A stretch of 64,000 nucleotides of DNA, taken from the sequence record MT446420.1. One strand, given 5' to 3'. This DNA is from Escherichia virus TH54. The notes beneath the pieces were generated by a model. That model was given only the letters and a program-made list of their open reading frames with translations. It did no database searches and was not told where the DNA came from. Numbering within the stretch: position 1 is the stretch's first letter; each line of letters opens with the position of its first letter. Shown in pieces: positions 1 through 64,000 of this stretch. The position numbers and the translations under genes were made by a program.

Positions 1-158
1 AAATCATCTTTAGAGCATCCAAACCAGTTATATCCAGTGATTTGGATTTGCTCAAAACCATTGGCATTCAAAACCTTAGTAGCATTATCTGCATCAGTAC
101 AACCGGCCAATGAAACAGCCAAAACCAGCGCGGCAATAGAACGATTAATATATTTCAT
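1..158 (-). CDS. lipoprotein, N-terminal fragment (3' end outside window)
   Basis: ATG at 156-158 with upstream GAGGAAA; translation MKYINRSIAALVLAVSLAGC has a signal peptide and lipobox; ORF runs off the window edge. Confidence 0.5.
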   Translation of the reverse strand, partial: MKYINRSIAALVLAVSLAGCTDADNATKVLNANGFEQIQITGYNWFGCSKDD

Positions 159-164
159 ATTTCC

Positions 165-338
165 TCATTTAAGCAGGTCGTAAAACCCACCATTAACATG
201 TTTAGGGGCTGAAACTAACCGAACAGCCAGCCGATGACAATCAGGACAAACATCATTATCTCTTTCAGAGATTTTCTTGATTTTTTCGTATTCTTTTGCG
301 CAGTCTTCAGATTGGCATTTGTAATCATAAAGTGGCAT
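165..338 (-). CDS. small zinc-ribbon protein (FmdB-like CxxC..CxxC)
   Basis: Hand translation MPLYDYKCQSEDCAKEYEKI...CPDCH; 57 aa; not in ORF track because under 60 aa. Confidence 0.45.
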   Translation of the reverse strand: MPLYDYKCQSEDCAKEYEKIKKISERDNDVCPDCHRLAVRLVSAPKHVNGGFYDLLK

Positions 339-345
339 CTCTAAA

Positions 346-705
346 TTATTCCTTAAAGTGTGCTTTCAACATCTGGAAAACTGACCAGGCTTCTTCATTA
401 TTACTAATGGTGATTTTAGTCAATGGGAATGCAGTGATTTCTGGAGCTTCAGTTTCTTCATCGCCGTCATCTTTTTCTTCTTCAAAGAAACGGAATTCAT
501 CTTCCTTTATGAATAGGCTCACAAATTCACCAGTTGATAATTCCATTTTACACACATCACCATCTTCAATTCTGACTGGTCTAAATCCCTCGCCATTGAT
601 TATAGCATTGGCTATATTATCATTATCTGTGCATAACAAACGGAATCTGCTTTCAGCAACATTATCTTTAAAATAATACCACTTATCAGTTTCAAATTTA
701 GACAT
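346..705 (-). CDS. hypothetical protein
   Basis: Track ORF trimmed to internal ATG (MSKFETDK) preceded by GGAGAT; co-directional gene array. Confidence 0.45.
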   Translation of the reverse strand: MSKFETDKWYYFKDNVAESRFRLLCTDNDNIANAIINGEGFRPVRIEDGDVCKMELSTGEFVSLFIKEDEFRFFEEEKDDGDEETEAPEITAFPLTKITISNNEEAWSVFQMLKAHFKE

Positions 706-922
706 TATAAATCTCCTTCCAAAAATCTGTACCATCTTCTGATTCTTCACGGAACAACGCATAGCTAGGTAGTTCTGCGTCTTTGTCTGCATACACATAA
801 ATGATATCAGTGGTGCAAAGAAATTCATTGATGTTTTTCTTCACAATCACTTTATCACTTTCAGCAGTATCCCAAAACTCTTCAGCAGTCAGGGAAGTGG
901 TCACACAATCTTCATTAAACAT
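698..922 (-). CDS. hypothetical protein
   Basis: ATG at 920-922 preceded by GAGGAGAA; 74 aa. Confidence 0.45.
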   Translation of the reverse strand: MFNEDCVTTSLTAEEFWDTAESDKVIVKKNINEFLCTTDIIYVYADKDAELPSYALFREESEDGTDFWKEIYNV

Positions 923-969
923 AATATTCTCCTCATTGATAGGGCAAATTACCCTATCATTTTTATAAT

Positions 970-1461
970 TTAGGCAAAATGAATATCAGCATACTCGACA
1001 ATAAAGCTCTCAGGAACAACCTTAAAGGTTCCAAGGAACACGATATTATACAGTTTGACACCTTCTTCAACCCATTGGTCTGTGATATAACCAGACATGC
1101 TAGTGGTTTCATAAGTCGGACCATACTGACAATTATATTCAAACGGTTTAGGTGAAACAAAAAAGACACCTTTGCCCAATTTCCATTTAAAATCAACCCC
1201 AATATGAGACTGGTCAATGGTTTCAACGTCTTCAGCCACAGGAGCGATGTACCCAGTAAATTCGGTTGATTCCAGGAATTTAGGATGTACATAAGCCAAT
1301 TGAGTTTCAGTCTGGCCATGTTTAGGAATAATACGCACTTTAACTTCTTTAATTCCACCTACTAAATTAGTGCGAAGACTCACAACCTCAACAAAACGAC
1401 CAGCAGCTTTGGAACGAGATTCTTTAGAAACACGTACAATATCACCAGCTTCAACTTTCAT
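970..1461 (-). CDS. hypothetical protein; position and size consistent with T4 MotB, shares a C-terminal motif with the next ORF
   Basis: 163 aa; C-terminal ITDQWVEEGVKLYNIV..FKVVP resembles C-terminus of 1540..2295; MotB assignment is positional only. Confidence 0.45.
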   Translation of the reverse strand: MKVEAGDIVRVSKESRSKAAGRFVEVVSLRTNLVGGIKEVKVRIIPKHGQTETQLAYVHPKFLESTEFTGYIAPVAEDVETIDQSHIGVDFKWKLGKGVFFVSPKPFEYNCQYGPTYETTSMSGYITDQWVEEGVKLYNIVFLGTFKVVPESFIVEYADIHFA

Positions 1462-1539
1462 AATTTTCTCTCTTGGTTAATAAGTTTATTCTCCAGTGGG
1501 GTCATTATACTCTGACCCCAAGAGTTTGTACACTTAAAT

Positions 1540-2295
1540 TTAATTAAAAATTTCAACAACCATGAAACGTGGTACAACAGTAAATTCACCAGCATGAACA
1601 ACGTTCAGGAGTTCAACACCATCTTCAATCCACTGGTCTGTTACCCAACCACAAATAGAACTGTTAAATGGGCGTTTGATTTGAACTGGTTTACACAACA
1701 AGTCAATAGGGTCACCCAGTTCGCTAACTTCTTTCAGCAGTACAGATTCGCGCGGATAAAGGATAGCTTCAAGATTGTCACCTGATTCATTAATTGCAGT
1801 AAATTCAAAGATGCTTTGGTGATTGTGGTACTTAACTGTTTTAACGGTAAATGGAGCAAATCCAAAAATACCTTTCAGTACCCGCCAACCAGCATGCATT
1901 GCGACAGTCTTTCCAAATTGACTATCATCTTCAATAAGCTGGTAGGTTTTACCAACTTTGATAGGAGTTTCTTCAACTTCTTTGAAGAGTTCAATCTCAG
2001 CTTCATAAACCATAATTTTTTCTACTTCATTAGTATCAAGGCGACGTGCATGCAGAATATATGCTTTATCAAACCAGTTACTTTTTACAAAAGTTTCAAC
2101 AATAAATTCGCCTTCACCTAAAGCATCAGTCAGAGTATTATACCCAGAAACCATAGCTGCGTTTTGAATAATAGGTTCAATCAGTTGATAAGTTTTGTTA
2201 ATTTCAATAGTCATATTTTGTTTCTCAAGTTTTAATGGTTTAATTGGGCGAACATACATACTTACAACATCAAAGTCAATAAATTCTGGTTTCAT
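1540..2295 (-). CDS. hypothetical protein (paralogous C-terminal domain)
   Basis: 251 aa; C-terminal VTDQWIEDGVELLNVV..FTVVP. Confidence 0.5.
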   Translation of the reverse strand: MKPEFIDFDVVSMYVRPIKPLKLEKQNMTIEINKTYQLIEPIIQNAAMVSGYNTLTDALGEGEFIVETFVKSNWFDKAYILHARRLDTNEVEKIMVYEAEIELFKEVEETPIKVGKTYQLIEDDSQFGKTVAMHAGWRVLKGIFGFAPFTVKTVKYHNHQSIFEFTAINESGDNLEAILYPRESVLLKEVSELGDPIDLLCKPVQIKRPFNSSICGWVTDQWIEDGVELLNVVHAGEFTVVPRFMVVEIFN

Positions 2296-2552
2296 TATGC
2301 AACCTTATTGAACATCGCCAGTTGATTAGGTTGTACAACCATAATTTCACGACGACCTTTTGTATTTGACACGTTCAAGTAGATGCCTTTGTTCATGTCT
2401 GTTTCTTTATCATATACCGCAATTTTATTGACAGTAAAGATTTTACCACGAATATTTGTAAATGCGCATTCAAACGCTTTAGTCAGACCAGCTTCAGCAG
2501 CTTGAAGAGCAGACATTTCATATTGTTGGCCAATTTCAAAAGAAGTAATCAT
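2295..2552 (-). CDS. hypothetical protein
   Basis: Track ORF 2295..2600 trimmed: the first 16 codons translate the conserved promoter leader; ATG at 2550-2552 after GAGGATAA. Confidence 0.5.
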   Translation of the reverse strand: MITSFEIGQQYEMSALQAAEAGLTKAFECAFTNIRGKIFTVNKIAVYDKETDMNKGIYLNVSNTKGRREIMVVQPNQLAMFNKVA

Positions 2553-2580
2553 TTTGTTATCCTCATCAGTAGTTGATGAG

Positions 2581-2613
2581 ATGATTATGTCTCTTTCCAT
2601 TGGCCTTGTACAC
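2581..2613 (-). promoter_or_regulatory. early-type sigma70 promoter (-35 GTGTACA, -10 CATAAT)
   Basis: Reverse complement reads GTGTACA-N15-GACATAATCAT followed by leader CTCATCAACTACTGATGAGGA. Confidence 0.5.
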
Positions 2614-2619
2614 TACTTT

Positions 2620-3303
2620 TTATCGTTTTTTCGGTAAAGATAACGGGTCTGCATCTTCTTCGGAAGGAACTTCATCTAAACCAAGAGCATAGCGTTGGGC
2701 ATACTTAAGCATCAAAATATCTTTCGCGCAGTCATGCACCGAATCATGCGCCACAAATCCATCTAAAGTCCCCTTCGGTAATGGAGTTTCACACATCTTA
2801 CGGACGAGTGACAAGGCTTCGATTGCTGTCCTGATATCTCGCTGGTTCCAGAATACAACCGGTTCCAGACCGTAGGTATTCAATTCACGCTCAGGGATAC
2901 CCTCATTGCGTTGCAGGTCGCGGATAAGGTCAACAAACAACGGGAAGTCAAAGGACATTCCACGACACCACATAAGACTTTCGTATTTGTTAATTCCATT
3001 ACCATTCAGATAATCAATTGCCTGTTGGATACCGGTCAGAGTATCAACATCTTGTGCAGAAGGAGCCAAGTTAACACGGGCTTCCGCTGATTGTTTTTTC
3101 CACCAACCCATGGTTGTTGTGTCGAACAACCGCTTACCTTTTTGGTATTCGAGACTGAACTTAATACGTTTGCCGCGATTAACCAGGGTTTCGAATGATT
3201 CCACAATAGCAGGGTCAGATTCGAATGTAATCAGAGCCAGGTCAATAACGGCTCCCTTCGAGCCGTTTCCCAGAGTTTCAAAATCAATAATAGCATCAAT
3301 CAT
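2620..3303 (-). CDS. dexA: exonuclease A
   Basis: 227 aa, MIDAIIDFETLGN... recognised as T4 DexA-like DEDD exonuclease; synteny next to dda. Confidence 0.85.
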   Translation of the reverse strand: MIDAIIDFETLGNGSKGAVIDLALITFESDPAIVESFETLVNRGKRIKFSLEYQKGKRLFDTTTMGWWKKQSAEARVNLAPSAQDVDTLTGIQQAIDYLNGNGINKYESLMWCRGMSFDFPLFVDLIRDLQRNEGIPERELNTYGLEPVVFWNQRDIRTAIEALSLVRKMCETPLPKGTLDGFVAHDSVHDCAKDILMLKYAQRYALGLDEVPSEEDADPLSLPKKR

Positions 3304-3380
3304 CGCACATCTCTTTTAATTTTTGAATTTCACCAGCAACCATCGCACATCTCTTTTAATTTCTGAATTTCACCAGCAAC
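3301..3380. repeat. 2 x 40 bp tandem direct repeat (one mismatch) spanning the dexA start
   Basis: catcgcacatctcttttaattt[t/c]tgaatttcaccagcaac occurs twice back to back. Confidence 0.9.
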
Positions 3381-3575
3381 ATAGTCGGAGATAAAAATCC
3401 CTGGCTCTTCATTGTTAAAATATTCAATCGCGGCCATACGTTTCCGAATAAGATTCAGTTCCAGCAAAACGTAATTACCCTGCACGACGATAGTTGGATT
3501 ATCTTCGAAAAATTCAACCGCGTCCTGAATACCATAGATAAGATTATCTAAATCTTCTTTATGTACCTTATACAT
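3330..3575 (-). CDS. hypothetical protein
   Basis: 81 aa; C-terminus encoded inside the tandem repeat. Confidence 0.5.
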   Translation of the reverse strand: MYKVHKEDLDNLIYGIQDAVEFFEDNPTIVVQGNYVLLELNLIRKRMAAIEYFNNEEPGIFISDYVAGEIQKLKEMCDGCW

Positions 3576-4896
3576 AATATGCGTCGTACCTCGCTCGTGT
3601 GATTCCTACATAAGCCAACTGGCTCGCTAATGAAGCTTCGGCCATATGGATGCATGGAGTATAGATGAATGCTTTGTCCACTGAAACGCCCTGTGCCTTA
3701 TGGATTGTACTGACCGGAAGAGCACGAACTTTCAAGAAGGTCCTGCGCGCTTTCCAGAAGTCTTTCCACTCTGGACGTTTACCAGCGGCTTTCATCTGTT
3801 TGTATGTGTCAGCAACTTTCGCCAGATATGCCTGGAATTTTGGTTGCTGGTCTTCTGGTAAAACTTTAATGCGGTCAACCTGATATTCTTCATCTTCATC
3901 AATTGACTCAACTTCCAGGTCCCAGTAATTAATCACTAACTGGTGCGATTCACCTTTACAACGGAGAATGGTGGAAGTGTATTTGCAATCCTTGATGCGA
4001 ACCAACTGACCATTATTAAAAATAATTTCGCTGAATTTCTTTCCTTCAAATTCCAGCTCTTTCATGTGCGGCTCTTGCATAACCAGGACTTCATACAGTA
4101 AAAATGCTTTATCCGTTTCATATAGCTTGCGACGAATAATATTATTCAGTTTTTCAACTGATTTATTCGTGTACGCATACATCCTGTTTTCCATCAGCAT
4201 ATCAGCATCTTTTACAATACTGAAATAGTTTATCATGAAATCCTTTAAAGCGGTTTGTGAGGTGAAACCTTGTACGCCATGACCTTCATACATACAGTCA
4301 CGGAACCAACCCCCATTACGAATTTCTGTCGCCACTTCAATGATAGGAGCATTGCTTCGCATGACCTCAGTCAAATGAATCTGTTTGAACTTAGGATGCG
4401 TAAAGAATGGGCTTATCTTTTGTTGTGTGCTTCCTGGGTCAACTGGCTGCAGCTGGTGCATATCACCAATCCCAAGAATAGTACACCATTCAGGAACAGA
4501 GTTAAGAATAATCTTAAACAGAGACCCGTCATACATACTTGCTTCATCACAAACCAGAACATTGCATTTTGACATGTCAGGCATTTCGCGCTGTTCAAAA
4601 ACGTTTTGGTCTTCATACGTAGTCGGGTTAATCTTTAGGATACTATGGATTGTATTCGCTGTTTGACCAGACAATTTAGATAAAACTTTTTTCGCCTGGT
4701 GAGTTGGTGCAGCGAGCACAATTCCCATAACTCCATTTCGCACCAGATGGTCAATGACAAATTTTGTCAGAGTAGTCTTACCTGTGCCAGCTGGACCATT
4801 CAGAGTGATACATTCCCCTGAACGTCGCTGAATAGCTTCAGTGATATAATCAAAAGCTTCTTTTTGTCCTGTGTTCAAGTCTTCAAATTTAATCAT
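3568..4896 (-). CDS. dda: Dda-like SF1 DNA helicase
   Basis: 442 aa; Walker A GPAGTGKTT; overall resemblance to T4 Dda; synteny. Confidence 0.9.
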   Translation of the reverse strand: MIKFEDLNTGQKEAFDYITEAIQRRSGECITLNGPAGTGKTTLTKFVIDHLVRNGVMGIVLAAPTHQAKKVLSKLSGQTANTIHSILKINPTTYEDQNVFEQREMPDMSKCNVLVCDEASMYDGSLFKIILNSVPEWCTILGIGDMHQLQPVDPGSTQQKISPFFTHPKFKQIHLTEVMRSNAPIIEVATEIRNGGWFRDCMYEGHGVQGFTSQTALKDFMINYFSIVKDADMLMENRMYAYTNKSVEKLNNIIRRKLYETDKAFLLYEVLVMQEPHMKELEFEGKKFSEIIFNNGQLVRIKDCKYTSTILRCKGESHQLVINYWDLEVESIDEDEEYQVDRIKVLPEDQQPKFQAYLAKVADTYKQMKAAGKRPEWKDFWKARRTFLKVRALPVSTIHKAQGVSVDKAFIYTPCIHMAEASLASQLAYVGITRARYDAYYV

Positions 4897-5192
4897 GCCA
4901 ATTTTACTCGCTTAACATATAAAGTATCTAAAATTAATTTCAGTTCGCGGACACGTTCTTCAGTAGGAAAAACAGTTTTTGTTTCCCACTTGTTGAACCA
5001 CCATTTTCTGGGAGTACACCGTGTTTCTATACGTCCCATACTTAAATATCTTTTTGTATTATATAAATAGCCAGCCATTTCATAATCTGCGACAGCTTTT
5101 GTGGTGTATAAGGTCACCTTTCCATCATACTCTAATGGGTGTTCAAAACCATCTTTATCTTTGTGAACCAGTGCATATGCGTAGTACATCAC
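4893..5192 (-). CDS. hypothetical protein
   Basis: 99 aa ORF overlapping dda start by 4 nt. Confidence 0.5.
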   Translation of the reverse strand: MMYYAYALVHKDKDGFEHPLEYDGKVTLYTTKAVADYEMAGYLYNTKRYLSMGRIETRCTPRKWWFNKWETKTVFPTEERVRELKLILDTLYVKRVKLA

Positions 5193-5193
5193 A

Positions 5194-5940
5194 TTAACCT
5201 CTAATCAGTTTAAAAATTGACGCGTTCAAAGGCAGACCACGTTTCAGTTTTAATTTACCAATAAAACCAATCTTCTCAAAACGTTCAAGACCTGAAATGA
5301 TTTTATCATAGCAATCAAAAAGCGTTTCAGCATCAGTTAATTTCTTGGTAACTTTCCAGTCATTACCTTTGAGCAAGACGTTCAATTTAGTAAGCTCATG
5401 ACCTTCCGCAACACGGGAACCATCAATGCGAGCCTTCAGCGCAACCATTTTTAATTGGTTTTCTTTTGACTGCTCTGATTTACTCATTTGAGCATAATGC
5501 TTAACGCGATTCTCACGTTTGTGCTGAATGTTCTTTATATGGTTATATGCCTTTTTAATCTGTTCCCATTTCTCTGAAGTCAGATTTAACTTTTCAATCT
5601 TCTTGGCGGACGGGCGAGCAATTTTTACAGCAACATCATCACGACGTTGTTTAAGCTCATCCAGGGACCAATCAGAACGCATGGTGTTGTATTTCTTTTT
5701 AACAGGAATAACATTACCCTTGATATAACCAATATCATTGTTAAAACGTTCTAATGATAACTTCTCGTCTTCAACAGAGTTATTAAATGCTTCACCAGAA
5801 TAAGCACAAACTTTTTGGTCAAGAATGTTAACCAGGTAATTGAAATCCAGGTTAAAGTCCTTACCACGACGTTTAGCAGAAGCTTGAGTGTGTTCCAGAC
5901 GACGTTTAACTTTCAGTGTTTTGGTTTTTGATAAAGTCAT
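5194..5940 (-). CDS. hypothetical protein at the T4 srd position
   Basis: 248 aa basic protein between dda and modA; Srd assignment is by position and size only. Confidence 0.4.
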   Translation of the reverse strand: MTLSKTKTLKVKRRLEHTQASAKRRGKDFNLDFNYLVNILDQKVCAYSGEAFNNSVEDEKLSLERFNNDIGYIKGNVIPVKKKYNTMRSDWSLDELKQRRDDVAVKIARPSAKKIEKLNLTSEKWEQIKKAYNHIKNIQHKRENRVKHYAQMSKSEQSKENQLKMVALKARIDGSRVAEGHELTKLNVLLKGNDWKVTKKLTDAETLFDCYDKIISGLERFEKIGFIGKLKLKRGLPLNASIFKLIRG

Positions 5941-6073
5941 GATATTTTTCTCATCTTACGGACGTGAATAACTCAGTACGGAATTATTATATACTATTCA
6001 TCTTTTATGTACACTACTTTTTCACCTTTAACGCTTTTATTTTTACTGTGTATAATGGTTCTAAGGTCTTTGG

Positions 6074-6688
6074 TTAGTTCAAAACAGTTAAATGCCAAAC
6101 AGTATACAGGTTATTCAATGGGTGTGTTTCAATCAAGTCTACGCGGAGCGTAGTCCCAGCGGGAAACATAAACTCATCTTCATCATTAACCAGGTGCAAG
6201 TTTGACTTCCTGGTTGCTTCTGGATATGCACCATTGAACTCTTCAGGAGGAGCACCGCAAATCATTTTGAAGATTGCTTCCTGATAGTTATACGCATATG
6301 GTGCATTGTTTATACAGAAAATGTTCCTTGTGCCATAGAAACTGTATGATGCAAAATTTCTTGCAACCTGCCAGTCCCTGGAAAAACTCATTACACGGTT
6401 GAACTCAATTGTCGCACCAACATATCTTAAATCTTCCAGGTATTCCATAGTTTTCTTTGATATACCACGGAACAATGCCGCAGGCGGTGCAGTATTCAGA
6501 TTGTTGCGGATAATCCTGGTTAAGTCTTCTTGAATCAAGTCGGGTTTATTTTCCATACACTGCCAGAGTACTGATTGCTCATTATCTGTATAAAGAGCAT
6601 CAATCTCAGCTTGACATTGGTCACGAAAAGACTCACTAGAAGCGGCAGTGTCAATAATTCCATTCAAAACGTCATCAGTGTACAGCAT
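6074..6688 (-). CDS. modA: ADP-ribosyltransferase (Mod family)
   Basis: R-S-ExE signature (LFRGIS, SFS, EDEFMFP); start trimmed to ATG 6686-6688 because upstream codons translate the promoter leader. Confidence 0.75.
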   Translation of the reverse strand: MLYTDDVLNGIIDTAASSESFRDQCQAEIDALYTDNEQSVLWQCMENKPDLIQEDLTRIIRNNLNTAPPAALFRGISKKTMEYLEDLRYVGATIEFNRVMSFSRDWQVARNFASYSFYGTRNIFCINNAPYAYNYQEAIFKMICGAPPEEFNGAYPEATRKSNLHLVNDEDEFMFPAGTTLRVDLIETHPLNNLYTVWHLTVLN

Positions 6689-6717
6689 TTTATTATCCTC
6701 ATCAGTAGTTGATAGGA

Positions 6718-6749
6718 ACATATTAACGTGTCTTATTGCTCTTGTACAC
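6718..6749 (-). promoter_or_regulatory. early-type sigma70 promoter
   Basis: Reverse complement GTGTACA-N16-TTAATATGT then leader CCTATCAACTACTGATGAGGA. Confidence 0.45.
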
Positions 6750-7293
6750 AGTCAAGAACATAATAATCACCAACAAATCCAGCATCAACTATCACGAATT
6801 TCTGGTCAGCTGGAACAAACCATTCAAGCTCAGAATCAATCATGTCCATATATTCTTCACGTCTTAACGTTGCCGCCTGTTCGGAACCAGAAGCAGTATT
6901 GAAGAATTCCAGTGGAACATCAAGCGCAATTTTGCGCATCGCATCATGGTAACAAAAAGCTTTTGTATGATTCAATCTGATGATAGTCCTTGATACATAT
7001 TCCATTGCAGCAAAATCCCTGGCAATACCATAGTCTTCTGTAAAGGAGGTTATCCTTCCAAATTCAAAAGGTTGCATTGATTCTTTTGCTTCATCTAATA
7101 AATCAATCTCTTGCTGGGTTACCCCACGATACAAGACTGTATCGGGTATAGATAACCTTGACTTGATGATTGAGTTGACATTTGAATGCAAGGTCTTATC
7201 AACCTTTGCTGTACGGCACTCAAATAATGAAGCTATCTCCATTTCACTAAATTTTAACTGGTTGGGTTCGGTATCAGATTTGATGATGTTCAT
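6733..7293 (-). CDS. modB: ADP-ribosyltransferase (Mod family)
   Basis: 186 aa; LYRGV, SFT and EWFVP motifs; tandem with modA. Confidence 0.7.
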   Translation of the reverse strand: MNIIKSDTEPNQLKFSEMEIASLFECRTAKVDKTLHSNVNSIIKSRLSIPDTVLYRGVTQQEIDLLDEAKESMQPFEFGRITSFTEDYGIARDFAAMEYVSRTIIRLNHTKAFCYHDAMRKIALDVPLEFFNTASGSEQAATLRREEYMDMIDSELEWFVPADQKFVIVDAGFVGDYYVLDCVQEQ

Positions 7294-7349
7294 AATGGCC
7301 TCTCTGTTGTAAGAAAGACCATTATGTCATTAGGAGGGGAGTAAGTAAA

Positions 7350-7604
7350 CTACTTAAATACTCCAAGTGGGGCGCCAAAGACTGCAATGTCTACGGCCAT
7401 GCCAATCGGAGATTGATATGATGAGTAAGAACTTTTCGATTCTGTCGGGCGTTTGACTTTAATTGTCTCGGATTCAGTCTTAAGCCTTTGTAAACGATTA
7501 ATTTTTTGTTGCTCAATTTCCTTATGAGCATGTTTACGGTCGATATCCAGTGCCGATGTGGGGATATTTGTTAACCAGTTCATTGTTTCACCCATGGTGC
7601 CCAT
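7350..7604 (-). CDS. hypothetical protein
   Basis: 84 aa ORF, start uncertain. Confidence 0.35.
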   Translation of the reverse strand: MGTMGETMNWLTNIPTSALDIDRKHAHKEIEQQKINRLQRLKTESETIKVKRPTESKSSYSSYQSPIGMAVDIAVFGAPLGVFK

Positions 7605-7758
7605 GGAGGTGGGTCGTCGTAATATGAGGCCAGGTCGCGTAGAACTTCCATTGGGAGACTAAAACCGTGCTTCTGTATAATCGCATCAAGTTCGTCAACT
7701 AGGTCCACACGGGCTTCCGTATGAGCTTTAGGCTCTTCAAAAAGTTCAAATAAATCCA

Positions 7759-8247
7759 TTAGTAACCACCAATCGGACCGTAACCATACATACGAGCACG
7801 CATTTTAGTATCTTGAATAGCTTCTTCTGTTAAAGTAAAGCGTAAACCAATATCAAAGTGCTTCCAAATCTGACGTTCGACTTCAGTAAGGTCTTCAGGT
7901 GCAGAAATCAGATAAGTGCGACCCTGAAGACGTTCATTGGAATTTTTATCAGTATCTTTATAGAAAATATCCGCGGTTCCTTCTGCATAATGGTCCGGAT
8001 AACGATAGCCTTTGATATGCAGAGCTTCGGAAACAGTAAACGGGCACCCTTCGGCAACATTAACGTTTTTTCTATGAAATACCTTCAGCATAACGTTTTC
8101 TGGCATCGTCAGGTTCATTAATTTTGTTTCCAATGCAGTGACCGAATCCATGCCATTGTAAACCATGATAAGGCATGCGGTAGCATCGTAAGGTCGTGTC
8201 TGTCCAGCGGAATCACGGACATAGAATTCTAATTCATATACTTTCAT
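7759..8247 (-). CDS. hypothetical protein at the T4 mrh position
   Basis: 162 aa; position between modB and soc; assignment is positional only. Confidence 0.4.
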
Positions 8248-8389
8248 AATGATTTCCTCTTACCAACTAATGGACCATCAGGAACTTTATTTTCCTTGAT
8301 GTACTTTTCGTTTTCTTCCATCATTTTACTGCCAATTTTCAAAAGCAAATCCAGTGCTTCTTTTGCTCGGCGTTCAGCATCTTCTTGTG

Positions 8390-8584
8390 TCATGATTTAT
8401 CTCCGTAGATATCACGCATCAGTTTAAGCGCTGCTCGTTCAGTCTTCTTTTCCTGCATGGCTTTAAGCCCGTTAACAGCCCATTCTTCGGCTTCGCGCTG
8501 CATTTCTTCCTCGGCTCTGGCCACCCAGGAATCATCAATCCCTGGAGTAACCAACCAATCTTTAAGCCAACTTGTAATTCTCAT
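8390..8584 (-). CDS. hypothetical protein
   Basis: 64 aa; N-terminus M.I.SWLK resembles the next ORF. Confidence 0.4.
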
Positions 8585-8944
8585 TTAATCACACGAGCTG
8601 GAAGACGAATCACAGCTTCCTGAATCATAGGAGGAATAAGACGAATCACCGGTCCAGGAACTGACTGCAGCGGCCGTAACCACAATCGAAGTAGTATCGA
8701 TAACTGGAGTGGTATTAATATGGTTTGCAGGACGTCTTGAATCCAGATGCTCTTTTAACTTTTTCGAATTCAATGGCAATGCACCTGGTCCGACATTACC
8801 GGCTTTTTCTGGACGTCGACGAACTTCTTCCATCATACCATCGCCCATGTAAACATATTCTCTTAGCTTAACATCTGACACGCTAACTGGAACCACACCC
8901 TCACCAGGTTTAGTCTTGAATAAATTCTTGAGCCAACTAATCAT
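8585..8944 (-). CDS. hypothetical protein with Ser-rich C-terminus
   Basis: 119 aa. Confidence 0.4.
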   Translation of the reverse strand: MISWLKNLFKTKPGEGVVPVSVSDVKLREYVYMGDGMMEEVRRRPEKAGNVGPGALPLNSKKLKEHLDSRRPANHINTTPVIDTTSIVVTAAAVSSWTGDSSYSSYDSGSCDSSSSSCD

Positions 8945-9138
8945 AGGAAACCTCGTTTAAATTCAACTTTACCATCATCACATCGGATTTCAATATTGAA
9001 TTCTAAAGAGTCATCGTCATGCATCATGAATGAATGTACGATAACTTCATCAAACACACCCAATCCGTACTTAAAATGGACATCATGAGCAATAATTTCA
9101 TCTAAAGCTTTGTTTGGTTTAATCCAACGGTTTAACAT
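8941..9138 (-). CDS. hypothetical protein
   Basis: Track ORF trimmed to ATG after GAGGAGAATACT (MLNRWIKPNK); a MotA-box-like TTTGCTTTT followed by TATAAT sits upstream. Confidence 0.4.
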   Translation of the reverse strand: MLNRWIKPNKALDEIIAHDVHFKYGLGVFDEVIVHSFMMHDDDSLEFNIEIRCDDGKVEFKRGFL

Positions 9139-9180
9139 AGTATTCTCCTCTGTAATTGAAATAATTATACCGCTTCTATT

Positions 9181-9208
9181 AAAAGCAAAAAGGGACTCCG
9201 AAGAGTCC
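9181..9208 (-). terminator. rho-independent terminator after soc
   Basis: Minus-strand RNA GGGACUCUUCGGAGUCCC (UUCG tetraloop) followed by UUUUUGCUUUU. Confidence 0.6.
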
Positions 9209-9214
9209 CTATAA

Positions 9215-9448
9215 TTAAACAATATCAGTCGGCGTAAACATTGCCTCATTCTTGGTCTTCCAGTCAGCAGCATCAGTCACTACAGTAGAATAGGCTGCAA
9301 CGGCCGAAGGGAAAGTCTGATAATGAGCATTAGCGATACGATGCGCATCAGAATAGATTTCAAATGGAACTGAAACCTCAGTACCTTTAACTTCTTTACC
9401 TTCACCAGCTGCATGCGTGAAGGTTTTGATATTAACGAAACCACCCAT
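9215..9448 (-). CDS. soc: small outer capsid protein
   Basis: 77 aa; GFVNIKTF...HYQTFPS..AAYSTV resembles T4 Soc. Confidence 0.8.
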   Translation of the reverse strand: MGGFVNIKTFTHAAGEGKEVKGTEVSVPFEIYSDAHRIANAHYQTFPSAVAAYSTVVTDAADWKTKNEAMFTPTDIV

Positions 9449-9489
9449 AATAAACTCCTTTGATGTTTAATTACAGGTGTATTTATAAC

Positions 9490-9771
9490 TTACAATTTGG
9501 CGGCTTGGACTGCTTTATTGGCTTCGGTCATTTTAGCTAGATTTTCAGCAGTAGGATTAGCAATGTATTCAGCAGTAGCTTGGGCAAAAACATTATGAGT
9601 TTCGATTACATTTTTAGCATTTTCAGTATTCATAGCAATTTCTTGTTTAGATAAATTTTTTAGTTGATTGGCTAAAAGTTCTACAAAGATTTCAACATTA
9701 GCGTTTTCAATTATATCATTAATATGCTTCTTACGAGCTTTCTTAAGCTGACGTTTATTTAAACGAGCCAT
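9490..9771 (-). CDS. hypothetical protein
   Basis: 93 aa lysine-rich helical ORF. Confidence 0.45.
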   Translation of the reverse strand: MARLNKRQLKKARKKHINDIIENANVEIFVELLANQLKNLSKQEIAMNTENAKNVIETHNVFAQATAEYIANPTAENLAKMTEANKAVQAAKL

Positions 9772-10289
9772 TAATAACCTCGGTCTTGACGAGCGAAGTT
9801 TTCAGCATTTTTCAGATAATAAAGTTTAAAGATTTCTTCTGCTGACAGACCAAGACCATGGAACATGTTCAGAACAAAGTGCAGGATGTCAATCATCTCA
9901 AATTTAATTTCGAGCTGGTCTTCAGGAGACAACTCATCAATACGACGATTACGGAATTCAGCATGTTGGGCTTTCCAAGGCTTCCATACACTAGATGCAG
10001 CTTTCTCGCCATTAGACATACCACCGAGAGAAGTTAGAAGTTCACGGAATTCATCATCAACATAATCTTTCTGGTTACGAAGCCATGCAACAACATCGCC
10101 GGCGGTAGCCAATTCGTCTGGATGTGAGTTGTATTCTGGTTTTTCAGTAGCCAAACGGACCTGCAATGATTTCTGCATATCAAGCATAATCTGCAGCGGG
10201 TCAGTGCCTTCGATAATTGCATTGTCATAAGCTTCTTCAGCTTTATCAACGCCAGCAATCAGTTGGGAACACTCGTTAAAATGAGCCAT
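9771..10289 (-). CDS. 56: dCTP pyrophosphatase (MazG-like)
   Basis: Resembles T4 gp56 (MAHFNEC...DRGY); start set at ATG 10287-10289 after AAGGAAAAA. Confidence 0.85.
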   Translation of the reverse strand: MAHFNECSQLIAGVDKAEEAYDNAIIEGTDPLQIMLDMQKSLQVRLATEKPEYNSHPDELATAGDVVAWLRNQKDYVDDEFRELLTSLGGMSNGEKAASSVWKPWKAQHAEFRNRRIDELSPEDQLEIKFEMIDILHFVLNMFHGLGLSAEEIFKLYYLKNAENFARQDRGY

Positions 10290-10373
10290 TATATTTTTCC
10301 TTATCAATTCATGTTGTTTGTATGTTAATTATATCGTATTGGTTTGAAGCATAAATACAAGAAAGGAGGATAT

Positions 10374-10571
10374 ATGCTAAAACTATCTAGTCTAATTCAA
10401 GCCATCAAAGGCAGTCGTAAGCGAACGATTCTGGTCCTTTCGATACTCTGTTTAGTTCTACTCTGGAACTTTATTGTTGCCCCTGTTGCATTGGCACATG
10501 GTGTTATATTGCCAGTCGTCGCACTCGAATCAGTTGTAGATGTTTCACTGGCATTAATCGGCCTTATATAG
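10374..10571 (+). CDS. small hydrophobic membrane protein
   Basis: Plus-strand ORF with AAAGGAGGA Shine-Dalgarno before ATG; two predicted TM segments; lies in the 56-61 gap. Confidence 0.4.
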   Translation: MLKLSSLIQAIKGSRKRTILVLSILCLVLLWNFIVAPVALAHGVILPVVALESVVDVSLALIGLI

Positions 10572-10679
10572 GTGGAACTTACTGGTTATGCCTATCGCTG
10601 CATCACAAGGGGTACACTTACCTCAGGTCACAATGGAACATATCCATTCCATCATCGGTTACTTTACCGGAATCCCTTC

Positions 10680-11708
10680 CTAAACTTTTGCGTACTTCGA
10701 AAGTCGCATTCTCGCCATCAGCCCTTGAGCAACGTTATCGGCCATATATGATTCGATTTGTTCAGGGGTTGCACCCTCCGATTTAACCATCTCATTTATG
10801 TCTTTAGTATGCCATGGTGCATTGTCCCAGAACATAACAGCTTCGCCAGCTTCAACGAGTTTCTTCATACGTTTAATCGTATCCGGATGTCTTGGCTCGT
10901 TGTCCATTACCCATACTCGGGTTTCAGCATAAGGAACGGCTTCCAATGCTAATGTTCCACCGGTTATCGCAATGCTGTTAGGGATAAACAAACTATCAAT
11001 CGGACCTTCCATTACCCACACGCGCTTGCGCTCATCAATCTTGTCTACGCCATAGACTTTGGAAGCTTCTGGGTGAGCTTTGATTGTGATATATTTTTGT
11101 GGTGCATCTTTGCGAAGAGCTCGTCCTTGGAAAGATTCGATTTCTTTTTTGCCGTTGAAGATAGGAATAACCAAGCGTGGTTCATTCGTTTCATTCTTAT
11201 ACGTCCCAGGATTAACGGAGTTAACTAATGCAGGCCATTTGTTTGTAAACCATAACCGGTTCCAAACATTGCTCGGAATACACCGACTTTTAACATACTT
11301 AACTATCGGATGCGCTTCTGGTAAAGTATCGATTCTTTCGCAAAAAGCAAGCTCTTCAATAACCGGAGTTTTTTCTGGTTCTTTCGGAGTTTCTGCAACT
11401 TCATTACGTTGTCGACCGAAGGCATTTTCCTTGTACTTCTCAACCATATATTCCCGGTGCAAATCCGGCTCAAACTCTTTTATGTATTTGCTTATATGCG
11501 TGGAGTAGTCACAGTTAAAACATTTCACGTAAACCGCACCATCAGACGGATTGGTATACGCCCAGAATCGAGCCTTATGTGAATCTTTCTGGGAGTCCCC
11601 GCAAACCTTACAACGACAGTTTGCTTTAAATGTGCTCCCGGTGACTTCTCTATAACGTGGTTGATACGATAAAGCTCTGACTGCAAATTCTTTATCAATA
11701 TATGACAT
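10680..11708 (-). CDS. 61: DNA primase
   Basis: 342 aa; N-terminal Cys4 zinc ribbon; resemblance to T4 gp61. Confidence 0.9.
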   Translation of the reverse strand: MSYIDKEFAVRALSYQPRYREVTGSTFKANCRCKVCGDSQKDSHKARFWAYTNPSDGAVYVKCFNCDYSTHISKYIKEFEPDLHREYMVEKYKENAFGRQRNEVAETPKEPEKTPVIEELAFCERIDTLPEAHPIVKYVKSRCIPSNVWNRLWFTNKWPALVNSVNPGTYKNETNEPRLVIPIFNGKKEIESFQGRALRKDAPQKYITIKAHPEASKVYGVDKIDERKRVWVMEGPIDSLFIPNSIAITGGTLALEAVPYAETRVWVMDNEPRHPDTIKRMKKLVEAGEAVMFWDNAPWHTKDINEMVKSEGATPEQIESYMADNVAQGLMARMRLSKYAKV

Positions 11709-11729
11709 AGTTTCCTCATTTCAATGGCC

Positions 11730-11898
11730 CCGAAGGACCATTATACTGTAGGTTTATCGTCTTTATTCTTACGCTTTTTTGATGGGATTTGTTCAGGGCC
11801 TTTATTGACAACTGCTCCGGAAGTGGTACCTGTTGCGATATTAGTTGGGTTTCCACCTGCATCACCGGCAACCATATCTTCGTTGATAAAATCTTTGA
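11730..11898 (-). CDS. small hypothetical protein with internal-protein-like N-terminus
   Basis: Hand translation MKTFKDFINEDMVAGD...; not in track (under 60 aa). Confidence 0.3.
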
Positions 11899-11927
11899 AT
11901 GTTTTCATAACACCCCCTTTCCGCTAT

Positions 11928-12119
11928 TTATACAACGAAGATAGCTTTATCACCATTTGCATCAGTCACTTCATAAGTGTCTTCATGATACAACGGAATA
12001 ATCCAGGTAACACCATCATCAGCGATAACATGGATTGCTTCTTGGTCTTGCGACACGATTTCATATTCTTCAAAAATCTGGAAGACCGAAATCTTAGAGC
12101 CCGTACACATTGCACTCAT
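11928..12119 (-). CDS. hypothetical protein
   Basis: 63 aa acidic ORF. Confidence 0.35.
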   Translation of the reverse strand: MSAMCTGSKISVFQIFEEYEIVSQDQEAIHVIADDGVTWIIPLYHEDTYEVTDANGDKAIFVV

Positions 12120-12315
12120 ATTGTTCCCTTCTTTTAATCAATTGACGATGTGCCTTTTTAAGCTTACGAATCTGACGTTTAGTCGGTCGCGCAACGTAAG
12201 CTTGTGTAGTTACTCGTCCAAAAACACCATACTTAGGCGAAGGAGTATCAATAAAGACTTCCCACTGGCAAGAGTAACTATATATTGCTTTAGAGAATTG
12301 GGTCAAAACAAACAT
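12094..12315 (-). CDS. hypothetical basic protein
   Basis: 73 aa. Confidence 0.35.
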   Translation of the reverse strand: MFVLTQFSKAIYSYSCQWEVFIDTPSPKYGVFGRVTTQAYVARPTKRQIRKLKKAHRQLIKRREQYECNVYGL

Positions 12316-12316
12316 A

Positions 12317-12676
12317 TTAACCTCGCTTCATGAAGGCATTAAAAATCTGGTCATCAATATCAGTAGGCAGTTCTTGAGCTTTAACCCAAGCCCCTTCCAG
12401 AATGTCATTTGCTTCAGTAGATATCATGACCCCAATTTCAGGGTTTCCGGTTATCCATGCTGCACAATCGCGTACATTCTTTTTATCAAATGGATAGCCA
12501 CGAGTATCTTCATAAGGTCCACTCATTACCATAAATGAGCGAGCCTTTATGATAACATCATCTTTAACGATAATATAACCAATCGCCTGATTAAACCGAG
12601 GCTCACGAAATTCATAACGGGCATTACCATTATTATTGCTCACCAGTTCAAAATTCAGAAAATTATAATAACTCAT
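12317..12676 (-). CDS. hypothetical protein, paralog pair member (C-terminal DDQIFNAFMKR)
   Basis: 119 aa; last 11 aa and the underlying DNA nearly identical to the next gene. Confidence 0.5.
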   Translation of the reverse strand: MSYYNFLNFELVSNNNGNARYEFREPRFNQAIGYIIVKDDVIIKARSFMVMSGPYEDTRGYPFDKKNVRDCAAWITGNPEIGVMISTEANDILEGAWVKAQELPTDIDDQIFNAFMKRG

Positions 12677-12677
12677 A

Positions 12678-13118
12678 TTAATCTCGCTTCATGAAGGCAT
12701 TAAAAATTTGGTCGTCAACTGAATATACAGGGGTTTCCAGAAGTTTCAAAAGACTGTTTTTAATGTACTTACCCGGGATACCCATATTAACAATACTGTC
12801 ATTCAATTCATTATCAGGGTTGATGTCTTTAAATTCAAACCCATCAAATTCAACCTTGTCAGGAATACCATCAGCGAAAAAATAAACCAATTGGTGCATT
12901 GTATTGCGCGAAAATAATTTAGACTTGACCGCAATAAGTTCTTGCCAATGGTTTAATTCTTTGTTAAGAAGTTTATGAGCAAACGTAATTCTATTATCAC
13001 TATCAACAAGAAAATAACCCAGGTATTGAATGGGTTCGTCGCTCCAAAACATCCTGTATGCTTGTGCATTTTGATTTTTACAACGAAGTTTTTTGATAAC
13101 TAAATTTCTGTTAATCAT
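12678..13118 (-). CDS. hypothetical protein, paralog pair member (C-terminal DDQIFNAFMKR)
   Basis: Track ORF trimmed to ATG 13116-13118 immediately after the spackle stop. Confidence 0.5.
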   Translation of the reverse strand: MINRNLVIKKLRCKNQNAQAYRMFWSDEPIQYLGYFLVDSDNRITFAHKLLNKELNHWQELIAVKSKLFSRNTMHQLVYFFADGIPDKVEFDGFEFKDINPDNELNDSIVNMGIPGKYIKNSLLKLLETPVYSVDDQIFNAFMKRD

Positions 13119-13119
13119 T

Positions 13120-13413
13120 TTATTCACCTGTAACCCATTGAACAATCTTGCTGTTGTCAAATGAAGCATCGCAATACAGAACATAGTTATACTGCATAAC
13201 GTCACCAGAAGCCAGTTGGTCAGATACTTCTTTAACCATATCTGGGCGGTCACGTTTAGTAATATTCATGATATCAGCATAAATCTGATGTTCAACATCA
13301 GTCTGGTCAGCAGTCATAGACCACTCACAAAGGTCTTTATCAAGTCCAGCGGTTACAGGAGCTGTACCACATGATGCTACGGTAAGAATTGCCGCGATTA
13401 ATAACTTTTTCAT
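13120..13413 (-). CDS. sp: spackle periplasmic protein
   Basis: 97 aa with signal peptide; DKDLCEWSMTADQT...MQYNYVLYCD resembles T4 Sp. Confidence 0.8.
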   Translation of the reverse strand: MKKLLIAAILTVASCGTAPVTAGLDKDLCEWSMTADQTDVEHQIYADIMNITKRDRPDMVKEVSDQLASGDVMQYNYVLYCDASFDNSKIVQWVTGE

Positions 13414-13440
13414 TTCAATCTCCTCAGTAGTTGATAGGGA

Positions 13441-13471
13441 TAATATACTGCATTATCCCTTTGTTGTACAC
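13441..13471 (-). promoter_or_regulatory. early-type sigma70 promoter
   Basis: Reverse complement GTGTACA-N16-GTATATTAT then CCCTATCAACTACTGAGGAG leader. Confidence 0.45.
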
Positions 13472-13813
13472 TTATTTTTCACCTTCAACTGAAAAACCGG
13501 TCAAGTTGTAATATTCAGCACGTGCAATATGAAGAGCTGCTTCAATATCAGTAAGGCAGATTTCTTCATTTAACAGTTGCGCTTCAACGGTCAAAATCAG
13601 ATTACGCAATGCGGTACCCTTACGCATGTCTACTTTATGAATTAGCTTGTCATCAACAAAAGCTTCAACAAGTGCATTATAGTTATCAGCAGTCTTCTGA
13701 ACATACCAGTGAATACCTGCGGGATGGAACATACTTGAGCGCTCAAAAGATGGAACGCCAACAGCACTCACTTTGATTGTTACTTTTACGCGGTCTTCTG
13801 GATTAAAAGCCAT
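13472..13813 (-). CDS. Dmd-like paralog
   Basis: 113 aa; segment ADNYNALVEAFVDDKLIHKVDMRKG parallels the Dmd core of the adjacent gene. Confidence 0.5.
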   Translation of the reverse strand: MAFNPEDRVKVTIKVSAVGVPSFERSSMFHPAGIHWYVQKTADNYNALVEAFVDDKLIHKVDMRKGTALRNLILTVEAQLLNEEICLTDIEAALHIARAEYYNLTGFSVEGEK

Positions 13814-14026
13814 TTAGATTTCCTCAGATAAGTGGATACGATAATCACATTCAAAAACTTTATTGTCATTAACAAAGGCTTTCACCAGCGCATTATTCAC
13901 CTCTGCATACTGCACCGTAACCCATTCAATCATTTTTTGGTCACTAACATCCAGCGCGGTTTCTTTGGTAAACATATTACCATTTTCAAACCAACCAATA
14001 AACACTACGTTCTCTAATTTATACAT
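13814..14026 (-). CDS. dmd: Dmd antitoxin
   Basis: 70 aa; VVFIGWFENGNMFTKE...VQYAEVNNALVKAFVNDNKVFECD resembles T4 Dmd. Confidence 0.8.
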   Translation of the reverse strand: MYKLENVVFIGWFENGNMFTKETALDVSDQKMIEWVTVQYAEVNNALVKAFVNDNKVFECDYRIHLSEEI

Positions 14027-14344
14027 TTAGATTTCCTCACAAAACGCCCAGTCTGCGTGATAAACTGTTGCGCCTTTAGTATCATTTAAACAAACCACGT
14101 CAACAGGTGCAATCACACGATAAAGACGGGGTTCTCCTCCATACGAGCGAGCTGCTCTTCCTGCATAGATACGCGCCAAACCAATATCTTCAGTAAAAAA
14201 CACACGCCCTAAATTTTTCTTACGCCCAACTTCTGACAGAACACCAGTTGCATCAGGAGGGCAAAGCATATTTTGGATTCCAGCATTAGAGCTTGAGCCA
14301 TGGTAATAAACTTTGTATTCTGCCTTGCAATCAATGGTTTTCAT
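14027..14344 (-). CDS. hypothetical protein
   Basis: 105 aa; YYHGSSS and GRAARSYGGEPRLY motifs; no confident family call. Confidence 0.5.
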   Translation of the reverse strand: MKTIDCKAEYKVYYHGSSSNAGIQNMLCPPDATGVLSEVGRKKNLGRVFFTEDIGLARIYAGRAARSYGGEPRLYRVIAPVDVVCLNDTKGATVYHADWAFCEEI

Positions 14345-14370
14345 TTTATTCTCCAGTAGTTGATAGGTCT

Positions 14371-14399
14371 ATAATAACACAACTAACGGAGAAGTAAAC
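14371..14399 (-). promoter_or_regulatory. early-type sigma70 promoter
   Basis: Reverse complement GTTTACT-N15-TATTAT then CCTATCAACTACTGGAGA leader. Confidence 0.45.
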
Positions 14400-14403
14400 T
14401 GTT

Positions 14404-14781
14404 TTAGAGATGATTGCAATAAGCAGTCCATTCAACATGGACCTTTTCACCATTAAAATCAAAAGCGATAATACGAGCGGCTTCATCTACATACTTATAC
14501 ATGTGATGGAAACTAACAGGAATATATTCACCTTTTCGGCAAACCATGATTTTATCGCCTTTAAACAAGGCTAAGTCATCATAAATCTCTTTAAGGCCGA
14601 TGAAATCGATTTCACGACCACGTCTGCCTTCAATCTGGATAATAGCTTTACCTGGGTAAAAATCGTAGGCGATTGGTACATTAGCTCGTGGAGCCAGGAT
14701 AACGAATTCAATTGCATTTTCAGAGAATTCTACATTTACGGATTCAGTGATTGCTTTAACGATGGCTTGTGAAAAGTTCAT
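14404..14781 (-). CDS. hypothetical protein
   Basis: 125 aa; own promoter upstream. Confidence 0.5.
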   Translation of the reverse strand: MNFSQAIVKAITESVNVEFSENAIEFVILAPRANVPIAYDFYPGKAIIQIEGRRGREIDFIGLKEIYDDLALFKGDKIMVCRKGEYIPVSFHHMYKYVDEAARIIAFDFNGEKVHVEWTAYCNHL

Positions 14782-14820
14782 AATAATTTCCTCTTAGTGC
14801 GTATTTGATTTACAAGGTCC

Positions 14821-14850
14821 ATAGTACCACGCCCATGTGGTAGTGTAAAC
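14821..14850 (-). promoter_or_regulatory. early-type sigma70 promoter
   Basis: Reverse complement GTTTACA-N17-TACTAT. Confidence 0.45.
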
Positions 14851-14925
14851 ACTTATTGTAAGCGAATATCTTTAACCTTACCTACAGTTTCACAATTATC
14901 ATGCCTACAGGAGATGTAAACCCCT

Positions 14926-14951
14926 AAAAACAAAAAAGGAGCCAAAGCTCC
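14926..14951 (-). terminator. rho-independent terminator after gene 41
   Basis: Hairpin GGAGCUUUGGCUCC directly after the stop codon, followed by UUUUUUGUUUUU. Confidence 0.6.
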
Positions 14952-16391
14952 TTAAAATTTGATAGATGCTGCTAAATCGTCCAAATCGCTTCTATTAACA
15001 CGCGTCTGACGATTGACCTCGGCTTGACGATTCATCTCACCGGTGGCTTCTTTAACCGTAGGACCTTGTTTAGGAGCTGAATCATCATCAACCTCGTACC
15101 AGCGCTGATTACCTTTCTTAACACCCATCTTGAATTTATTATAGTAGTTTTTATCGCCATAACGAGACTTAAGTTGTTTGATTAACTGCAGCCCCATTTG
15201 AGCGAATTCTTCGGTCTCAACAACACCCAACATAAAGTCAGCCGTGTGAGCAATACCAAAGGATTCTGCGATGTCAGCCATATCAATCTCAGCTGCAACG
15301 TTCGCGCCCCTGGTTGTCTGCGCTGCAGTCCACAGGACTACATTTTTCTCGACCGCCAGACCGCGAAGTTCTTCTGCGACCATCTTAATCAGGCCGTAAC
15401 TGTTTTCGGTAAACGTTTTCAGTCTTGAGCTTGCACAGATTGCCAGGTAGTCAACAATAATCACATCTGGCACAAACCCTTGCTTCAGCTTGTACTCGTT
15501 CAGTAATGCACGGAAGGTATCCGCATGAGCACCACCGGTTGGATATTGTTTTATCTTCAGAGTCCCGAGAGTCCCGGAAGCTCGCCATTTTTCCATCTTA
15601 CTTTTGTATTCTGCCCATGACATATGACCTTCATCAATATCATCCAGAGATACATCCAGCAAGTTGGCATCAATACGTTTGGCACATACTTCTTCGGCCA
15701 TTTCCATGCTTATATAAAGAACATTATGACCAGTCTGAAGATAGTCAGCAGCTAACGAACAAAGTCCAAGGGATTTACCGACGTTTGTCCCGGCCAGTAA
15801 AACGTTCTCTGTACCGTACTCAACCCCACCTTTCGTAATTTTATTCAGGATGTTAATACGGAACGGAACTTTCTTCGATTTGTTCAGATAAGTCTGGAAT
15901 CGAGCCTCGTAATCGTTTAACCAGTCATGGCCAAGGGCAGAATCAAAACAGATGGACAATGCATCACGCATGATGTCAGGGATAGCACCGATATCCGGGA
16001 TTCGTTTATCACGCTTATCTTTCGGAAGTTCGGCATTACTCTGGATTTCGATAATCCTGGATGTGGCATTGAACATCGCAGACTTCTGTACATACTTCTC
16101 GGTTTCTCTGACCAACCATTCCTGGTCTTCTGGAGTATCAACCAGAGCTCCTAAGAGTTTCTTTGTGCCTTCATATTCGACTTCAGAAAGGTCAGAACTA
16201 TCGAGCGCAATATCAAGTGCAGTCTTAGTTGGTACCGCTTGATATTCTTTTACGTGTTCGTTAATCGTATTAAAAAGGGTCTTTGCGGGACCCTTTTCAA
16301 AATATGTGTTATTCAGATATGGCCAGACTTTAACAAAATATTCCTTGTTAAAGAGTAGCTGGGATAAAATAGTTTCTACCACTTCCACCAC
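14952..16391 (-). CDS. 41: replicative DNA helicase (DnaB-like)
   Basis: 479 aa; Walker A GTNVGKS; strong resemblance to T4 gp41. Confidence 0.92.
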   Translation of the reverse strand: MVEVVETILSQLLFNKEYFVKVWPYLNNTYFEKGPAKTLFNTINEHVKEYQAVPTKTALDIALDSSDLSEVEYEGTKKLLGALVDTPEDQEWLVRETEKYVQKSAMFNATSRIIEIQSNAELPKDKRDKRIPDIGAIPDIMRDALSICFDSALGHDWLNDYEARFQTYLNKSKKVPFRINILNKITKGGVEYGTENVLLAGTNVGKSLGLCSLAADYLQTGHNVLYISMEMAEEVCAKRIDANLLDVSLDDIDEGHMSWAEYKSKMEKWRASGTLGTLKIKQYPTGGAHADTFRALLNEYKLKQGFVPDVIIVDYLAICASSRLKTFTENSYGLIKMVAEELRGLAVEKNVVLWTAAQTTRGANVAAEIDMADIAESFGIAHTADFMLGVVETEEFAQMGLQLIKQLKSRYGDKNYYNKFKMGVKKGNQRWYEVDDDSAPKQGPTVKEATGEMNRQAEVNRQTRVNRSDLDDLAASIKF

Positions 16392-16720
16392 CTCTTTTTC
16401 ATTTTAATCTTATCAATTTCATCTTGTATTTGCATTGTAACACACTTTTCTACATGCACTGCAAGCTCCGCTTTGCGGTCTTCAGAAGGGGTGCCGAAAT
16501 CAACTGAAACTTTTCCAGATGGTTCAATTTTAATTCCGGTTACGTACACGATGTGATTGGACCCATCAGGGAGTGATAACAGAATTTCCTGTCGCACAGT
16601 TCCCATGGATTGCCGGATAATCTCCAAACTTTTTTCGTAGTAAGGTACAGAAGGAGCCTTAGCTCCCTCCGCATCTTTCTCGAAATTATCTAAATCAGAT
16701 AAATCGATATCATTCATCAA
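16376..16720 (-). CDS. 40: gp40-like protein
   Basis: 114 aa between 41 and uvsX as in T4; size match. Confidence 0.6.
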   Translation of the reverse strand: MMNDIDLSDLDNFEKDAEGAKAPSVPYYEKSLEIIRQSMGTVRQEILLSLPDGSNHIVYVTGIKIEPSGKVSVDFGTPSEDRKAELAVHVEKCVTMQIQDEIDKIKMKKRWWKW

Positions 16721-17888
16721 GGTCTTCCATCATATCTAAATCGTTTTCGATATCTGCTGCAGATGGTTTTGCCTTACCTTCAGGAGCAGAGTATTTTTCA
16801 ACCTTGGAGGCAATAAGCGCATCAACTTCGGCATCAACAACAGCATTGCTATCAATTGCACCCAGCTGGTAATGACGTTTGATTGCGTCACGGAAAGGTT
16901 CGTGCTTGAACAACGGACCCCAGAATTCAGTACAGTTAGTATCTTTTGCACGCCATGATTTTTCTTCGCGGACCATTTCACCGGTCTCAACATCAAGATA
17001 TTCACGGTTATACCAACCAACTTTCGGTTTCACTACAAATCCGATTTCCATTGCCATATCAAGCAGGCCAGAATATGGGTCAATACCACCATCGAATTTT
17101 ACATCAATGAAGAATTTACTTTTCTCTTTGACCATACGAGATTTTTCGGCATTCAGAACAAATTGGAAACCTTCAAGTTCTTTACCAGTTTCTTTAATCT
17201 GGCGTTTGCCGATAATGAATACGGTGTCCGCAGAATACATAACACCTGTACCACCGGTCATAACGGTTTTGCTATACATCTCAATCGTCTCGATTGTATG
17301 GTTAACCGCGACACAAGGAATATCCTTGATACTAAAATATGGGGTAACAATACGGAACAGAGATTTCAGGGATTTAGCACGAGTCATATCGCCAACGACT
17401 TTTTCGTTCATCGCATCTTCTGTTTCTTTTTTTGACGCCATGTTACCGATTGAGTCAATAAAGATAATGACTTTTTCACCACGCTCAATTGCTTCAAGCT
17501 GGTTAACCATATCAACTTTCAATTGTTCAACCGACTGGATTGGTGTGTGGATAACACGCTCCGGGTCTACTTTCATTGCACGCAGATAGGCTTCTGTGAT
17601 ACCAAATTCTGAATCATAGAACAAACAGATTGCTTCGGGGTATTTGTTCATATATGCAGAGACCATCGTTAAACCCATATTGGATTTAAAGTGTTTTGAC
17701 GGACCAGCAAAAATAGTCAAACCTGACTGCATACCACCATCTAGTGCACCGCTGATTGCAATGTTCAGCATCGGGATTTTTGTACGAACTACATCTTTAT
17801 CATTAAAAAACTTGGACTTAGTAAGAGTCGCAGTCATTTTGGATGTAGAAGCTTTAATCAAACGGGATTTCAAATCTGCAATAGACAT
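16710..17888 (-). CDS. uvsX: RecA-like recombinase UvsX
   Basis: 392 aa; DLKSRLIKASTSK...GPSKHFKSN; strong resemblance to T4 UvsX. Confidence 0.92.
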   Translation of the reverse strand: MSIADLKSRLIKASTSKMTATLTKSKFFNDKDVVRTKIPMLNIAISGALDGGMQSGLTIFAGPSKHFKSNMGLTMVSAYMNKYPEAICLFYDSEFGITEAYLRAMKVDPERVIHTPIQSVEQLKVDMVNQLEAIERGEKVIIFIDSIGNMASKKETEDAMNEKVVGDMTRAKSLKSLFRIVTPYFSIKDIPCVAVNHTIETIEMYSKTVMTGGTGVMYSADTVFIIGKRQIKETGKELEGFQFVLNAEKSRMVKEKSKFFIDVKFDGGIDPYSGLLDMAMEIGFVVKPKVGWYNREYLDVETGEMVREEKSWRAKDTNCTEFWGPLFKHEPFRDAIKRHYQLGAIDSNAVVDAEVDALIASKVEKYSAPEGKAKPSAADIENDLDMMEDLDE

Positions 17889-17973
17889 TCATTTTTTCCA
17901 TAGGCACCATTATATTTTTCTCACAGGTTTAAGATAGGATAATTATATCACTGTATTTTTAGAGCAATTAATG

Positions 17974-18477
17974 TTAGTTAATACCTTGGCGGGCTTTCTC
18001 TTTAGCCACACATTTATTAATATAGCTCAGACGATTTTGAGCAGACCGCTGATACATATCGCGATACTCATTGGCTTTTGGAGAACCCGTCTCCGCTGCC
18101 TGATAAGCTTCCGCGCGTATGATGTTTATCTGCATATTGATGTATGACATGCAGACCTGTGAAATCTGGTTAACAGTATCCAAGTCATTTTGTCGCTTAG
18201 TTTCTGCTTCCAGCTTGGCAATGATTTCGTCATGCTTTGCAGCTTGCTCGCGTTTGTACTCAATTTCTTGTTGAGCATATTTTGCGCAGTTGTTTCCACA
18301 TTGATTGTTGTCGCGTTTGTAGATAAGTCCAGTACCACCTTTGAAATCAAAGGAACCATTATGCACCTGACGGTCTGCAGCAATTCGCGCTTTACCAATT
18401 TCACTGACATTAACTACATCGCCCTGGTAAGCACAACCAGATAGCAGCATAACAGCTGCGATAGCTAACTTTTTCAT
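17974..18477 (-). CDS. lipoprotein (signal peptide plus lipobox LLSGC)
   Basis: Start trimmed to ATG after GAGGAAAA (MKKLAIAAVMLLSGCAYQ); sits where T4 has beta-gt and 42. Confidence 0.6.
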   Translation of the reverse strand: MKKLAIAAVMLLSGCAYQGDVVNVSEIGKARIAADRQVHNGSFDFKGGTGLIYKRDNNQCGNNCAKYAQQEIEYKREQAAKHDEIIAKLEAETKRQNDLDTVNQISQVCMSYINMQINIIRAEAYQAAETGSPKANEYRDMYQRSAQNRLSYINKCVAKEKARQGIN

Positions 18478-18627
18478 TGTATTTTCCTCAATTAAAACAT
18501 TCATAGCGAGCTTGGAGCCCCAAAAATACCCAACCCAAAATTAAAGTTGGAATCATATGCGGAGTCATTATTGCCCAATAGATTGACATACTAAAAAATG
18601 CAATCAGTATAATAATTGTAATTATCT

Positions 18628-18870
18628 TCATTTGGTTTCCTTGATGATAATTACTTGTGCGTTTGATTTACGCTCAGCAACGAGTGCCCAGATAAATGCA
18701 ATAAACCATCCGACCATTGTCCAACCTAACAGGAGGTTAACAAAGAAGATTCCGCAATTACTTTTGGTTCCTCGCAGTAGTGCGATAATCCACGGCAGAA
18801 AATATGCCAGTGCAGCCAGGAAGAAAGAGCCAGCACCCAGAACAACAGTACCCGCAATTAATGTTTCCAT
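18628..18870 (-). CDS. imm: Imm-like membrane protein
   Basis: 80 aa, two TM helices, immediately before gene 43 as in T4. Confidence 0.65.
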   Translation of the reverse strand: METLIAGTVVLGAGSFFLAALAYFLPWIIALLRGTKSNCGIFFVNLLLGWTMVGWFIAFIWALVAERKSNAQVIIIKETK

Positions 18871-18907
18871 TTTAATATCCTTAAGTTATTCATCAGTTGA
18901 TGGAGTA

Positions 18908-18937
18908 ATCATACGGCAGTCCTTTGCCGTTGTAAAC
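18908..18937 (-). promoter_or_regulatory. early-type sigma70 promoter
   Basis: Reverse complement GTTTACA-N16-GTATGAT; overlaps the 3' end of gene 43. Confidence 0.45.
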
Positions 18938-18939
18938 AC

Positions 18940-21654
18940 TTAAAAGTCAAACATATCAAAAAGAGATGCTTTTTTCTCGTAATCAACCTTAGCTGCTTCA
19001 GAGAACCCTGTCAATGGCTTAACAAAAGTCTTCTGGAACAGTGTGTTGTAGTCCATCCACTGCAAGACTTGGTCACGAATTTCAATCGGGAGTTCAATCC
19101 CTGATGGCCACGCAATCACGGTTTCGCCAAACGGGTTACCAACTTTAAGAGGAAGCACATACACCTTTTCCCCTTCCATGATTTGTGGAACAGTCTTCAG
19201 CCCTTTGGTTGCACGCATGTAAGCAAGCACGCCTTTGATATGAGCCGGACACTTAAATCCAGGGAAACCACCCTCATTATATTTCTGGATGTTGTTAACC
19301 GATGATACACCTGCGATGGTCATGTAATTAAGCTCATTAAATTCCTTGTTGAATTCCTTGAAGTACGTCTGCAGAGATTCTTCACCTTCTTGCAACATAC
19401 GGCGGATACATTCTTTCAGAGCTTTCTGACATGCTTTTGGTGTGCTCGACTTTTGAGTTTCCAGACCCATGATTTTCAGTTTCGGAACAGCATATCGTGT
19501 GCCTTCCATATCGTACACGTTCAGAGCATAACGCTTCTTCGCCGTCCAGAATCCACCAACACCTTTAGAACCAAGTGGAGGACATGCAATCGCTTCACGG
19601 TCCATAAACATAAGGTGCTGTTTGTTGTTCATGTATTCAGCTAGTTCACGGAAAGCTTTATCGATTGCCGGTTCCAAACGGTCTTTCGCGAACTTGTCCA
19701 TGAAGTCAACCAGGTGGTTTGTATCGCGGAATTTAGATTCGCCACCAACCTTTTTAATCAGGTTATCGCACTGGATATAAATGGAGTCAGTATCGCCATA
19801 GAATACATATGTTTCACCACTTGTACCACAAACACTATCAAAATATTCGTTAACTTTACGCTCAATCCACTGCAATGCAAGTTGCCCGAAAGATGTAATC
19901 GCGGTTGCATTTCGCAGGTCAAAGTAACGGAACCAGATATTACCCAGAGCACCATAACAACTGTTGATAAGCAGTTTACGGTTAATCTGTGCGGTCATGC
20001 CTGCGACTTCTTCCATCTGCGCTTTGTACAACATACCATTCAGAACTGTTTGATTCAGACCGTGCAAGGTTGTTTTCATATTGTCATCGAAGTCATAACG
20101 ATAATCAACTTCAGGCTCGGTTGTACCAGTTCCTGGATTACGCAGGGCTTCCTTAATCAGTTCACCATTACGTTGAGCCGCAAGCATATAACCTTTGTGC
20201 TCTTTACGCTGATTAAACACCTTGGTGACTTCTGTTGGAATAATACCCGCAACATCTTTAAAATACATCATACCGTTTGGAGCACAACTAAATGTATCAG
20301 ATGGACGGTCAGCAGTTCCTGCAATGTATTCATACATCGGCGCTGGTGCAAATGACCCGGCAATCGTTTCTGGACTGATGTTAATCTGTCGGATGATGCT
20401 CGGATACAGAGATGTTAAGTCACAGCTCATAACGTATTTGTATGCGTTCGGAATAGGTTCCTTAACAAATGCACCTGGGAACGATTGACGAACATGCGAT
20501 TTGGTTTCCGGAATGACTTTGTTTTGAGTCTTCAGGCTGTTAAAGATAATCGCATCCCAAGTTTTGATTGGGCTGAATACAGACTGAATCTGCATTTTTG
20601 CGTAATAACCCATTGACTGGCTAAGGTTAATAAACTGGCGCTTACGGTCAATCTGTACAACACGATAAACATCGATGATGTTATAAGAAATATACCGTTG
20701 GTGATTTGATTCACGCAGTTTAGAAATCGGACCATCATATGGGAGTTTACCAACACCCAGCTCAGATTCCGCAACATAATCCAACGAATAAGATGGCTGG
20801 TTTGTGAAGCTGAACTTTTTATACAGGTCCAGATAATCCAGAACAGAGATACCCAGAATCTGAATGATTTCTTGTTCTTCACCGAATCCGTTGTTAATGA
20901 CCTTAACTTTTGTACGACGATGTGGACTCAGACGTTTTGCTGTAGCTTCACCAAACACATTTTTAAGGCGGTTGTAGATATATGGAATATCAAACTTCTC
21001 GATGTTCCAACCAGTTAACATAACCGGAGTTTTCTCGTTCCAGAATACCAAATACTGCTGGAGCATTTCTTCTTCTGAATCGAAAGCCATATAAACAATT
21101 TTTTCCAGGATTTCTTCAGGGACTTCATCGCCGCCATCTTCTTGCAGCTTAGCAGCAATATCGATAGACCATTGCTCCACAGTGGCGTATGGTGAGCTCA
21201 AAAGGTCAAAGACATAGAATTTATCGTCTACCGAATCATAGTGCGTCAGGGCATCAATAGGGTGACGTGCTTCAGACGGCTCAGGGAACCCATCAGGAGA
21301 TGTCACCTCGATATCGAAGTTAGCCACACGGATTTTACTTGAATCGTATTTGATTTCGTGCGGGTAACGGTCGGACAAGTATGCGAGTTTAAAGTCATCC
21401 ATACCCATAGCTTCGAGACCCATGTCATTCATTCGCTTCATCCACTGGGATGCATCACGCATGGAGTCGAATTCTTTTTTCACACAACCTTTATTATAGA
21501 TGTCTGTATACTTTGCAGCCTGGTCTTCGCGGGCATGCATAAACAAGCATGGAGCATAAGGGATTTCACGAACACGTTCATGACCGTTCTTGTCAATGTA
21601 TCGTTCGAGTAGATTGTCACCGATTTGTTCGATAGTTAAATAAAATTCTTGCAT
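18940..21654 (-). CDS. 43: family B DNA polymerase
   Basis: 904 aa; exonuclease motifs and polymerase motif YGDTDS; collinear resemblance to T4 gp43. Confidence 0.95.
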   Translation of the reverse strand: MQEFYLTIEQIGDNLLERYIDKNGHERVREIPYAPCLFMHAREDQAAKYTDIYNKGCVKKEFDSMRDASQWMKRMNDMGLEAMGMDDFKLAYLSDRYPHEIKYDSSKIRVANFDIEVTSPDGFPEPSEARHPIDALTHYDSVDDKFYVFDLLSSPYATVEQWSIDIAAKLQEDGGDEVPEEILEKIVYMAFDSEEEMLQQYLVFWNEKTPVMLTGWNIEKFDIPYIYNRLKNVFGEATAKRLSPHRRTKVKVINNGFGEEQEIIQILGISVLDYLDLYKKFSFTNQPSYSLDYVAESELGVGKLPYDGPISKLRESNHQRYISYNIIDVYRVVQIDRKRQFINLSQSMGYYAKMQIQSVFSPIKTWDAIIFNSLKTQNKVIPETKSHVRQSFPGAFVKEPIPNAYKYVMSCDLTSLYPSIIRQINISPETIAGSFAPAPMYEYIAGTADRPSDTFSCAPNGMMYFKDVAGIIPTEVTKVFNQRKEHKGYMLAAQRNGELIKEALRNPGTGTTEPEVDYRYDFDDNMKTTLHGLNQTVLNGMLYKAQMEEVAGMTAQINRKLLINSCYGALGNIWFRYFDLRNATAITSFGQLALQWIERKVNEYFDSVCGTSGETYVFYGDTDSIYIQCDNLIKKVGGESKFRDTNHLVDFMDKFAKDRLEPAIDKAFRELAEYMNNKQHLMFMDREAIACPPLGSKGVGGFWTAKKRYALNVYDMEGTRYAVPKLKIMGLETQKSSTPKACQKALKECIRRMLQEGEESLQTYFKEFNKEFNELNYMTIAGVSSVNNIQKYNEGGFPGFKCPAHIKGVLAYMRATKGLKTVPQIMEGEKVYVLPLKVGNPFGETVIAWPSGIELPIEIRDQVLQWMDYNTLFQKTFVKPLTGFSEAAKVDYEKKASLFDMFDF

Positions 21655-21717
21655 TTGGTTTCCTTTATAGTCGAGTGATTGACTTTTGTTTTATGACTTG
21701 ATGTTATTATACTACAA

Positions 21718-21745
21718 AAGGGACCGAAGTCCCTTTGCTTTAAAT
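21718..21745 (-). terminator. stem-loop, possible weak terminator
   Basis: GGGACUUCGGUCCC with UUCG tetraloop followed by only four U. Confidence 0.4.
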
Positions 21746-21967
21746 TTCTATTGTACGCCGTTCGATGGTTGGATTACCCTTTTCATCTTTAGTTCTAACC
21801 ATAGCCTGGAAGGCTCTCTGTCCAGGATGCAATAATTTATTGAGTTCCTTTTGAAATTCTATTTGAAGTTCTTCGGAAAGGTCAAAAATAGTTTGAGTTG
21901 GGGAAAGTCCATATATTTCTTTAAGGCGTTCGCATGTTTCAATTTCATGCTTCATATCAATTACCAA
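21740..21967 (-). CDS. hypothetical protein
   Basis: 75 aa ORF between regA and 43. Confidence 0.45.
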   Translation of the reverse strand: MVIDMKHEIETCERLKEIYGLSPTQTIFDLSEELQIEFQKELNKLLHPGQRAFQAMVRTKDEKGNPTIERRTIEI

Positions 21968-22325
21968 TTGTATATTTGGCTACGAGCTTCCAGTCGTCTT
22001 TTTGTTTAAAGGAGATAACACGGAAGTTGTTTGTTACTGCGAACAATTCATTATGCTCTTCTTCTTTGATAGTGATTAAGCCCCAGTCTTCGAGCAGTTG
22101 AGCAATGGAATCACGGCGCTGATAGTCTTCACCATCAATATCTACCTGGCGACCATCCATACGCAGCATTTCTTTGAAGTGAACAATATAGTAACGACCT
22201 TGCTTCTGGAGGATGTGGCAGCTCTGGTACAGCACACGGTCTTTATTATTTGCGATGCCCATACGGGTCAGAGTTTCTTTAACTTTCAGGAAGTCTTCAG
22301 GTTGCTTTAATGTAATTTCAATCAT
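21957..22325 (-). CDS. regA: translational repressor RegA
   Basis: 122 aa; MIEITLK.PEDFLKVKETLTRMGIANNKD resembles T4 RegA. Confidence 0.9.
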   Translation of the reverse strand: MIEITLKQPEDFLKVKETLTRMGIANNKDRVLYQSCHILQKQGRYYIVHFKEMLRMDGRQVDIDGEDYQRRDSIAQLLEDWGLITIKEEEHNELFAVTNNFRVISFKQKDDWKLVAKYTIGN

Positions 22326-22326
22326 T

Positions 22327-22905
22327 TTACCATTCCAATATTTGTTTTTTAATTTCTTTTTGTTCTTTCACATTACTGGTAACGGTCTTTAAGAATTCAT
22401 CCGTTACCAGACCTTTTGTCTTTTTCAAAACATCTTTAAGACTACCTTTGACTTTCAATGTTTCCATATACATCAAAGCATCATCTGCATTAATTGTATA
22501 ATATTTCATTAAAAGCTTTAACACAAGCTGGACGTTGACCGCATCCGGCTCAGCCTTTGCCCATTTGCCATAACGCTTGCCTTGTGGAACTGCATGCAGC
22601 AAATAATTATAATGCTGTTGGTCTGTTAACCCGGAACCGATTAAGTTCATCACATTTACCTGCATGATACAATCGACATGTTGGCTCAATGCGTTTTCCA
22701 ACCAGAATTTATTGTAGTTTTCCGATTGAATCAAGTTCCGTGGTTTTTTGCTAACGGTTATGTCATTAAGAATCGCGAACAATTCATTTTCTGCTTTCTC
22801 TTTGTATGAATCGGACAATTCCTGAATTTTGTTAAAGTCGCGTGATTTCCACGCGACCTCATGTTCGTTTAATTGAACGTCATCATCAAAGAGACTTACA
22901 GCCAT
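22327..22905 (-). CDS. 62: clamp loader small subunit
   Basis: 192 aa; position between 44 and regA. Confidence 0.8.
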   Translation of the reverse strand: MAVSLFDDDVQLNEHEVAWKSRDFNKIQELSDSYKEKAENELFAILNDITVSKKPRNLIQSENYNKFWLENALSQHVDCIMQVNVMNLIGSGLTDQQHYNYLLHAVPQGKRYGKWAKAEPDAVNVQLVLKLLMKYYTINADDALMYMETLKVKGSLKDVLKKTKGLVTDEFLKTVTSNVKEQKEIKKQILEW

Positions 22906-23855
22906 TTCATTTCCCCAGCCAGTTGAGCAAACAGATAAGTCAAGTGAACTTCGGTATTGGCTGCAATACCATGGTACTGATTATTCTCGCCCACAATCTC
23001 ATACATACGGATGATGCTTGCACCAGTCAGTTTGCCGTACATTTCATCAGCCAGCTTTGCAATGAAGTTTGAATAATCATTTGCATGTTTAGGAGCCAGG
23101 CCACGAAGAATTTTAAAGTTACGGTCCTTAAGGGCATCAATCACATCATCAATTGGCGTGCGATTGTTTGTCACGATGCTTAGAATACCGGAATCGATAA
23201 CACCCTTTGCAGAGTAACGGTCAAGCTCATTAATTGTCTTACGCAGGTCCGGGAAGTTATGCTTAACCAGAGCAGCAACAACTTTCAGGTCTTCGATTTC
23301 AACGCCTTCGTTTTTACATATCGCGACTGCACGATGAATCATCTCTTTCATCATAGTAGTCTGGTCAGCTGGAGTTGCTTCACCAAACTTAATTACGCGA
23401 CAACGAGACTGCAACGGAGTGATGATGCCATCGATATTGTTCGCGGTCATAATGATTGAACAGTTGCTCGAATAAGCTTCCATAAAGCTACGAAGGTGTC
23501 GTTGTGATTCAGCCAGCCCCGCACGGTCAAACTCATCGATAACGATTACCTTACGGCGCCCTTCGATTGATTTAGATGATGCAAAGCGAGTCAATTCATT
23601 ACGCACAAAGTCAATTCGGCAATCGGAGCCGTTAACAAACAGCATATCAGAATTCGTATCCGCGCACATAGCTTTCGCAACTGTTGTCTTACCAGTACCA
23701 GGTGAAGAACTGACCAGAATCAAGTTAGGAATCAAACCTTTTTTAACAATCGCCTCTAATGTTTCTTTATCATGAGCAGGGAGAATACACTCTGATAATG
23801 TACCTGGGCGGTATTTTTGTTCCCACATGAATTCTTTGTCATTAACCGTTAACAT
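22896..23855 (-). CDS. 44: clamp loader AAA+ subunit
   Basis: 319 aa; Walker A GTGKTT; resemblance to T4 gp44. Confidence 0.9.
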   Translation of the reverse strand: MLTVNDKEFMWEQKYRPGTLSECILPAHDKETLEAIVKKGLIPNLILVSSSPGTGKTTVAKAMCADTNSDMLFVNGSDCRIDFVRNELTRFASSKSIEGRRKVIVIDEFDRAGLAESQRHLRSFMEAYSSNCSIIMTANNIDGIITPLQSRCRVIKFGEATPADQTTMMKEMIHRAVAICKNEGVEIEDLKVVAALVKHNFPDLRKTINELDRYSAKGVIDSGILSIVTNNRTPIDDVIDALKDRNFKILRGLAPKHANDYSNFIAKLADEMYGKLTGASIIRMYEIVGENNQYHGIAANTEVHLTYLFAQLAGEMKWL

Positions 23856-23892
23856 ATATTTTCCTCATATTAGTTTCTACTTTGTACTCCAT

Positions 23893-23910
23893 GGGGCCGA
23901 AGCCCCATTT
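23893..23910 (-). promoter_or_regulatory. intercistronic UUCG-tetraloop hairpin between 45 and 44
   Basis: Minus-strand RNA UGGGGCUUCGGCCCCA between the gene 45 stop and the gene 44 Shine-Dalgarno. Confidence 0.5.
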
Positions 23911-23911
23911 A

Positions 23912-24607
23912 TTAATCTTGGAATTCGTGGCTAGAGCCTTGTTCCATTGCAATCACATAGCTTGCTTGCGTGCCTTCAAACTTCGTAGCAAATTTATCAT
24001 CTTTCGCCCAAAGCATAACACGGTAATCAGCCGGAATCATTTTCATGTTCAGTTTGTTAATGATAAATTTAAACGCTGCATCGCCTTCGTAGTCGCCACA
24101 TACCAGGGAATACAATGGACGCGCTAACTCTTTATCTTCGAGCTGATTATAACCATGGATAACAATCTTACCGTCTTTGTTGGTGATTGCAAAAGTATCC
24201 AGAGACAAACCACCAGCCACACGCAGAAGCTGCTGCAGGTCACTGCCTTTCAGGTCGAAAATAACCTTAGCTACCGGGAAAGGAATCTTCTTAGCAGGGA
24301 ACACGATAGTGCTCGGGTCTGCTGCAGGCCAGTGAATCGTTGAACGTTGGTCTTTGATAATGATGTTTGATGCATCTTCAGCCAGAGATACTTCAGCTTG
24401 GTCAGTTACCAGGCCCAGGATACTTAAGAAGCCGTTCAGGTCATAAATTGCAGCTTCAAAGTCAATTGTATCATTGATTTCGGCTTCGCCATATGACGCT
24501 CCAGTTACGGAACGAGTCAGGATAGTATTACCTGGTTTAAGCATAATGCCAGAGTAAATGGAAGTGAAGTTTTTCAGAACTGCGATAGTGTCTTTAGAGA
24601 ATTTCAT
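23912..24607 (-). CDS. 45: sliding clamp
   Basis: 231 aa; resemblance to T4 gp45. Confidence 0.9.
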   Translation of the reverse strand: MKFSKDTIAVLKNFTSIYSGIMLKPGNTILTRSVTGASYGEAEINDTIDFEAAIYDLNGFLSILGLVTDQAEVSLAEDASNIIIKDQRSTIHWPAADPSTIVFPAKKIPFPVAKVIFDLKGSDLQQLLRVAGGLSLDTFAITNKDGKIVIHGYNQLEDKELARPLYSLVCGDYEGDAAFKFIINKLNMKMIPADYRVMLWAKDDKFATKFEGTQASYVIAMEQGSSHEFQD

Positions 24608-24637
24608 TTAATTACCTTTTATTCAAATCAAAATTAA

Positions 24638-25045
24638 TTAAGCAACAACTGCCATTTGTTTGCGGATAGCTTCCGGAAGAGATTCAATATACTCTGGAAG
24701 TTGTGCAGCAATAATAGAACCAGCTTGCACCAGATGGTCGTCAGAGTTAACGCAATAATCATCTTCAAGACGTTCGGAACCGTCACGGTCGATAACCAGT
24801 TTAGCACCAGCAGCCAGTGAATCGTTGTAGTGATTACGCATCAGTTCAATCCACTTATCAGATACATCAGTATCAATCACACCGTACAGCATGAATTTAA
24901 TTTCTTGCGGCAGAGACTGCAGACGGGTAGCAGATGCTTCATCACAGGCCAGAACCCAGGATTTGCGCACACGGTTTTGGTTATGCGGGTTAGCGTCAGT
25001 GCGGATGGTTTTAACTTGGATATCTTTAGCAGTTACGTTGTTCAT
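24638..25045 (-). CDS. rpbA: RNA polymerase binding protein RpbA-like
   Basis: KDIQVKTIRTDANPHNQ; start ambiguous between two ATGs. Confidence 0.55.
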   Translation of the reverse strand: MNNVTAKDIQVKTIRTDANPHNQNRVRKSWVLACDEASATRLQSLPQEIKFMLYGVIDTDVSDKWIELMRNHYNDSLAAGAKLVIDRDGSERLEDDYCVNSDDHLVQAGSIIAAQLPEYIESLPEAIRKQMAVVA

Positions 25046-25069
25046 AATATTCTCTCTATTCATTATCAA

Positions 25070-25321
25070 TTAATCAAAGTATTCATATGCGAACCAGGCA
25101 TTGTGTCTGTTCGCGATTATTTTAACATATTCTTCACCGAAAGCGTTTTGCAAGTCACGTTCAGTGACAAGGTGCTCATCTTTCGAAAAGGTATTAACTA
25201 ACACATACCGTTTAATTTCAGGGACAGCCAGTAAATGCTGCCCGGTTAAGAAGTCAGCCATAATAGCCTCTATTATAACATCCTTGTTTAAAGCATTATT
25301 CCATAACGGTGAATCGACCAA
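25070..25321 (-). CDS. hypothetical protein
   Basis: 83 aa. Confidence 0.45.
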   Translation of the reverse strand: MVDSPLWNNALNKDVIIEAIMADFLTGQHLLAVPEIKRYVLVNTFSKDEHLVTERDLQNAFGEEYVKIIANRHNAWFAYEYFD

Positions 25322-26978
25322 CTTTTTTCATCTGGAGATGTTGCCCGTATGCTTCCGGGTCATGGTCTCGGTGACTGATAATAAAAATGTTGGTGTCTTC
25401 CAATTTGTTCAGGATGGTAGCAATTGCTTTAACACCCTCTACATCAGTGGCCGAGTCAAAAACTTCATCCAGAATCAATGTGTTAATATTAACACCAGAT
25501 ACTTTCGCAGCAATATCGCGCCATGTAAACAGCAATGCAATATCTATACGAGCTTTTTCACCCTGGCTAAATGATGCATAGCTAAAGTCTTCACGTCCAC
25601 GAGATTTAATCGTTTCGTTGAACTCTTCATCTAACGTAAAGCTATAATCAGCTTCCATAACTTTAAGATAAGCGTTTATCTGCTTATTAAAGATAGGAAT
25701 ATATTTCTTAATAATCGCGCCCTTGATACCAGAATCTTTCAACATATCCGTTAGGATACCACGTTGATATTTTTCCATCACAAGGTCAGATTTCTGTTTG
25801 ACTATTTTATCAAGCTGGTCTTGAAGCATTTTAATGTCTGCTGCATGGTCAATGAATTCTGACTTGGCCTGCTCGATTAATGCTTTAACCCTTTTAGCTT
25901 TTTCGACAGTCTGGACTAAGGTTTGTTTCTTAGTTTGAATGTCTTGAGCTATTGTACGCTGGTTTTGTCTTGCCTTGGTATACGCATCAAATTGCTCCTG
26001 AACAGCATTCTGGCGAGCTTTATGCTTATCAGCCGATGCATTACATTCTTCAATCTTTGACTCAATCCTGGCGACAATAGGGTCTCCTGGATGCAACTGA
26101 CTAGCACAGGTCTGACAACAACCACCTTTCTCGTACAGGCTAACAACCTTTCGATAATCGTCAATCTTCGATTTAATCAGGAATGATTCCTGCTTTAACT
26201 TTGTGAGTTCGTGCTCAGGGTCTTCTCCCAAGATTATCTCGGTCAGTCTTGTCGTTGCTTCTTCGATAGTTGCCTTGATTCCACGTGCTTCTGTGGCAAG
26301 TTCATCATACATCGTTTGCAGTCGCAACAGATTATCACCCGACAATTTTCTTTGACGGTCTTCGTTGTCCTGATAGATTTTAATCTGTTGAACGATACCG
26401 TCATGCTGTACATCCATCACCTGGATTTGGCTATTGACTTCGCGGATAAGAGATTTGTTCAGCTTATCCATATCGGCCAGTACAGAAACCTCTAAAAGGT
26501 CTTCGACAAGCTTTCTTCTGGCAGGAGTGGATAGGCCCATAAAAGGGGTATATCCAGCTGTGCCGAGTACGACAATTTGTTTGAAGCTTGCGTATGACAT
26601 TCCGATAAGCTGTTCAAATTCCGCTTGGAAGTCTTTACTGCTGGCAGATTCATCAAGACGTTTACCGCCACAAGAGATTTCAAAAACATTGGGTTTTTGC
26701 CCGCGTTTGATATAGTATTCTTTTCCATCATATTCCATCCACAATTCAACGAGCATATCTTTTTTGTTGCTCGAGTTAATCAGCTGACCTTTCTTTACAT
26801 CACGGAAAGGCTTACCGAACATAGCAAAGGTAACCGCTTCAAGGAACGTAGATTTACCTGCGCCATTCTTGCCGGTTACAAGAGTTTTCTGGACTTTATC
26901 CAGTTCAACAGTAATCGGTTGAGCACCAACCGACATAATATTTTTATAGATAACTTTCTTTAGCTTAAACGTTTTCAT
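25296..26978 (-). CDS. 46: recombination nuclease ATPase subunit (Rad50/SbcC-like)
   Basis: 560 aa; Walker A GKNGAGKST; coiled coil with CxxC zinc hook; resemblance to T4 gp46. Confidence 0.9.
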   Translation of the reverse strand: MKTFKLKKVIYKNIMSVGAQPITVELDKVQKTLVTGKNGAGKSTFLEAVTFAMFGKPFRDVKKGQLINSSNKKDMLVELWMEYDGKEYYIKRGQKPNVFEISCGGKRLDESASSKDFQAEFEQLIGMSYASFKQIVVLGTAGYTPFMGLSTPARRKLVEDLLEVSVLADMDKLNKSLIREVNSQIQVMDVQHDGIVQQIKIYQDNEDRQRKLSGDNLLRLQTMYDELATEARGIKATIEEATTRLTEIILGEDPEHELTKLKQESFLIKSKIDDYRKVVSLYEKGGCCQTCASQLHPGDPIVARIESKIEECNASADKHKARQNAVQEQFDAYTKARQNQRTIAQDIQTKKQTLVQTVEKAKRVKALIEQAKSEFIDHAADIKMLQDQLDKIVKQKSDLVMEKYQRGILTDMLKDSGIKGAIIKKYIPIFNKQINAYLKVMEADYSFTLDEEFNETIKSRGREDFSYASFSQGEKARIDIALLFTWRDIAAKVSGVNINTLILDEVFDSATDVEGVKAIATILNKLEDTNIFIISHRDHDPEAYGQHLQMKKVGRFTVME

Positions 26979-27199
26979 GTATTGTTCTCACGAATTGTTT
27001 GTTCAGCATATTCTAGCATTTCTTCGGAAGAAGCAAACACGTCGTCAAGTTCCATGGCCCATGAAACACCTTCAGAATATTCAGAAGTGACATACATAGT
27101 TCCGGTATACCAAGAACCATCCACGTTCCATTCTACATTACCGAACCAGCCATCGCCAATATGAAAATCATGTTTATACATTTTCATCATTATAAGCAT
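26975..27199 (-). CDS. hypothetical protein
   Basis: 74 aa. Confidence 0.45.
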   Translation of the reverse strand: MLIMMKMYKHDFHIGDGWFGNVEWNVDGSWYTGTMYVTSEYSEGVSWAMELDDVFASSEEMLEYAEQTIRENNT

Positions 27200-27437
27200 C
27201 CTTGATGCATGATTCAGCCATATGAATTAATGTCTCTGGAGTATCATCTTCCATTACATTAAAACTAAATTCTACGGCCCAATCGGTGACTACATAGACT
27301 TTGATAAGTTGACCGGTTTCCAGGTCAGTGATAGCTTCAAACCAATACTTAATAGTATTCGGTTGATTATCGTCGTCAACCACATCACATTCGCGGATAT
27401 GTTCAAGCCCCGCTTCATTAAAATCATAAAGTCTCAC
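27174..27437 (-). CDS. hypothetical protein
   Basis: 87 aa acidic. Confidence 0.45.
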   Translation of the reverse strand: MRLYDFNEAGLEHIRECDVVDDDNQPNTIKYWFEAITDLETGQLIKVYVVTDWAVEFSFNVMEDDTPETLIHMAESCIKDAYNDENV

Positions 27438-28453
27438 GGTTGTACCTCAAGATATAATTTGTTGGCCAATGCTTTAAGAGCTTTTGATTCTTTCTCATTG
27501 GTGTCAGGTAATGCATCAATATATTCTGCCATCATATCAGTTAAGCGTTTTATGTCTAACTCTTCTTCGGAGTCAGTCGTATCAACACTGTTATCAACCT
27601 TATTAACAACACGCAATTCATGCACACGCTTTTCTAATTCAGATTCGAACTTGGTCAGGTCTTTATCGACTTTTTCTACAATAACACGGACTGATAAGTC
27701 TTTGAAGTCGTCGTAGTTAATAGTTTCGTTTGGATAGAAAATCTTCCGATGCCAAGTGGTTTCATTCGGAATAAATTTCATCTCTTCGGTTTCTGTATCA
27801 AATTCCCAGAATCCGCGCGGGTCATTCTCATCACCTGCTGTTAATGTCCATGGCGTTCCTATGTACTTAACGTTCGCAGCTTCTGAAATGGTATGGAAGT
27901 GCCCAGACCAAACTTGCTTGTACTTCTTAAGGAAATCAGGCTCAAGCCCGTGGGATTTCAATCCTTTATAGAAATAAAACCCGGTTAATTCCCAGTGACC
28001 GATGCAATATTCAGCACCAGAAGTTTTGATATGTTGGTGAATGTCAGTCGCGTTCTCGTCACACATCCATGGAATCATATCAATCTGACAACCGTCAAAA
28101 TCAACAGTCGTTGGCTTGTCGTAGATTTTAACATGGTCATACTTATTCAGGAGTTCGGTGATAGCATTAGGATGAATCTTATTCTTCAGATTCATGTCAT
28201 GGTTCCCGACTATCGTGTGCATAGTAATTCCTGCTTCACGAAGGAGTTCCATAATCTCGCGGCTGAATTCCATTGTCTTATGCGTTACGGCCTTACGGAC
28301 GTCAAAAATATCACCATATTGAATCCAAACTTTAATTCCATTCGCTTTGGAATATGCAATCGCCTGTAAAATACCATCACGTTGAATGTTTTGAGCCCAT
28401 GGGTCGTCAGCTTTGACACCCAAGTGCCAATCACCTAAATTTAAAATTTTCAT
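27434..28453 (-). CDS. 47: recombination nuclease subunit (Mre11/SbcD-like)
   Basis: Start trimmed to MKILNLGDWHLG; phosphoesterase motifs GDWH and GNHD; resemblance to T4 gp47. Confidence 0.9.
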   Translation of the reverse strand: MKILNLGDWHLGVKADDPWAQNIQRDGILQAIAYSKANGIKVWIQYGDIFDVRKAVTHKTMEFSREIMELLREAGITMHTIVGNHDMNLKNKIHPNAITELLNKYDHVKIYDKPTTVDFDGCQIDMIPWMCDENATDIHQHIKTSGAEYCIGHWELTGFYFYKGLKSHGLEPDFLKKYKQVWSGHFHTISEAANVKYIGTPWTLTAGDENDPRGFWEFDTETEEMKFIPNETTWHRKIFYPNETINYDDFKDLSVRVIVEKVDKDLTKFESELEKRVHELRVVNKVDNSVDTTDSEEELDIKRLTDMMAEYIDALPDTNEKESKALKALANKLYLEVQP

Positions 28454-28598
28454 AAGCCAAGCGCCGTTATCGCAGTGCAAAATAAAATTATTGAAATGAA
28501 CCCGTCAGGAGTAGAAAAGAATCCTATCCAACAAGCTCGTGTGAATGTGTAGAATGCCATGAATAACACAACATATCCTAAAAATAATTCCATATAAT
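28452..28598 (-). CDS. small membrane peptide coupled to gene 47
   Basis: GAGGAGATTAT before ATG; hydrophobic 48 aa; stop overlaps the gene 47 ATG. Confidence 0.35.
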
Positions 28599-28633
28599 CT
28601 CCTCAGTTGGTTCATTTTATCATCCCGAATATA

Positions 28634-28660
28634 AAGCAAAAAAGGAAGCACTAGGCTTCC
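28634..28660 (-). terminator. rho-independent terminator
   Basis: Stem GGAAGC/GCUUCC followed by UUUUUUGCUUU on the minus-strand RNA. Confidence 0.5.
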
Positions 28661-29089
28661 TTTCCAATTAATACACCATACAGAGGTTCGCGATTAGACT
28701 TGAACTTGATTTTCTTATGGGTAATAGTACCTTCATTTTCTGCTTTAATACGAGCGGCTTCAAATTGAAGTATCATCTCATTTTTGCCAGATTTAATCTT
28801 ATCAAAATCCATCGAATTCGTCATTCATATGACCTCTTAAACTTTTTCGTATTCGTCATTCATAAGCTTAAAAATCCGGGTGTTCGTCTTCAAAGCAACC
28901 GATATTCATCGCTGCCACCACTTCTTAAGTTGATGAGAATCGACCCAAACCTTGGCCACAGGCTCAATCTGAAAAATACCATCAGAATACTGACCAACCA
29001 TTTTATATTCGGTTTCGGTCTGCTTGATACAGATATTACCGTATGAGCGAAGTCTGAAAGCGGCTCCAACAAGAAGCCGTTTAAAAGGT

Positions 29090-29401
29090 TTATTTACTAA
29101 TGCCATTTACGATTTCCCAAATTTGTTTGCGAGTAGTTTCCCACATCAACTTAATCAGGTCTTCCGTAACTGGTTGGCGGTAAATTCCACGCAGTTTAAC
29201 TAAAGCATATTTGTATGCTTCAAAATTGTTTTCCAGCACTGCCCCTTGAGCATGCTTATTCAGTCGTGCAATTTCACGAGCATTCTTTTTCAGAATCTTT
29301 GCTGCTTGACTCTGTGCTTCGAGTGCGTTCGCTTCTTCGAGACGTTCCTGTGCTTCTTCAATCTGCTTATCGGTCAGTTGAGAAATATCTGGAGCTTGCA
29401 T
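29090..29401 (-). CDS. hypothetical protein
   Basis: 103 aa helical. Confidence 0.45.
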   Translation of the reverse strand: MQAPDISQLTDKQIEEAQERLEEANALEAQSQAAKILKKNAREIARLNKHAQGAVLENNFEAYKYALVKLRGIYRQPVTEDLIKLMWETTRKQIWEIVNGISK

Positions 29402-29402
29402 A

Positions 29403-29654
29403 TTAATCCTTGGGAGTTAACTCAATTGTAAAATATAGATTAGCATTATCCACATGATAACGGTAATCAACGTTATTATCCGGTGAAGTAAATTCCAGAT
29501 TCCGGACGTTTAAAGGGTCGATATCAATTGGAAGACCTTTTATGTCTCGCAGATAAAGTTTAATGAAATATGGGAGCGCAGTAAAGTCTTCCTCGATTTT
29601 ATCTAAAAAATCGGTAATATCAAATTGATGTTCCATATAAAAAATCCAAATCAC
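29403..29654 (-). CDS. hypothetical protein
   Basis: 83 aa. Confidence 0.45.
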
Positions 29655-30177
29655 CTTCTTTATCTTTGGCGCTCTTATCAGACCCTGGCGCTTTAACTAA
29701 AGAGGATTCGTACTGTGTCATTTTGTCATAGATGTCCTGGATAAATGTTTCATCAGCCAGAGCCACCATATCGTCGTCACGTGAATCATATACGTTATGG
29801 ACGAAGTAGCTATATTTCTTTGCCATTTCTTTACGTTCTTTTTTGATACGCTGAACGAAAGCATTGAAGCAAGCCATTGTTATGTAAGCATGTGGATTAT
29901 CGTATTTTGTTTCGTCGAAGTTGTGAAGACCTTTTATTGCGGCCTCAATTCCGTCTGCTATCATTTCTTGCTTCCAGGATTGGGTATATCCGGAGAAGTT
30001 GAAACGTTTGCTAAGACCTTCGGCTATAAGCATAATCGCCAGACCAATAACATCGTTCTGGCGAATAATTTTGTTCGGGTCGGTGTTCGCATTCAGCTTC
30101 TGTTTCCACTCCGAAATAGCTTTCAAAAGCTCTTTATTATTTACATAGTTATTCTTGGTTAATTTAATTTCGTTCAT
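29620..30177 (-). CDS. 55: late-transcription sigma factor
   Basis: 185 aa; NYVNNKELL...[22 protein letters not shown] resembles T4 gp55. Confidence 0.9.
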
Positions 30178-30225
30178 ATCGCCTCACTTAGTATATGAAT
30201 ATTATATCATCCTTAATACAAAGCA

Positions 30226-30492
30226 TTAGCGAAGTAAACAGTAAGCCTGAAAGACCTTCTCCATAATTGCCTTAAATTCATGGATGTCAATATAAGGAAT
30301 AACCTCGGCATCACTAATGAATTCCATCAAACGGTCATGCTCGTTGCGGTATTGTCCTTCATTCAGCATACCGATATGGGACTCCCAAGAGCCATACCCT
30401 TCTGCGTGCGGGAAGAATGTTATTTTCATAAATTCATCCACCCAAAACGTTCCCAGGTCCTGGACGGATATCATTGTATGATTGATGTGCAT
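30226..30492 (-). CDS. hypothetical protein
   Basis: 88 aa. Confidence 0.4.
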   Translation of the reverse strand: MHINHTMISVQDLGTFWVDEFMKITFFPHAEGYGSWESHIGMLNEGQYRNEHDRLMEFISDAEVIPYIDIHEFKAIMEKVFQAYCLLR

Positions 30493-30779
30493 CAGTACAC
30501 CATCTGGGCAGCTTCTAAAACATCGTCAAGCTTATCAAACTGGTCAACATAATCAATCCCACCTACTTCATCTTTGGCATACAACCAATACTGATGGAAT
30601 TCATATTCAATAATAAAGTGGTCGCCTTCAATCTGGAGGACACCAACATCATTAAATTGAACTGCATAACCCGTCAAGCGGACATCATTCAGGAGTTCTT
30701 CTTTCATAGTAATCATTTCCAAGTTTTTATCGTAATTAGAGAGTTTTATTTTAATCATTAAGATAATCCTCAAATTCAT
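30492..30779 (-). CDS. hypothetical protein
   Basis: 95 aa. Confidence 0.4.
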   Translation of the reverse strand: MNLRIILMIKIKLSNYDKNLEMITMKEELLNDVRLTGYAVQFNDVGVLQIEGDHFIIEYEFHQYWLYAKDEVGGIDYVDQFDKLDDVLEAAQMVY

Positions 30780-31005
30780 TTAATGTCATGCCTTCGTTCC
30801 ATGCTGTTTTCAGGTGTGGCATTCTGCTATACGTCGTTTCCGAGCTTATAGGAAATATCCTGAAATCACGATTACTGTCACCAAGCATATTGGCAGCTTT
30901 TATAATAGTTTCACTTTTATTCATTATAGTTGTACGTTGAACACCATGAATAAATGGACCTTTAAAGACAATTATGGCTGATACACCTTCTGGTAAATTA
31001 TTCAT
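30751..31005 (-). CDS. hypothetical protein
   Basis: 84 aa. Confidence 0.4.
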   Translation of the reverse strand: MNNLPEGVSAIIVFKGPFIHGVQRTTIMNKSETIIKAANMLGDSNRDFRIFPISSETTYSRMPHLKTAWNEGMTLNEFEDYLND

Positions 31006-31328
31006 TTCACACCCTTAACAATTTTCAGGTCAACAAAACCTTTCTTGCGCTGGGACTTCATACGCTTGATAGCTTTATCAGAAACTTCTTTGTTTTCACG
31101 CAGAAGCGGTAAACCAAACGCTACTACATCAAATTCATTCAGGATATACTGGACAAGGCTTTCACGAATACGCGCTTTACCCATTGTCTGACCTTCCGCA
31201 ATAATCAGTTTCTGTACATCGCCTTCCCACTGGTCCAGAATCTCAGGGGTAACAAAACCAGATTTCATCAGAGTGTTAACTTTAGCAAATGCGAAATTAG
31301 CGATGATGTTAGTGATAGATGCAGTCAT
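31002..31328 (-). CDS. hypothetical protein
   Basis: 108 aa. Confidence 0.45.
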   Translation of the reverse strand: MTASITNIIANFAFAKVNTLMKSGFVTPEILDQWEGDVQKLIIAEGQTMGKARIRESLVQYILNEFDVVAFGLPLLRENKEVSDKAIKRMKSQRKKGFVDLKIVKGVK

Positions 31329-31400
31329 GATATATTCCTCAGTCTCATTAAATTAAAATTTTATTATCCCGGGGTCATTATACCATGACCCCGTTGGTTT

Positions 31401-31598
31401 TTATTGCGCTTTAGCCGCTTTCCAGCCTTCATACATCATTGCGGCTGATATTAATATCGCTCCTGAACAACTTGAATACTTGTGATTCCAAAACCAGTTT
31501 AGAAAAACTTCGTCATCGATACCTTGAGCTATCATATTTTCAAAAAACTGGCGACGAGCTTCAGCAATTCGCTGTGATAATTTAGATTCAGGGTTCAT
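31401..31598 (-). CDS. hypothetical protein
   Basis: 65 aa. Confidence 0.35.
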   Translation of the reverse strand: MNPESKLSQRIAEARRQFFENMIAQGIDDEVFLNWFWNHKYSSCSGAILISAAMMYEGWKAAKAQ

Positions 31599-31737
31599 TT
31601 AAATTTTCCAGTTACCGTTTTCATCAATAAATTCAATCCAGTCATTTACTGACCACTTGGTTGTATCGCCTTTTGGAGCAGAATTTAAAGTGTATAACCC
31701 TTGTTTAAAAAGCATACGTTTGATATTCATATTTTCC

Positions 31738-32031
31738 TCAGCTGTAACGATAGCATTCGTTTGATTTACGCTTTGCAACACGGTGAGAAGTATTATAATC
31801 AAAATCATCCTCAACGTATACATCTTTTTTCAACTGGCGAACTTCTTTGCGCAGTTGACGATTCATTTCATTCTTGACTTCTGAATCAACGCCACGCATA
31901 CGCTTCCATTTGTCTGAACGGAAAATATTTTCTTCAACTTGTTCCTGACTTACACCGTCTGGTGCTTTACGACGTCCGGAATAATAAAAATCTTTTACAG
32001 ACAATTCTTTACGACGGATAGTTTTACCCAT
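31738..32031 (-). CDS. hypothetical basic protein
   Basis: 97 aa; overlaps the 31599..31823 ORF, start uncertain. Confidence 0.35.
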   Translation of the reverse strand: MGKTIRRKELSVKDFYYSGRRKAPDGVSQEQVEENIFRSDKWKRMRGVDSEVKNEMNRQLRKEVRQLKKDVYVEDDFDYNTSHRVAKRKSNECYRYS

Positions 32032-32033
32032 AG

Positions 32034-32288
32034 TTACCTCAACAGTTTGTATCCAATAAGATTTTTAATGTACTGGATATCTTTGACATCCAAATCCAAC
32101 TTAAGGTCTTTCAGGCGTTCACCCAGGGTCAAAAAGGTTACATGTTTCCAATTCTTCACTGGGCAGCAATAAGTCTTAGGACCATTTGCAATTTCAATAT
32201 TCTTATCAGTGACGGTGAGAAAAATCAGGCGCTCATCATCAAGATTAAGGGTGATGATATTTTTGGTTGAATGCAATTTAAGGCTCAT
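32034..32288 (-). CDS. hypothetical protein
   Basis: 84 aa. Confidence 0.4.
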   Translation of the reverse strand: MSLKLHSTKNIITLNLDDERLIFLTVTDKNIEIANGPKTYCCPVKNWKHVTFLTLGERLKDLKLDLDVKDIQYIKNLIGYKLLR

Positions 32289-32467
32289 AATTTAGGTCCT
32301 TTTGCAACTGTATTGAACAAGCTACGGTCGCACACCATCAACGGAGCGTCTGGCCATTTCAAAGGACGATACCATACATCTTGGTCAGTCACTTTGGTTA
32401 CTTGTACAGGATAACCATTTACAGAATAATAATGGTCAACTTTAATTTCTTTATCTTCAATAACCAT
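32285..32467 (-). CDS. hypothetical protein
   Basis: Track ORF 32285..32545 trimmed; upstream codons translate the promoter leader. Confidence 0.45.
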   Translation of the reverse strand: MVIEDKEIKVDHYYSVNGYPVQVTKVTDQDVWYRPLKWPDAPLMVCDRSLFNTVAKGPKL

Positions 32468-32494
32468 TTTGTTTTCCTCATCAGTAGTTGATGG

Positions 32495-32528
32495 GATAAT
32501 GATACACCGTTCAAAGGGGCTTGTACAC
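32495..32528 (-). promoter_or_regulatory. early-type sigma70 promoter
   Basis: Reverse complement GTGTACA-N15-TGTATCATTAT; the -35 lies in the loop of a GGGG/CCCC hairpin. Confidence 0.45.
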
Positions 32529-32534
32529 CCCTTT

Positions 32535-32852
32535 TTAATCTTCAATTAAGTCCTGGTCATACCCCAGGGATATCAGTTTTGTTTTAAAGGCAGGAATATT
32601 TGTCATTTTTTCATCATTGACAAAAATCACTGGGTAACGAATGTTAAGGGTAGGATATCCAGCACGCTTAGCCAAAGACACGATTAATGGCCTGTCATAA
32701 GCGATTTCAGAGCCTTGTTTGTTAAGGACTGAATAGAATGTATAAGGAAGGTTTAAGGAGCCCAGAAGGCTCCTGACGTGCATACAACCAGGGCATCGAC
32801 CGACTTCTTCGGGGATACCATAGATTTCAATCTTAGTCGAGTTTTGGCCCAC
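32535..32852 (-). CDS. nrdH: glutaredoxin-like protein
   Basis: 105 aa; CPGC active site; adjacent to nrdG/nrdD. Confidence 0.6.
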   Translation of the reverse strand: MGQNSTKIEIYGIPEEVGRCPGCMHVRSLLGSLNLPYTFYSVLNKQGSEIAYDRPLIVSLAKRAGYPTLNIRYPVIFVNDEKMTNIPAFKTKLISLGYDQDLIED

Positions 32853-33132
32853 AGGAAATCACTCCTTGGTAGTTCCAGGTTTTAATAACTTCTTCATCGC
32901 TGGCGGTTGCATACGGGACATAAACCTGAATAAGGAAACCTGTGTCATCGAAAGAGAAATAAACCGTCGGTTTGATTCCATGAATCTCAGATAGAGCATA
33001 GATATCTTTAAGGTCTTCTTCTTTATCAGCAAAGAATTTCGGGTCCAAGTCACAGTCGTGGAAGTACCATTCATCACCGAACTTGTCCCATGCGGTCCAA
33101 TTAGTAGCTACATATTCTTCAAAACGTTTCAT
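32833..33132 (-). CDS. hypothetical protein
   Basis: 99 aa. Confidence 0.4.
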   Translation of the reverse strand: MKRFEEYVATNWTAWDKFGDEWYFHDCDLDPKFFADKEEDLKDIYALSEIHGIKPTVYFSFDDTGFLIQVYVPYATASDEEVIKTWNYQGVISCGPKLD

Positions 33133-33368
33133 TCTTTCACCTTCAGCATTTTTGCAATGGTACTATGAATAGTCTGGATTCTTTTGTTGAATTCAGAGCT
33201 TTCGAGGCCAGGATTGGTGCTTAACCAACCGATGATAACAAACAGCAAACCAAACGGGATAGCCAGAATAAGCAGACAAACGATGAACAACACAAGCGTT
33301 ATGTTTGCCAGAATATCTGCTGTAGCATTACGAAATTTATTCATATTTACCCTTAATTGATTAACCAA
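33129..33368 (-). CDS. hypothetical membrane protein
   Basis: 79 aa with one TM helix. Confidence 0.4.
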   Translation of the reverse strand: MVNQLRVNMNKFRNATADILANITLVLFIVCLLILAIPFGLLFVIIGWLSTNPGLESSEFNKRIQTIHSTIAKMLKVKE

Positions 33369-33458
33369 GCATTGATAAACACTAAACTATACTGCGAATA
33401 AAATTCTGGACCAAAATGAAAAATCATATCATTTATAGTATCCATAATATAATTCAAT

Positions 33459-33929
33459 TTAATCATGTTTCCACACCCCATCGGTATTTGACCAAAGTCG
33501 CTGATTATCTGACCCTCGCCACAGTTTTTTGGTCGGAAGATTTTTCTCATACTTCCCATCAATAATAACATCAACATATTTAAGCATTTCTAGTTGTTTA
33601 ATATCTTCAAACTTATATCCCGTCCACATCCAAATGCTTTTATTGGGATAAAGATTTTTAATAGTTTGAACCACAGAGTGAATAACATCTCGGTTATCAG
33701 GATAGAGAGGGTCTCCTCCGGTTATAGTTAATCCTTCTATATAATCATTATTCAAACATTCAATTAATTGTTCTAGTGTTTCACCAGTAAATGGAACACC
33801 ATTTCTAGCATTCCATGTTGATTTATTATAACACCCTTCGCATTTATGCAAACAACCTGTAACGAAAAGAACGACCCTGCATCCAGGGCCATTTACAAAA
33901 TCGCAAGGATAAATTCTATCATAATTCAT
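33459..33929 (-). CDS. nrdG: anaerobic ribonucleotide reductase activating protein (radical SAM)
   Basis: 156 aa; Cys cluster CLHKCEGCYN; overlaps nrdD. Confidence 0.85.
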   Translation of the reverse strand: MNYDRIYPCDFVNGPGCRVVLFVTGCLHKCEGCYNKSTWNARNGVPFTGETLEQLIECLNNDYIEGLTITGGDPLYPDNRDVIHSVVQTIKNLYPNKSIWMWTGYKFEDIKQLEMLKYVDVIIDGKYEKNLPTKKLWRGSDNQRLWSNTDGVWKHD

Positions 33930-35743
33930 TGGTGTTTAACCCTATGCATGATTTCTTTATTTTTGCCGAGATTAAATCCGCGTTCGTTCGGATTTCCCAA
34001 ATAACCACAAGTTCTTCTTATTGTGTTCATCTTTTTAGGGTCAGTTTCTCCACAAATAGAACAAACAAATCCGTTTTCAGTAGGAGTCATTTCATGGGTA
34101 CTTCCACATGTAAAACATTTATCTACTGGCATATTAACACCAAAATAATCTAAATGTTGTGCAGCATAATCCCACACAGCCTCAAGACCTTTTAGATTAT
34201 TTTTCATATCAGGAAGTTCAACATAAGAAATATGTCCGCCTGTCGCAATGAAATGATATGGTGCTTCGCGAGAAATCTTTTCAAACGGGGTGATATTTTC
34301 TTCTACTGAAACATGGAAACTATTAGTGTACCAGCCTTTATCAGTAACATCTTTTACACTTCCATATTTTTCAGTATCAAGTTTACAGAAGCGATAGCAC
34401 AGGTTTTCAGCAGGAGTAGAATACAAGCTAAAAGCAAAACCGGTTCTTTCGGTCCACTGCTTAAGACGAGCATTCATTTTAGTTAAAATTTCTTGCCCAA
34501 TATCACGACCGACAAGAATATTCAATTCGTGAATACCAATGTATCCCAAAGACACTGAACTTCTACCGTTTTTAAATAACTCAATTATATCATCATCGGG
34601 TTTAAGACGAACCCCGAATGCACCTTCTTGGTAAAGAATAGGAGCAACAGTCGCTTTAACTCCTTTTAAGGAATTAATTCTACACATCAAAGCTTCAAAA
34701 CACAAATCCATTCGCTCATTGAACAATTCAGTAAATTTCTGTTCATTGAACTGTGTTCCAATATAAGAATCTAACGCAATACGAGGAAGATTCAGTGTTA
34801 CAACGCCAAGATTATTACGCCCATCAAGAATTTCATTACCAGTCGAATCTTTCCATACGCCCAAGAAACTACGGCAACCCATTGGAGAAACAGGAATAGA
34901 TGAACCGGTGATAGCTTTGTTATTCTTAGCCGAAATGATGTCAGGATACATTCTTTTGCTTGCACACTCTAAAGCAAGCTGCTTAATATCATAGTTCGGG
35001 TCGTCTTTATAAAGATTAACACCTTCTTCAACGAACATAACAAGTTTAGGGAAAATAGGAGTTATCCCATCACGACCAAGACCTTTAATACGATTTTTCA
35101 GAATTGCTTTCTGAATCATTCGTTCAGTCCAATCAGTTCCCGTACCAAATGTAATGGTTACAAAAGGCGTTTGTCCATTTGAACTAAAGAGAGTATTTAC
35201 TTCATATTCATAAGCTTGGAATGCATCGTATACGTCTTTTTCTGTTTTAGATTGGGCATAATTCAATGCATCAGTGATTTGCCATTTTTCTGCGTCTTCA
35301 ATATGTTTTGCGTATGTACGTTTAACATAAGGAGAAAATACTTTGTCTACATTAGCAAAAGTCGTTCCGCCATATTGGTGAGAAGCAACCTGTGCAGTAA
35401 TTTGTGCCATAATTGCAGTAGCAACACCAATTGATTTAGGAGTTTCAATCTGTGCATTACCGAGTTTAAATCCGTTCTCAAGCATTCCTTTTAAATCTAC
35501 TAAACAGCAATTAGTAAATGGAAGAGCAGGGGAATAATCAATATCATGGAAATGAATAATTCCACTTTCATGTGCTTTCATAATAAAAGACGCAACCATA
35601 TTTTTGGCAATGTGTTTAGATACAATACCAGCCATAAGGTCACGTTGAGTTGGAAAAACACGAGAATCTTTATTAGCATTCTCGTTTAAAAGGTCTTTAT
35701 TAGTTTTATGAATCAATCCTTCAATTTCGTTTTCAATTGTCAT
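33926..35743 (-). CDS. nrdD: anaerobic ribonucleoside-triphosphate reductase
   Basis: 605 aa; C-terminal glycyl-radical region RTCGYLG and zinc-ribbon cysteines. Confidence 0.92.
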   Translation of the reverse strand: MTIENEIEGLIHKTNKDLLNENANKDSRVFPTQRDLMAGIVSKHIAKNMVASFIMKAHESGIIHFHDIDYSPALPFTNCCLVDLKGMLENGFKLGNAQIETPKSIGVATAIMAQITAQVASHQYGGTTFANVDKVFSPYVKRTYAKHIEDAEKWQITDALNYAQSKTEKDVYDAFQAYEYEVNTLFSSNGQTPFVTITFGTGTDWTERMIQKAILKNRIKGLGRDGITPIFPKLVMFVEEGVNLYKDDPNYDIKQLALECASKRMYPDIISAKNNKAITGSSIPVSPMGCRSFLGVWKDSTGNEILDGRNNLGVVTLNLPRIALDSYIGTQFNEQKFTELFNERMDLCFEALMCRINSLKGVKATVAPILYQEGAFGVRLKPDDDIIELFKNGRSSVSLGYIGIHELNILVGRDIGQEILTKMNARLKQWTERTGFAFSLYSTPAENLCYRFCKLDTEKYGSVKDVTDKGWYTNSFHVSVEENITPFEKISREAPYHFIATGGHISYVELPDMKNNLKGLEAVWDYAAQHLDYFGVNMPVDKCFTCGSTHEMTPTENGFVCSICGETDPKKMNTIRRTCGYLGNPNERGFNLGKNKEIMHRVKHQ

Positions 35744-36213
35744 TTTAAACTCTTTCTAAGCTGCTTCTTAAATGAAGCCATTAATTGTGTTTTGGTGTCA
35801 GATTCATTATAAGTCATACCATTCAAAAGCATTTCCCGAATCATTTCTTCTTTCCCCAGACGACCGAACTCTTTGGCTTTGTCTGTTACAAAATTGGGGT
35901 GAATATTGTTTTCGGTATAATCAGATTTCAGATAGACAAGCAAACTCTCTAACCATTCCAGGTAGTCAACATCGCGACTTTTTAGACCCGAACGGCTGAA
36001 CTTATGCTTCATTTGTCCTTCTGTTCCATTGCACAGATTGCATAGTAACCCGCGAACCTTACCGGCTTTTGGTCCGTTCAATTCGTGGTCATGGTCAAGA
36101 TGGTTGGCCTGAACATCGGAGTCCAAATCACGGTGACAAATTGGACACTTACCAGCTTGTGCATCATAAAGTTTTTGTTTTTCTTCTTTGTATAATTTGC
36201 CAGTCAACAACAT
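35740..36213 (-). CDS. 49: recombination endonuclease VII
   Basis: 157 aa; CPIC...HLDHDHE...CNLCN resembles T4 endo VII. Confidence 0.85.
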   Translation of the reverse strand: MLLTGKLYKEEKQKLYDAQAGKCPICHRDLDSDVQANHLDHDHELNGPKAGKVRGLLCNLCNGTEGQMKHKFSRSGLKSRDVDYLEWLESLLVYLKSDYTENNIHPNFVTDKAKEFGRLGKEEMIREMLLNGMTYNESDTKTQLMASFKKQLRKSLK

Positions 36214-36518
36214 AATAAACCCTTACCATTATTAGATAAGGGTATTTATTAATATCCTAATAGTTTAGCAGTGCAACTTAGCACTAACAACAATCCGAAT
36301 AAAGCAACTCCGGCCCAAAATACCGTAATAAGAGCATCCATATCAGACCCCGTAGAACGAGCGATGTAACCGTTTAAATTGACGAATCATCTTTTTGGTA
36401 GGACGGGTATACAATCCCACACAGGTGGCCATAAACTGGTCAGTAGGGCTTCCTTTGATAAGAAGTTTCCAGACCTTGTCACCGTTTAACTTTTCGGTAT
36501 AGACTAATGCAGTTTTCA

Positions 36519-36791
36519 TTAAACAATCCTAAAACAAGGATAATGACATTCAACGTTACCATTATCAATTATCATATACTCAGTGATACAGGTCCATGAC
36601 CCTTCAATTTCTATGGTATCAAAAAGGTATTCATCTGTTTCAACAACGTCCCAAACATTACATTCAACATCAGGGTCAAAACGTTGTCTTAACGCATGGA
36701 TAACATCACCATTTTTAAATCCTGCGTCTTGAAGCTCTTTCATAAAACCTGATTGATCAGCAGCATGAATATTAACAATTTCTAAAAACAT
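36519..36791 (-). CDS. hypothetical protein
   Basis: 90 aa. Confidence 0.4.
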   Translation of the reverse strand: MFLEIVNIHAADQSGFMKELQDAGFKNGDVIHALRQRFDPDVECNVWDVVETDEYLFDTIEIEGSWTCITEYMIIDNGNVECHYPCFRIV

Positions 36792-37081
36792 TAAAAGACC
36801 TCATCAGAAAAGCGGAGTTGAGCTTCAAGCCAATGAATGTAGTCAGCTGCAGCAAAAATCAAAGCAGATTCTTCATCAGGTAACTTACGGGAATCCGACA
36901 ATTCATAAAGTGAATGTTCAATCAGACGGCCTTTATGACGGCCAACTTCAATTTTGGTACTCATATCCAAACTCCATATCGATTAAATCATTGTTTGAAG
37001 GTTCATTATAATCTATTTCGGAATCGTTGTAAACCGGTTCCTCTGGCTCGACGGTTTCCCATCGAGCGGTATACCATGGTT

Positions 37082-37402
37082 TTATAGCGTAATCCATTCT
37101 CGGATAGTTTGGGTTACGACACGTTCTTGGAGCTTAACCAGTTCAACAGTCGGGACCATATGGTCCCAGTCAGTATGATAAGAGCCGGTACGAGTTTCGT
37201 TTACAGACACATGCACATTATGTTTTTTGCTGAAATAAATTGCCTGGCGATATTGGTATTTGCCGGTTTGTGTCCATTCACCTAATTCAACCGGAACCAG
37301 GTAGTCCGAAAATTCAAACTCGTATGATTCAGTAAACGCATCATGGTCTTCAATGATTTCGCTTAAAACAGCATCAACATCTAATTCATTTTCAATAGTC
37401 AT
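37082..37402 (-). CDS. hypothetical protein
   Basis: 106 aa acidic. Confidence 0.4.
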   Translation of the reverse strand: MTIENELDVDAVLSEIIEDHDAFTESYEFEFSDYLVPVELGEWTQTGKYQYRQAIYFSKKHNVHVSVNETRTGSYHTDWDHMVPTVELVKLQERVVTQTIREWITL

Positions 37403-37707
37403 TGGTCACTCCAATAGCTTGATACTTCAAAATCAGGCTCACCGTCGTCCCAGTACCAAGGACCAACCGGATGCCAATCGCCATGCTTATCTTCTTCATA
37501 TTCTTCAGATTCAAGCCCAACGTATTGCCATTGGACTTCATAAGCAGTGCCGCCGATTACAACAGTGTTCTCACCATACGGGTGAGCCACAGCAAAGTCA
37601 ATACCTTCTGCTTTAGCCAACCAAACCATATACTCGTATAGTTTATATTCCAGGTCATCTTCAGTACCATCACCTAGAAAAATAGTCTGTTCATTTAATT
37701 CAATCAT
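37399..37707 (-). CDS. hypothetical protein
   Basis: 102 aa. Confidence 0.4.
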   Translation of the reverse strand: MIELNEQTIFLGDGTEDDLEYKLYEYMVWLAKAEGIDFAVAHPYGENTVVIGGTAYEVQWQYVGLESEEYEEDKHGDWHPVGPWYWDDGEPDFEVSSYWSDQ

Positions 37708-37949
37708 AATTCTGCCATAAATTCAAATAACTGGTCGCGTACACAAGTATCAGTCCAACCCCATTCGTTGGCTTCTTCTTTTAACCAATCCGGGAGATTT
37801 GCCAATACGGTTTCTTTACTAGGCGCGGGAGTATCAAACTCTCTCGCGCAGGTTTCATATGCCATATCAAATTCGGTCATTTGAAGTTCCAGAATGAAGC
37901 ACCAACCAGAAATAAAGGCCAACAAATCATAGACGTCAGCCACCAGCAA
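37704..37949 (-). CDS. hypothetical protein
   Basis: 81 aa. Confidence 0.4.
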   Translation of the reverse strand: MLVADVYDLLAFISGWCFILELQMTEFDMAYETCAREFDTPAPSKETVLANLPDWLKEEANEWGWTDTCVRDQLFEFMAEL

Positions 37950-38040
37950 AAGTCACCTGCACCGAAATCATCTAATTTAGCTAGGGTCTTAGCATAACCA
38001 ATACCGATGATAAGATACAAAACACCCAACGATAATTCAA

Positions 38041-38304
38041 TCATTTAAAATATTCTCGCAGTTGGTCGAAGCCACCAATATGACTTCCGTCAGGGGCAAA
38101 TACTTGCGGCATGGTCAAACCAATTTGGGATTCGCGACCAAGCGCAACCAGGAGTTGAGCAATCTTCTCATCATCAAACACACCTTTTTCTGGCATAACG
38201 TTGATGAACTCGTAAGGTTGTTTTTTAACATCCAAAAAACGTTTTGCATTATCGCAGAATACACAGCGATGAATAGATGAATCATAACCATATACTTTAA
38301 ACAT
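38041..38304 (-). CDS. nrdC: thioredoxin/glutaredoxin
   Basis: 87 aa; MFKVYGYDS..CVFCDNAK...GLTMPQVFAPDGSHIGGFDQLREYFK resembles T4 NrdC. Confidence 0.85.
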   Translation of the reverse strand: MFKVYGYDSSIHRCVFCDNAKRFLDVKKQPYEFINVMPEKGVFDDEKIAQLLVALGRESQIGLTMPQVFAPDGSHIGGFDQLREYFK

Positions 38305-38305
38305 A

Positions 38306-38563
38306 TTATTCCTTAATTCCTAATACTTGTTTGAAGGTCTCAGTATAATCGGGGTATTGACCGGTTTGTTCTTTATGTTTGACCATAATACCATAAACTT
38401 CTGAACGCATATTATTATATGAACGAGTTAAAGCAGATTTCAATACTGAATAACTATCCGGAAGTTTACCGTGTTCTTTATAATAGGCCAGAGTTAATTC
38501 ACGGACCGCCTTATCAGCAGTCTCAAGATATTCTTTACGCTTTGCCATTTTCGTCTCGCTCAA
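38306..38563 (-). CDS. hypothetical protein
   Basis: 85 aa. Confidence 0.4.
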
Positions 38564-38828
38564 ATTTGTGTTTACAATGTCTGCATTTGTAACGAAGAGT
38601 ACTAGTCTGCCAATGGACTAACTGTACCTGTTCAGTTCCACATTCTGGACAGTTAGGAACACGCTTAGAAGCACGTTCACGACGACGAACCATAGCCATT
38701 ACTGTATCCCAATCAGGAACCTGACTATAATCATCAGTCCAGTTTATAAGACCTTTATCAAACCCCGCTGCGGGGGTCCATTCTGGAAATGCAGTTTCTG
38801 CAATATCTTCAGCTAAACGTTGTTTCAT
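38535..38828 (-). CDS. zinc-ribbon protein
   Basis: CPECG...(17)...CRHCKHKF Cys4 motif. Confidence 0.45.
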
Positions 38829-39817
38829 TTCAGCAGCTCCAGAGCTTGTTCCAGTTTATCCAGACGATTGGTTGATTCTTCCCAAAGTCGTTTGGCTTTT
38901 GTATAATCTTCAGTTGCCTTTTTATTAATAGCAAGAGCTTCATTATACGCCGTTTCCAGGGCAACAATTTCAGGCGCTTTTTGTTTCACTGGCTCATTAT
39001 TCAGATTATCAATCAGGTCTTCAAGGGTAGTAACTTCATGCGGAGCGTTCATAATTTCCTCACTTTTCTTTTTATAAATTTCTGCATCAGTTGGTTGTTT
39101 TGCACATTTAACTTCACGCAATGTCACCACAATTTTCCAACCTTTCCAACCATGAGCACTGGTGATAGGGTCTACTTTAATTTTTTCAACAGTGCGCATA
39201 TAATTAAGGGCACACTGTACCTGATGAGTAAGCGTACAGGCAACATCAAGATACTTTTTGACATTTTCTGGAGTAGCCACCGGCGTAAAGAACTCATGCT
39301 TAACTGTAATAATTACTTGGTTTTCACCAGACTCTTTAACCTTTATCATATGCTCAGCCAAATGGGAGATAGTGCGAAAATCACCACCCATCAATTTTGT
39401 CGCTGATTTTATGATAGACATTTTGTTATCTCTGAATTCACGAGCCCAGCAATTTGCGAATTCAGAAACAGTATAGCCTTGCTTATCAAGGTAGTATTTT
39501 TCAACATCACCAAACCAATGATATCCAATTGTACCTTTACCACGTCTGGATTCAACACCAAACTTATTAAGAAGGTCTTTATTAACCAGGTATGCCAGAA
39601 CTCGGGAACCTTTAAAAGTTTTCTTGATATCATCATTACCAGCACGACTCGCAATAGTCGCAATGTCTTTCTTGAAGCGACCAGATGCAACAATCGTCGA
39701 ATCAATCTGATTTAACCAGAAATTGATAATTGAAAGGATAGCCGATTCACCTATTAATGGTTTTACTTTTGCATCGATAGTGGTGTTAAAGGCCTGGATA
39801 TATTCGTTACGCGTCAT
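38825..39817 (-). CDS. hypothetical protein with C-terminal coiled coil
   Basis: 330 aa. Confidence 0.55.
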   Translation of the reverse strand: MTRNEYIQAFNTTIDAKVKPLIGESAILSIINFWLNQIDSTIVASGRFKKDIATIASRAGNDDIKKTFKGSRVLAYLVNKDLLNKFGVESRRGKGTIGYHWFGDVEKYYLDKQGYTVSEFANCWAREFRDNKMSIIKSATKLMGGDFRTISHLAEHMIKVKESGENQVIITVKHEFFTPVATPENVKKYLDVACTLTHQVQCALNYMRTVEKIKVDPITSAHGWKGWKIVVTLREVKCAKQPTDAEIYKKKSEEIMNAPHEVTTLEDLIDNLNNEPVKQKAPEIVALETAYNEALAINKKATEDYTKAKRLWEESTNRLDKLEQALELLK

Positions 39818-39875
39818 AGTGTTCTCCTCATAAAGTAGGAATTCATTATACTCCCTCCATCCTTGGAAGTAAACA

Positions 39876-40817
39876 TTATTTTAATGCTTTGATTGCCGCT
39901 TGCAATTTATCGCGTTGCGTTTCCATATTCTTGATGCGATTCAGAACATCCTGAATACCCTTTTTCTCATCTTCAATCAGACCGTTTAAGCGGTTGACTG
40001 ATTCCTGGATAGCATCAGCATGATAGCTCTCAATAGGCTTCATGGTTGGGTTAAAGATTTCAAGAGAGCTGGATGGCTGGATTTTCCATTTGTACATATT
40101 TTTAACGTCCGGTGGTGAAATTTTGGCCTGGTCGTAAGATTTAAACTGGCCTGCAAATGCTGGGCCATATGAGACAGATGATGCGGTAGGGATACGTTCC
40201 ATTTCTGGTTCCTTTTTTTCTTCTGGTTCATTTTTCTCCTGATAAGGAGCATAAGATAAAAGATATTCTTTAGTTAATTTAATATCAATGGCTATAGTTT
40301 TGAGGAATTTTTCAGTCTGATGAATATAATTGGTATCTTCATCAAATGTATATCCTTCAACGGCATGCCGCATATAAAACAGTGCAATACCCATAACCTC
40401 TTTAAAGGTATCACAAAGAGCAACATCACCCTTGGTGGTTGGCTTGAACTTAATCTGCACACCATCGTTCTTGATATTAATAATCAAGTTACTGGAGTTA
40501 AAATTATAGTTCTTGATGTTAACAGGAGCCTTGCGAATACGAAGCCCGGCAGCCAGGATTTCCTTAATGCTCTTACGAACTGTGGCACCAAACAAAAACG
40601 CAGGGCGGCGGCAGTAATCATTCAGAGAGTTAATTCTTACAATACGTTGCCCATACCCCTGGGTGGCAGAACCAGATTTGATTTTGCCAAAGTTAACCAG
40701 AGAATTCATCGCAATAAGACGGGTTGCACGTCCTTCACGCTGTTCAAATCGAGAATATTCTTTACGTGTTTTAATTTTCATATCATAACCCAAATAATTT
40801 TTCATAGAGTTTAGCAA
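39876..40817 (-). CDS. hypothetical protein with C-terminal coiled coil
   Basis: 313 aa. Confidence 0.55.
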   Translation of the reverse strand: MLNSMKNYLGYDMKIKTRKEYSRFEQREGRATRLIAMNSLVNFGKIKSGSATQGYGQRIVRINSLNDYCRRPAFLFGATVRKSIKEILAAGLRIRKAPVNIKNYNFNSSNLIINIKNDGVQIKFKPTTKGDVALCDTFKEVMGIALFYMRHAVEGYTFDEDTNYIHQTEKFLKTIAIDIKLTKEYLLSYAPYQEKNEPEEKKEPEMERIPTASSVSYGPAFAGQFKSYDQAKISPPDVKNMYKWKIQPSSSLEIFNPTMKPIESYHADAIQESVNRLNGLIEDEKKGIQDVLNRIKNMETQRDKLQAAIKALK

Positions 40818-40998
40818 AAGGCCAGGTCACACACATTATAACAGCGACTACCCAGAATATAGGCCAGCAAAATGTTGTAAACACCGCATCATACTCGTCC
40901 CCACTTTCGTAGGGACTATCAAACTTGTGAAGCAACAGGGTAGTAACAAATCCCGTTGCAAGATAACCAAAAATAATACTGATAATCAAAATGGTCAT
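40783..40998 (-). CDS. small membrane protein
   Basis: 71 aa, two TM helices. Confidence 0.4.
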   Translation of the reverse strand: MTILIISIIFGYLATGFVTTLLLHKFDSPYESGDEYDAVFTTFCWPIFWVVAVIMCVTWPFAKLYEKLFGL

Positions 40999-40999
40999 A

Positions 41000-41845
41000 T
41001 TAAGCCTTAAGCAATTTAATAACGTCCATCAGTTTCTGACGTTCAGCTTTCGCTGCACTGTTCAAGCCTGTCAGGCGGAAAATTTCATCATCTTGCTGCT
41101 GGATGGTGATGTTAAGCTCTTCAATCTGTTTAGTGAAAAGCTCAATTTGCTCTGAATATTTTTCATTGCTTCGCACTGGAACAGGTTCCATTTTAGGAGC
41201 TTGTTCTGAAGAGTCTTCAGTCAAGTCTTTAATTTTATAAAGTTTAATACGCTGACCTGCTCCAGTTTCAGCATCACCAAAACTAAGAACGCCGTGTTGT
41301 TCTAATTCAGACAGGGCCAAGCGCAAATGGAACTTCCAGTTGTCATATTGACAACCACTAAAAGTTGAAATGGTATACTCATTTTCATTTCCGGGGTGGT
41401 TAACAATATTAAAGATAATCCAATCACCTGAACCGTTAGTCTTAAATGTCATTTGTTTATCAAGACCTTTTGCAAGACGAGCACCAAGGGCCAGTAGACG
41501 ACGTTGATTAGTATTAAGGTCTTTAACAACTTCGCCAAATGACATCGCCGGGATTAAACGACCATAAAGGTCGTAGCCTTTGTTATAATTTTTAAGAATA
41601 ATTTTGGCATTAGCACGAGACAACATACCTGTTTTACGAAGAGTTTTCATGACTCGGTCTTCTAAGGTAAACGAACCTTTAGTCTTGTCAAAGATTTTAG
41701 TGAAGTCATCTTTAACAGTACAAACATTGAACTTGTCCCACATCATATATAGGACCTTTTCAACCACTTCTTTAGTGCTCGGAATACGCCCGAATTTAAC
41801 AACTTTTTTAACTTCAGAACGAATTTCATTAATTGCTTGCGACAT
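41000..41845 (-). CDS. hypothetical protein with C-terminal coiled coil
   Basis: 281 aa. Confidence 0.55.
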   Translation of the reverse strand: MSQAINEIRSEVKKVVKFGRIPSTKEVVEKVLYMMWDKFNVCTVKDDFTKIFDKTKGSFTLEDRVMKTLRKTGMLSRANAKIILKNYNKGYDLYGRLIPAMSFGEVVKDLNTNQRRLLALGARLAKGLDKQMTFKTNGSGDWIIFNIVNHPGNENEYTISTFSGCQYDNWKFHLRLALSELEQHGVLSFGDAETGAGQRIKLYKIKDLTEDSSEQAPKMEPVPVRSNEKYSEQIELFTKQIEELNITIQQQDDEIFRLTGLNSAAKAERQKLMDVIKLLKA

Positions 41846-41908
41846 AATAATTTCCTCAATAGATTAATCAAAGGTCAGAACCATTATACCATCCTTGGTA
41901 TAAAGCGT

Positions 41909-42433
41909 TTATGCGAGAACCGTCTTTAAACGCTCTTCAAACTTCTGAAGGAGTGCCTGGCGCTCTGCTCTTTGTTTGGTATAGGTTTCAATACGCTCTG
42001 AAGTGAGATTGTATTGTTCATTAACTGATTCCCGCATGAATTCAGGAATCTCTTTACATGCTTTGATTTCATTGAACTTATCAAGCACCGCTTGTTGTTC
42101 AGCAATCAGACCATCATAATATTGGATATCTGATTTGATGTTTTGTACATCAGATTCAGTAGGCATATTTTTCTTTGCTCTTGATGCCTGATACTCAGCA
42201 TTAGTCTCTCTTGACCAGAACAAAGAGCGGTTTTTATTGGTGTTTTTATACACATCAACAATACCAACTGAATCAACAGTCACAATCCAGTTCCAGGCGT
42301 TTTTATAAGTTTGACCACCTGATACTGTAATCTCACCAGCACAAGCAACATCATTAAAGAACTTGCTTTGTGCTTCTGATTTAAAATTACCATTATTGTA
42401 ATTAATCAGATTAAAGATTGATTTGGCTTCCAT
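41909..42433 (-). CDS. hypothetical protein
   Basis: 174 aa; own promoter upstream. Confidence 0.5.
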   Translation of the reverse strand: MEAKSIFNLINYNNGNFKSEAQSKFFNDVACAGEITVSGGQTYKNAWNWIVTVDSVGIVDVYKNTNKNRSLFWSRETNAEYQASRAKKNMPTESDVQNIKSDIQYYDGLIAEQQAVLDKFNEIKACKEIPEFMRESVNEQYNLTSERIETYTKQRAERQALLQKFEERLKTVLA

Positions 42434-42468
42434 TTTATTCTCCAGTATTTGGTAACTCAGTATGGGAA

Positions 42469-42499
42469 CATTATACGTCTATCCCCATACTATGTACAC
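42469..42499 (-). promoter_or_regulatory. early-type sigma70 promoter with CCATACTGAGTTACC leader
   Basis: Reverse complement GTGTACA-N17-CGTATAATG. Confidence 0.5.
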
Positions 42500-42501
42500 A
42501 T

Positions 42502-42804
42502 TTAATTAAAAGTTCTTTCAGTATTTTCACCGCTGAACCAGACGCTCTTAACGGCTTGCTGGGCGCGATGGAGCTGCTCTGCCATATAAACACCAAGGGC
42601 CTCAGCTTTACGTGTCCTGTGAGCTTCTGCGGCGACCATTTGCAGCTTATCCATCATGATAAGAGCTTTGCATTTCTCCTTCAGAGCATATCGCTTCTTC
42701 TCTTCTGGAGTTTTGACCATTCCTCTTAACTTGTGCATTTTCAACTTAAAATGGTCAGCAGATTTCAGACATGCATCAATCATGTCAATTTCATACTTTT
42801 TCAT
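42502..42804 (-). CDS. hypothetical protein
   Basis: 100 aa basic helical. Confidence 0.45.
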   Translation of the reverse strand: MKKYEIDMIDACLKSADHFKLKMHKLRGMVKTPEEKKRYALKEKCKALIMMDKLQMVAAEAHRTRKAEALGVYMAEQLHRAQQAVKSVWFSGENTERTFN

Positions 42805-42810
42805 AATTCC

Positions 42811-43017
42811 TCACTTGCGACGACGTTTTGGTAATGGTTTAGGGAAGAACATTGCTTTACCTGCAGGGGTCAAAGTCACACGTAAAGCATTACCAATACC
42901 AAGGGATGCTTTAACCAGACCTTTGGCTTTTAACTCACCAAATGCTTGACGTTGTTCAGGGTCACGAGTGTTAACCATCAGACCTTTTTCACCAGCAGCT
43001 TTGATTAATTCTAACAT
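42811..43017 (-). CDS. small basic protein
   Basis: 68 aa with C-terminal KRRRK. Confidence 0.45.
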   Translation of the reverse strand: MLELIKAAGEKGLMVNTRDPEQRQAFGELKAKGLVKASLGIGNALRVTLTPAGKAMFFPKPLPKRRRK

Positions 43018-43055
43018 TTTATTCTCCGTTTGTTTATTTGGTAACTCAGTATGGA

Positions 43056-43088
43056 ATCATTATGCATCATGACCATCTGGTTGTACAC
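43056..43088 (-). promoter_or_regulatory. early-type sigma70 promoter with CCATACTGAGTTACC leader
   Basis: Reverse complement GTGTACA-N17-GCATAATGAT. Confidence 0.5.
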
Positions 43089-43134
43089 ATATACTAAATA
43101 AAAATACTTAATAAAACCATAAAGGAGAAAGTTT

Positions 43135-43881
43135 ATGATTTTATCCGGAAGAACTGTTGATGAACTCAATGAAAAAGTCCAGGCTGCCTTGGCTAATAAT
43201 TGGTATTTGTTTGGTTCGACTATGGTGTTGCCGAATACCCCTACGGATAGCAAAGAGCGTTTTTTCCAAACTATGTCCAGCTCGGAAACTCAGATACCGG
43301 GTCCACCTGGTCCCAAAGGAGAACCGGGTGTACCAGGACCAAAAGGAGACCCAGGTGGGGATGGAAAATCTTCTTATCAGATATGGCTTGACTTGGGAAA
43401 TACAGGAACTGTTGATGATTTTTTAACTGATACAGCAGGAAAGAGGGAAAAATCCGAGGTGTTTTGGAGTGGTATAAACGTTCTATTAACCAATGGTGTG
43501 ACTTCAAACATAATTAGTGTTTTAAAGGGGATTCCACCGACTGCAGGGACTCTATCTCCGTTTTTTAGAACCACTGATGATAAGTTGTGGCCATATAACC
43601 AAGACAGAAGCCTAATGTTTAAACTCAACCTTATTGGTAATTTTGCAGGAGCCTCGCAAGCTCGAAGTATAACATTAAATTTCGTTGGAACCAACGGAAA
43701 CACTTATATACAGAATCGTCCGGAAAATGCTACAGATATTTTGTCTTTTACAACGTTCTTTAGCATTGATAAAGATGGGGCAATGGCAACCAATGGTACA
43801 GCTATAACTGTTATGCCAAATGGCGGCAACTTTACAATAACCTCTGCATTGTTAGTAGCCGAACAAACAGTGACTTCATAA
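43135..43881 (+). CDS. collagen-repeat, tail-fibre-like protein
   Basis: Plus strand; AAAGGAGAAAG Shine-Dalgarno; eight G-X-Y triplets (GPPGPKGEPGVPGPKGDPGGDG) followed by SSYQIWLDLGNTGT. Confidence 0.6.
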   Translation: MILSGRTVDELNEKVQAALANNWYLFGSTMVLPNTPTDSKERFFQTMSSSETQIPGPPGPKGEPGVPGPKGDPGGDGKSSYQIWLDLGNTGTVDDFLTDTAGKREKSEVFWSGINVLLTNGVTSNIISVLKGIPPTAGTLSPFFRTTDDKLWPYNQDRSLMFKLNLIGNFAGASQARSITLNFVGTNGNTYIQNRPENATDILSFTTFFSIDKDGAMATNGTAITVMPNGGNFTITSALLVAEQTVTS

Positions 43882-43882
43882 A

Positions 43883-43903
43883 CAAAAAAGGGCCGTATGG
43901 CCC
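43883..43903 (-). terminator. rho-independent terminator ending the nucleotidyltransferase operon
   Basis: GGGCCAUACGGCCC followed by UUUUUUGU on the minus-strand RNA, directly after the stop of 43904..44128. Confidence 0.6.
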
Positions 43904-44128
43904 TTAGATTGCACTCCAAAAATTATGGAATCTTATAGTATTGATAGCCCAGTTAACAAACCTGCGAGTTTGCTTGGGAGTTGGTTTGCATATGTACTTG
44001 ATATTGACCCGACGACCAGTTTCACGACAGACTGCTTCGAGATACCAGCGGCGACCTTTATGAGGTCTTCCATACGATAAGAAGACCTTGATTTCCTGGT
44101 TATCGATAATAGGAATTGTGGTTGTCAA
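43904..44128 (-). CDS. small basic protein (probable TTG start)
   Basis: GAGGAGG, 6 nt, then TTG; Arg/Lys-rich; track ORF extends to 44146. Confidence 0.4.
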   Translation of the reverse strand: MTTTIPIIDNQEIKVFLSYGRPHKGRRWYLEAVCRETGRRVNIKYICKPTPKQTRRFVNWAINTIRFHNFWSAI

Positions 44129-45110
44129 GATATACCTCCTCAACAAACTTGTCCCAGAACTTCATGTCCACCTTCGCAGGCATACCATTCTTAGCAGCCC
44201 AGATGGCATTAGTTTCGACTTCATCAACGATAGCTTCAAGTTCAGCCTGTACATCTTTAAAAGCATGTAACCCTTGTTTGATTTCAAGGATAAACGGTGC
44301 TGTTCGTAAAGGATATTGAAGGTCACCGGTCATATAAATTTCCTTCAGCTGATATCCAGCTCGATAAGCATGACTCAATGCTTTCCAGTCAATACCTTCA
44401 TTCGCTTCGGCCTTACGAGCACGTTCACCATATTCGGCATCAAGTTTATTCAGAGATTGCTTGAGCTCGATTAAAGACAGAGTAGTTTGGTATTTACGAC
44501 CGAGGACAGTATAGAACGTTTGAGGACCTGTTTTCTCATGGTTATGAAATACCCATTCACAGAACTCGTTTTCAGGGAGCCGGTGCTTAATATCTTCTAC
44601 CTTAGTACGTCGTTGCTTAGTAGAACCATCTTCTTGATAATCGACCCATTGTTCAGGAATCTGGTTAACGATTTCCAATACACCACGCAGTGCAGCCAAT
44701 CGAGAACCTTTAACACCATATTTGGAAGCTTGCTTGCGGACATACCCCAAATAGGCTTTCATGTTGGTTGTATAGAACCGCGAACGGTTATCCTGAATAA
44801 ACTTCCATACATCTGGTAAATCGGATTTGACAACCAGGTCAGCCGGCGTGTGAATCATGTCCAGAGCAACGGTTTCGCCTTCGGCCGCCAGTTTAAAGAA
44901 ATATTTCAGACTATAAAGTTCATGGTCAACATCATCTTTTGTATTTTTGGTAGCCGTGTTATTCGTGTTCAGGTTGGTATGGTTCATCGCCGTCCCAAGT
45001 AGAATATCACGAGGATGTGGAACAAAGATTTCTTTAAAATCGACATCAGATTCTGGGGTACTTGTTCCATAAAGGTGGCTACCGAAGTAGCCTTTCATAA
45101 TAGTTTTCAT
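44100..45110 (-). CDS. Pol-beta-superfamily nucleotidyltransferase-domain protein
   Basis: Start trimmed to ATG after GAGGACAAAGA; N-terminal GSHLYGTSTPESDVDF fits the GS...DxD nucleotidyltransferase signature; ATGA overlap with the upstream gene. Confidence 0.55.
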   Translation of the reverse strand: MKTIMKGYFGSHLYGTSTPESDVDFKEIFVPHPRDILLGTAMNHTNLNTNNTATKNTKDDVDHELYSLKYFFKLAAEGETVALDMIHTPADLVVKSDLPDVWKFIQDNRSRFYTTNMKAYLGYVRKQASKYGVKGSRLAALRGVLEIVNQIPEQWVDYQEDGSTKQRRTKVEDIKHRLPENEFCEWVFHNHEKTGPQTFYTVLGRKYQTTLSLIELKQSLNKLDAEYGERARKAEANEGIDWKALSHAYRAGYQLKEIYMTGDLQYPLRTAPFILEIKQGLHAFKDVQAELEAIVDEVETNAIWAAKNGMPAKVDMKFWDKFVEEVYLDNHNSYYR

Positions 45111-45559
45111 TCTTTGTCCTCGAAGTGGATTACTGGGCACATCTTAAATTTACGAGCTTTAATATATTGAATGAAAACATTTTCTTTAATTTCCTTTCCT
45201 TCACGTTTAGCTTTAATGCGTTCCCATTCTTTTTCTTCTTTACGTAAATCGTACCAGGCCCATAAATTCATTATACAATATACAATACCGACGGCTACCG
45301 CTAGAATAAGAGCCAGTGTAACCAGTCCTAAAATAAAACCTAAACTTAAGCCAACAGGAGTACTCAATACAAAGAACTGCTCCAATATACCAGCACCTGC
45401 AACAGTTAAGCCGAAAATAGTACTACCTGCAAGCACAGAACACATAAAGCACACCCAAACCATTTTCCAGAAGTATGCGCATAATGAGCGTGGACGTGAA
45501 TAACTGGCATAAAAACGGTCGTGTAATTTAACGTGCCAAGAGTTTGAATTGATAATCAT
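45107..45559 (-). CDS. integral membrane protein (about 3 TM) with charged C-terminal tail
   Basis: 150 aa; hydrophobic segments. Confidence 0.5.
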   Translation of the reverse strand: MIINSNSWHVKLHDRFYASYSRPRSLCAYFWKMVWVCFMCSVLAGSTIFGLTVAGAGILEQFFVLSTPVGLSLGFILGLVTLALILAVAVGIVYCIMNLWAWYDLRKEEKEWERIKAKREGKEIKENVFIQYIKARKFKMCPVIHFEDKE

Positions 45560-45569
45560 AATATTTTCC

Positions 45570-46130
45570 TTAAGAGTTCATAGTTGGGATAACAGAGTTC
45601 AGATAAGAGACTAAAACTTTTAGCTCGTCTTTAGTAAATACCACTTCACTTTCGCCGTCATGTCTTTGGACAATGGACAACAAGTCACGGCCGTTATGTT
45701 GATGCACAGTCAGTTCAGTATTATAATCTAATTCCTCTTCATCGCCTTCAAACGTTTCGCTAGAGCGAATCAGTGCGTCTTGTCCTGGGACTTTCCATTC
45801 AACTTCTGGTTTACATTCTTCCTGGAACAGTTTGAAAATACAATCAAAGAATTTATCAGAATCGCTGATGCTCAGACATTCAATACCATTTTCTAAATTA
45901 AACCCGTTTTCGTTTTTATAGATATAGGCATACATATCATCATTGATATCAACAGGAGCACTAGCACGACCATTAAGATAATCGTGTCTATCCAAAACCA
46001 TTAAATCATAAAGCGGTTTAATATCAGCGATAGTCAGTACGATTTTATCGTCTTCTTGACAAAGCTCAATTGCGTTATTAACTACTTCAGCGGTCAGTTC
46101 GCCAAACAATTCAGTTGTTTCAATAATCAT
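45570..46130 (-). CDS. hypothetical acidic protein
   Basis: 186 aa. Confidence 0.5.
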   Translation of the reverse strand: MIIETTELFGELTAEVVNNAIELCQEDDKIVLTIADIKPLYDLMVLDRHDYLNGRASAPVDINDDMYAYIYKNENGFNLENGIECLSISDSDKFFDCIFKLFQEECKPEVEWKVPGQDALIRSSETFEGDEEELDYNTELTVHQHNGRDLLSIVQRHDGESEVVFTKDELKVLVSYLNSVIPTMNS

Positions 46131-46140
46131 TTTCTGTTCC

Positions 46141-46431
46141 TCAACGGTTATGTTTTAAAATACTATAAAGTGCTTCTACTTGGCTTGCATCCAGGTAAAT
46201 AACATCATCATCTTGCTCAATGGAAATCCCACCAGTATTACCTTTAACAAAATTACATTCGCACACTTCAACCGGGCGGTATACGTCACCAACTGGATGC
46301 TCAGGCTCCAGAACAATCACACCATTTTCAGAATTACCACTTGGGTCATATAACATTACAGTTTCCTCGCTAACCATGAAAAGAATAAACCAATTAAAAC
46401 AGGCCCTATAGCCATTGTTAACCAAGCCCAA
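46141..46431 (-). CDS. hypothetical protein
   Basis: 96 aa. Confidence 0.4.
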   Translation of the reverse strand: MGLVNNGYRACFNWFILFMVSEETVMLYDPSGNSENGVIVLEPEHPVGDVYRPVEVCECNFVKGNTGGISIEQDDDVIYLDASQVEALYSILKHNR

Positions 46432-46447
46432 GGTTCAAGATAGTAAA

Positions 46448-46705
46448 TCATCTCATGCTCCTGTGCCAACAATTTCTTGGTTCACGTTTAAAAATTTCAT
46501 CATGCATTGATTGACAACCAACACAATATATCACACCCCTAATCGCTTGTCTCCGCGCTTCAGGAATTTTTTCATCGCAGTCAAAACAGAATTCAGCAGA
46601 CTCCCTTTCAACTGCAACCTGTGCTCTCGCATGGGTGATAGCGGCTTGTACAACCGCTTCCATCTCTAACTGTTCAGCACCATCTTTTGCAAATCCAACA
46701 GCCAT
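46448..46705 (-). CDS. TraR/DksA-like C4 zinc-finger protein
   Basis: CFDCDEKIPEARRQAIRGVIYCVGCQ. Confidence 0.5.
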   Translation of the reverse strand: MAVGFAKDGAEQLEMEAVVQAAITHARAQVAVERESAEFCFDCDEKIPEARRQAIRGVIYCVGCQSMHDEIFKREPRNCWHRSMR

Positions 46706-46887
46706 TATTCTTTCAACCCATTCAGATAAGCAATTAATTCTTCTTTAGAACTATTCAAATCACGCTTGCACTGTTCTATTCCAGAATATGAATAACCTTC
46801 ACATAATTCAACAGCCAGGTCATTGGATGCGTTTTCAATGTGCCAAGCAAGTTTGATAATTTTTTCAATCTGTTCAGTAGTTAACAT
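46705..46887 (-). CDS. small paralog (MITLEQA family)
   Basis: 60 aa, MLTTEQIEKI.. Confidence 0.45.
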   Translation of the reverse strand: MLTTEQIEKIIKLAWHIENASNDLAVELCEGYSYSGIEQCKRDLNSSKEELIAYLNGLKE

Positions 46888-47081
46888 TATGCAGTCCTGT
46901 AATCAATAATTTCGTCAAGGAACATATCCAATGCTTCCAGAGCATTGTCAACCTTTGCTTCTAATTCTTCACCACCACCAAGCGATGGGGACCAATACGC
47001 AAAGTCATTTAGTGTTTCATCTGCTTCGCGAATCGCTTTTACCAATGCTTTAATTCTATCAGCTTGTTCTAAAGTAATCAT
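46887..47081 (-). CDS. small paralog (MITLEQA family)
   Basis: 64 aa, MITLEQADRIKAL.. Confidence 0.45.
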   Translation of the reverse strand: MITLEQADRIKALVKAIREADETLNDFAYWSPSLGGGEELEAKVDNALEALDMFLDEIIDYRTA

Positions 47082-47266
47082 TATTCCACCAATGATTCAA
47101 TGAAGGTATCAAGAGCTGCTTTAGCTTCATCCATTTGTTCTTCACACCGATTTCTGGTGTAATAATCAGATAAATCAGATTCAGATACTACAGTAAAGAA
47201 TCGGACTTCTTTCTTGTAGTTGGCGATAAGTTCTTTAAGTTTTTGAGCTTGTTCTAAAGTAATCAT
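47081..47266 (-). CDS. small paralog (MITLEQA family)
   Basis: Track ORF trimmed to MITLEQAQKLKEL; a 28-nt DNA block is repeated at the starts of this and the previous gene. Confidence 0.45.
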   Translation of the reverse strand: MITLEQAQKLKELIANYKKEVRFFTVVSESDLSDYYTRNRCEEQMDEAKAALDTFIESLVE

Positions 47267-47469
47267 TATTCCACCACATATGATAATGAGAAAATTGCTG
47301 ATGAAAGATGAGTAGCATCTTCTTCGCACAGTTCAAATGGAGCTTTCTGTAAGAGTTCAACAACTTCTTCATCAGTGGCACTGTCCATAAAGATTGCATA
47401 ATCATTAAGATAGATAACAACCTCATCACCAGTATTAACTGCATCAATCTTGATATTTTTAATTCTCAT
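47266..47469 (-). CDS. hypothetical protein
   Basis: 67 aa; own promoter. Confidence 0.45.
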   Translation of the reverse strand: MRIKNIKIDAVNTGDEVVIYLNDYAIFMDSATDEEVVELLQKAPFELCEEDATHLSSAIFSLSYVVE

Positions 47470-47495
47470 TGTATTCTCCTCAGTAGTTGATGGGA

Positions 47496-47527
47496 TAATA
47501 GTACACCCTTTTTATGAGGATGTAAAC
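47496..47527 (-). promoter_or_regulatory. early-type sigma70 promoter
   Basis: Reverse complement GTTTACA-N17-TACTATTAT. Confidence 0.45.
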
Positions 47528-47536
47528 CCCTAAATG

Positions 47537-47562
47537 AAAAAAGGTCCACCCGAAGGCAGACC
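47537..47562 (-). terminator. rho-independent terminator
   Basis: GGUCUGCCUUCGGGUGGACC followed by UUUUUUCAUUU. Confidence 0.55.
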
Positions 47563-47569
47563 TTTTGAA

Positions 47570-47953
47570 TTACTCTAGTGTTAACAGATACTTAGTCTGA
47601 AAGAAAACTCCAACGATATCGTCCAGAGTCGATTGAATAGCCTTAGGTACAACTTTATAGACTCTTTCCGAGCTTTTAATCATTTCATCTAAAAACAAAA
47701 TTGTATCTTTCGGCAAGTCCGAGGCGGACGGTAATGCAGCTTTGTATTGTTTCCCGCTGTAACCTAACCATTGCTCACTGAACTGGTCGAGTGGACCTTG
47801 GATTTCTGTGAAGTAGAAATCATAAGCTTTATGGCGGGCGTAACTTTTGGTTTCAAGATGGGCGGACTTAAAATAAGCCAAAGAGACTAACAACCACCCA
47901 ATATATGAATCCACCTCAGACCCACGACCCGTTACGAAATCATCAAATTTCAT
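47570..47953 (-). CDS. hypothetical protein
   Basis: 127 aa. Confidence 0.5.
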   Translation of the reverse strand: MKFDDFVTGRGSEVDSYIGWLLVSLAYFKSAHLETKSYARHKAYDFYFTEIQGPLDQFSEQWLGYSGKQYKAALPSASDLPKDTILFLDEMIKSSERVYKVVPKAIQSTLDDIVGVFFQTKYLLTLE

Positions 47954-48236
47954 CTTCCAATTTTACCTTCATTAATTTAGCGTATTCGACTGCAGCAGCA
48001 CGGCCATCAATTTGACATGTGATTTCATTTACACATTGGCTCTTATTGTTCCATTCAGTTTTAATAAAAGCCCAAAATTGTTCGGACTGCTCGACGCTGG
48101 GTTCTTTGAATTGCGAATAGATTTGCATCGCACTATCTGCATACTGGGTAAATTTACCATCTGTAGCAGAGGACATATTTGGGCCTAAACAGCCCATTAG
48201 TAATAGACTTAGAGAAAGTCCTCGAATAAGGTCCAT
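47943..48236 (-). CDS. rI: lysis-inhibition regulator RI-like periplasmic protein
   Basis: Start trimmed to ATG after AAGGAG; N-terminal signal-anchor; SVEQSEQFWAF...C..EC resembles T4 RI. Confidence 0.65.
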   Translation of the reverse strand: MDLIRGLSLSLLLMGCLGPNMSSATDGKFTQYADSAMQIYSQFKEPSVEQSEQFWAFIKTEWNNKSQCVNEITCQIDGRAAAVEYAKLMKVKLEDEI

Positions 48237-48310
48237 AAAGGACTCCTTATTGTTGGTCATGATTACGCTTTGCAGCCTTAACATAGCGGAATACTAGTTA
48301 GTAACTGTAT

Positions 48311-48586
48311 TTATAATCTTTTAAACTTGAAACAATATATTGCAAATAAATCAGAAAAATGGCTATCAACCCATATTCTTTGCACTGGACTAGTAACAGT
48401 CAGCATATAATGTGCTTTTTGTAAATTTATTCCATTTTTATTCGGACATTCTTTATTAACAGAATGGTACGTGCTTGCTACTATTTCAATTTCCCTTTCA
48501 TATCTCTCGCTATCTGTTTGTGTGGGGATAAATGCAATTCCAGCAATAACAAAAATAGAGATATACGTCCAAATCTTATATATCAT
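48311..48586 (-). CDS. small membrane protein
   Basis: 91 aa with an N-terminal TM helix. Confidence 0.4.
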   Translation of the reverse strand: MIYKIWTYISIFVIAGIAFIPTQTDSERYEREIEIVASTYHSVNKECPNKNGINLQKAHYMLTVTSPVQRIWVDSHFSDLFAIYCFKFKRL

Positions 48587-48593
48587 AAGGACC

Positions 48594-49166
48594 TCAGCTT
48601 GTCAATTCGAGCCAATGTTTCCTGCATAAAGATACGTACGATTCATTCCCACCGACCAATACTTGCTCGCCGTCCTTTACAGCAGCACCGTCGATTACTC
48701 GAGCGGTCATGGTTGCTTTCCGGCCGCAATGGCAGACGCCCTTTAATTCAACCAGTTTATCCGAAATAGCCAGAAGTCTGGCTGAACCGGGAAATAACTG
48801 ACCCCGAAAATCTGTTCTTAGCCCGTAACACATAACGGGGATATTGTAATTATCAACCACTCGTGCTAACTGGTCAATTTGCTCTGGCAACAAAAATTGA
48901 GCTTCATCGACCAGGACACAATGGATGTCCTTTTGAGACTCGGCCCATTTATAGAATTCAAACAGGTTCATGTCGGCCGTTACCAGGTTTGCTTCCTGGC
49001 TAATACCAATACGTGATTTAATTTCAGATTCCGAGTCCCGATTATCAATAACAGGCTTTAGCAAAAGCACACTCATTCCACGCTCTTTATAGGAATAAGC
49101 GGCAGTCAGCAATGAAGCTGTTTTGCCTGCATTCATTGCTGCGTAATGATAAATTAAACTCGCCAT
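48594..49166 (-). CDS. tk: thymidine kinase
   Basis: 190 aa; Walker A AMNAGKT; C-terminal Cys pairs; resemblance to T4 Tk. Confidence 0.9.
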   Translation of the reverse strand: MASLIYHYAAMNAGKTASLLTAAYSYKERGMSVLLLKPVIDNRDSESEIKSRIGISQEANLVTADMNLFEFYKWAESQKDIHCVLVDEAQFLLPEQIDQLARVVDNYNIPVMCYGLRTDFRGQLFPGSARLLAISDKLVELKGVCHCGRKATMTARVIDGAAVKDGEQVLVGGNESYVSLCRKHWLELTS

Positions 49167-49175
49167 ATCACCTTC

Positions 49176-49361
49176 TTAAAGCGTATTCACATAAGCTATT
49201 AATTCGTTTTCTTTCTCATCAAATCGATTAGCAAATTCTTCCAGATGGTCGGCATCTATCGGGCCATATTCATCATAAAAGGCGTTTGCTTCCGTATGCT
49301 CGTCCAAAAGCTCATGGATAAGCTCAAACAATCTACTTTTCTGACTAATACTTAAACTCAT
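49176..49361 (-). CDS. hypothetical protein
   Basis: 61 aa. Confidence 0.4.
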   Translation of the reverse strand: MSLSISQKSRLFELIHELLDEHTEANAFYDEYGPIDADHLEEFANRFDEKENELIAYVNTL

Positions 49362-49564
49362 TTCAGTTCACCATATCGTACAAATTCAGGGTGTTCACAA
49401 TCACCAGAATGGAGACCTTCACCTTCATGGTTAGGACATCCTTTATTAGAACAGTACCACCAGTAATCAAATCCACATTCCATTTCATCGTTGCATAAAA
49501 CTGCGATTACTGGCCATTCGCATTTTTCACATTTGGCCGTTTTAAGAATTCGGGCTTGGCTCAT
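49358..49564 (-). CDS. Cys-rich small protein
   Basis: 68 aa; CEKCEW..C...C..CPNHEG..CEH. Confidence 0.45.
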   Translation of the reverse strand: MSQARILKTAKCEKCEWPVIAVLCNDEMECGFDYWWYCSNKGCPNHEGEGLHSGDCEHPEFVRYGELK

Positions 49565-50015
49565 AATCCACCACTATTAAATCAATATCAGGAGTAAACA
49601 TGTCGATTAATTTAGAAACCTTATCCCAATCGCCGCCAGCAATACCACAACCAATACGAGGAATATAAATTACCGGTTTAAACAAAAGGGTTTCTGCCTG
49701 TAGATTTAATTCTATCATACAATTTACTAAAGCGCCATAATCAAGATTAGGGCCCGGTTCATATTGGGTGTACAAATTATAACACATACCAAACCCAGTA
49801 GGCTTATGTTTAAAAACAATAGACATATCACCGAGTTTTTCTCTGGAACCATATTCAGTAGTGGTTTTATCTATTTCTAAAACTTTTGGATAAGCCTTCG
49901 CCAACTGTCCAGCTACGCCAGAACCCATTGTGTGAAAGCAGTTGCAACCATGTGCAATAATATTGCCTTGAAGAAAGAGGGCGACAATATCGCCCTTAAT
50001 ATACTGGGTAATCAT
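49542..50015 (-). CDS. macro-domain protein
   Basis: 157 aa; GDIV...NIIAHGCNCFHTMGSGVAGQLAKAYP matches the macro-domain nucleotide-binding signature. Confidence 0.65.
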   Translation of the reverse strand: MITQYIKGDIVALFLQGNIIAHGCNCFHTMGSGVAGQLAKAYPKVLEIDKTTTEYGSREKLGDMSIVFKHKPTGFGMCYNLYTQYEPGPNLDYGALVNCMIELNLQAETLLFKPVIYIPRIGCGIAGGDWDKVSKLIDMFTPDIDLIVVDYEPSPNS

Positions 50016-50371
50016 TTAGAGTTCAATCCTCTATTATATGAATCCACTAACCTGTCAACCATACTGGTGCAGGCCGCCTTATATTTTGCACTTGAAAGAA
50101 TGCAATCCATTTCAAATAATTTCTTTTCATATTTGTTGGATAATACATTCTTTTTCAAAAGTGTATGTTCAACATCATTTTGACCATCTTTATATGCCGC
50201 GGTGAGCTTGGCGCTGAACTGGATTACACAATCCACATTGCTTGCTGCGCAATAATCTTTAGCCGTCCTCGTTGCATATTCTATGATGCTGTTGTTGTCA
50301 TCGCTCTGTACTGAAGCTATTCCTCCCATGCTGAATACTAACCCTATGGCTAAAGTGATAACTCTTACCAT
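50012..50371 (-). CDS. secreted protein (signal peptide)
   Basis: 119 aa; N-terminal hydrophobic signal sequence. Confidence 0.5.
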   Translation of the reverse strand: MVRVITLAIGLVFSMGGIASVQSDDNNSIIEYATRTAKDYCAASNVDCVIQFSAKLTAAYKDGQNDVEHTLLKKNVLSNKYEKKLFEMDCILSSAKYKAACTSMVDRLVDSYNRGLNSK

Positions 50372-50373
50372 TT

Positions 50374-50916
50374 TTAATCCACCGTTTTTAATAGGCCTCG
50401 TGATTTTAAGTAGTTAGCTTTTTCTAGGACTTGTGAAGCATACTTATTACCAGCTTTCACATTCCACCCTGCGTTATATGATGATAGTGTTTTCCTTATA
50501 TCCCCCTTATGAATATCCAACCAGTATGAAAGCTCAATGTAAGCCCAGCGTGCACTGTTCTCTCTCTTGCTTATCATCTTGATTATTTCTTTATCTGTCA
50601 TTGTCCACCCAACCTGTTTCACGCGTTCGCGCACGGTTGGAAGATAATTTTGGAATATACCATATGCATGGTGCTTATCTTTATTTAATCCAGTATTAAT
50701 CCCAGCAGAACTCTCCTGCCAGGTTAAACCAGCCATGATATATCCCAAACCATTATGTTGGTGCGGATTTTCTTTGTACTTACCATTTTTCTGGAACTGT
50801 TCTCCAAACGCATAAGCATATTGAAGGTTTTCCATTTGTTCATTACTGAAAGTAGGCTCTACGCTATGGGCAGACATACTAACTGTCAATAGTAAGGTGG
50901 CGATTACTTTTTTCAT
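50374..50916 (-). CDS. secreted lytic transglycosylase (SLT domain)
   Basis: Signal peptide; SLT motifs WQESS, YGIFQ and SYNAGWN. Confidence 0.65.
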   Translation of the reverse strand: MKKVIATLLLTVSMSAHSVEPTFSNEQMENLQYAYAFGEQFQKNGKYKENPHQHNGLGYIMAGLTWQESSAGINTGLNKDKHHAYGIFQNYLPTVRERVKQVGWTMTDKEIIKMISKRENSARWAYIELSYWLDIHKGDIRKTLSSYNAGWNVKAGNKYASQVLEKANYLKSRGLLKTVD

Positions 50917-50926
50917 GAATTCCCCA

Positions 50927-51385
50927 TTAGATATAAATCACTTTTGTGCTAATTTTTCCTTCCAGACGATTAGAGTTAACAAACGCCATACGGCAACACA
51001 TGGTTGGAGACTTCCCAGGAATAGCGGGGTTAACTGTCATTCCTAACCATAGGTTCTTGTCCGTGATTTCCAGACGAAGTGGACGGTAGTTCACATTCGG
51101 GTCAATTTGTGCTTCAACTTCCGGGAGTGGTTTCATCTCCAAGAATTCAACGATTTCTTTTACATGTGGTGTGATTTTTCCAAACAAGTCAAAAACATAT
51201 TGTTCATCAATTTCACGCTGGATTGCACGGTCCAATAGGTGTGGACTGTACTTAATGAAGAATGCTTCAAGGCCTGCTTCTTTACAAGCCTTGTTGATAG
51301 CATTATTAATTTTGAGGAACTCCGTTTCAAAAATGCGACGAAGTTTATTGCGGCGAATGTAAACACTTGAATCGATAGTAGTCAT
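50927..51385 (-). CDS. regB: endoribonuclease RegB
   Basis: Start trimmed to MTTIDSS after AAGGAGA; FIKYSPHLLDRAIQREIDE resembles T4 RegB. Confidence 0.8.
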   Translation of the reverse strand: MTTIDSSVYIRRNKLRRIFETEFLKINNAINKACKEAGLEAFFIKYSPHLLDRAIQREIDEQYVFDLFGKITPHVKEIVEFLEMKPLPEVEAQIDPNVNYRPLRLEITDKNLWLGMTVNPAIPGKSPTMCCRMAFVNSNRLEGKISTKVIYI

Positions 51386-51409
51386 GATTATCTCCTTTTG
51401 TTTGATGGG

Positions 51410-51441
51410 ATAATCATAACTCATTTCAATCTGCTTGTACA

Positions 51442-51442
<1 letters not shown>
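51410..51442 (-). promoter_or_regulatory. early-type sigma70 promoter
   Basis: Reverse complement GTGTACA-N16-TTATGATTAT. Confidence 0.45.
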
Positions 51443-52021
<579 letters not shown>

Positions 52022-52025
<4 letters not shown>

Positions 52026-52255
52026 TTCACTTCCTCGCCAGTTGCGATATCATATTCCACCAAACGAATGCCGTCAGTCCAACCTTGCACGGAGATATAA
52101 GTAGTTGGATAAATCATTTCTTTACCATTCCACTGACCACCGTCCCAGCATTCCAGAAAGTCTTGTTCACCTGGTCCATTAAACCATTCAACAAATCTCT
52201 TCAAAGCTGCATCAGAACCTTCAATTGTCAATTTAGACATATTTTTTCCAGTCAC
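52022..52255 (-). CDS. hypothetical protein
   Basis: 77 aa. Confidence 0.4.
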
Positions 52256-52532
52256 TAATTAATCGCACATCCTGGTCATACGTCAGGAGGCTACGAGTTA
52301 TAATACCCTTACATGGTCCAGAAATAAATTCCAGGGTAAAGTAAGGAACCAACTTCATCAAGCGAATACTCGGAGCAGTGCAACGAAATCTGGACCCAAT
52401 AAAAGGTCCAGACAAAAACACATACTCAAAGAAATTTGCTTTATTAAAGATTTCAAAATTCTTTACGAAATCTTCTGACCTAACCTTTGGAATAAAATAG
52501 ATTTGGTCAAAAAGCTCTTCATGGGTCATCAT
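52233..52532 (-). CDS. hypothetical protein
   Basis: 99 aa. Confidence 0.4.
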   Translation of the reverse strand: MMTHEELFDQIYFIPKVRSEDFVKNFEIFNKANFFEYVFLSGPFIGSRFRCTAPSIRLMKLVPYFTLEFISGPCKGIITRSLLTYDQDVRLISDWKKYV

Positions 52533-53074
52533 TGCATTCCTATCACAAAGAACAGTGGACGTGTGGTTTGATTGGTTTCTTCACATGATGCACGACAGCA
52601 ATGTTGCACCACCTTTATATGGGCATCGTAAATTTTATCCATATCCGGTGTTTTAATAGGTTCATCAATTATATACAGAATACGTGAAAGTGATAATCCA
52701 CGGAATTTGCATGCAGTATTACCAATAAAACTACGAACAGAATCAGTGTACAAACGATACTTAATACTTTCTGTATGGTTATTAAAATATTCCTTTCTGA
52801 TTGCAGTAGCCGAAACATTAGCATATGCCGTGTTATTAGACAAAATAACAATAGAACCGCCATCAGCTAACCATTCCGTAGCAAAAATGGATACCGCTTT
52901 AGTTTTACCGGATTGGCGCCCGCCATCAAGTTTTAAGGTGCAGCATTCTTTAAACAGGGTTTGTGAATCGGGTACATAAAACCCACTATTACAAATGTGT
53001 TCTACTCTAGCATCAGAATGGTTTGCAAAAGCATTCATCAGGGATAGATAACTACCGGTTAAAAACGTTTTCAT
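52529..53074 (-). CDS. P-loop NTPase-like protein
   Basis: Walker A-like GGRQSGKT and Walker B-like ILYIIDE. Confidence 0.5.
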   Translation of the reverse strand: MKTFLTGSYLSLMNAFANHSDARVEHICNSGFYVPDSQTLFKECCTLKLDGGRQSGKTKAVSIFATEWLADGGSIVILSNNTAYANVSATAIRKEYFNNHTESIKYRLYTDSVRSFIGNTACKFRGLSLSRILYIIDEPIKTPDMDKIYDAHIKVVQHCCRASCEETNQTTRPLFFVIGMQ

Positions 53075-53238
53075 AATTGTCTCTTTTTAAGTTGTGGGCC
53101 GTTCCTTGGCACATTAATTCATCCATGTATCCGAATGTAAACCCCTTACCGCACTCGGGCTCGACCTTATTACAGGTAGGGAAAGGTCCATCACTCAGAG
53201 GACGCGACGTTCATGAGGAGAGGGTCGGTTTGCCTTTA

Positions 53239-53538
53239 TTAAAAAGAACCAGAGCCTTTAATTGTGTTCTGGCGACCTTTATTTTCTAATTCAGAATGGT
53301 CGATTTCGTATGCTTGTGCTACACCAAAGGCCTTTTTAACTTTAGCTAAAGAACCTTTAGATGTAACAATATTAAAAGTATTACCTTTAGTAAAATCAAC
53401 CAAATCCACTTGTACACCCTGTTTACCGAGGCTTGCTACAATAGCATCAACATATTGTTGGTCTAAATTACCCTGAACCCCAATTTGAAATGCTTTAGGA
53501 GCTTTGACTTCAGTAATAAATTCTTGATAAGTTTTCAT
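53239..53538 (-). CDS. internal protein (capsid-targeting N-terminus MKTYQEFITE)
   Basis: 99 aa; conserved N-terminal 10 aa shared with the next two genes. Confidence 0.7.
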   Translation of the reverse strand: MKTYQEFITEVKAPKAFQIGVQGNLDQQYVDAIVASLGKQGVQVDLVDFTKGNTFNIVTSKGSLAKVKKAFGVAQAYEIDHSELENKGRQNTIKGSGSF

Positions 53539-53561
53539 TTATTCGCTCCAAGTTGATAGGA

Positions 53562-53593
53562 TAATTATACACTATCCCATCATAAAGTAAACA
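53562..53593 (-). promoter_or_regulatory. early-type sigma70 promoter
   Basis: Reverse complement GTTTACT-N16-TGTATAATTAT. Confidence 0.45.
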
Positions 53594-53594
53594 G

Positions 53595-53858
53595 TTATGC
53601 TTTACCGCCAGAAACAATACCAAAGGTCTCAAAGTCCCATTCAATATCGTCAACATCAACTTTCTTACCAGCAACCACGAATGCGATTTCGCGACGTTTT
53701 GCATAGGTGACAATTTCTTTACCATCACCACCAAAGAAAGAATAACCATTGCGCTTCATGGTGCCAAAGTCTTCAGCATCACCGGCGAAGGCGCGGACTT
53801 TAAAAGCACCGGTAGGAGCTTTAGCAGATTCAGTAATAAATTCTTGATAAGTTTTCAT
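53595..53858 (-). CDS. internal protein (MKTYQEFITE N-terminus)
   Basis: 87 aa. Confidence 0.7.
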   Translation of the reverse strand: MKTYQEFITESAKAPTGAFKVRAFAGDAEDFGTMKRNGYSFFGGDGKEIVTYAKRREIAFVVAGKKVDVDDIEWDFETFGIVSGGKA

Positions 53859-53871
53859 AATGTCTCTTTAA

Positions 53872-54186
53872 TTACTCTTTAGGGAAATCACGCAAAAATG
53901 CATCATAAAGTTTATTACCAATGCGACGGAATGCTTTTGCCGCATGAACGTTATCCGGATTTGCAATTTTAATCTGCATTACATGACTACCAGCCCATGA
54001 TTTGGCTTCATCATAATAGCCTTTAATTTCTTTAATAGTCTTACGTTTTCCACCAGGGCCATCAACAGTAATTTTCCACGAACCCGTGCTCGTTTCACTT
54101 GGTGGGGTTAATTGTTCAATCCAGACATAACCACCTTCAACACGTTTTTGGGTAGATTCAGTAATAAATTCTTGATAAGTTTTCAT
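53872..54186 (-). CDS. internal protein (MKTYQEFITE N-terminus)
   Basis: Track ORF trimmed to the conserved MKTYQEFITE start. Confidence 0.65.
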   Translation of the reverse strand: MKTYQEFITESTQKRVEGGYVWIEQLTPPSETSTGSWKITVDGPGGKRKTIKEIKGYYDEAKSWAGSHVMQIKIANPDNVHAAKAFRRIGNKLYDAFLRDFPKE

Positions 54187-54215
54187 TTTATATTCCATTG
54201 TTTGGTTGATAAAAT

Positions 54216-54246
54216 CATTATACAACCTTTTTAGTTAAGCGTACAC
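54216..54246 (-). promoter_or_regulatory. early-type sigma70 promoter upstream of the internal-protein cassette
   Basis: Reverse complement GTGTACG-N15-TGTATAATGAT. Confidence 0.45.
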
Positions 54247-54651
54247 AGCTTTCCCATAGTATTTGTACCAGGTAGGCTTTTGAGAAATTTTCTCATTCAG
54301 TCTGGCTTGACTGATTTCAATTGACCAGATTGATGGTTGATAATCATTTTTCCATTCATCAGGAATATCACTTAAATCTTGGGTAGAAATATCTTTTATG
54401 TTAAACCCTCGCTTTAAACATTCTGCAATAAGTTCTTGATGACGGTTTTTAAGGAACAAAAGTTTATCATAAAAGAAGGTAACATGACCAGTCCCTAAAA
54501 GAAAAGATGATGGGATTTTAAAGTCAGAAACCTTTTTACCATTTTGCACATGCTTACGAACAGCACCAAACACGCGAGGAAGTTCACGATATTCAGCCAT
54601 AAGATGTTGGTCAGCGAGTTCAGATACCAGGGTTAAATTAATGCGAGTCAT
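54235..54651 (-). CDS. denV: endonuclease V (pyrimidine-dimer DNA glycosylase)
   Basis: 138 aa; [29 protein letters not shown] close to T4 DenV. Confidence 0.9.
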
Positions 54652-54676
54652 GTTTGTTCTCCGTAGTTGATAGGGT

Positions 54677-54707
54677 CATTATAACCCTATCATTTGGAGA
54701 TGTACAC
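54677..54707 (-). promoter_or_regulatory. early-type sigma70 promoter
   Basis: Reverse complement GTGTACA-N16-TTATAATGA. Confidence 0.45.
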
Positions 54708-55195
54708 TAATATGCGTCAAAAGTTCCGGTACGGAACGTTTCTATAACTCGTTTGGCTCGGTTCGGAGTCTGGACTTTATACCATCTCGAGTCGGCCAGT
54801 TCCTTAGCGGCGGCTTCCCACGATTTGGCCTTCAACAATCGCATACCCTTAGGAAAACCAGCTACCCCTGCAACACCCATCTGGAATACCATATTAATGA
54901 GTGCACAACGACGAACTTCATCCAGTACATCATAAACAGGTTTTAAGACAGGATGCCTCAAGATTCCGGCTTTAGCTTTTTCGACCGAACGGTTAAACAA
55001 TGTTTCAGCTTCGTGCTGGGTTATGCGACCATTGCAAACGCGACCCATGAGCTTATCGAGTTCGGCACGAGCAACATCTTTTGATGGGTTCTTAGTTATC
55101 AGTTGCCCGATACCAATGGTCCAATAGCCTTCAGTATCTTTATACAAATCCAACTTACAACCTTCATCTATGCGTAACATTTCGAATATATTCAT
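54707..55195 (-). CDS. e: endolysin (T4-type lysozyme)
   Basis: 162 aa; [12 protein letters not shown]...[11 protein letters not shown] with catalytic Glu/Asp/Thr context. Confidence 0.9.
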
Positions 55196-55222
55196 AATAC
55201 CCCCTTTATATAGGGGTATTTA

Positions 55223-55681
55223 TTATCCGAAAATTTGAGTCATTACCTTGTACATCGATTTACCCATCACATACTGCCATTGACTCGGTTTAATCAAAGC
55301 AAATGCATCGAACTCTGGGACTGTACTACCATCCGGGAAGGTATGATAGGCAGAGCATTTACTATGTCTGAACTGCTCATGCTCGACCGGAACCGTGTAC
55401 AGAAACAGGTGAAGATTTTTGTTATCTGAATAGCGGAATTCACCCAGGTCCTTTAAGAATGCTGGGTCATATTGGGTAAACCCGGTTTCTTCTTCGGTTT
55501 CACGGATAGCAGCTTCAATCGGGGATTCATCAGCTTCAACATGACCCTTAGGGATGTCCCATTTGTGTGCAGGCATACCTGGTTTACGAGAACCGGTCAC
55601 ACGACCCATGAATAACTCTTTATCTTCAGTCATGAAAATAATGCCAGCAGATAATTCTTTCACCTTGTTTTTCTTACTCAT
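55223..55681 (-). CDS. nudE: Nudix hydrolase
   Basis: Nudix box GHVEADESPIEAAIRETEEETG; start set at ATG 55679-55681 (track start is GTG). Confidence 0.8.
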   Translation of the reverse strand: MSKKNKVKELSAGIIFMTEDKELFMGRVTGSRKPGMPAHKWDIPKGHVEADESPIEAAIRETEEETGFTQYDPAFLKDLGEFRYSDNKNLHLFLYTVPVEHEQFRHSKCSAYHTFPDGSTVPEFDAFALIKPSQWQYVMGKSMYKVMTQIFG

Positions 55682-55910
55682 CGTCACGTTCCCAGGATTG
55701 GTTAAAAATATCACTCATTAAAAATTCAAGTCTATTTTCCAATGAAGGGGATTCACTATCAGAAATTTGAATTCTGTATTCAGAAATAGGGCGGAACATA
55801 TCCAAGTCAGTTTCTAAATCATCTTTGATTTTCTCTTCTGATGTACCTGTATCATAGGAATACAGATAAGAATCACACGACTCAGATTTAATATAAATTG
55901 CAATACTCAT
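55674..55910 (-). CDS. hypothetical protein
   Basis: 78 aa. Confidence 0.4.
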   Translation of the reverse strand: MSIAIYIKSESCDSYLYSYDTGTSEEKIKDDLETDLDMFRPISEYRIQISDSESPSLENRLEFLMSDIFNQSWERDDE

Positions 55911-56494
55911 TTACGGCATTCCTCAATAAAAGAGTTCAATGTATTTTTCTTGGCGATATCGTCGTATACCTTTTTAACTTTAGAAATACGAAAAGGTACT
56001 TCAATAACCATAGTCCATAAAAGTGATGCAATAAGTCCAACAGCAGCAGAAGAAATGCACGCGCCCATTACAGCTACAGGTGCTTCATTTTTACCTGTCA
56101 GGAAAAACCACAGGATTGGTAAAAATAAGATTCCAGCCCATGCATAAAACCTGGAACAAATTAACTTATCAAATTCATCTTTCCAGGTACGAAATCCATA
56201 TTTCTTGCTATAAGAAATTAATGGGTCTGGTGTCTGTTCTTTGAGTGGTTCTGGTTGATGCCCATTAATGATGTATCCCATTTTATATTCCTTAATTAAA
56301 AGCTCTTTCATATGACGATTGCATCGCGACCAATCAACATTTTCAACCTTGATTCCTTCATCACCATCATCAAGGTTCGCCCAATATTTTTTGGCAATCA
56401 TAAATTCGTCTCTTGATACAATTATACCTGTATTTTCTGGGCGACGGATGAAGTTTACATCAACACCCATACACCCAGGTTCATAAAGGGCCAT
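55907..56494 (-). CDS. membrane protein, FIxEC C-terminal family
   Basis: 195 aa; TM helices; C-terminal NSFIEECRK. Confidence 0.5.
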   Translation of the reverse strand: MALYEPGCMGVDVNFIRRPENTGIIVSRDEFMIAKKYWANLDDGDEGIKVENVDWSRCNRHMKELLIKEYKMGYIINGHQPEPLKEQTPDPLISYSKKYGFRTWKDEFDKLICSRFYAWAGILFLPILWFFLTGKNEAPVAVMGACISSAAVGLIASLLWTMVIEVPFRISKVKKVYDDIAKKNTLNSFIEECRK

Positions 56495-57183
56495 TACCAG
56501 CCCTCCATGGGGAATTCCAGATATACTTGAGCATTAACGCGGATTTCATTGGTAACTTTATTAACACGGTCAGTTTTACGAGATACGCGACCAAACCAGC
56601 GCCAACCGTTACTAACTGTTTTTGTTCCAGTATGCCAGGTCTGCCAGTTGAATTCACATAATGTGCGGTCAGGAGCTTCTTGAACTAAAAGTTCACCCGC
56701 CTTGATTTTTTCCAGAACTTCCTGGTGCCACTGGCGATAGATAAGTTCGCCATCAGGAATCTGACTGAATTCTGCAGTTCCAAGAGCAAAATTAGTAGGG
56801 CAAACAGAAGCGTTAACCAGACCCAGGATGTGTTCAGAATGGTAACGAGGGTTATCATAATCAGGTTGTCCTGCTGTAATAAAATGTTGTCCTGCTGGAA
56901 TATCTGGTCGCGGTACGTCATCATGGTGATATCCAGGGATAGCAGGATACCAACCAGGCATTAACATGTGTACACGGGAATCAAATACAATATCAGGGCC
57001 ACATTGCCAATCTTCAGGCAGGTTTTCAATAAAGCTACGAGTAATAGGACCGCCATGCTTATGCGCAAATTCTGGATAGCAGTTAAAGAACATGGGCTCA
57101 TTTTTAATCATATCATTACTGATATCTTGAGCAAATTGACCAACTTCACGCATTTGACTATTAAAAGTTTTTGGACTGTTCAT
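56494..57183 (-). CDS. hypothetical protein
   Basis: 229 aa; His/Asp-rich segment PGYHHDD. Confidence 0.5.
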   Translation of the reverse strand: MNSPKTFNSQMREVGQFAQDISNDMIKNEPMFFNCYPEFAHKHGGPITRSFIENLPEDWQCGPDIVFDSRVHMLMPGWYPAIPGYHHDDVPRPDIPAGQHFITAGQPDYDNPRYHSEHILGLVNASVCPTNFALGTAEFSQIPDGELIYRQWHQEVLEKIKAGELLVQEAPDRTLCEFNWQTWHTGTKTVSNGWRWFGRVSRKTDRVNKVTNEIRVNAQVYLEFPMEGW

Positions 57184-57242
57184 AATATTTTCCTCATTGA
57201 TTGTGGGACCATTGTGTCATGGTCCCACTTGGATGTACACAA

Positions 57243-58265
57243 TTATTTTTCGAAAGGACGAATTAAATGTTGGTTAGCCTTAAAGCGTTTAACATAGTCT
57301 TCATGACCCAGTGTGTTATACATATTAACCACGTCCTGATAATGTTCCCAGGCATACTCACGGAACCATCCAGAAGTAATGGAGGTGCAGACTTTTTCCA
57401 GCGCAATATGGAAGCTCATGGATGGAGAGATATTGAACTCATTAGGAACCTGCGAACGTTCCAGAGCGAGCACACATGCTTCTTCATAAACCCCTGCCAG
57501 TTTAATAACATCAGGCAGTGCTTCAAATTTTTCACGTGAGGTCATGACTTCTGAATCATCCTTCATATAGAACTTATATGCAGGCTTATCAGCAAGCGCC
57601 ACAGCCTCGTGGATGGAGTCATGGTCAAGGGTATAGATTGTATCATTAAAGAAAGTTTTCTTGCCCACATCTAGTTTAGGGTGACTGTATGACAGTGTTT
57701 CTGCCTGACGCTGCAGCATGATTTTCTGCAGTTCATCATTAAGAACAACACCCTTATTGCGAAGATAATTAATATGACTCATGGTCTTCAGGAAGAATGG
57801 GTTGTTCTTCAGGTAACGATGAGACAATTTAATCGCCAGACAAATATCAGGAGTCGCCCAATAGAAACCTGTAAGACGGTCTTTCTTAATATGATTTTCA
57901 GCGTATTTCAAGAGACGATAACTTGAGGTGAAATCTTCGTCTTGAAGCTCACCAGTAATTTCTCGTACGTTAGTCAGGGCACGGACAATATAAGCTTCAA
58001 AATAGGTTTCTTTGCCATTGTACATACATTTAAAAGCTTGGACATCAGGGTTATCCACAGGAACATGAGCACCGAACATACGTGCTTTAAAGTGGTTCCA
58101 AGAACCCTGGTCAGCGATAAAGTCCCAATCAGAGTTTTCAATTTTCTGACTTTCAATCAGACCAGCGTTATGTAATGCACGAGAACCAATAACTAACATC
58201 ATAATATTTTCCTCAGTAAACTTAAATTTCAGCAACGTAATCGTTATGCAATTCCCACATATCAT
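57243..58265 (-). CDS. hypothetical protein
   Basis: 340 aa, start uncertain. Confidence 0.5.
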   Translation of the reverse strand: MICGNCITITLLKFKFTEENIMMLVIGSRALHNAGLIESQKIENSDWDFIADQGSWNHFKARMFGAHVPVDNPDVQAFKCMYNGKETYFEAYIVRALTNVREITGELQDEDFTSSYRLLKYAENHIKKDRLTGFYWATPDICLAIKLSHRYLKNNPFFLKTMSHINYLRNKGVVLNDELQKIMLQRQAETLSYSHPKLDVGKKTFFNDTIYTLDHDSIHEAVALADKPAYKFYMKDDSEVMTSREKFEALPDVIKLAGVYEEACVLALERSQVPNEFNISPSMSFHIALEKVCTSITSGWFREYAWEHYQDVVNMYNTLGHEDYVKRFKANQHLIRPFEK

Positions 58266-58461
58266 CAGAATTATTCTTAATGATAGGAATTATCTCATTA
58301 GAGATTTCTTCTGCATAAGGGTCATTGATACAGTGAGCATCTTCAAAACGAACACCATAATCAGACTTCTTATAAGAGAAGCCATAAATCTTTTTAAACT
58401 TGGCACGAGTAATGCGTACCGGTTCATTAGACTTATCGGACATCGGAGCGTAATACCACAT
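58222..58461 (-). CDS. hypothetical protein
   Basis: 79 aa. Confidence 0.4.
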   Translation of the reverse strand: MWYYAPMSDKSNEPVRITRAKFKKIYGFSYKKSDYGVRFEDAHCINDPYAEEISNEIIPIIKNNSDDMWELHNDYVAEI

Positions 58462-58573
58462 ATATTCTCCTCATATTGTGTAAAGTAATAGTATCGCAGT
58501 TTTTTGGAGTTGTATACTGCTTCTGCAATATTCTAAAAATAATTTATCCTCCTATCACATCCTTGTGATAATT

Positions 58574-58807
58574 TTAGCAGCTACTCGGATACCAGATTTT
58601 ACCATCGGCACGAGCAACGAAGGTACGACCAGCTTCTTCACCATAACAAGAGCTGTTCAACCAGTCTTCAAGACGGACTTCGCCGTCATAATCATCAAGC
58701 TCAACACCAAAATCTTGAGCAGAAGCCATATCTTTTACTTTCTTATACAGTGCAGCCAGTTCAAGGGCAGCTTTTTCTAATTCAGCATGTTCAACAGCAG
58801 TAGTCAT
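58574..58807 (-). CDS. small paralog, C-terminal WxSSxC family
   Basis: Track ORF trimmed to MTTAVEH after AAGGAAAT; ends WYPSSC. Confidence 0.5.
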   Translation of the reverse strand: MTTAVEHAELEKAALELAALYKKVKDMASAQDFGVELDDYDGEVRLEDWLNSSCYGEEAGRTFVARADGKIWYPSSC

Positions 58808-58817
58808 TTTTATTTCC

Positions 58818-59045
58818 TTAGCAAGACATAGAGGAGTTAAACCAGAAACCTTTACCATCTGGGATACCATAATCACCGCGAATCCAGTCATACTCTTCGT
58901 ATTCTGGACAACCCGCAGGAATATATCGTTGAAGACTGTCAGCATACACATGAAAGTATTCACCAGTTTTATCGGCCAGTTGTTCACCTTCACAGATTAG
59001 TGCACGGATTTGGTCTTCAATTTCTTTAACAGTTTTAGCAGTCAT
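58818..59045 (-). CDS. small paralog, C-terminal WxSSxC family
   Basis: 75 aa; ends FWFNSSMSC. Confidence 0.5.
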   Translation of the reverse strand: MTAKTVKEIEDQIRALICEGEQLADKTGEYFHVYADSLQRYIPAGCPEYEEYDWIRGDYGIPDGKGFWFNSSMSC

Positions 59046-59054
59046 TTTATTTCC

Positions 59055-59252
59055 TTAGCATTCGTAAGAGGAGGACACCCAGGAGCCACCCGTAATTGTA
59101 ATACAGCCATTGTAAATCGTGATATGACGGTCCAGATGGTTTTCACCTTCGATATAGATGTCGGCTTCTTCACGTTCTTCTTTACAAATCTGGATAACGT
59201 TTTCAATAGCTGCCGCGGCAGTACGGATTGCACAATCTAATTCACGAGACAT
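59055..59252 (-). CDS. small paralog, C-terminal WVSSSxEC family
   Basis: 65 aa; ends GGSWVSSSYEC. Confidence 0.5.
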   Translation of the reverse strand: MSRELDCAIRTAAAAIENVIQICKEEREEADIYIEGENHLDRHITIYNGCITITGGSWVSSSYEC

Positions 59253-59261
59253 AATAATTCC

Positions 59262-59543
59262 TTAACATTCAACAGAAGAGGACACCCAACCACCATTTTC
59301 CAGGTCAGTTGTATAGTCATGAGTATTAACAATAGCCCATTCAGGATGACCATGTTCTTCCCAATGAGCAAGGTCGGCTTTCAAGGCGCCAGGAGAATAA
59401 TAGTCACCGCCCATACCGCGAGCAGGGTATATATTAAAATGAGTCTCATATTTGTCTGCAATTTCCTCGGCACGACGAATAGCTTTATGGATATCATTTA
59501 CTGCGGCCAGAAGCTCTGGTTGGTTATGGTTATCATTCATCAT
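59262..59543 (-). CDS. small paralog, C-terminal WVSSSxEC family
   Basis: Track ORF trimmed to MMNDNHNQ; ends GGWVSSSVEC. Confidence 0.5.
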   Translation of the reverse strand: MMNDNHNQPELLAAVNDIHKAIRRAEEIADKYETHFNIYPARGMGGDYYSPGALKADLAHWEEHGHPEWAIVNTHDYTTDLENGGWVSSSVEC

Positions 59544-59544
59544 A

Positions 59545-59835
59545 TTAGCACACCTCAGAAGAGGAAACCCAGGCACCAACAGTAACAATGCCGTTTTCAA
59601 CTTGCCCGCCGTTGTTTTCAATATGGTGGGCGAACCATTCGGAACATTCATAACCGACTGGGTGATATGTACGGCCGGTGCCGTAATCGCCAGTGCTGAA
59701 TTCGATACCATATTCATCTGCGATTTCTTCACAGTGTTTTTCAATTTCAGAGGTCTTATTTAGAAGAGAATAGATAGCTTTTTCTGCAGATTTCTCATCA
59801 TAATACTTGGGGATAGCAATTTCAATTTTATTCAT
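59545..59835 (-). CDS. small paralog, C-terminal WVSSSxEC family
   Basis: 96 aa; ends GAWVSSSEVC. Confidence 0.5.
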   Translation of the reverse strand: MNKIEIAIPKYYDEKSAEKAIYSLLNKTSEIEKHCEEIADEYGIEFSTGDYGTGRTYHPVGYECSEWFAHHIENNGGQVENGIVTVGAWVSSSEVC

Positions 59836-60248
59836 GATTTACATTCCTTAATAAAGGTTTCAAGGTCATTACGTTTTGTTTTGTCTAGAAACTTATTATA
59901 CTCAGCCATTGCCGAAGCATATCTCTTACGACTAGGAGCATTCACGGCGTTTGTGTGACAAATATCATACACAACCGGGATAAAATAAGCCACAATAGCC
60001 GGAGCGATTATCATAAAGAAACCCATCTCAATAGGCATGACTCCCTCGATTGCAGCCATAACCGTGGTCATTACCAGACCAACCAAACCACCAAGCATGG
60101 CGGTGACAATCCCTAATAATAAATTGCCACCAATATCATATTCAGCCAATTGATAAACATGTGAGGCAAGACTAGGCCGTTCCATTACGAACCTCCTTAA
60201 TAAATTCTTCGGCACATTTAATTTTGTGCTCTTCTTGTAGGGAAACAC
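59832..60248 (-). CDS. membrane protein, FIxEC C-terminal family
   Basis: TM helices; C-terminal ETFIKECKS; start uncertain. Confidence 0.45.
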   Translation of the reverse strand: MFPYKKSTKLNVPKNLLRRFVMERPSLASHVYQLAEYDIGGNLLLGIVTAMLGGLVGLVMTTVMAAIEGVMPIEMGFFMIIAPAIVAYFIPVVYDICHTNAVNAPSRKRYASAMAEYNKFLDKTKRNDLETFIKECKS

Positions 60249-60567
60249 ATTTTTGTTCCCACGCTTTAACTCGCCCGCGATAACCTTTATTCATATGATT
60301 TTGATGCCACACGTTTATCAATAACATGCTCAGGACTGTAATAAAAGGTGCTGCAATTACTAGCGTCCAGGCGACTCCAACACTAATGATATTCATATCT
60401 CCACAAAGCACCATCATTATAACCCCAACGATGCACATGGACAGAGCTCCAAATGGAGGCATAAGGTCTTTATCAATCTTGTCTGCGTATACAAATTTTT
60501 CTGGTTTACTTGGCAGATATAACGTTCGCATTTTGAACCTCTTTAGCATATTCACGACATTCAGCAA
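60172..60567 (-). CDS. membrane protein, FIxEC C-terminal family
   Basis: TM helices; C-terminal EEFIKEVRNG; start uncertain. Confidence 0.45.
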   Translation of the reverse strand: MLNVVNMLKRFKMRTLYLPSKPEKFVYADKIDKDLMPPFGALSMCIVGVIMMVLCGDMNIISVGVAWTLVIAAPFITVLSMLLINVWHQNHMNKGYRGRVKAWEQKCVSLQEEHKIKCAEEFIKEVRNGTA

Positions 60568-61078
60568 TAAAACGATTAAGCTTACGTTTCCGTTTACGAC
60601 ATTCTAATGTGTACTCAGCCGCCAAATCAAAAAGCTCATCTTTATCATAATTTTTAATATCAGTATAAGTTGGGCGGCGGTCAACCATTCCAAAGTGGTC
60701 ACCATTTTCCAACATCAAATAACACACCAAATGGTCATCATCGTCCGCATTAATAAGCTGCTTATAATCACTTGGTTCATTTAACGCATACACAGAATAA
60801 CTCAGTCCAGCGAATTCCACTCGTTGAATACCCAGATTTACATCAATAATTTCCAAGGCATCTGCGAAAGAAAGGTCTTCAGCTAAAGCAAAAATAAAAG
60901 GCAATTTGGTAGTATCACCGCGACTTGTTGTTCTTCTTAAGAAATCATTGGAATAGCCCAGGTCACCACGGATTCTATAAAGAACTGTATTAGTTTCAGT
61001 GGCAAGACCGCTACCACCAAACCAGTCTACATTTGATATAAGGTCAGTGTATAAGCTCATAATTTTCTCCTCTCCCAA
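60506..61078 (-). CDS. hypothetical protein with FIAEC C-terminal motif
   Basis: 190 aa soluble N-domain; C-terminal RKRKRKLNRFIAECREYA. Confidence 0.5.
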   Translation of the reverse strand: MGEEKIMSLYTDLISNVDWFGGSGLATETNTVLYRIRGDLGYSNDFLRRTTSRGDTTKLPFIFALAEDLSFADALEIIDVNLGIQRVEFAGLSYSVYALNEPSDYKQLINADDDDHLVCYLMLENGDHFGMVDRRPTYTDIKNYDKDELFDLAAEYTLECRKRKRKLNRFIAECREYAKEVQNANVISAK

Positions 61079-61104
61079 TTAGGGGGCAAAGCCCCCATTT
61101 TATC

Positions 61105-61698
61105 TTACTTAAGCGAATTGATATATTCTTCAATGTCAGCGGATGTGGTATCCACACCAACCTGTGGGCCTTTGAAGGTTTCAACACGCATCAGAGTGTC
61201 TTCAATATCAATCTTAGTCAATGCAGCGATTTCAACAACATCATCTGCAGTCGCAATACCTAGGGCAGATACTTTACGGGTTTCGCGGATGTATTCCAGT
61301 TTAACAGCTAGTTCCTGACGAGAGTCATCTAGCTCTTTAACTTTCAATTTAATTTCATTACGCATTTCAACATAATCATCTGCCTTCTTACGAAGTTGTT
61401 TAGCAGTGCGACGATACAGGAGACCCAGTTTAGCATGGACCTGGACATCTGCACCATCAGCAATCAGTTTGCGGATTTCACGCTCTTTTGAAGCGGCGAG
61501 TTGGTCTTTTTCATTCGCTAACTCGCGGATGCGTTTTTCTTCATTAACAGACTTAACGTGGGCAGTCTGGAGCTCAGTAATCTTGTCAATCAGGGTAGAA
61601 GCCGCTTGAGTATATTGGTCTTCAATAGACAGGTTTTTTGCCATTGCAGTACCCAGTTTGGAGCGGATGAATTCAACAAGTTTCTTTAAAGTATTCAT
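61105..61698 (-). CDS. coiled-coil protein, possibly PspA/IM30-like
   Basis: 197 aa, helical heptad pattern throughout; family call tentative. Confidence 0.4.
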
Positions 61699-61773
61699 GG
61701 TATTTCCTTCAGTTGGTTAATGTTTTATTATCCAGGGAACATACTATCATGTTCCCAGAGGTTTGTAAACATT

Positions 61774-62172
61774 TTATTTCATTTTTGCGAGGCAGATTTC
61801 ATTGGCTTCCCATTGAGCTTGCTTAATAATAGCTTTGGATACAGGAACCTTTTGACCATAAGTTTTTGACGTTGAGAGAACAATATATTTGTTTGCCTCA
61901 TTATGCCAACCCCATGATTTTTCGCCATGAGTACCTTTAACAACAGCTGACACCTCAACAGAACAACCATCAGCGCCAATCTTGGTATCAACAATCCATT
62001 CATTTCGCTTAATTGCTGCTTCCAATGTTGCTGCTTCCGCCATCCAGTGCGTTTCAGGGTCTATTTGTTCAATCTCACGAGTTAACGCAACTCCCAGGTC
62101 TTTTGCATATTTTTGTTGTTCAGGAGTTAATGAATCATATAACTTCTTCATTTCTTTATCTTCAATATTCAT
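61774..62172 (-). CDS. hypothetical protein
   Basis: Track ORF trimmed to ATG after TTGAGGAAAA; a GNRA-loop hairpin GGGGCGAAAGCCCC sits just upstream. Confidence 0.45.
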   Translation of the reverse strand: MNIEDKEMKKLYDSLTPEQQKYAKDLGVALTREIEQIDPETHWMAEAATLEAAIKRNEWIVDTKIGADGCSVEVSAVVKGTHGEKSWGWHNEANKYIVLSTSKTYGQKVPVSKAIIKQAQWEANEICLAKMK

Positions 62173-62206
62173 AATATTTTCCTCAAGGGGCTTTCGCCCC
62201 AATCAT

Positions 62207-62512
62207 TTAGATTTTGTTTTCCTGTACACCATAATAAAGCTCATCAGACACAATATCCAGGATGCGGCGAACATATTCATCATGGTATTGACAGTCAAAA
62301 TCAAATGCAACAGTAGTTTCCGCTTCACGAGTGAATTTAACTTGCACATTCAGGTGATTAACAACGTTAGTTAATTTATCAGTAAAGAACTCTTTTGCTA
62401 CCGCCTGTTGGACTTGCACTTTGAACTTGGTGTTACGAATCATATTTTCAGCAGATGCGAAATTACCAGTTTTATCAAAGTCAACAAGCGCCAGGTTGAT
62501 GATGAATTTCAT
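62207..62512 (-). CDS. hypothetical protein
   Basis: 101 aa; own promoter. Confidence 0.5.
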   Translation of the reverse strand: MKFIINLALVDFDKTGNFASAENMIRNTKFKVQVQQAVAKEFFTDKLTNVVNHLNVQVKFTREAETTVAFDFDCQYHDEYVRRILDIVSDELYYGVQENKI

Positions 62513-62550
62513 TTTATTCTCCAGTGTTTTATTTGGTAACTCAGTATGGA

Positions 62551-62583
62551 ATCATTATGCCTTAAAGCAGGGGGCTTGTATAC
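62551..62583 (-). promoter_or_regulatory. early-type sigma70 promoter with CCATACTGAGTTACC leader
   Basis: Reverse complement GTATACA-N16-GCATAATGAT; the -35 lies in a GGGGG/CCCCC hairpin loop. Confidence 0.5.
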
Positions 62584-62594
62584 CCCCTTTTTAA

Positions 62595-63026
62595 TTAAAT
62601 TTCAAATTCTTTGCGGAAGTTGGAAGCATAAGACTGAACTGATGCTTTGTTGAATCCAAACTCACGCACAATCATATCAATAACAGCTCTACGAGCAGCA
62701 CCATTAGACATATTGACAGTTTTGAACATATCATAGCATAAATCTTTGTTGCTCATGCCGGAGCGTTTAGGTGCCTTACGTTCAGCTTTAGGAGTAGGTT
62801 TAACTTCTGGTTTAACCTGTCCATCATTCAGACCTTTAAAAATTTTACCTGCCAGCGTTGCCAGTTTAGCAGCTTCGCCACGAGTGATACCAAATACTGC
62901 CGGGTTAAATGAAATACCTTCAGCTGTCAGACGTTTGAAGAACATACGTGCTGCGGATTGTGCTTCAGCTTCAGAAGAGTTGTTTAATGCCAGTTTAATG
63001 TACTTAACCAGTTTTGAAGTTTTCAT
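62595..63026 (-). CDS. hypothetical protein, C-terminal paralog of 63479..63904
   Basis: 143 aa; C-terminal NGAARRAVIDMIV...KASVQSYASNFRKEF. Confidence 0.5.
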   Translation of the reverse strand: MKTSKLVKYIKLALNNSSEAEAQSAARMFFKRLTAEGISFNPAVFGITRGEAAKLATLAGKIFKGLNDGQVKPEVKPTPKAERKAPKRSGMSNKDLCYDMFKTVNMSNGAARRAVIDMIVREFGFNKASVQSYASNFRKEFEI

Positions 63027-63065
63027 TTTATTATCCCGTTTGTTTATTTGTTAACTCAGTATGGA

Positions 63066-63098
63066 ATCATTATGTCTTAGTTAAATTCCAAAGTACAC
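63066..63098 (-). promoter_or_regulatory. early-type sigma70 promoter with CCATACTGAGTTAAC leader
   Basis: Reverse complement GTGTACT-N17-CATAATGAT. Confidence 0.5.
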
Positions 63099-63099
63099 A

Positions 63100-63396
63100 T
63101 TAATTTTCAGAAGTTGGGAAATAAACTTCAAAGTCATACATGTTTACTACCGCAGACGCGATTGCCTGGTACTGCATACCTAAGAAAGTTTTCTTATTCT
63201 TGCGCCACAAGTTAACCATTTCTGTTTTGATGCATGCCAGGGAATAGTTGGATGCAGGATACTGTTTGATGATTGCAACAACTTCTTCAGAAGCAGTTTC
63301 ACACAATTCATTCAGTTGAGCTTCAATTTTAGCAGAAATGATTGCTTTGTTTTCTTCTTGAGCTTGGGTAGCGTGCCATGCAGGTGCGTTAAACAT
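63100..63396 (-). CDS. hypothetical protein
   Basis: 98 aa. Confidence 0.5.
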   Translation of the reverse strand: MFNAPAWHATQAQEENKAIISAKIEAQLNELCETASEEVVAIIKQYPASNYSLACIKTEMVNLWRKNKKTFLGMQYQAIASAVVNMYDFEVYFPTSEN

Positions 63397-63434
63397 TTTA
63401 TTCTCCAGTGTTTTATTTGTTAACTCAGTATGGG

Positions 63435-63467
63435 ATAATTATACAATATCCCACCTGGAAGTAAAAC
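63435..63467 (-). promoter_or_regulatory. early-type sigma70 promoter
   Basis: Reverse complement GTTTTAC-N17-TGTATAATTAT. Confidence 0.5.
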
Positions 63468-63478
63468 ACTTTTCTCAA

Positions 63479-63904
63479 TTATTTTTGAGCTTTGCGGAAG
63501 TTGGAAGCATAAGACTGAACAACAGTCTTTTTGATATCATGGGTGGTAACCAGAACATCAATCAGAGCGCGTCGAGCTGCATTATCATTCATATCAATTT
63601 CTGCAAATGCCTGGAAGCAAATGTCACGGGCGTTACCCGATTTGGACCGGATTTTTTCTTCTTTAACTTCTTCAATTGGGAATTCAATCATTTCAGCTTG
63701 GATTAATTCAATGATAGATTCTTTTGACTGTTTGGTGTTTACCTTCAGTTCAGAATTAAGGGACTTGGCGATGGCAACAATCTGGGTTGAAGTCAGATGA
63801 ATAAGTGCATCTTCACGAATGCAGATTTCACATACTTCGTCAGCAACCATTTTGTTGGTGATGCGGGTAACAGAGAATGCAGAGGTCAGGGTCAGAAAGT
63901 TCAT
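63479..63904 (-). CDS. hypothetical protein, C-terminal paralog of 62595..63026
   Basis: Track ORF trimmed to MNFLTLT after GGAGAAATAAA; C-terminal DNAARRALIDVLV...KTVVQSYASNFRK. Confidence 0.5.
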   Translation of the reverse strand: MNFLTLTSAFSVTRITNKMVADEVCEICIREDALIHLTSTQIVAIAKSLNSELKVNTKQSKESIIELIQAEMIEFPIEEVKEEKIRSKSGNARDICFQAFAEIDMNDNAARRALIDVLVTTHDIKKTVVQSYASNFRKAQK

Positions 63905-63951
63905 TTTATTTCTCCAAAGTTTTGTTTGATTCAGTGTGTAACTCAGTATGG

Positions 63952-63984
63952 AATCATTATGCACCCGGTCAATTCGGATGTACA
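63952..63984 (-). promoter_or_regulatory. early-type sigma70 promoter with CCATACTGAGTTAC leader
   Basis: Reverse complement GTGTACA-N17-GCATAATGAT. Confidence 0.5.
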
Positions 63985-64000
63985 CTACTTTTTGAAGAAA

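What the first reader, a model, noticed from the sequence alone, without database searches (positions are those of the whole stretch)
12317..13118. Adjacent paralogs sharing an identical 11-residue C-terminus (DDQIFNAFMKR) next to spackle
Two genes of 119 and 147 aa end with the same peptide, and the underlying DNA (about 40 nt including the stop region) is nearly identical, while the N-terminal domains differ. They sit in the 61.x anti-defence neighbourhood alongside sp and dmd. A conserved tail on divergent bodies suggests a shared docking or degradation tag.
Basis: seen in the sequence. Interest (0 to 1): 0.45.

Follow-up and report, generated by a model that had tools for sequence, protein, structure and literature searches.

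The report
Tandem AdfA-like genes sharing invariant tail
Two neighbouring genes of a T4-like phage are very diverged small relatives of the known anti-toxin protein AdfA; all relatives keep the same nine-residue C-terminal peptide, and the DNA encoding it also holds the start signals of the next gene and marks where such genes are gained or lost.

Summary
Two minus-strand genes (12317-12676, 119 aa; 12678-13118, 146 aa, not 147) both end in DDQIFNAFMKR plus one differing residue. A 45-nt direct repeat (42/45 identical) runs through the stop codon into the next gene's ATG.

The tail is not a recent conversion tract. It is the signature C-terminus of the AdfA family (T4 gp61.2, anti-DarT factor A, Pfam PF23813). 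DDQIFNAFM is unchanged in 55 copies from four genera. All eight degenerate codons vary synonymously, so selection acts on the peptide.

The two bodies are very diverged, but profile and fold comparisons suggest one domain, present twice in AdfA.

In T4 the tail DNA contains the mapped MotA-dependent middle promoter P61. The window's copies deviate in the MotA box, so their promoter activity is unknown. The tail also carries the Shine-Dalgarno sequence of the next gene.

Clean 361-bp and 358-bp indels in two genera are bounded exactly by the repeat, which suggests cassette gain or loss by recombination there.

The function of the two proteins (toxin inhibitors) and the tail's binding partner are inferred, not shown. 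No degradation-tag evidence was found. Moderately interesting: a new variant of a known kind.

The parts
12317..12676 (-). 119-aa gene ('B' type, phrog_4122): a single-domain AdfA-like protein ending DDQIFNAFMKRG*.
   Evidence: ORF. PHROG match 6.5e-52. Pfam AdfA matches the tail only, at 21.5 bits against a cut-off of 27. Its 44%-identical orthologues in T2 and RB51 pass the AdfA cut-off over profile positions 113-211. The AlphaFold model has pLDDT 79.6.
12678..13118 (-). 146-aa gene ('C' type, phrog_8539, JS98 orf30-like): a more distant AdfA-like protein ending DDQIFNAFMKRD*.
   Evidence: ORF, length. PHROG match 2e-91. Present in 85 phage records. With the tail included it aligns in register with AdfA residues 127-208. 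The AlphaFold body is folded and the tail scores below pLDDT 50.
12313..12357 (-). Direct repeat copy 1: the last 13 codons of the 119-aa gene, the stop codon, and the Shine-Dalgarno (GAGG) and ATG of the downstream DUF7279/TifA-like gene.
   Evidence: (family D1).
12674..12718 (-). Direct repeat copy 2: the last 13 codons of the 146-aa gene, the stop codon, and the Shine-Dalgarno (GAGA) and ATG of the 119-aa gene.
   Evidence: (family D1).
12323..12355 (-). Codons for DDQIFNAFMKR in the 119-aa gene. The invariant core is DDQIFNAFM.
12684..12716 (-). Codons for DDQIFNAFMKR in the 146-aa gene.
12314..12338 (-). Counterpart of the T4 middle promoter P61: TGCCTTC, 12 bp, TAATAT. If active, transcription would start near 12307. 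The MotA box deviates from consensus (GCTT becomes GCCT).
   Evidence: The T4 P61 start site at 19122 was mapped onto the T4 sequence.
12675..12699 (-). Second copy of the P61-like motif. If active, transcription would start near 12668.
   Evidence: Phage Lutter's annotation marks promoters on both of its tails.
13120..13413 (-). Spackle (sp). Every tail-bearing gene or gene pair found in a contig long enough to show its neighbours sits immediately downstream of it.
   Evidence: phrog_1586, 3.3e-43. Gene arrangements.
12094..12315 (-). 73-aa protein of the DUF7279 (T4 gp61.4/TifA) family. Its translation start signals lie inside repeat copy 1.
   Evidence: 72 bits for both the window protein and T4 gp61.4. 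TifA is gp61.4.

Best explanation
The window comes from a Gaprivervirus-type T-even phage. The two genes are tandem, very diverged, single-domain paralogs of AdfA (T4 gp61.2, anti-DarT factor A). They occupy the slot directly downstream of spackle in the 'anti-toxin island' between helicase gp41 and primase gp61.

The family has fast-evolving bodies of about 100 residues. The domain occurs twice in the roughly 210-aa AdfA and once in the 119-aa and 146-aa forms. Each is joined by a variable linker to an invariant C-terminal helix, DDQIFNAFM.

Shown here:
- The peptide is under strong purifying selection.
- Its coding DNA also carries the Shine-Dalgarno sequence and the stop/start overlap for the next gene.
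- In T4 that DNA coincides with the experimentally mapped MotA-dependent middle promoter P61.
- It is the only stretch of DNA identity between the paralogs, and gene presence/absence differences between close relatives are bounded exactly by it.

Inferred:
- The bodies bind different host toxins (DarT-like or others) as stoichiometric inhibitors.
- The invariant helix contacts an invariant partner, or supplies a common inhibitory element.
- Recombination between tails adds, removes and swaps cassettes while automatically keeping the reading frame, the promoter and the ribosome-binding site of the downstream gene.
For: Identity of the phage and locus.

The same tail is on T4 gp61.2, which is AdfA (Pfam PF23813, 450 bits).

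Link of the bodies to AdfA:
- T2 and RB51 orthologues of the 119-aa gene pass the AdfA Pfam cut-off over the C-terminal half (32.5 and 33.2 bits against 27; P0061).
- Body-only profile comparisons with the tail removed give B versus the AdfA C-half E 2.6e-5, B versus the AdfA N-half 2.2e-4, B versus C 8.8e-4, and C versus the AdfA C-half 8e-3 over 79 columns in register. Reversed-sequence controls give 0.06-0.76.
- The model of the 119-aa protein hits independently built BFVD models: the 145-aa C-type protein (E 7e-5, TM 0.60), a 157-aa Yersinia phage protein, and a 212-aa protein.
- Both models have the same order of secondary-structure elements.

The family is tiny. Only 10 clusters were found among 1.84 billion representatives, and every full-length member carries the tail.

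Peptide selection:
- 52 copies (22 distinct DNA versions) plus 3 more show 0 amino-acid changes in DDQIFNAFM, with synonymous variants in all 8 degenerate codons.
- One genome (L040) has two tails that differ at 5 synonymous sites in the core.

Promoter: P61 start site at 19122 places the -10 element on TAATAT (stop codon plus start codon) and the MotA box on the N-A-F codons. Phage Lutter's annotation marks both tails as promoters.

Indels:
- VR26 lacks exactly 361 bp, one repeat unit plus the 119-aa body.
- T4 lacks exactly 358 bp relative to a T4-like contig.
- In every sampled AdfA-plus-B phage the AdfA tail ends NKG. In T4-type AdfA-only phages it ends NRG, like the B tail. This is a chimeric-tail signature.
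- T4 is known to recombine at 6-10-bp microhomologies in this very island.
Against: - The window's own two proteins do not reach the AdfA Pfam cut-off: 21.5 bits from the tail alone for the 119-aa protein, and no hit for the 146-aa protein.
- Body homology is statistically marginal in HMM-versus-decoy tests.
- The AlphaFold alignments mixed the three families, so the similarity of the two models is not independent evidence.
- No function has been tested for either short form. The published work treats T2, which has only the short form, as lacking adfA.
- The residue that decides DarT1 binding in RB69 AdfA (His164) aligns with Asp and Gln here.
- The window's MotA box (TGCCTTC) departs from the canonical TGCTT[TC]A used elsewhere in the same window. 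In Dhakavirus the -10 element reads TGATAT. The promoter role is therefore not universal.
- VR26 keeps the upstream-type ending KRD, so its state could be ancestral rather than a deletion.
Confidence: 0.7

Rival explanations
1. The shared tail is only a recent gene-conversion or duplication tract between two neighbouring genes and has no function of its own.
For: The two copies in the window are 42/45 identical, while the rest of the genes share no detectable DNA similarity. Lys versus Asn after FM follows the genome rather than the gene family: KR in both Gaprivervirus genes, N in both Tequatrovirus genes. This indicates some exchange between tails.
Against: The peptide is unchanged in four genera and in at least five body types. 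All degenerate codons vary synonymously and none varies non-synonymously. In L040 the two tails of one genome differ at 8 of 39 nt, 5 of them in the core and all 5 synonymous, yet the core encodes the same peptide.
Confidence: 0.03
2. The conservation is imposed at the DNA level by the overlapping regulatory signals: the MotA-dependent promoter P61, its -10 element, and the Shine-Dalgarno and start of the next gene. The peptide is a by-product.
For: T4 P61 maps exactly onto the tail. Both tails of phage Lutter are annotated as promoters. The Arg-Gly codons supply GAGG six to seven nucleotides before the next ATG. The published T4 adfA deletion (residues 65-196) keeps exactly the last 12 codons.
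Against: The positions that matter most for the promoter vary. The Ala third base, which lies in the centre of the MotA box, is T, C or A. The stop codon inside the -10 element is TAA, TGA or TAG, which removes the A at -11 in Dhakavirus. The residues encoded by the promoter spacer vary at the protein level (K/N/E/S, R/K, G/D), whereas DDQI, which lies upstream of the core promoter, is invariant. No conserved RNA structure was found.
Confidence: 0.1
3. The tail is a degradation tag that sets a short half-life for these early proteins.
For: It is a C-terminal, partly hydrophobic peptide on a flexible linker, with low model confidence.
Against: From general knowledge, not tested here: the ends ...FMKRG, ...FMKRD and ...FMNRG do not resemble known C-terminal ClpXP or tail-specific-protease signals such as ...LAA. 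The last three residues, usually decisive for such tags, are the variable part. The invariant part is internal and includes polar residues (D, D, Q, N).
Confidence: 0.05
4. The tail is a sliding-clamp (gp45) binding motif, or a similar docking peptide for a conserved replication-fork protein. It would tether the variable inhibitor domains to replicating phage DNA.
For: T4 clamp ligands carry 'hydrophobic and acidic' C-terminal peptides on divergent flexible linkers. The window's own polymerase ends KKASLFDMFDF* and gp55 ends [10 protein letters not shown]. The tail's IFNAF has the same spacing (hydrophobic, F, D/N, x, F) as LFDMF, sits four residues from the C-terminus like the gp55 motif, and is preceded by DD. 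DarT acts on single-stranded DNA.
Against: The match is a short pattern chosen after seeing the sequences. T4's own motif is LDFLF, yet T4 AdfA keeps IFNAF. No binding data exist. AdfA binds DarT1 in a two-hybrid assay when fused at its C-terminus.
Confidence: 0.12

Closest known systems
AdfA, anti-DarT factor A (T4 gp61.2; RB69 AdfA; Pfam PF23813)
   Same: Identical C-terminal peptide DDQIFNAFM followed by a short variable end. Same slot immediately downstream of spackle. Shared motifs: a hydrophobic-G-x-x-x-V-K-D-x-x-I hairpin and an F-x-x-N...V-Y-F helix. Orthologues of the 119-aa gene pass the Pfam cut-off against the C-terminal half of AdfA.
   Different: One domain (119 or 146 aa) instead of two (208-216 aa). 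The window proteins themselves fall below the Pfam cut-off. The position equivalent to His164 is Asp or Gln. The 146-aa form has an extra insert of about 22 residues (KYIKNSLLK...) before the tail. No DarT test has been done on any short form.
T4 MotA-dependent middle promoter P61
   Same: Same position relative to the stop/start overlap. The -10 element TAATAT and the 12-bp spacing are identical.
   Different: The MotA box reads TAATGCCTTC in the window against TAATGCTTTT in T4. There are two copies rather than one. Activity in this phage is unknown.
[quoted passage not shown] 2010, PMC2839356)
   Same: Short repeated sequences that carry expression signals flank accessory genes, and they bound insertions and deletions between close relatives.
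   Different: PeSLs are intergenic, with a sigma-70 early promoter and a terminator stem-loop. Here the repeat is protein-coding and under peptide selection, has no stable stem-loop, and the promoter is of the middle (MotA) type.
Neighbouring anti-toxin genes of the same island: Dmd (anti-RnlA) and TifA/gp61.4 (anti-ToxN)
   Same: Small early proteins that inhibit toxins by direct binding. They sit in the same operon region, which is prone to recombination at short homologies.
   Different: The folds and families are unrelated, and they lack the shared tail. Within the window they show a similar but shorter repeated junction (...EEI* plus ATG).

Membership tests
AdfA (Pfam PF23813) | Score at or above the Pfam gathering cut-off (27 bits). 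| tested here: not met
   The 119-aa protein scores 21.5 bits from the tail alone, and the 146-aa protein has no AdfA hit. The JS98 orthologue of the 146-aa protein scores 16.4 bits. T2, RB51 and P0061 orthologues of the 119-aa protein score 32.4-33.2 bits and do pass.
AdfA (Pfam PF23813) | C-terminal motif [SI][IV]DDQIFNAFM followed by three variable residues. | tested here: met
   Present in both window proteins and in every full-length family member found.
AdfA (Pfam PF23813) | Two-domain architecture of about 210 aa. | tested here: not met
   The window proteins are 119 and 146 aa. They align only to AdfA residues about 113-208.
AdfA (Pfam PF23813) | Gene located directly downstream of spackle, between gp41 and gp61. 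| tested here: met
AdfA (Pfam PF23813) | Same fold as an AdfA domain. | tested here: inconclusive
   Body-only hhalign gives E 2.6e-5 to 2e-2 against controls of 0.06-0.76. Foldseek against BFVD models gives TM 0.53-0.60. HMM-versus-decoy scores are marginal. No solved structure exists.
AdfA (Pfam PF23813) | His at the position of RB69 AdfA residue 164, which enables DarT1 binding. | tested here: not met
   In alignments A1 and A3 this position is Asp70 in the 119-aa protein and Gln in the 146-aa protein. The result depends on the alignment.
AdfA (Pfam PF23813) | Binds and neutralises DarT1. | not testable with these tools
   Known only for the T4 and RB69(R164H) alleles.
T4 MotA-dependent middle promoter | MotA box (a/t)(a/t)(a/t)TGCTTtA. 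| tested here: inconclusive
   The window has TAATGCCTTC, 8 of 10 matches with the centre changed. Canonical boxes occur elsewhere in the window. MotA is reported to tolerate single changes.
T4 MotA-dependent middle promoter | -10 element TAnnnT placed 12 +/- 1 bp downstream of the box. | tested here: met
   TAATAT after exactly 12 bp in both copies, as in T4 P61.
T4 MotA-dependent middle promoter | Mapped MotA-dependent 5' end. | not testable with these tools
   Mapped in T4 at position 19122. No data exist for this phage.
PeSL modular-shuffling cassette | Intergenic unit made of a sigma-70 early promoter and a terminator stem-loop. | tested here: not met
   The repeat is coding. Folding gives no stable or conserved hairpin, with z-scores mostly between 0 and +1.9.
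PeSL modular-shuffling cassette | The repeats bound indels between closely related phages. | tested here: met
gp45 sliding-clamp binding motif | Acidic and hydrophobic C-terminal peptide (LDFLF or LFDMF type) on a flexible linker. | tested here: inconclusive
   IFNAF preceded by DD has the same spacing as the window gp43 motif LFDMF. The linker has low pLDDT. The pattern was defined after seeing the sequences.
gp45 sliding-clamp binding motif | Physical binding to gp45. | not testable with these tools

The most novel reading that the evidence does not exclude
The invariant tail is a docking peptide for an invariant phage replication protein, most plausibly the gp45 sliding clamp. If so, the AdfA family would be a set of interchangeable toxin-binding heads tethered to the replication fork, protecting nascent single-stranded phage DNA where DarT-type ADP-ribosyltransferases act. 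The tail-coding DNA would also work as a self-contained 'plug': peptide, middle promoter and ribosome-binding site. That plug would let new heads be recombined in without breaking expression of the primase operon.
Probability: 0.12. Interest if true: 0.8.

Novelty: new variant of a known kind. Interest (0 to 1): 0.45.

Why it matters
AdfA is one of the few characterised anti-DarT factors, and how it works is not understood.

- **A small superfamily.** T-even phages carry one-domain and two-domain AdfA relatives. They include a short form in T2, which the literature lists as lacking adfA, and two tandem short forms in Gaprivervirus.
- **A clear experimental handle.** All of them share one invariant nine-residue helix. 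One can mutate the tail while recoding the DNA, swap heads, and screen the short forms against DarT variants and other toxins.
- **One sequence with several jobs.** In T4 the same DNA encodes the peptide, a middle promoter and the next gene's ribosome-binding site.
- **A recombination joint.** The same sequence marks where anti-defence cassettes are gained or lost without disrupting expression of the downstream primase operon.

Tried and rejected
- **RNA structure.** Folding 105-nt segments around the tail gave no stable or shared hairpin (z-scores mostly between 0 and +1.9; the script timed out after about 30 of 41 sequences). Rejected.
- **Word-indexed protein searches.** These returned only close relatives. 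The exhaustive profile search was needed, and it showed the family is tiny.
- **Degenerate DNA pattern scans.** Scans of the viral and metagenome collections found only T-even-like contigs. The peptide was not seen outside this locus in those contigs.
- **A 285-aa 'triple' gene in phage 04086.** This is an assembly artefact containing ambiguous residues.
- **NCBIfam.** No model matched.
- **Original AdfA paper (LeRoux et al. 2022).** It could not be retrieved. AdfA facts are taken from later papers by the same and neighbouring labs.
- **HMM-versus-shuffled-decoy test of body homology.** Borderline only. Homology of the bodies therefore rests on the profile-profile and fold evidence.

Full report
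**1. The observation**

Two back-to-back genes lie on the minus strand. One is at 12317-12676 (119 aa). The other is at 12678-13118 (146 aa from the ATG used in annotated relatives; the open frame extends further upstream). They end ...DIDDQIFNAFMKRG* and ...SVDDQIFNAFMKRD*.

The DNA repeat is 45 nt (12313-12357 and 12674-12718), 42/45 identical and 361 nt apart. It runs through the stop codon into the ATG of the following gene (TAATATG). A 31-nt probe allowing 3 mismatches finds only these two sites, against none expected by chance. BLASTP aligns only the last 27 residues of the two proteins.

The second protein is 146 aa, not 147. One differing residue follows the shared 11-mer.

**2. Where this is**

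The region is 96-99% identical to Gaprivervirus phages (TH15, SP18, VR20). The minus-strand gene order is:

- gp41 helicase
- 125-aa gene
- 105-aa gene
- dmd
- 113-aa Dmd-like gene
- spackle
- 146-aa gene
- 119-aa gene
- 73-aa DUF7279 gene (the T4 gp61.4/TifA family)
- 63-aa gene
- gp61.1
- gp61 primase

This region has been called an anti-toxin island in T4. It holds Dmd (against RnlA), TifA (against ToxN) and AdfA/gp61.2 (against DarT).

**3. The tail belongs to AdfA**

T4 gp61.2 ends ...VSIDDQIFNAFMNRG* and is the founding member of Pfam PF23813 'Anti-DarT factor A'.

Three PHROG families share only this C-terminus: phrog_3781 (about 210 aa), phrog_4122 (118 aa) and phrog_8539 (145 aa). I call the three body types A (AdfA), B (118-119 aa) and C (144-146 aa).

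The arrangements found after spackle are:

| Phage or contig | Genes after sp |
|---|---|
| T4 | A |
| RB51, Lutter and several metagenomic phages | A then B |
| T2 | B |
| JS98, VR5, VR26 | C |
| This window, SP18, VR20, VR7 | C then B |
| One metagenomic contig (L040) | a 143-aa variant, then B |
| A 173-kb phage (L041) | a 120-aa variant |

An exhaustive profile search of 1.84 billion representative proteins found only 10 clusters. All came from this family, and every full-length one carries the tail.

**4. Are the bodies related?**

Several lines suggest they are:

- T2 and RB51 B proteins match the C-terminal half of the AdfA model above the curated cut-off (32-33 bits against 27). The window's B protein is 44% identical to them.
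- Multiple alignments show two shared motifs in register: a hydrophobic-G-x-x-x-V-(K)D-x-x-I hairpin, and F-x-x-N...V-Y-F followed by a G-(F/Y)-E strand.
- With the tail removed, profile-profile comparisons give:

| Comparison | E-value |
|---|---|
| B versus AdfA C-half | 2.6e-5 |
| B versus AdfA N-half | 2.2e-4 |
| B versus C | 8.8e-4 |
| AdfA N-half versus C-half | 2.7e-3 |
| C versus AdfA C-half (79 columns in register) | 8e-3 |
| C versus AdfA N-half | 2e-2 |
| Reversed-sequence controls | 0.06-0.76 |

- AlphaFold models have the same order of elements: five strands, a helix, a strand, then helices.
- The B model hits independently built BFVD models of a C-type protein (TM 0.60, E 7e-5), a 157-aa Yersinia phage protein and a 212-aa protein.

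The caveats are real. HMM-versus-decoy scores are borderline, and my AlphaFold alignments mixed the families. I rate common ancestry of the bodies at about 0.8. AdfA then looks like a tandem duplication of the domain that B and C carry once.

**5. What conserves the tail?**

Across 52 copies (22 distinct DNA versions) plus three more, DDQIFNAFM never changes. Meanwhile all eight degenerate codons vary synonymously: GAT/GAC twice, CAA/CAG, ATT/ATA, TTT/TTC twice, AAT/AAC, and GCC/GCT/GCA. Only about 14% of single-base changes in these codons would be synonymous, so nine or more independent synonymous changes with none non-synonymous is very unlikely without selection.

The protein databases hold one D-to-E variant and one D-to-V change in a fragment.

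In contig L040 the two tails of one genome differ at 8 of 39 nt. Five of these lie in the core, all synonymous, and both tails still encode the core peptide.

The residues on either side vary: the four before the core, and K/N/E/S, R/K, G/D after it. Selection therefore acts on the peptide. The 'recent conversion tract' idea is refuted.

Some exchange between tails does occur. Lys versus Asn after FM follows the genome, not the body type.

**6. A second layer: expression signals**

A review table lists the experimentally identified T4 middle promoter P61 with its start at position 19122. On the T4 sequence this places the -10 element on TAATAT, which is the AdfA stop codon plus the first bases of the gp61.1 start. 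The MotA box falls on tAATGCTTTt, the Asn-Ala-Phe codons, with the canonical 12-bp spacing.

The annotators of phage Lutter marked 27-nt promoters on both of its tails. The Arg-Gly codons supply the Shine-Dalgarno sequence of the next gene.

The published T4 adfA deletion removes residues 65-196 and leaves exactly the tail codons.

In the window both copies read TGCCTTC, 12 bp, TAATAT. Canonical TGCTT[TC]A promoters are enriched elsewhere in the window (7 found, 1.7 expected). Activity of the tail promoters here is therefore uncertain.

The centre of the MotA box (the Ala third base) and the A at -11 (TAA versus TGA stop) vary among genera. The promoter cannot be the universal constraint.

No conserved RNA hairpin was found.

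**7. A third layer: a recombination joint**

- VR26, in the same genus, lacks exactly 361 bp: one repeat unit plus the B body. The flanks align cleanly.
- T4 lacks exactly 358 bp relative to a T4-like contig that carries A then B.
- In all six sampled A-then-B genomes the A tail ends NKG and the B tail ends NRG. In the four T4-type A-only genomes the A tail ends NRG. This is what a crossover within the 30 identical nucleotides upstream would produce.
- T2 retains a 12-nt remnant of the tail's 3' end directly after sp. This fits loss of AdfA between TGAATA microhomologies.
- T4 is known to amplify and delete segments of this same island through 6-10-bp microhomologies within a few passages. A 45-nt repeat is therefore an ample substrate.

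This resembles PeSL-mediated modular shuffling. Here, however, the repeat is coding and carries a middle-type promoter.

**8. Likely mechanism**

Shown:
- family relationship through the tail and, more weakly, through the bodies
- peptide-level selection
- overlap with P61 and the ribosome-binding site
- repeat-bounded indels

Inferred: the 119-aa and 146-aa proteins are early or middle cytoplasmic inhibitors of host toxins. Their variable bodies give specificity. In RB69 AdfA a single residue in the shared helix decides DarT1 binding, and that position differs in B (Asp) and C (Gln).

The invariant helix sits after a low-confidence linker. It probably contacts something that does not vary.

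One candidate partner is the gp45 clamp. Its ligands carry acidic and hydrophobic C-terminal peptides on flexible linkers. The window's polymerase ends ...SLFDMFDF*, with the same hydrophobic-F-(D/N)-x-F spacing as ...QIFNAFM.... This is a lead only (about 0.12).

Nothing suggests a degradation tag.

**9. Verdict**

It belongs to a known family (AdfA), so it is not categorically new.

What appears to be new is the following. No paper in the searched library mentions the motif, and the literature counts T2 as lacking adfA.

- recognition of single-domain AdfA-like forms
- the absolute invariance of the tail under peptide-level selection
- its coincidence with promoter P61
- its role as the boundary of cassette gain and loss

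Interest is moderate.

Noticed in passing
window 13811-13831 and 14024-14044 (minus strand): A second repeated gene junction lies in the same locus. TGAGGAAATCTAAATG (19/21 nt over the 21-nt repeat) ends both the 105-aa gene and dmd with ...EEI* and supplies the ribosome-binding site and ATG of the next gene. dmd is thus flanked by direct repeats in the same way as the 119-aa gene.
   Followed up: partly
window 13472-13813 (minus strand): The 113-aa gene next to dmd has a Dmd-like N-terminal part (phrog_2102 E 9e-6; Pfam Dmd E 0.0017), so it looks like a tandem dmd paralog. It is absent from SP18 and replaced by other genes in VR7.
   Followed up: partly
window 12094-12315 (minus strand): The 73-aa gene belongs to DUF7279, the same Pfam family as T4 gp61.4/TifA, the ToxN inhibitor (72 bits each). 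Here it lies downstream of the AdfA-like pair, not between dmd and sp as in T4.
   Followed up: partly
L006 (phage T2) 2417-2431: Directly after the sp stop codon T2 carries TTAGAGGTTAGTATG, a remnant of the 3' end of the AdfA tail. This suggests T2 lost adfA by deletion between TGAATA microhomologies at the end of sp and in the tail.
   Followed up: partly
L026 (RB69-like metagenome contig), just after the AdfA stop codon: The 63-aa gene that normally follows RB69-type AdfA is mostly deleted. The junction lies at an AAATG microhomology shared by the AdfA stop/start overlap and the 3' end of the 63-aa gene.
   Followed up: no
L038 (Escherichia phage 04086, OR842557.1) 3379-4236: An annotated 285-aa 'hypothetical protein' consists of three partial copies of the 146-aa type gene joined at ambiguous residues. 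This is almost certainly an assembly artefact of a mixed population, not a real fusion.
   Followed up: yes
window 18940-21654 and 29620-30177 (minus strand): The DNA polymerase ends KKASLFDMFDF* (the RB69-type clamp-binding peptide) and gp55 ends [10 protein letters not shown]. Among ORFs on the coding (minus) strand of the window, only the polymerase and the two tail-bearing proteins have hydrophobic-F-(D/N)-x-F within the last 16 residues. Four ORFs on the opposite strand also matched.
   Followed up: partly
window 10328-10351, 25272-25295, 25804-25828, 28614-28638 (minus strand): These are canonical MotA-type middle promoter matches (TGCTT[TC]A, 11-13 bp, TAnnnT with good -10 elements). 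Seven matches were found in the window against 1.7 expected. The phage evidently uses T4-like middle promoters.
   Followed up: no
window 13425-13447 and 14354-14376: A 23-nt direct repeat (83% identical) lies in the two intergenic gaps upstream of sp and of the 105-aa gene. It overlaps sigma-70-like promoter matches and probably marks paired early promoters.
   Followed up: no
L031 (metagenome contig OBRI01000039.1) 1140-1540: This is a C-then-B arrangement in which the B gene has a different N-terminus (MYIQSDLSYLNFEL...). It is followed directly by the 63-aa gene, with no DUF7279 gene. This is another junction variant at the tail.
   Followed up: no

Follow-up and report, generated by a model that had tools for sequence, protein, structure and literature searches.

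The early region between the helicase gene 41 and spackle in Escherichia virus TH54 carries, immediately behind a canonical dmd gene, a second, strongly diverged Dmd-like gene, ORF113, whose first 65 residues are, judged by sequence, a real but distant homologue of Dmd and whose remaining residues form a conserved C-terminal module. The DNA analyzed is a 64,000-nucleotide stretch of this phage (MT446420.1), referred to throughout as the window. Dmd is a textbook phage mimic of a bacterial antitoxin, and the reading of the locus that we favor, with moderate confidence, is that of an early counter-defense island in which a minimal ADP-ribosyltransferase (ORF105) and canonical Dmd stand beside ORF113, a duplicated and fused Dmd that would block a further toxin.

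The region is the Gaprivervirus (VR20/SP18-like) form of the 41-61 early-gene anti-toxin island. In T4 this island holds dmd, tifA (61.4) and adfA (61.2), inhibitors of host toxin-antitoxin defenses, together with sp (61.3), and the window has in common with it both flanking genes (41 and 61), the pattern of early transcription, TifA (a homologue is encoded at 12094-12315) and spackle. Beyond this set the window encodes ORF125, the ADP-ribosyltransferase and the Dmd-like fusion, as well as AdfA-tail proteins, two shorter products that have only the AdfA C-terminus in common with the single full-length AdfA of T4. The initial annotation had described four open reading frames at this locus, and their coordinates hold, all on the minus strand (Table 1). 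Genes for 105- and 125-residue proteins do lie between gene 41 and dmd, as it had observed, each with its own early-type promoter-like site upstream, and the T4 record, with the order 41-dmd-61.4-sp-61.2-61.1-61, bears out the expectation that dmd abuts gene 41 in that phage. The description of the dmd locus as expanded is right insofar as the extra genes are present, but they are not peculiar to this phage: 41 / ORF125-like / ORF105-like / dmd is the standard order in Mosigvirus (RB69 ORF041c and ORF040c), Dhakavirus and Gaprivervirus. Most of this arrangement is the norm among related phages; the extended Dmd copy alone is new.

Table 1. Features of the window from gene 41 to spackle.
Feature	Position	Strand	Remarks
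Gene 41 (helicase)	14952-16391	minus	Upstream flank; Pfam DnaB_C match
Terminator-like hairpin and T-run directly past gene 41	14936-14953	minus	7-bp stem, 4 G-C pairs, tail TTTTGTTTTT
T4-early-type promoter-like site 5' of ORF125	14821-14849	minus	TTTACA, 17 nt, TACTAT, with TG; consensus match only
ORF125, variable cassette gene	14404-14781	minus	Distant homologue of RB69 ORF041c
T4-early-type promoter-like site 5' of ORF105	14371-14398	minus	TTTACT, 16 nt, TATTAT, with TG
ORF105, predicted minimal ADP-ribosyltransferase related to Arr	14027-14344	minus	Conserved H15-G16-S17, F49, Y60; basic GRKKN loop
Junction repeat D3, copy 1 (ORF105 end / dmd start)	14024-14044	.	GAGGAAATCTAAATG = SD + stop + start
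dmd (70 aa), canonical Dmd	13814-14026	minus	Pfam Dmd 4.2e-20
Junction repeat D3, copy 2 (dmd end / ORF113 start)	13811-13831	.	19/21 identical to copy 1
ORF113, whole	13472-13813	minus	
ORF113 residues 1-65, diverged Dmd-like domain	13619-13813	minus	Colinear with full-length Dmd
ORF113 residues 66-113 and stop, conserved C-terminal module	13472-13618	minus	...LILxVExxLxNxE..ICxSDIE..AR.EYY..TG.SVEGEK
Promoter-like site 5' of spackle; downstream end of ORF105-dmd-ORF113 unit	13442-13470	minus	
Spackle (sp)	13120-13413	minus	Downstream flank

ORF105, dmd and ORF113 follow one another with zero gap. The stop codon of ORF105 and the start codon of dmd are read from the same TAAATG, and a single promoter-like site lies upstream of the co-oriented pair; because the two genes abut and share this stop/start junction, they would be co-transcribed and are probably translationally coupled. 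The site in front of ORF105 probably drives all three genes jointly. The two copies of the D3 repeat, which lie 213 nt apart, the length of dmd, are 21-nt direct repeats that bracket dmd exactly. Part of the ORF105 leader recurs upstream of sp (repeat D2), and the layout GT(T/G)TAC..TAnnAT..CCT..ATCAA.TAC..GGAG is common to the ORF125 promoter-like region and two other intergenic regions. A search of positions 11500-16500 against the Rfam RNA families returned no match.

The first of the extra genes, ORF125, is an exchangeable cassette and a distant homologue of RB69 ORF041c. It matches PHROG 10668 (4e-15), a family of unknown function, and finds no match in Pfam, NCBIfam or the PDB, the last searched by both single sequence and profile with best E-values of at least 0.5, which are noise. 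A 98% identical protein occurs only in Salmonella phage ABTNLsp5, genes about 36% identical occupy the same position in 133 Mosigvirus-type records, and in VR20 and VR7 the slot is filled by an unrelated 100-aa gene.

That the 70-aa gene is dmd, as the initial annotation had held, is clear: it matches the Pfam Dmd family at 4.2e-20 (72.3 bits, cutoff 27) and the PHROG Dmd family at 4e-33, its product is 57% identical to T4 Dmd, and its counterpart in VR20 and VR7 carries the dmd annotation. Dmd is an antitoxin mimic acting against RnlA/LsoA, a proven host target, and the family comprises 797 records, all from enterobacterial Tevenvirinae.

Comparison of ORF113 with these proteins revealed a consistent, if distant, relationship. 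Residues 1-65 align over the whole length of T4 Dmd (gene 61.5; PF17587; PDB 5HY3 chain B and 5I8J), and BLASTP relates ORF113 to the window Dmd at 2e-6 and to T4 Dmd, whose sequence was verified, at 4e-8; the PHROG Dmd family is matched at 9e-6. With an HMM built from Dmds only, the N-terminal domain scores 24.6 bits, as against a maximum of 13.5 over 20,000 shuffled sequences, and when this HMM was run on 3554 open reading frames from related loci, the only non-Dmd matches were ORF113-family proteins. In the PDB the sole sequence matches of ORF113 are the two Dmd entries, and hhalign relates it to Dmd at E 2e-4. Other measures are less decisive: the profile-profile probability is only 47%, the local alignments of both hhalign and the Dmd-only HMM are confined to the C-terminal half of the Dmd-like domain, the match to Pfam PF17587 (19.1 bits, E 0.0017, residues 34-64 only) falls under the 27-bit cutoff, and the VR7 orthologue reaches 12.4 bits (E 0.022) with the Dmd-only HMM. 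A three-sequence alignment, of ORF113 with the window Dmd and a single homologue of 98% identity, yielded an AlphaFold2 model whose pLDDT of 38.6 is too low for use, which leaves the Dmd fold (a three-stranded sheet and a helix) a putative one for ORF113. The resemblance to Dmd proposed initially nonetheless survives proper alignment and shuffle controls. The label of paralog stands only in part: ORF113 is a diverged Dmd homologue, but the unrelated module of 48 residues attached to its Dmd-like domain makes it more than a simple second copy.

The pattern of divergence suggests what may have been kept. The domain retains nine of the 19 invariant Dmd columns (V7, W35, A41, L47, V48, A50, D54, D61 and R63), and these amount to the hydrophobic core and the terminal D-x-R; among the altered positions are T20, D29, N44, K49 (to E) and E59 (to K), the last two being reversals of charge. 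Since several invariant residues are gone, toxin binding may be gone with them; a core kept and a surface altered would also fit a protein aimed at a different toxin. Canonical Dmds are at least 45% identical among themselves, whereas the ORF113 domain, with an identity of only 23-30% to each Dmd type, is equally distant from all the known types. Like T4 Dmd, ORF113 and the window dmd lie in an early operon beside gene 41, and the nearest parallel to their arrangement is found in Dhakaviruses, some of which have two canonical dmd copies, in tandem in KIT01 (KIT01_034/035) and ABTNLsp5. There, as in the window, consecutive genes of Dmd or putative Dmd fold follow a common promoter, and the ...EEI-stop-ATG junction is the same. 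Both Dhakavirus copies are, however, canonical (Pfam 1e-14 and 5e-22) and unfused, whereas ORF113 is far more diverged and fused, and the extra Dhakavirus copy lies upstream, ORF113 lying downstream of an A-type dmd. The possibility that ORF113 is a conserved T4 61.x gene was rejected, T4 having nothing at this position except tifA; nor is ORF113 itself tifA, because the TifA homologue of the window lies elsewhere.

An alternative that we consider improbable is that ORF113 has no Dmd-like activity, either because it is what remains, decaying or neutral, of a duplicated dmd or because its resemblance to Dmd is fortuitous. Its score below the Pfam threshold, its low identity to Dmds, the alteration of 10 of the 19 invariant positions, its occurrence in only 14 phage records and the unconfident AlphaFold2 model would all agree with such an origin. 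Such origins, however, are difficult to reconcile with a score far beyond the shuffle distribution, with Dmd being the sole family or structure ever matched and with the retention of the core and of the terminal D-x-R. The reading frame, moreover, has stayed intact in two lineages with 61% identity, and comparison of the window and VR7 genes gives pN 0.25 and pS 0.73 (dN/dS ~0.12, with synonymous sites saturated), the substitution pattern of a real gene under purifying selection.

Upstream of dmd, the 105-residue protein is, by predicted fold and NAD-site motifs, a minimal ADP-ribosyltransferase of the Arr/Tpt1/AcrF11 kind. The initial annotation had noted its YYHGSSS motif and arginine-rich patch, both of which the sequence does contain and the family conserves most strongly, but had found the protein unassignable, whereas fold, profile and motifs together place it among the ADP-ribosyltransferases. 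The predicted model (pLDDT 86) has the transferase fold, and Tpt1, AcrF11 and Arr head the matches by fold and by profile. H15, G16 and Y60 are invariant in 58 diverse relatives, with F49 close to invariant, which supplies the HGS of strand 1 and the nicotinamide-stacking aromatics in register with the YHGT and IYF of Arr. A third catalytic residue, which is acidic or Q in the H-Y-[EDQ] superfamily, is uncertain, since the conservation of E103, 90% or more within the T4-type subfamily, does not extend to the wider family, and D/E88, which we take to be the candidate equivalent of the catalytic Asp of Arr, is variable. The window protein itself has no Pfam match at E-values up to 1, Arr-ms (PF12120) included, and a profile of T4-type ADP-ribosyltransferases only (A1) found nothing in the PDB; 20 of the 58 relatives, by comparison, match Arr-ms (best 1.4e-8), and a profile from a wider alignment (A4) recovers Arr from the PDB at 8.6e-4. 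The sequence link to Arr thus needs the wider family. The likeness to AcrF11 (6KYF) and Tpt1/KptA (9LD3, 7KW9) is one of fold only, at 20-21% identity over 76 residues, with no sequence-level relationship to either detected, and the N-terminal RNA-binding lobe of Tpt1 is absent from ORF105.

ORF105 homologues of 96-105 residues occur in 609 T4-type phage records at 53-100% identity, from phages of Escherichia to phages of Vibrio and including those of Klebsiella, Acinetobacter and Aeromonas; other annotators have named them 'ADP-ribosyl transferase'. Relatives are also found inside injected polyvalent effector proteins. Among 185,579 bacterial genomes there were four matches, two on phage-like contigs of 167-178 kb and two on short MAG contigs, which offer no informative bacterial context. 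A divergent homologue, P0114, is surrounded by unannotated phage genes.

The pairing of ORF105 with Dmd has already been described computationally, as a 'p0068-family ART + Dmd' pair for which a toxin-antitoxin role is predicted (Iyer et al., 2022, Viruses 14:1977, PMC9503650). The gene pair and its phage group (Escherichia, Shigella and Salmonella T4-type) match, and ORF105-dmd corresponds exactly to that account, an identification by context and description only. The parts of that paper searched contain no mention of ORF113. Under this alternative (Iyer, Burroughs, Anantharaman, Aravind, 2022), ORF105 would be the toxin of a phage type II toxin-antitoxin module, directly inhibited by Dmd and perhaps also by ORF113, acting as a further antitoxin. 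The abutting genes with their common TAAATG junction favor such a pairing, as do the toxin-first order, which is the same as that of rnlAB, the recurrence of the transferase-then-Dmd order in Mosigvirus, Dhakavirus and Gaprivervirus, and the published prediction. However, among 56 viral-contig loci encoding the transferase, a Dmd-like frame lies within 3 kb at 11 and is lacking at 45; the downstream neighbors belong to unrelated families, with no other conserved partner in the same loci, and in Yersinia, Edwardsiella and Enterobacter phages gene 41 is followed by the transferase without Dmd. The ranges of the families also differ, with the transferase reaching Klebsiella, Acinetobacter, Aeromonas and Vibrio phages while Dmd is confined to enterobacterial Tevenvirinae, and most Dmd records come from T4-like phages that, by match counts, probably lack the transferase. 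An obligate pair is argued against by co-occurrence that is not itself obligate, and Dmd already has a proven host target. We therefore regard the toxin-antitoxin reading as unlikely.

It is very unlikely, in our estimation, that ORF105 acts as Arr does, ADP-ribosylating a rifamycin-type molecule and so shielding the host RNA polymerase, on which the phage depends early in infection. Arr (PF12120; PDB 2HW2, 9IAF and 9IBA) is the nearest solved relative by both sequence profile and Foldseek, with the motifs YHG[ST] and (V/I)(F/Y)(F/I)(T/S), a helix with an aromatic residue and a strand all in register, and both proteins are very small transferases. Arr-ms is passed by a third of the relatives examined (20/58), one GenBank record names an ORF105 homologue 'rifampin ADP-ribosyl transferase', and Aravind's group offers a rifamycin reading for true actinophage Arr genes. 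ORF105, however, at 105 residues against 143, is 38 residues shorter than Arr and lacks everything past Arr residue ~82-90; the alignments are limited to the NAD-binding core, Arr residues 13-82, rather than taking in the full-length architecture of about 140 residues, and Arr Y49 is replaced by the near-invariant F49. Together with the missing Arr-ms match of ORF105 itself and the occurrence of relatives inside injected effectors, these differences make a rifamycin an unlikely substrate. The strongly basic, conserved loops are likewise ill-suited to a hydrophobic ansamycin.

The C-terminal module is what takes ORF113, at 113 residues, beyond the single domain of some 60-70 residues of a Dmd, and is, with the K49 and E59 charge reversals, among the features that set it apart from T4 Dmd. 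A homologue search with ORF113 yielded one cluster, and the VR7 type and the free module were found by tblastn on phage records. The module occurs as a free-standing 50-aa frame in Dhakavirus ESCO10 and at the C-terminus of an unrelated 174-aa Phapecoctavirus protein, and these occurrences indicate that it circulates independently among phages. Its mobility, its invariant ...SVEGEK end and its better conservation between the window and VR7 (71%, against 53% for the N-terminal domain) could mean that the activity of ORF113 resides in the module, with the Dmd-like domain a mere carrier or targeting domain, but this is highly improbable: the module has no Pfam match and a PHROG match of unknown function only, and faster N-terminal change is equally expected from an arms race at a toxin-binding surface.

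On the counter-defense account that we favor, an old duplication of dmd would have been followed by fusion to the 48-residue module, and the product would most likely bind and block a HEPN RNase toxin, either of the RnlA/LsoA type or a variant of that type, that escapes canonical Dmd. Early in infection ORF105 would use NAD+ to ADP-ribosylate a host target, as a host-takeover or counter-defense step in the manner of AcrF11, a precedent that makes a counter-defense role plausible; the basic GRKKN and GRAARS patches suggest a phosphate-rich substrate. The repeated SD-stop-start junctions and the promoter cassettes may be recombination substrates for the duplication and swapping of island genes; T4 under selection amplifies the dmd-tifA segment in tandem (Srikant et al., 2022, PMC9391042). 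A closer arrangement, which we hold to be improbable, would make ORF105, dmd and ORF113 one unit, in which the Dmd fold, as a general scaffold for inhibition, restrains or steers the phage's own transferase through Dmd, ORF113 or both, besides acting on host HEPN RNases, or in which the transferase covalently disables the same RnlA-type defense, or its RNA targets, against which the Dmd proteins act by binding.

These results add incrementally to earlier work, in which the type of locus, the two protein families and the role of the island were already known or predicted, and the co-occurrence counts weaken the published ART-Dmd toxin-antitoxin prediction. With 96-105 residues, members of the ORF105 family would be the smallest enzymes of their class, and if ORF105, dmd and ORF113 do work as a unit, they would constitute a three-part phage system of enzyme and inhibitors, centered on the smallest ADP-ribosyltransferase known. 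ORF113, a naturally diverged paralog of putative Dmd fold with its core kept, its surface altered and a module added, would provide a ready test of how an antitoxin mimic may be retargeted.

Every gene in the part of the window that runs from uvsX to gene 61 is encoded on the minus strand, and the interval singled out by the initial annotation is exactly the span from ORF113 to ORF125. The T4 record lists the genes as 41, dmd, 61.4, sp, 61.2, 61.1, 61, with 58 bp between gene 41 and dmd, as had been expected of T4. The locus had been called expanded by comparison; the extra genes are present, but this layout is normal for three genera. From 12300 to ~14382, the DNA is 94-99% identical to that of the Gaprivervirus phages TH15, PSD2001, VR20 and SP18, an identity that ends just short of ORF125.

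Features of the region from uvsX to primase gene 61
Feature	Position	Strand	Remarks
uvsX	16710-17888	-	
gene 40	16376-16720	-	
helicase gene 41	14952-16391	-	DnaB_C match
promoter-like site, T4-early type	5' of ORF125		TTTACA, 17 nt, TACTAT; consensus match
ORF125	14404-14781	-	
promoter-like site, T4-early type	5' of ORF105		TTTACT, 16 nt, TATTAT; consensus match
ORF105	14027-14344	-	
dmd (70 aa)	13814-14026	-	
21-nt direct repeat (SD + stop + start)	13811-13831 and 14024-14044		...GAGGAAATCTAAATG; brackets dmd exactly
ORF113	13472-13813	-	
promoter-like site, T4-early type	5' of sp		consensus match
spackle (sp)	13120-13413	-	Pfam T4_Spackle 1e-43
tandem AdfA-tail gene, 146 aa	12678-13118	-	ends ...DDQIFNAFMKR[G/D]
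tandem AdfA-tail gene, 119 aa	12317-12676	-	ends ...DDQIFNAFMKR[G/D]
TifA (T4 gp61.4, ToxN inhibitor) homologue, 73 aa	12094-12315	-	39% identity, 1e-13; Pfam DUF7279
primase gene 61	10680-11708	-	further small genes between spackle and gene 61

The 70-aa gene encodes a canonical Dmd (Pfam, 4.2e-20; PHROG, 4e-33) that shares 57% identity with T4 Dmd. For residues 1-65 of ORF113, Dmd was the sole family in every search that gave any match: Pfam (E 0.0017, under the cutoff), PHROG (9e-6), BLASTP (2e-6 with the Dmd of the window, 4e-8 with the verified T4 sequence), the PDB (5HY3_B and 5I8J_A only, both Dmd) and hhalign (E 2e-4, probability 47%). An HMM with 12 canonical Dmds as its sole input scored the domain at 24.6 bits, against a maximum of 13.5 bits in 20,000 shuffles; among 3554 ORFs from 62 related loci, its only non-Dmd matches were ORF113-family proteins. 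Placed in the alignment of Dmds, residues 1-67 ran colinear with the entire protein, so the proposed similarity to Dmd persists in a proper alignment. Of the 19 columns that are invariant in Dmd, nine are retained unchanged (V7, W35, A41, L47, V48, A50, D54, D61 and R63), four show conservative changes, and the remainder show polar ones, among them K49E and E59K, which reverse the charge. Identity to each Dmd type is 23-30%, as opposed to at least 45% between canonical Dmds, which argues that the domain is an old or fast-evolving paralog and no recent copy. The predicted structure of ORF113, from a three-sequence alignment, has a pLDDT of 38.6, too low to be of use.

Residues 66-113 of ORF113 form a separate unit, a module of about 46 residues with an invariant ...SVEGEK end. 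In Dhakavirus ESCO10 this module is a gene of its own (50 aa) at the equivalent position, and in Phapecoctavirus phiWec179 it closes a 174-aa protein at the C-terminal end. ORF113 itself was found in 14 phage records only (95-100% identity in VR20-like phages, 62% in VR7 and VR25), and is labeled hypothetical in all annotated ones. Comparison with VR7 gives a pN of 0.25 and a pS of 0.73, indicating purifying selection, with 53% identity in the N-terminal domain and 71% in the module. The Dmd-like fusion is a novel variant of a known family.

The 105-aa ORF, left without a family in the initial annotation, proved by predicted fold and sequence profiles to be an ADP-ribosyltransferase (ART) resembling the rifampin-modifying enzyme Arr. 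Its confident AF2 model (pLDDT 86) has Arr as best Foldseek match (probability 1.0), and its profile retrieved 243 relatives among 1.8 billion representative proteins. Pfam assigns Arr-ms, the Arr family, to 20 of 58 short relatives and to the ORF105-like domain in four of eight large proteins checked. In the PDB, a wider profile finds Arr alone (2HW2, 8.6e-4; Arr-2, 0.014), with YHGT in register with YHGS, and IYIT/IYFS with VFFT. Together, the structural and sequence evidence points to a minimal (96-105 aa) Arr relative in which the NAD-binding core is kept but everything past Arr residue ~82-90 is missing; E103 and D/E88 are candidates for the third catalytic residue. The family is strongly conserved: it comprises 115 protein clusters (identity down to 52%) from phages of Escherichia, Klebsiella, Acinetobacter, Aeromonas, Serratia and Vibrio, and is present in 609 phage records; H15, G16, Y60 and the block GRKKNL..VFFT.D..LA.IYAGRA are invariant.

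Many relatives are domains in 2-4 kaa proteins that also bear a second ART domain, Pfam ART-PolyVal; P0130, P0147, P0127, P0146 and P0177 are very large phage 'polyvalent' proteins of this kind. In P0147 the ORF105-like domain lies directly N-terminal to a NUDIX domain, which hints at ADP-ribose or NAD-cap chemistry, and in P0177 it occurs alongside GNAT and Toprim domains. T4-type ARTs also occur on 167-178 kb contigs in bacterial assemblies, one filed under Flagellimonas marina; these contigs look like T4-type phage genomes.

ARTs of this type have already been recognised computationally: Iyer et al. 2022 (PMC9503650) count a 'p0068-like' family as one of the most frequent in viral ADP-ribosyltransferases and predict that it forms a toxin-antitoxin pair with Dmd; ORF105-dmd fits that account as matched by description only. 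The literature searched yielded no experimental work on this enzyme. A Dmd-like ORF lies directly downstream of the ART in 11 of 56 viral-contig loci, and each of these 11 is of E. coli Tevenvirinae type. In the remaining 45 the neighbours are unrelated and there is no Dmd-like ORF; among them are Yersinia, Edwardsiella and Enterobacter phages whose ART directly follows gene 41 without Dmd. Dmd has 797 records, from enterobacterial phages only, most of them T4-like phages, in which the ART is probably absent, judging by hit counts. A facultative interaction between the two may exist; an obligate toxin-antitoxin pair is unlikely, since neither partner needs the other.

A terminator-like hairpin lies downstream of gene 41, and the claim of a separate early promoter for each extra gene is backed by putative consensus-matching sites 5' of ORF125 and ORF105. 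The three intergenic regions with promoter-like sites align to a single layout, with a partly duplicated leader (repeat D2). ORF105, dmd and ORF113 follow one another with zero gap, an arrangement that, with the promoter-like sites, suggests one operon. The ORF105/dmd and dmd/ORF113 boundaries share a 21-nt sequence (19 of 21 positions identical) at a spacing of 213 nt, the length of dmd, which imposes the C-terminus ...EEI on both ART and Dmd; the same endings are seen in related phages with two dmd copies. Through this repeat dmd could well be duplicated in tandem or lost. Two canonical dmd genes stand in tandem in the Dhakaviruses KIT01 and ABTNLsp5, and the two canonical Dmd types of Dhakaviruses, 'A' (67 aa) and 'B' (64 aa), only 48% identical to each other, occur singly or in tandem depending on the phage, an allelic diversification that appears undescribed so far. 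In T4, selection led to tandem amplification of the dmd-tifA segment (PMC9391042).

ORF125 has no domain or structure match in Pfam, NCBIfam or the PDB, and its PHROG match is a family without an assigned function (PHROG 10668). A 98% identical copy occurs only in Salmonella phage ABTNLsp5; homologues of ~36% identity, including RB69 ORF041c, fill this position in 133 Mosigvirus-type records, and VR20 and VR7 have an unrelated 100-aa gene there. By these comparisons, ORF125 behaves as an exchangeable cassette.

T4 Dmd blocks the toxins RnlA and LsoA, TifA blocks ToxN and AdfA blocks DarT. Unlike its T4 counterpart, the TifA homologue of the window does not lie next to dmd. With T4 AdfA (gp61.2, the anti-DarT factor), the 119- and 146-aa proteins have only their shared C-terminal tail in common; nothing in their N-terminal portions matches it. 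The two gene ends (12313-12357 and 12674-12718) carry copies of a 45-nt direct repeat that are 93% identical, and the two proteins may be AdfA-derived paralogs with differing targets. Relative to VR7, gene 41 has 98% protein identity and a dS of 0.30, and the ART, dmd, ORF113 and sp have dS values of 0.7 to >2. The divergence step between gene 41 and the island (13120-14344) is sharp. Evolution and recombination are much faster in the island than in its flanks.

The initial observation is thereby confirmed, and the analysis establishes the gene identities, the homology of ORF113 to Dmd and its fusion, which fold and family ORF105 belongs to, and how all four genes are distributed and ordered among phages; its interpretation is partly supported. 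The locus is most likely a lineage-specific form of the known counter-defence island, in which ORF113 would neutralise a toxin beyond the range of canonical Dmd, ORF105 would ADP-ribosylate a host target in early infection, and repeated junctions would drive gene duplication and swapping.

Follow-up and report, generated by a model that had tools for sequence, protein, structure and literature searches.

Gene content of the 43–uvsX interval

In Escherichia virus TH54, the complete content of the interval between uvsX and gene 43 consists of three minus-strand genes, namely imm, a gene for a 47-aa membrane peptide, and a gene for a 167-aa lipoprotein. The interval lies within a 64-kb stretch of DNA (sequence record MT446420.1; hereafter, the window) from a genome of about 171 kb, with ~107 kb falling outside. 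Comparison with relatives identified the window as Gaprivervirus of the VR7/SP18/TH57 type, the nearest sister genus being Dhakavirus (JS98), and TH57, whose complete genome matches the window at 97% identity, served as a whole-genome proxy. The phage is a mosaic with Dhakavirus-like segments, its gp56 allele being 86% identical to gp56 of JS98 versus 72% to that of VR7; one ORF of the window is common to a Salmonella phage.

The upstream boundary is formed by gene 43, encoding the DNA polymerase (18940..21654, minus strand; 904 aa; 98% identical to VR7 gp43 and 60% to T4 gp43). A sigma-70-like promoter found by consensus scan (18908..18936, minus strand; TTTACA, 17 nt, TATGAT; 10/12 consensus matches) precedes imm (18628..18870, minus strand). 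The product of the latter was recognised as the superinfection immunity protein, a small two-helix membrane protein encoded downstream of gene 43, by a match to Pfam PF14373 (Imm_superinfect, E = 1e-17, above the gathering score); identity is 52% with T4 Imm and 68% with JS98 Imm. The imm stop codon overlaps the start (ATGA) of the hydrophobic 47-aa ORF (18488..18631, minus strand; PHROG 3610, E = 1.6e-26), named '42.1' in VR7 and orf44 in JS98 and Y02C-like with respect to T4, which in tblastn searches matched JS98 orf44 and the T4 42–imm spacer. In a further locus carrying a lipoprotein homologue (L019), PF26865 falls on a 47-residue ORF two genes downstream of that homologue. The lipoprotein gene itself (17974..18477, minus strand; PHROG 1754) starts with ATG behind a GAGGA ribosome-binding site. 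According to the initial annotation, the lipoprotein alone occupied the space between uvsX and imm; the gene is indeed there, but the 47-aa ORF at 18488–18631 is present as well.

On the uvsX side, an 85-bp spacer (17889..17973, minus strand) separates the lipoprotein gene from uvsX (16710..17888, minus strand; RecA-like recombinase of 392 aa, 99% identical to VR7 UvsX and 80% to T4 UvsX), the downstream boundary of the interval. The spacer contains a MotA-box-like element (ATTGCTCTA, 17968–17960) and, after 12 nt, TATAAT (17947–17942), which, read against the T4 middle-promoter consensus, likely constitute the uvsX middle promoter. It is identical in TH57, VR7 and MN01, shares 60 bp at 93% identity with the DNA directly upstream of JS98 uvsX, and corresponds to the junction that holds the modification cassette in JS98. 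From the sigma-70-like promoter, imm, the 47-aa ORF and the lipoprotein gene are probably transcribed as one early unit of three packed envelope genes, directly followed by the putative middle promoter. The products of this unit would be Imm in the inner membrane, the 47-aa membrane peptide, and a lipoprotein predicted for the outer membrane.

A conserved lipoprotein beside imm

The signal peptide of the lipoprotein (MKKLAIAAVMLLSG, followed directly by Cys) ends in the lipobox LLSGC, with cleavage expected before the Cys and with Ala at +2. The initial call of a 167-aa lipoprotein with this lipobox was confirmed. The sequence has the features of a signal peptidase II substrate (N-terminal positive region, hydrophobic core and lipobox of the form [LVI][ASTVI][GAS]C), the lipobox being kept in nearly all 22 aligned family members, and under the E. 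coli Lol rule the Ala at +2 predicts outer-membrane sorting. Further conserved features are GxGxxY, QCGxNC and two additional Cys, and the AF2 model (pLDDT 76.7) shows a beta-hairpin with a long helical stalk and bundle. These proteins form a conserved orphan family of T4-like phages on which purifying selection acts (dN/dS of 0.02–0.06 inside the genus); in a set of 1.8 billion proteins, clustering at 50% identity yields just 17 clusters of the family.

Pfam returned no family for the lipoprotein at E = 0.01, a Foldseek search of the model against PDB gave only generic helical hairpins (best E-value 0.9), and BFVD only uncharacterised T4-like homologues. T4 Imm.1 was considered as a homologue, being likewise a lipoprotein of the 43–uvsX early region, and was rejected: BLASTP similarity (54% identity over 28 aa) is confined to residues 3–29, that is, the signal peptide and about 14 further residues, and the remainder is unrelated. 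T4 Imm.1 also lies upstream of imm, whereas the lipoprotein of the window lies downstream. Membership in DUF5481 was discarded too, with no match to PF17578 even at E = 10, while T4 Imm.1 matches at 5e-72.

As to function, we regard it as possible, though unlikely, that the lipoprotein works with imm in the periplasm, protecting the envelope or excluding superinfecting phage; the exclusion role, suggested in the initial annotation, is a guess that draws only on co-transcription with imm. Small outer-membrane lipoproteins of other phages, T5 Llp and phi80/N15 Cor, would share early expression with it, an analogy that is functional only, as neither these nor other known exclusion proteins resembled it at the level of sequence, Pfam or fold (PDB, BFVD). 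More plausible, if still uncertain, is some other function at the envelope: timing of lysis, stabilising the outer membrane while infection proceeds, or masking receptors so that progeny are not lost on debris. Besides the missing likeness to exclusion proteins, this reading is favoured by distant homologues that directly follow gene 43 with no imm between, and by the equivalent slot of T4, which holds a different, likewise uncharacterised lipoprotein (Imm.1, DUF5481). At the same time, the packing of the gene with imm behind one promoter in both Gaprivervirus and Dhakavirus speaks against it, and an identity of only 51% between TH57 and JS98 (52% between the window and JS98 orf43), which places the protein among the fastest-diverging orthologues, fits proteins engaged in an arms race. 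Taken alone, this is an uncharacterised envelope protein of modest interest.

Absence of the cytosine-modification cassette

The locus is the ordinary Gaprivervirus form of the variable 43–uvsX region. In T4 the gene order, which the initial annotation had quoted correctly when checked against T4, is 43, imm.1, imm, 42, beta-gt, segA, uvsX; in JS98 it is 43, imm, orf44, orf43 (lipoprotein), orf42 to orf38, uvsX. JS98 therefore has the same trio of imm, peptide and lipoprotein plus a five-gene cytosine-modification cassette that the window lacks. Since trio and cassette coexist in JS98, the idea, implied earlier, that the lipoprotein occupies the place of 42 and beta-gt is wrong; judged by this comparison of gene orders, the lipoprotein belongs to the locus as a conserved neighbour of imm and does not replace gene 42 or the cassette.

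In other T-even groups, the 43–uvsX position is the site of the modification cassette, comprising gene 42 and beta-gt in T4, and a 5-hydroxy-dCMP synthase with arabinosylation genes in Dhakavirus and Mosigvirus. The RB69/Dhakavirus cassette for arabinosyl-5-hydroxycytosine (a 5hodCMP synthase with D169N, an SIS isomerase, a nucleotidyltransferase-kinase and arabinosyltransferases) sits at exactly this position, adjoining the same trio in JS98, but all five of its genes are missing from the window. JS98 orf38 to orf42 gave no tblastn match in the window or TH57, homologues of the arabinosylation cassette were found nowhere in the TH57 genome, and Gaprivervirus is not among the genera listed with an arabinosylation cluster (PMC13326640).

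Nor did T4 gp42, beta-gt, alpha-gt or Dam find any tblastn match in the window or in complete TH57 (glucosyltransferases searched at E < 1), and Pfam scans of the larger unnamed ORFs of the window revealed no glycosyltransferase, thymidylate-synthase or methyltransferase domain, bearing out the earlier statement that the window holds neither gp42 nor a glucosyltransferase. The 47–55 interval (28450..29636, minus strand), where the initial annotation had seen only small ORFs, indeed contains just 47.1 (28450–28593), a-gt.2 (28651–28824), a-gt.3 (28906–29106), a-gt.4 (29090–29401) and a-gt.5 (29403–29636), all of ≤103 aa, with no alpha-gt or mobB in the ORF list (names as in VR7, JS98 and T4). 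A 141-aa ORF at 63479–63904, Gaprivervirus-specific relative to JS98, is annotated in VR7 as similar to cytidine/deoxycytidylate deaminase; as a candidate modification enzyme it was dismissed, since it contains neither an HxE nor a PCxxC motif and Pfam gave no deaminase match.

The initial annotation allowed that the modification genes might sit elsewhere, and with only 64 of about 171 kb visible, in a mosaic phage with a Dhakavirus-like gp56 allele and an ORF shared with a Salmonella phage, the remaining ~107 kb of TH54 would be the place to expect them. We consider this very improbable. The cassette position is fixed at 43–uvsX in T4, JS98 and distant relatives, and here it is empty; TH57 carries no homologue of gp42, the glucosyltransferases, Dam or the arabinosylation genes anywhere in its genome and has one thymidylate-synthase-family locus; gene 42, glucosyltransferase and dam are also missing from the 144 kb examined in the hand-annotated feature table of VR7 (all but 95–120 kb); and the records of the genus share the cassette-less arrangement. 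On gene content, the cassette is absent from the entire genome across Gaprivervirus.

Retention of genes directed against cytosine

Despite this absence, the genus keeps alc, denA, denB, ndd, cd and 56, with Alc, DenB and Ndd intact. Gene 56 (9771..10289, minus strand) is predicted to encode a full-length dCTPase/dUTPase with 68.6% identity to T4 gp56 over 172 aa (PHROG 173, NTP pyrophosphohydrolase), in line with the intact MazG-like dCTPase noted earlier. Gaprivervirus thus resembles the T4 hydroxymethylcytosine pathway in genome architecture, in the 43–uvsX and 47–55 intervals, and in the presence of gp56, gp1, Cd, Alc, DenA, DenB and Ndd, and departs from it in having no gp42, alpha-gt, beta-gt, Dam or Arn anywhere in its genome. 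The paradox of phages that lack gp42 and yet keep dCTPase, Alc, DenA and DenB has already been published, together with the proposal that such phages contain an unknown non-canonical base (PMC8056088, PMC12115623).

When TH57 and JS98 are compared, Alc, DenB and gp1 all rank in the bottom decile for identity. The divergence of the three was considered as a signal of a changed base; with T4 as outgroup for Alc and DenB, Alc proved to be fast-evolving everywhere and was set aside, and of these two only DenB diverged in a lineage-specific manner, T4 and JS98 being 71% identical to each other and TH57 only 47–48% identical to either.

An Asp177 thymidylate-synthase homologue in Gaprivervirus

The single thymidylate-synthase-family locus of TH57 is td, which lies outside the region of the window; the TH54 allele is inferred from relatives of 92–99% identity. 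Td belongs to PF00303, contains the PPCH motif with the catalytic Cys146 and is 68% identical to T4 Td (PDB 1TIS, E = 8e-128). Where T4 and JS98 read GLPFNIASY, VR7 and TH57 read GLPFDIGSY, as do the SP18 and P8 clusters, VR20, VR25 and VR26. All 4 Gaprivervirus Td clusters have Asp at this position; of the 116 listed Td clusters from other T4-like phages, 114 have Asn. The 32 phage records with the Asp177 type of td include all 30 listed records with the cassette-less uvsX–imm arrangement.

In E. coli ThyA numbering, the aligned Gaprivervirus Td carries Leu143, Cys146, His147, Asp169 and Asp177, in contrast to Asp143 and Thr147 in T4 gp42 and to Glu143, Thr147 and Asn169 in JS98 orf39. According to published work, N177D directs the enzyme to dCMP, Leu143 goes with a methyl product, and D169N with a 5-hydroxy product (PMC13326640, PMC8670742). 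The residues of the relatives' Td are therefore those of a 5-methyl-dCMP synthase of the XP12 type (Cys146, Asp177, Leu143, Asp169). A dCMP hydroxymethylase of the T4 gp42 type was not found in the window or TH57, the sole thymidylate-synthase homologue having Leu143, and neither was a 5-hydroxy-dCMP synthase with arabinosylation cassette of the RB69/JS98 type, Td keeping Asp169. The gp42-less paradox was known before; what is new here is the Asp177 signature in the genus's single thymidylate-synthase homologue.

Two precedents bear on this signature. The engineered E. coli N177D and L. casei N229D enzymes are reported, as cited in PMC8670742 and PMC13326640, to act on dCMP in place of dUMP and to make 5-methyl-dCMP; they carry the same single substitution in an otherwise canonical enzyme, but are laboratory mutants, whereas the Gaprivervirus change is natural, fixed throughout the genus, and comes with A179G plus about 23 further lineage-specific substitutions. 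The 5-methylcytosine system of phages XP12 and PaMx74 combines a thymidylate-synthase homologue acting as dCMP methyltransferase with a 5mC-nucleotide deaminase. Gaprivervirus is like it in having a single homologue with Asp177 and Leu143 and no second thymidylate synthase, a dCMP-deaminase-family enzyme, a dCTPase-type pyrophosphatase, and a predicted full replacement of cytosine at the nucleotide level; it differs in being a 170-kb myovirus of E. coli rather than a phage of Xanthomonas (XP12) or Pseudomonas (PaMx74). Natural enzymes predicted to be dCMP-active by residue 177, plus that of XP12, make 5mdCMP, and phages with such synthases need no second thymidylate synthase (bioRxiv 2024.12.05.627091).

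Td is only 34–47% identical to other viral Asp177 enzymes versus 68% to canonical T4-like Td, and so Asp177 arose inside a T4-like td gene and not by gene transfer. A second Asp177 Td (P0070), on a 5.4-kb T4-like contig, was examined as an independent event and rejected as such, since it shares 14/25 of the lineage-specific substitutions and is a deeper relative; no relatives were found in IMG/VR, which leaves the correlation with gp42 loss without an independent replicate.

Proposed identity of the DNA base

Published restriction analysis of VR7 describes its DNA as non-glycosylated but carrying 'modified cytosines' (PMC6326788). Among the three options of the initial annotation (genes elsewhere, a different modification, or none), these data and the Td signature favour a different modification. 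We consider it probable that Gaprivervirus DNA holds 5-methylcytosine, because Td combines Asp177 with Leu143, His147 and Asp169, the published 5-methyl-dCMP synthase signature. No statement of 5mC in any Straboviridae phage was found in the literature searched.

A cytosine derivative other than 5-methylcytosine is an unlikely alternative, whereby Td(D177) would give non-glycosylated 5-hydroxymethyl-dCMP or another C5 adduct, or an unrecognised enzyme among the hypothetical genes would act. The wording 'modified cytosines' would accommodate it (PMC6326788), as would the unknown base proposed in the two earlier papers, the confirmation by experiment of only 5/7 predicted 5mdCMP synthases (bioRxiv 2024.12.05.627091), and A179G and the other lineage-specific substitutions in Td. 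Nevertheless, Leu143 correlates with methyl and not hydroxymethyl products, Td also keeps Asp169, His147 and the thymidylate-synthase C-terminus, and the same study labels phage T4147 'hydroxymethylated' and VR7 differently (PMC6326788). Moreover, a genome-wide screen found no enzyme-sized gene common to TH57 and VR7 yet missing from JS98.

Ordinary cytosine is less likely still. Here the cassette would simply have been lost, with Alc, DenB, DenA and gp56 retuned or restrained and gp56 serving chiefly as a dUTPase, like that of RB49 and RB43; these two phages keep DenA and gp56 homologues while their DNA is unmodified and transducible (PMC8056088). The strong divergence of Gaprivervirus DenB would fit, and so would the complete block of VR7 by BREX, as for the unmodified phage VpaE1 (PMC6326788). 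Against this stand the modified cytosines reported there for VR7, which contradict the 'no modification' option, the intact Alc, DenB and Ndd with DenA and dCTPase also kept, and the genus-wide fixation of Asp177, which would abolish normal dTMP synthesis without benefit.

Returning to 5-methylcytosine, we infer an enzyme product, a base and a dTMP route from the gene content, the residue signature, its distribution in the genus and the published restriction data. gp56 would convert dCTP to dCMP; Td(D177), keeping Leu143, Cys146, His147 and Asp169, should therefore methylate dCMP to 5-methyl-dCMP; phosphorylation by gp1 kinase and host NDP kinase would give the triphosphate; and from it the polymerase would make 5-methylcytosine DNA, which should escape the phage's own Alc, DenA and DenB. 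dTMP could come from deamination of a 5-methyl-dC nucleotide by Cd, or from host ThyA.

Wider implications

Two analyses left the DNA base of Gaprivervirus open, one of them withholding advice for therapy use for that reason (PMC8056088, PMC12115623). A broader scenario, which we put forward tentatively and hold to be slightly short of probable, is that Gapriverviruses are the first Straboviridae in which 5-methylcytosine replaces cytosine, through an in-place N177D change that made the ordinary td gene encode a dCMP methylase. The gene-42-type cassette would then have been lost, with gp56, Alc, DenA and DenB kept and DenB re-tuned, dTMP would arise through deamination of the methylated nucleotide, some further function would counter McrBC, and the products of the imm trio might together make up an exclusion complex that spans the periplasm. 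If so, one substitution in a housekeeping gene switched phage DNA chemistry, after which a whole modification cassette was discarded. McrBC-type, MspJI-type and BREX systems would be expected to act against such phages and many type II enzymes to fail, and the phages would offer a natural, E. coli-grown supply of fully 5mC-substituted DNA.

One point counts against 5-methylcytosine. McrBC would be expected to cleave fully 5mC-substituted DNA, but K-12 MG1655 and BL21 are used to propagate these phages; as no homologue of T4 Arn was found, another counter-measure would be needed.

Gene organisation of the uvsX–imm interval

The region 16700–19000 was covered almost in full by 32 phage records (megablast), with Escherichia virus TH57 as the best match (99.6% identity); the records whose taxonomy was checked (TH57, EAWsc9, VR7 and MN01) belong to Gaprivervirus (Tevenvirinae). 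TH57 is 92–98% identical to the whole window, which has a G+C content of ~40% and carries almost every gene on the minus strand. Genes 41 and 40 are followed, all on that strand, by uvsX (16710–17888), an 85-bp spacer, the lipoprotein gene (17974–18477; ATG at 18477, preceded by GAGGA), a hydrophobic 47-aa ORF (18488–18631), imm (18628–18870; Pfam Imm_superinfect, E = 1e−17), a 69-bp spacer and gene 43 (18940–21654). The initial annotation, which had quoted the T4 gene order correctly, placed the lipoprotein in this interval, overlooking only the 47-aa ORF.

Its further description also held. The dCTPase gene 56 (9771–10289, minus strand) is intact, encoding a full-length product 68.6% identical to T4 gp56, and the 47–55 interval contains small ORFs alone (47.1 and a-gt.2 to a-gt.5, each ≤103 aa). 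The reported lack of gp42 and glucosyltransferases in the window was borne out by tblastn with T4 gp42, beta-gt, alpha-gt and Dam, which gave no match, and by Pfam scans of 30 further window ORFs, none of which carried a glycosyltransferase, thymidylate synthase or methyltransferase domain. The locus as described is real and typical for Gaprivervirus.

A sigma-70-like promoter (TTTACA, 17 nt, TATGAT; 18936–18908) lies upstream of imm. The stop codon of imm and the start codon of the 47-aa ORF overlap, and 10 nt separate the stop of that ORF from the lipoprotein ATG, which gives the three genes the look of a single early transcription unit. The uvsX-side spacer carries ATTGCTCTA, 12 nt and TATAAT, read as a putative MotA-type middle promoter by comparison with the T4 consensus; its 60 uvsX-proximal bases are 93% identical to DNA upstream of uvsX in the Dhakavirus JS98.

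The lipoprotein is a resident of the locus

The JS98 genes run 43, imm, orf44, orf43, orf42 to orf38, uvsX, where orf44 is a homolog of the 47-aa ORF and orf43 encodes a 166-aa lipobox protein 52% identical to the window lipoprotein. The genes orf38 to orf42 are an RB69-type cassette, including a diverged thymidylate synthase homolog (orf39, 24.5% identical to T4 gp42) and sugar-nucleotide enzymes (orf41, orf42); neither the window nor TH57 contains a counterpart of any of the five. Some gapriverviruses, among them MN01 and VR7, carry one or two very small ORFs for membrane peptides (35 and 42 aa; MN01 locus L016, 1369–1632, and the VR7 spacer) at the junction of lipoprotein gene and uvsX promoter. 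These ORFs are absent from the window and TH57, and a homolog of the 42-aa peptide adjoins JS98 uvsX. What distinguishes Gaprivervirus from Dhakavirus here is thus a clean ~4.2 kb absence between lipoprotein gene and uvsX promoter.

On T4-like contigs of more remote kinship, a lipoprotein homolog directly follows gene 43 with no intervening imm, and SIS and nucleotidyltransferase genes come next, making gene 43 the constant neighbour of the lipoprotein. In T4, the slot after gene 43 is filled by another lipoprotein, Imm.1 (DUF5481), which has only the signal peptide and ~14 further residues in common with that of the window. The lipoprotein is therefore a resident of the locus and no substitute for gp42 or the glucosyltransferases.

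The protein begins with a standard lipobox, MKKLAIAAVMLLSG/C, and Ala at +2 predicts outer-membrane anchoring. The gene is real and evolves under strong purifying selection within the genus, its dN/dS of 0.02–0.06 being close to that of uvsX. The family comprises 17 clusters at 50% identity out of 1.8 billion proteins, and every member whose context or source was examined came from a T4-like phage or contig. Conserved are the lipobox, a GxGxxY hairpin, a QCGxNC motif and two further cysteines, which probably form disulfides. The AlphaFold structure (pLDDT 76.7) comprises a flexible linker, a beta-hairpin and a ~68-residue helix ending in a confident helical bundle. The TH57 and JS98 proteins are among the more diverged orthologs (51% identity), and no function-giving match was found in Pfam, PDB or viral structures. 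Given the predicted co-transcription with imm, the best guess, and a doubtful one, is that it may act in the periplasm in exclusion or in protecting the envelope.

An Asp177 thymidylate synthase allele accompanies the cassette-less locus

The suggestion that the modification genes sit elsewhere in the genome did not stand: the complete TH57 genome (171,230 bp) has no match to gp42, beta-gt, alpha-gt, Dam or the JS98 cassette, and a single thymidylate-synthase-family locus. The hand-annotated VR7 genome, covered over 144 kb (up to 95 kb and from 120 kb on), lists 56, cd, td, frd, alc, denA, denB, ndd and gp1, and no gene 42, glucosyltransferase or dam. That Gaprivervirus lacks gp42 and glucosyltransferases yet keeps dCTPase, Alc, DenA and DenB is an already published paradox (PMC8056088, PMC12115623).

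Gaprivervirus Td is a full-length thymidylate synthase (286 aa, 68% identical to T4 Td; PDB 1TIS, E = 8e−128) with the motif GLPFDIGSY in place of the GLPFNIASY of T4, JS98 and all solved thymidylate synthases shown; in E. coli ThyA numbering, Asn177 is replaced by Asp. Among the closest 120 protein clusters, Asp177 occurs in all four Gaprivervirus clusters (the SP18 type with 73 members, the vB_YenM_P8 type and two others) and Asn177 in 114 others (Tequatrovirus, Mosigvirus, Dhakavirus and Klebsiella phages). The last two clusters are one outside the motif pattern and the metagenomic P0070, which has Asp and is 67% identical to Gaprivervirus Td; as P0070 has 14 of the 25 lineage-specific substitutions, it represents a deeper branch of that clade. 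Its gene (3953–4831; 292 aa, GLPFDIASY) lies on a T4-like frd-td contig (locus L015; Logan SRR24146912, 5417 bp), a hint that another T4-like lineage, so far unsampled, has the same predicted dCMP methylase.

When aligned at positions 143/146/147/169/177, Gaprivervirus Td reads L/C/H/D/D, T4 gp42 D/C/T/D/D, JS98 orf39 E/C/T/N/D, and the Td of JS98 and Tequatrovirus L/C/H/D/N. According to published rules, dCMP becomes the substrate upon N177D, Leu143 is associated with a methyl product and Asp or Glu143 with a hydroxymethyl one, and D169N marks 5-hydroxy-dCMP synthases (PMC13326640; PMC8670742). Natural enzymes for which position 177 predicts activity on dCMP, that of XP12 included, yield 5mdCMP. 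The phages concerned deaminate the methylated nucleotide to obtain thymidine nucleotides, and a second thymidylate synthase is therefore unneeded (bioRxiv 2024.12.05.627091).

The Asp177 td allele and the cassette-less locus co-occur: the allele is present in 32 records, including 30 of the 30 listed with the uvsX–imm arrangement. GxPFDI[AG]SY was also seen in 24 non-T4-like IMG/VR viral contigs (loci L022–L048; 5–57 kb), and all 23 with a thymidylate synthase ORF readable at the five positions have Leu143/Cys146/His147/Asp169/Asp177; the contigs are likely further phages with 5-methylcytosine (5mC). As these enzymes are only 34–47% identical to VR7 Td, the change arose inside the T4-like td lineage and not by transfer.

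A proposed route to 5-methylcytosine

On the residue signature, the published rules and the co-occurrence with the cassette-less locus, we propose that Gaprivervirus DNA carries 5mC, a reading we moderately favour, the td allele of TH54 itself (outside the window) being taken from its relatives. dCMP supplied by gp56 would be converted to 5-methyl-dCMP by the Asp177 Td and raised to the triphosphate by gp1 and host kinases, and the resulting 5mC would shield phage DNA from the retained Alc, DenA and DenB. Gaprivervirus would then belong with the XP12-type 5mC phages, having reached 5mC via a one-residue change in td. A changed base would fit the divergence of DenB, which is 71% identical between T4 and JS98 but only 47–48% identical to either in TH57; that of Alc is not specific to the lineage.

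Restriction analysis in a BREX study concluded that 'VR7 has modified cytosines', its DNA being unglycosylated and its label differing from that of the hydroxymethylated T4147 control (PMC6326788); plain cytosine, which would leave the genus with no modification at all, is thus quite improbable. The same assay leaves the modified base unnamed (PMC6326788), and a cytosine derivative other than 5mC is a somewhat less remote, still unlikely, alternative.

DNA containing 5mC is a substrate of McrBC. Since gapriverviruses grow on MG1655 and BL21 and no Arn homolog is present, the 5mC proposal must postulate a counter-measure. What the proposal adds is an explanation of the published Gaprivervirus paradox that is specific and can be tested cheaply.

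Other variable segments

A 248-aa ORF on the opposite strand inside the early nrdC region (43135–43881, plus) encodes a short collagen-like stretch followed by an Sf6-type tail-needle-knob domain (Pfam Phage_tail_NK, E = 3e−32). The 1-kb segment is missing from TH57, VR7 and JS98, present in eight other gapriverviruses at 97–99% identity and partial in 11 more records, a patchiness indicating a polymorphic insertion. Similarly, nrdG (156 aa, radical-SAM activase) and nrdD (605 aa, anaerobic ribonucleotide reductase), at 33459–35743 (minus) and also in TH57, had no tblastn match in the 144 kb of VR7 searched or the JS98 genome, so anaerobic dNTP supply varies within the group.

The 141-aa ORF at 63479–63904 (minus; PHROG 9997), absent from JS98, was considered as a deaminase and rejected, having no zinc-binding motifs and no Pfam match; the VR7 annotation of its counterpart, 'similar to cytidine/deoxycytidylate deaminase', looks spurious.

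Upstream of gene 41, segment 14383–15024 carries a 125-aa ORF (14404–14781, minus) that has no Pfam match and lacks a counterpart in TH57, VR7 and JS98. Over its full length the segment is matched only by Salmonella phage vB_SalM_ABTNLsp5 (98%), and Dhakavirus-type phages share 96% identity with the adjoining end of gene 41, which suggests mosaic exchange between genera. Beside gene 56, the segF homing-endonuclease slot (9490–9771, minus) holds an unrelated 93-aa ORF, as in TH57. The gp56 allele is 86% identical to that of Dhakavirus JS98 versus 72% to that of Gaprivervirus VR7, and dCTPase allele exchange between genera of different cytosine chemistry may merit attention.
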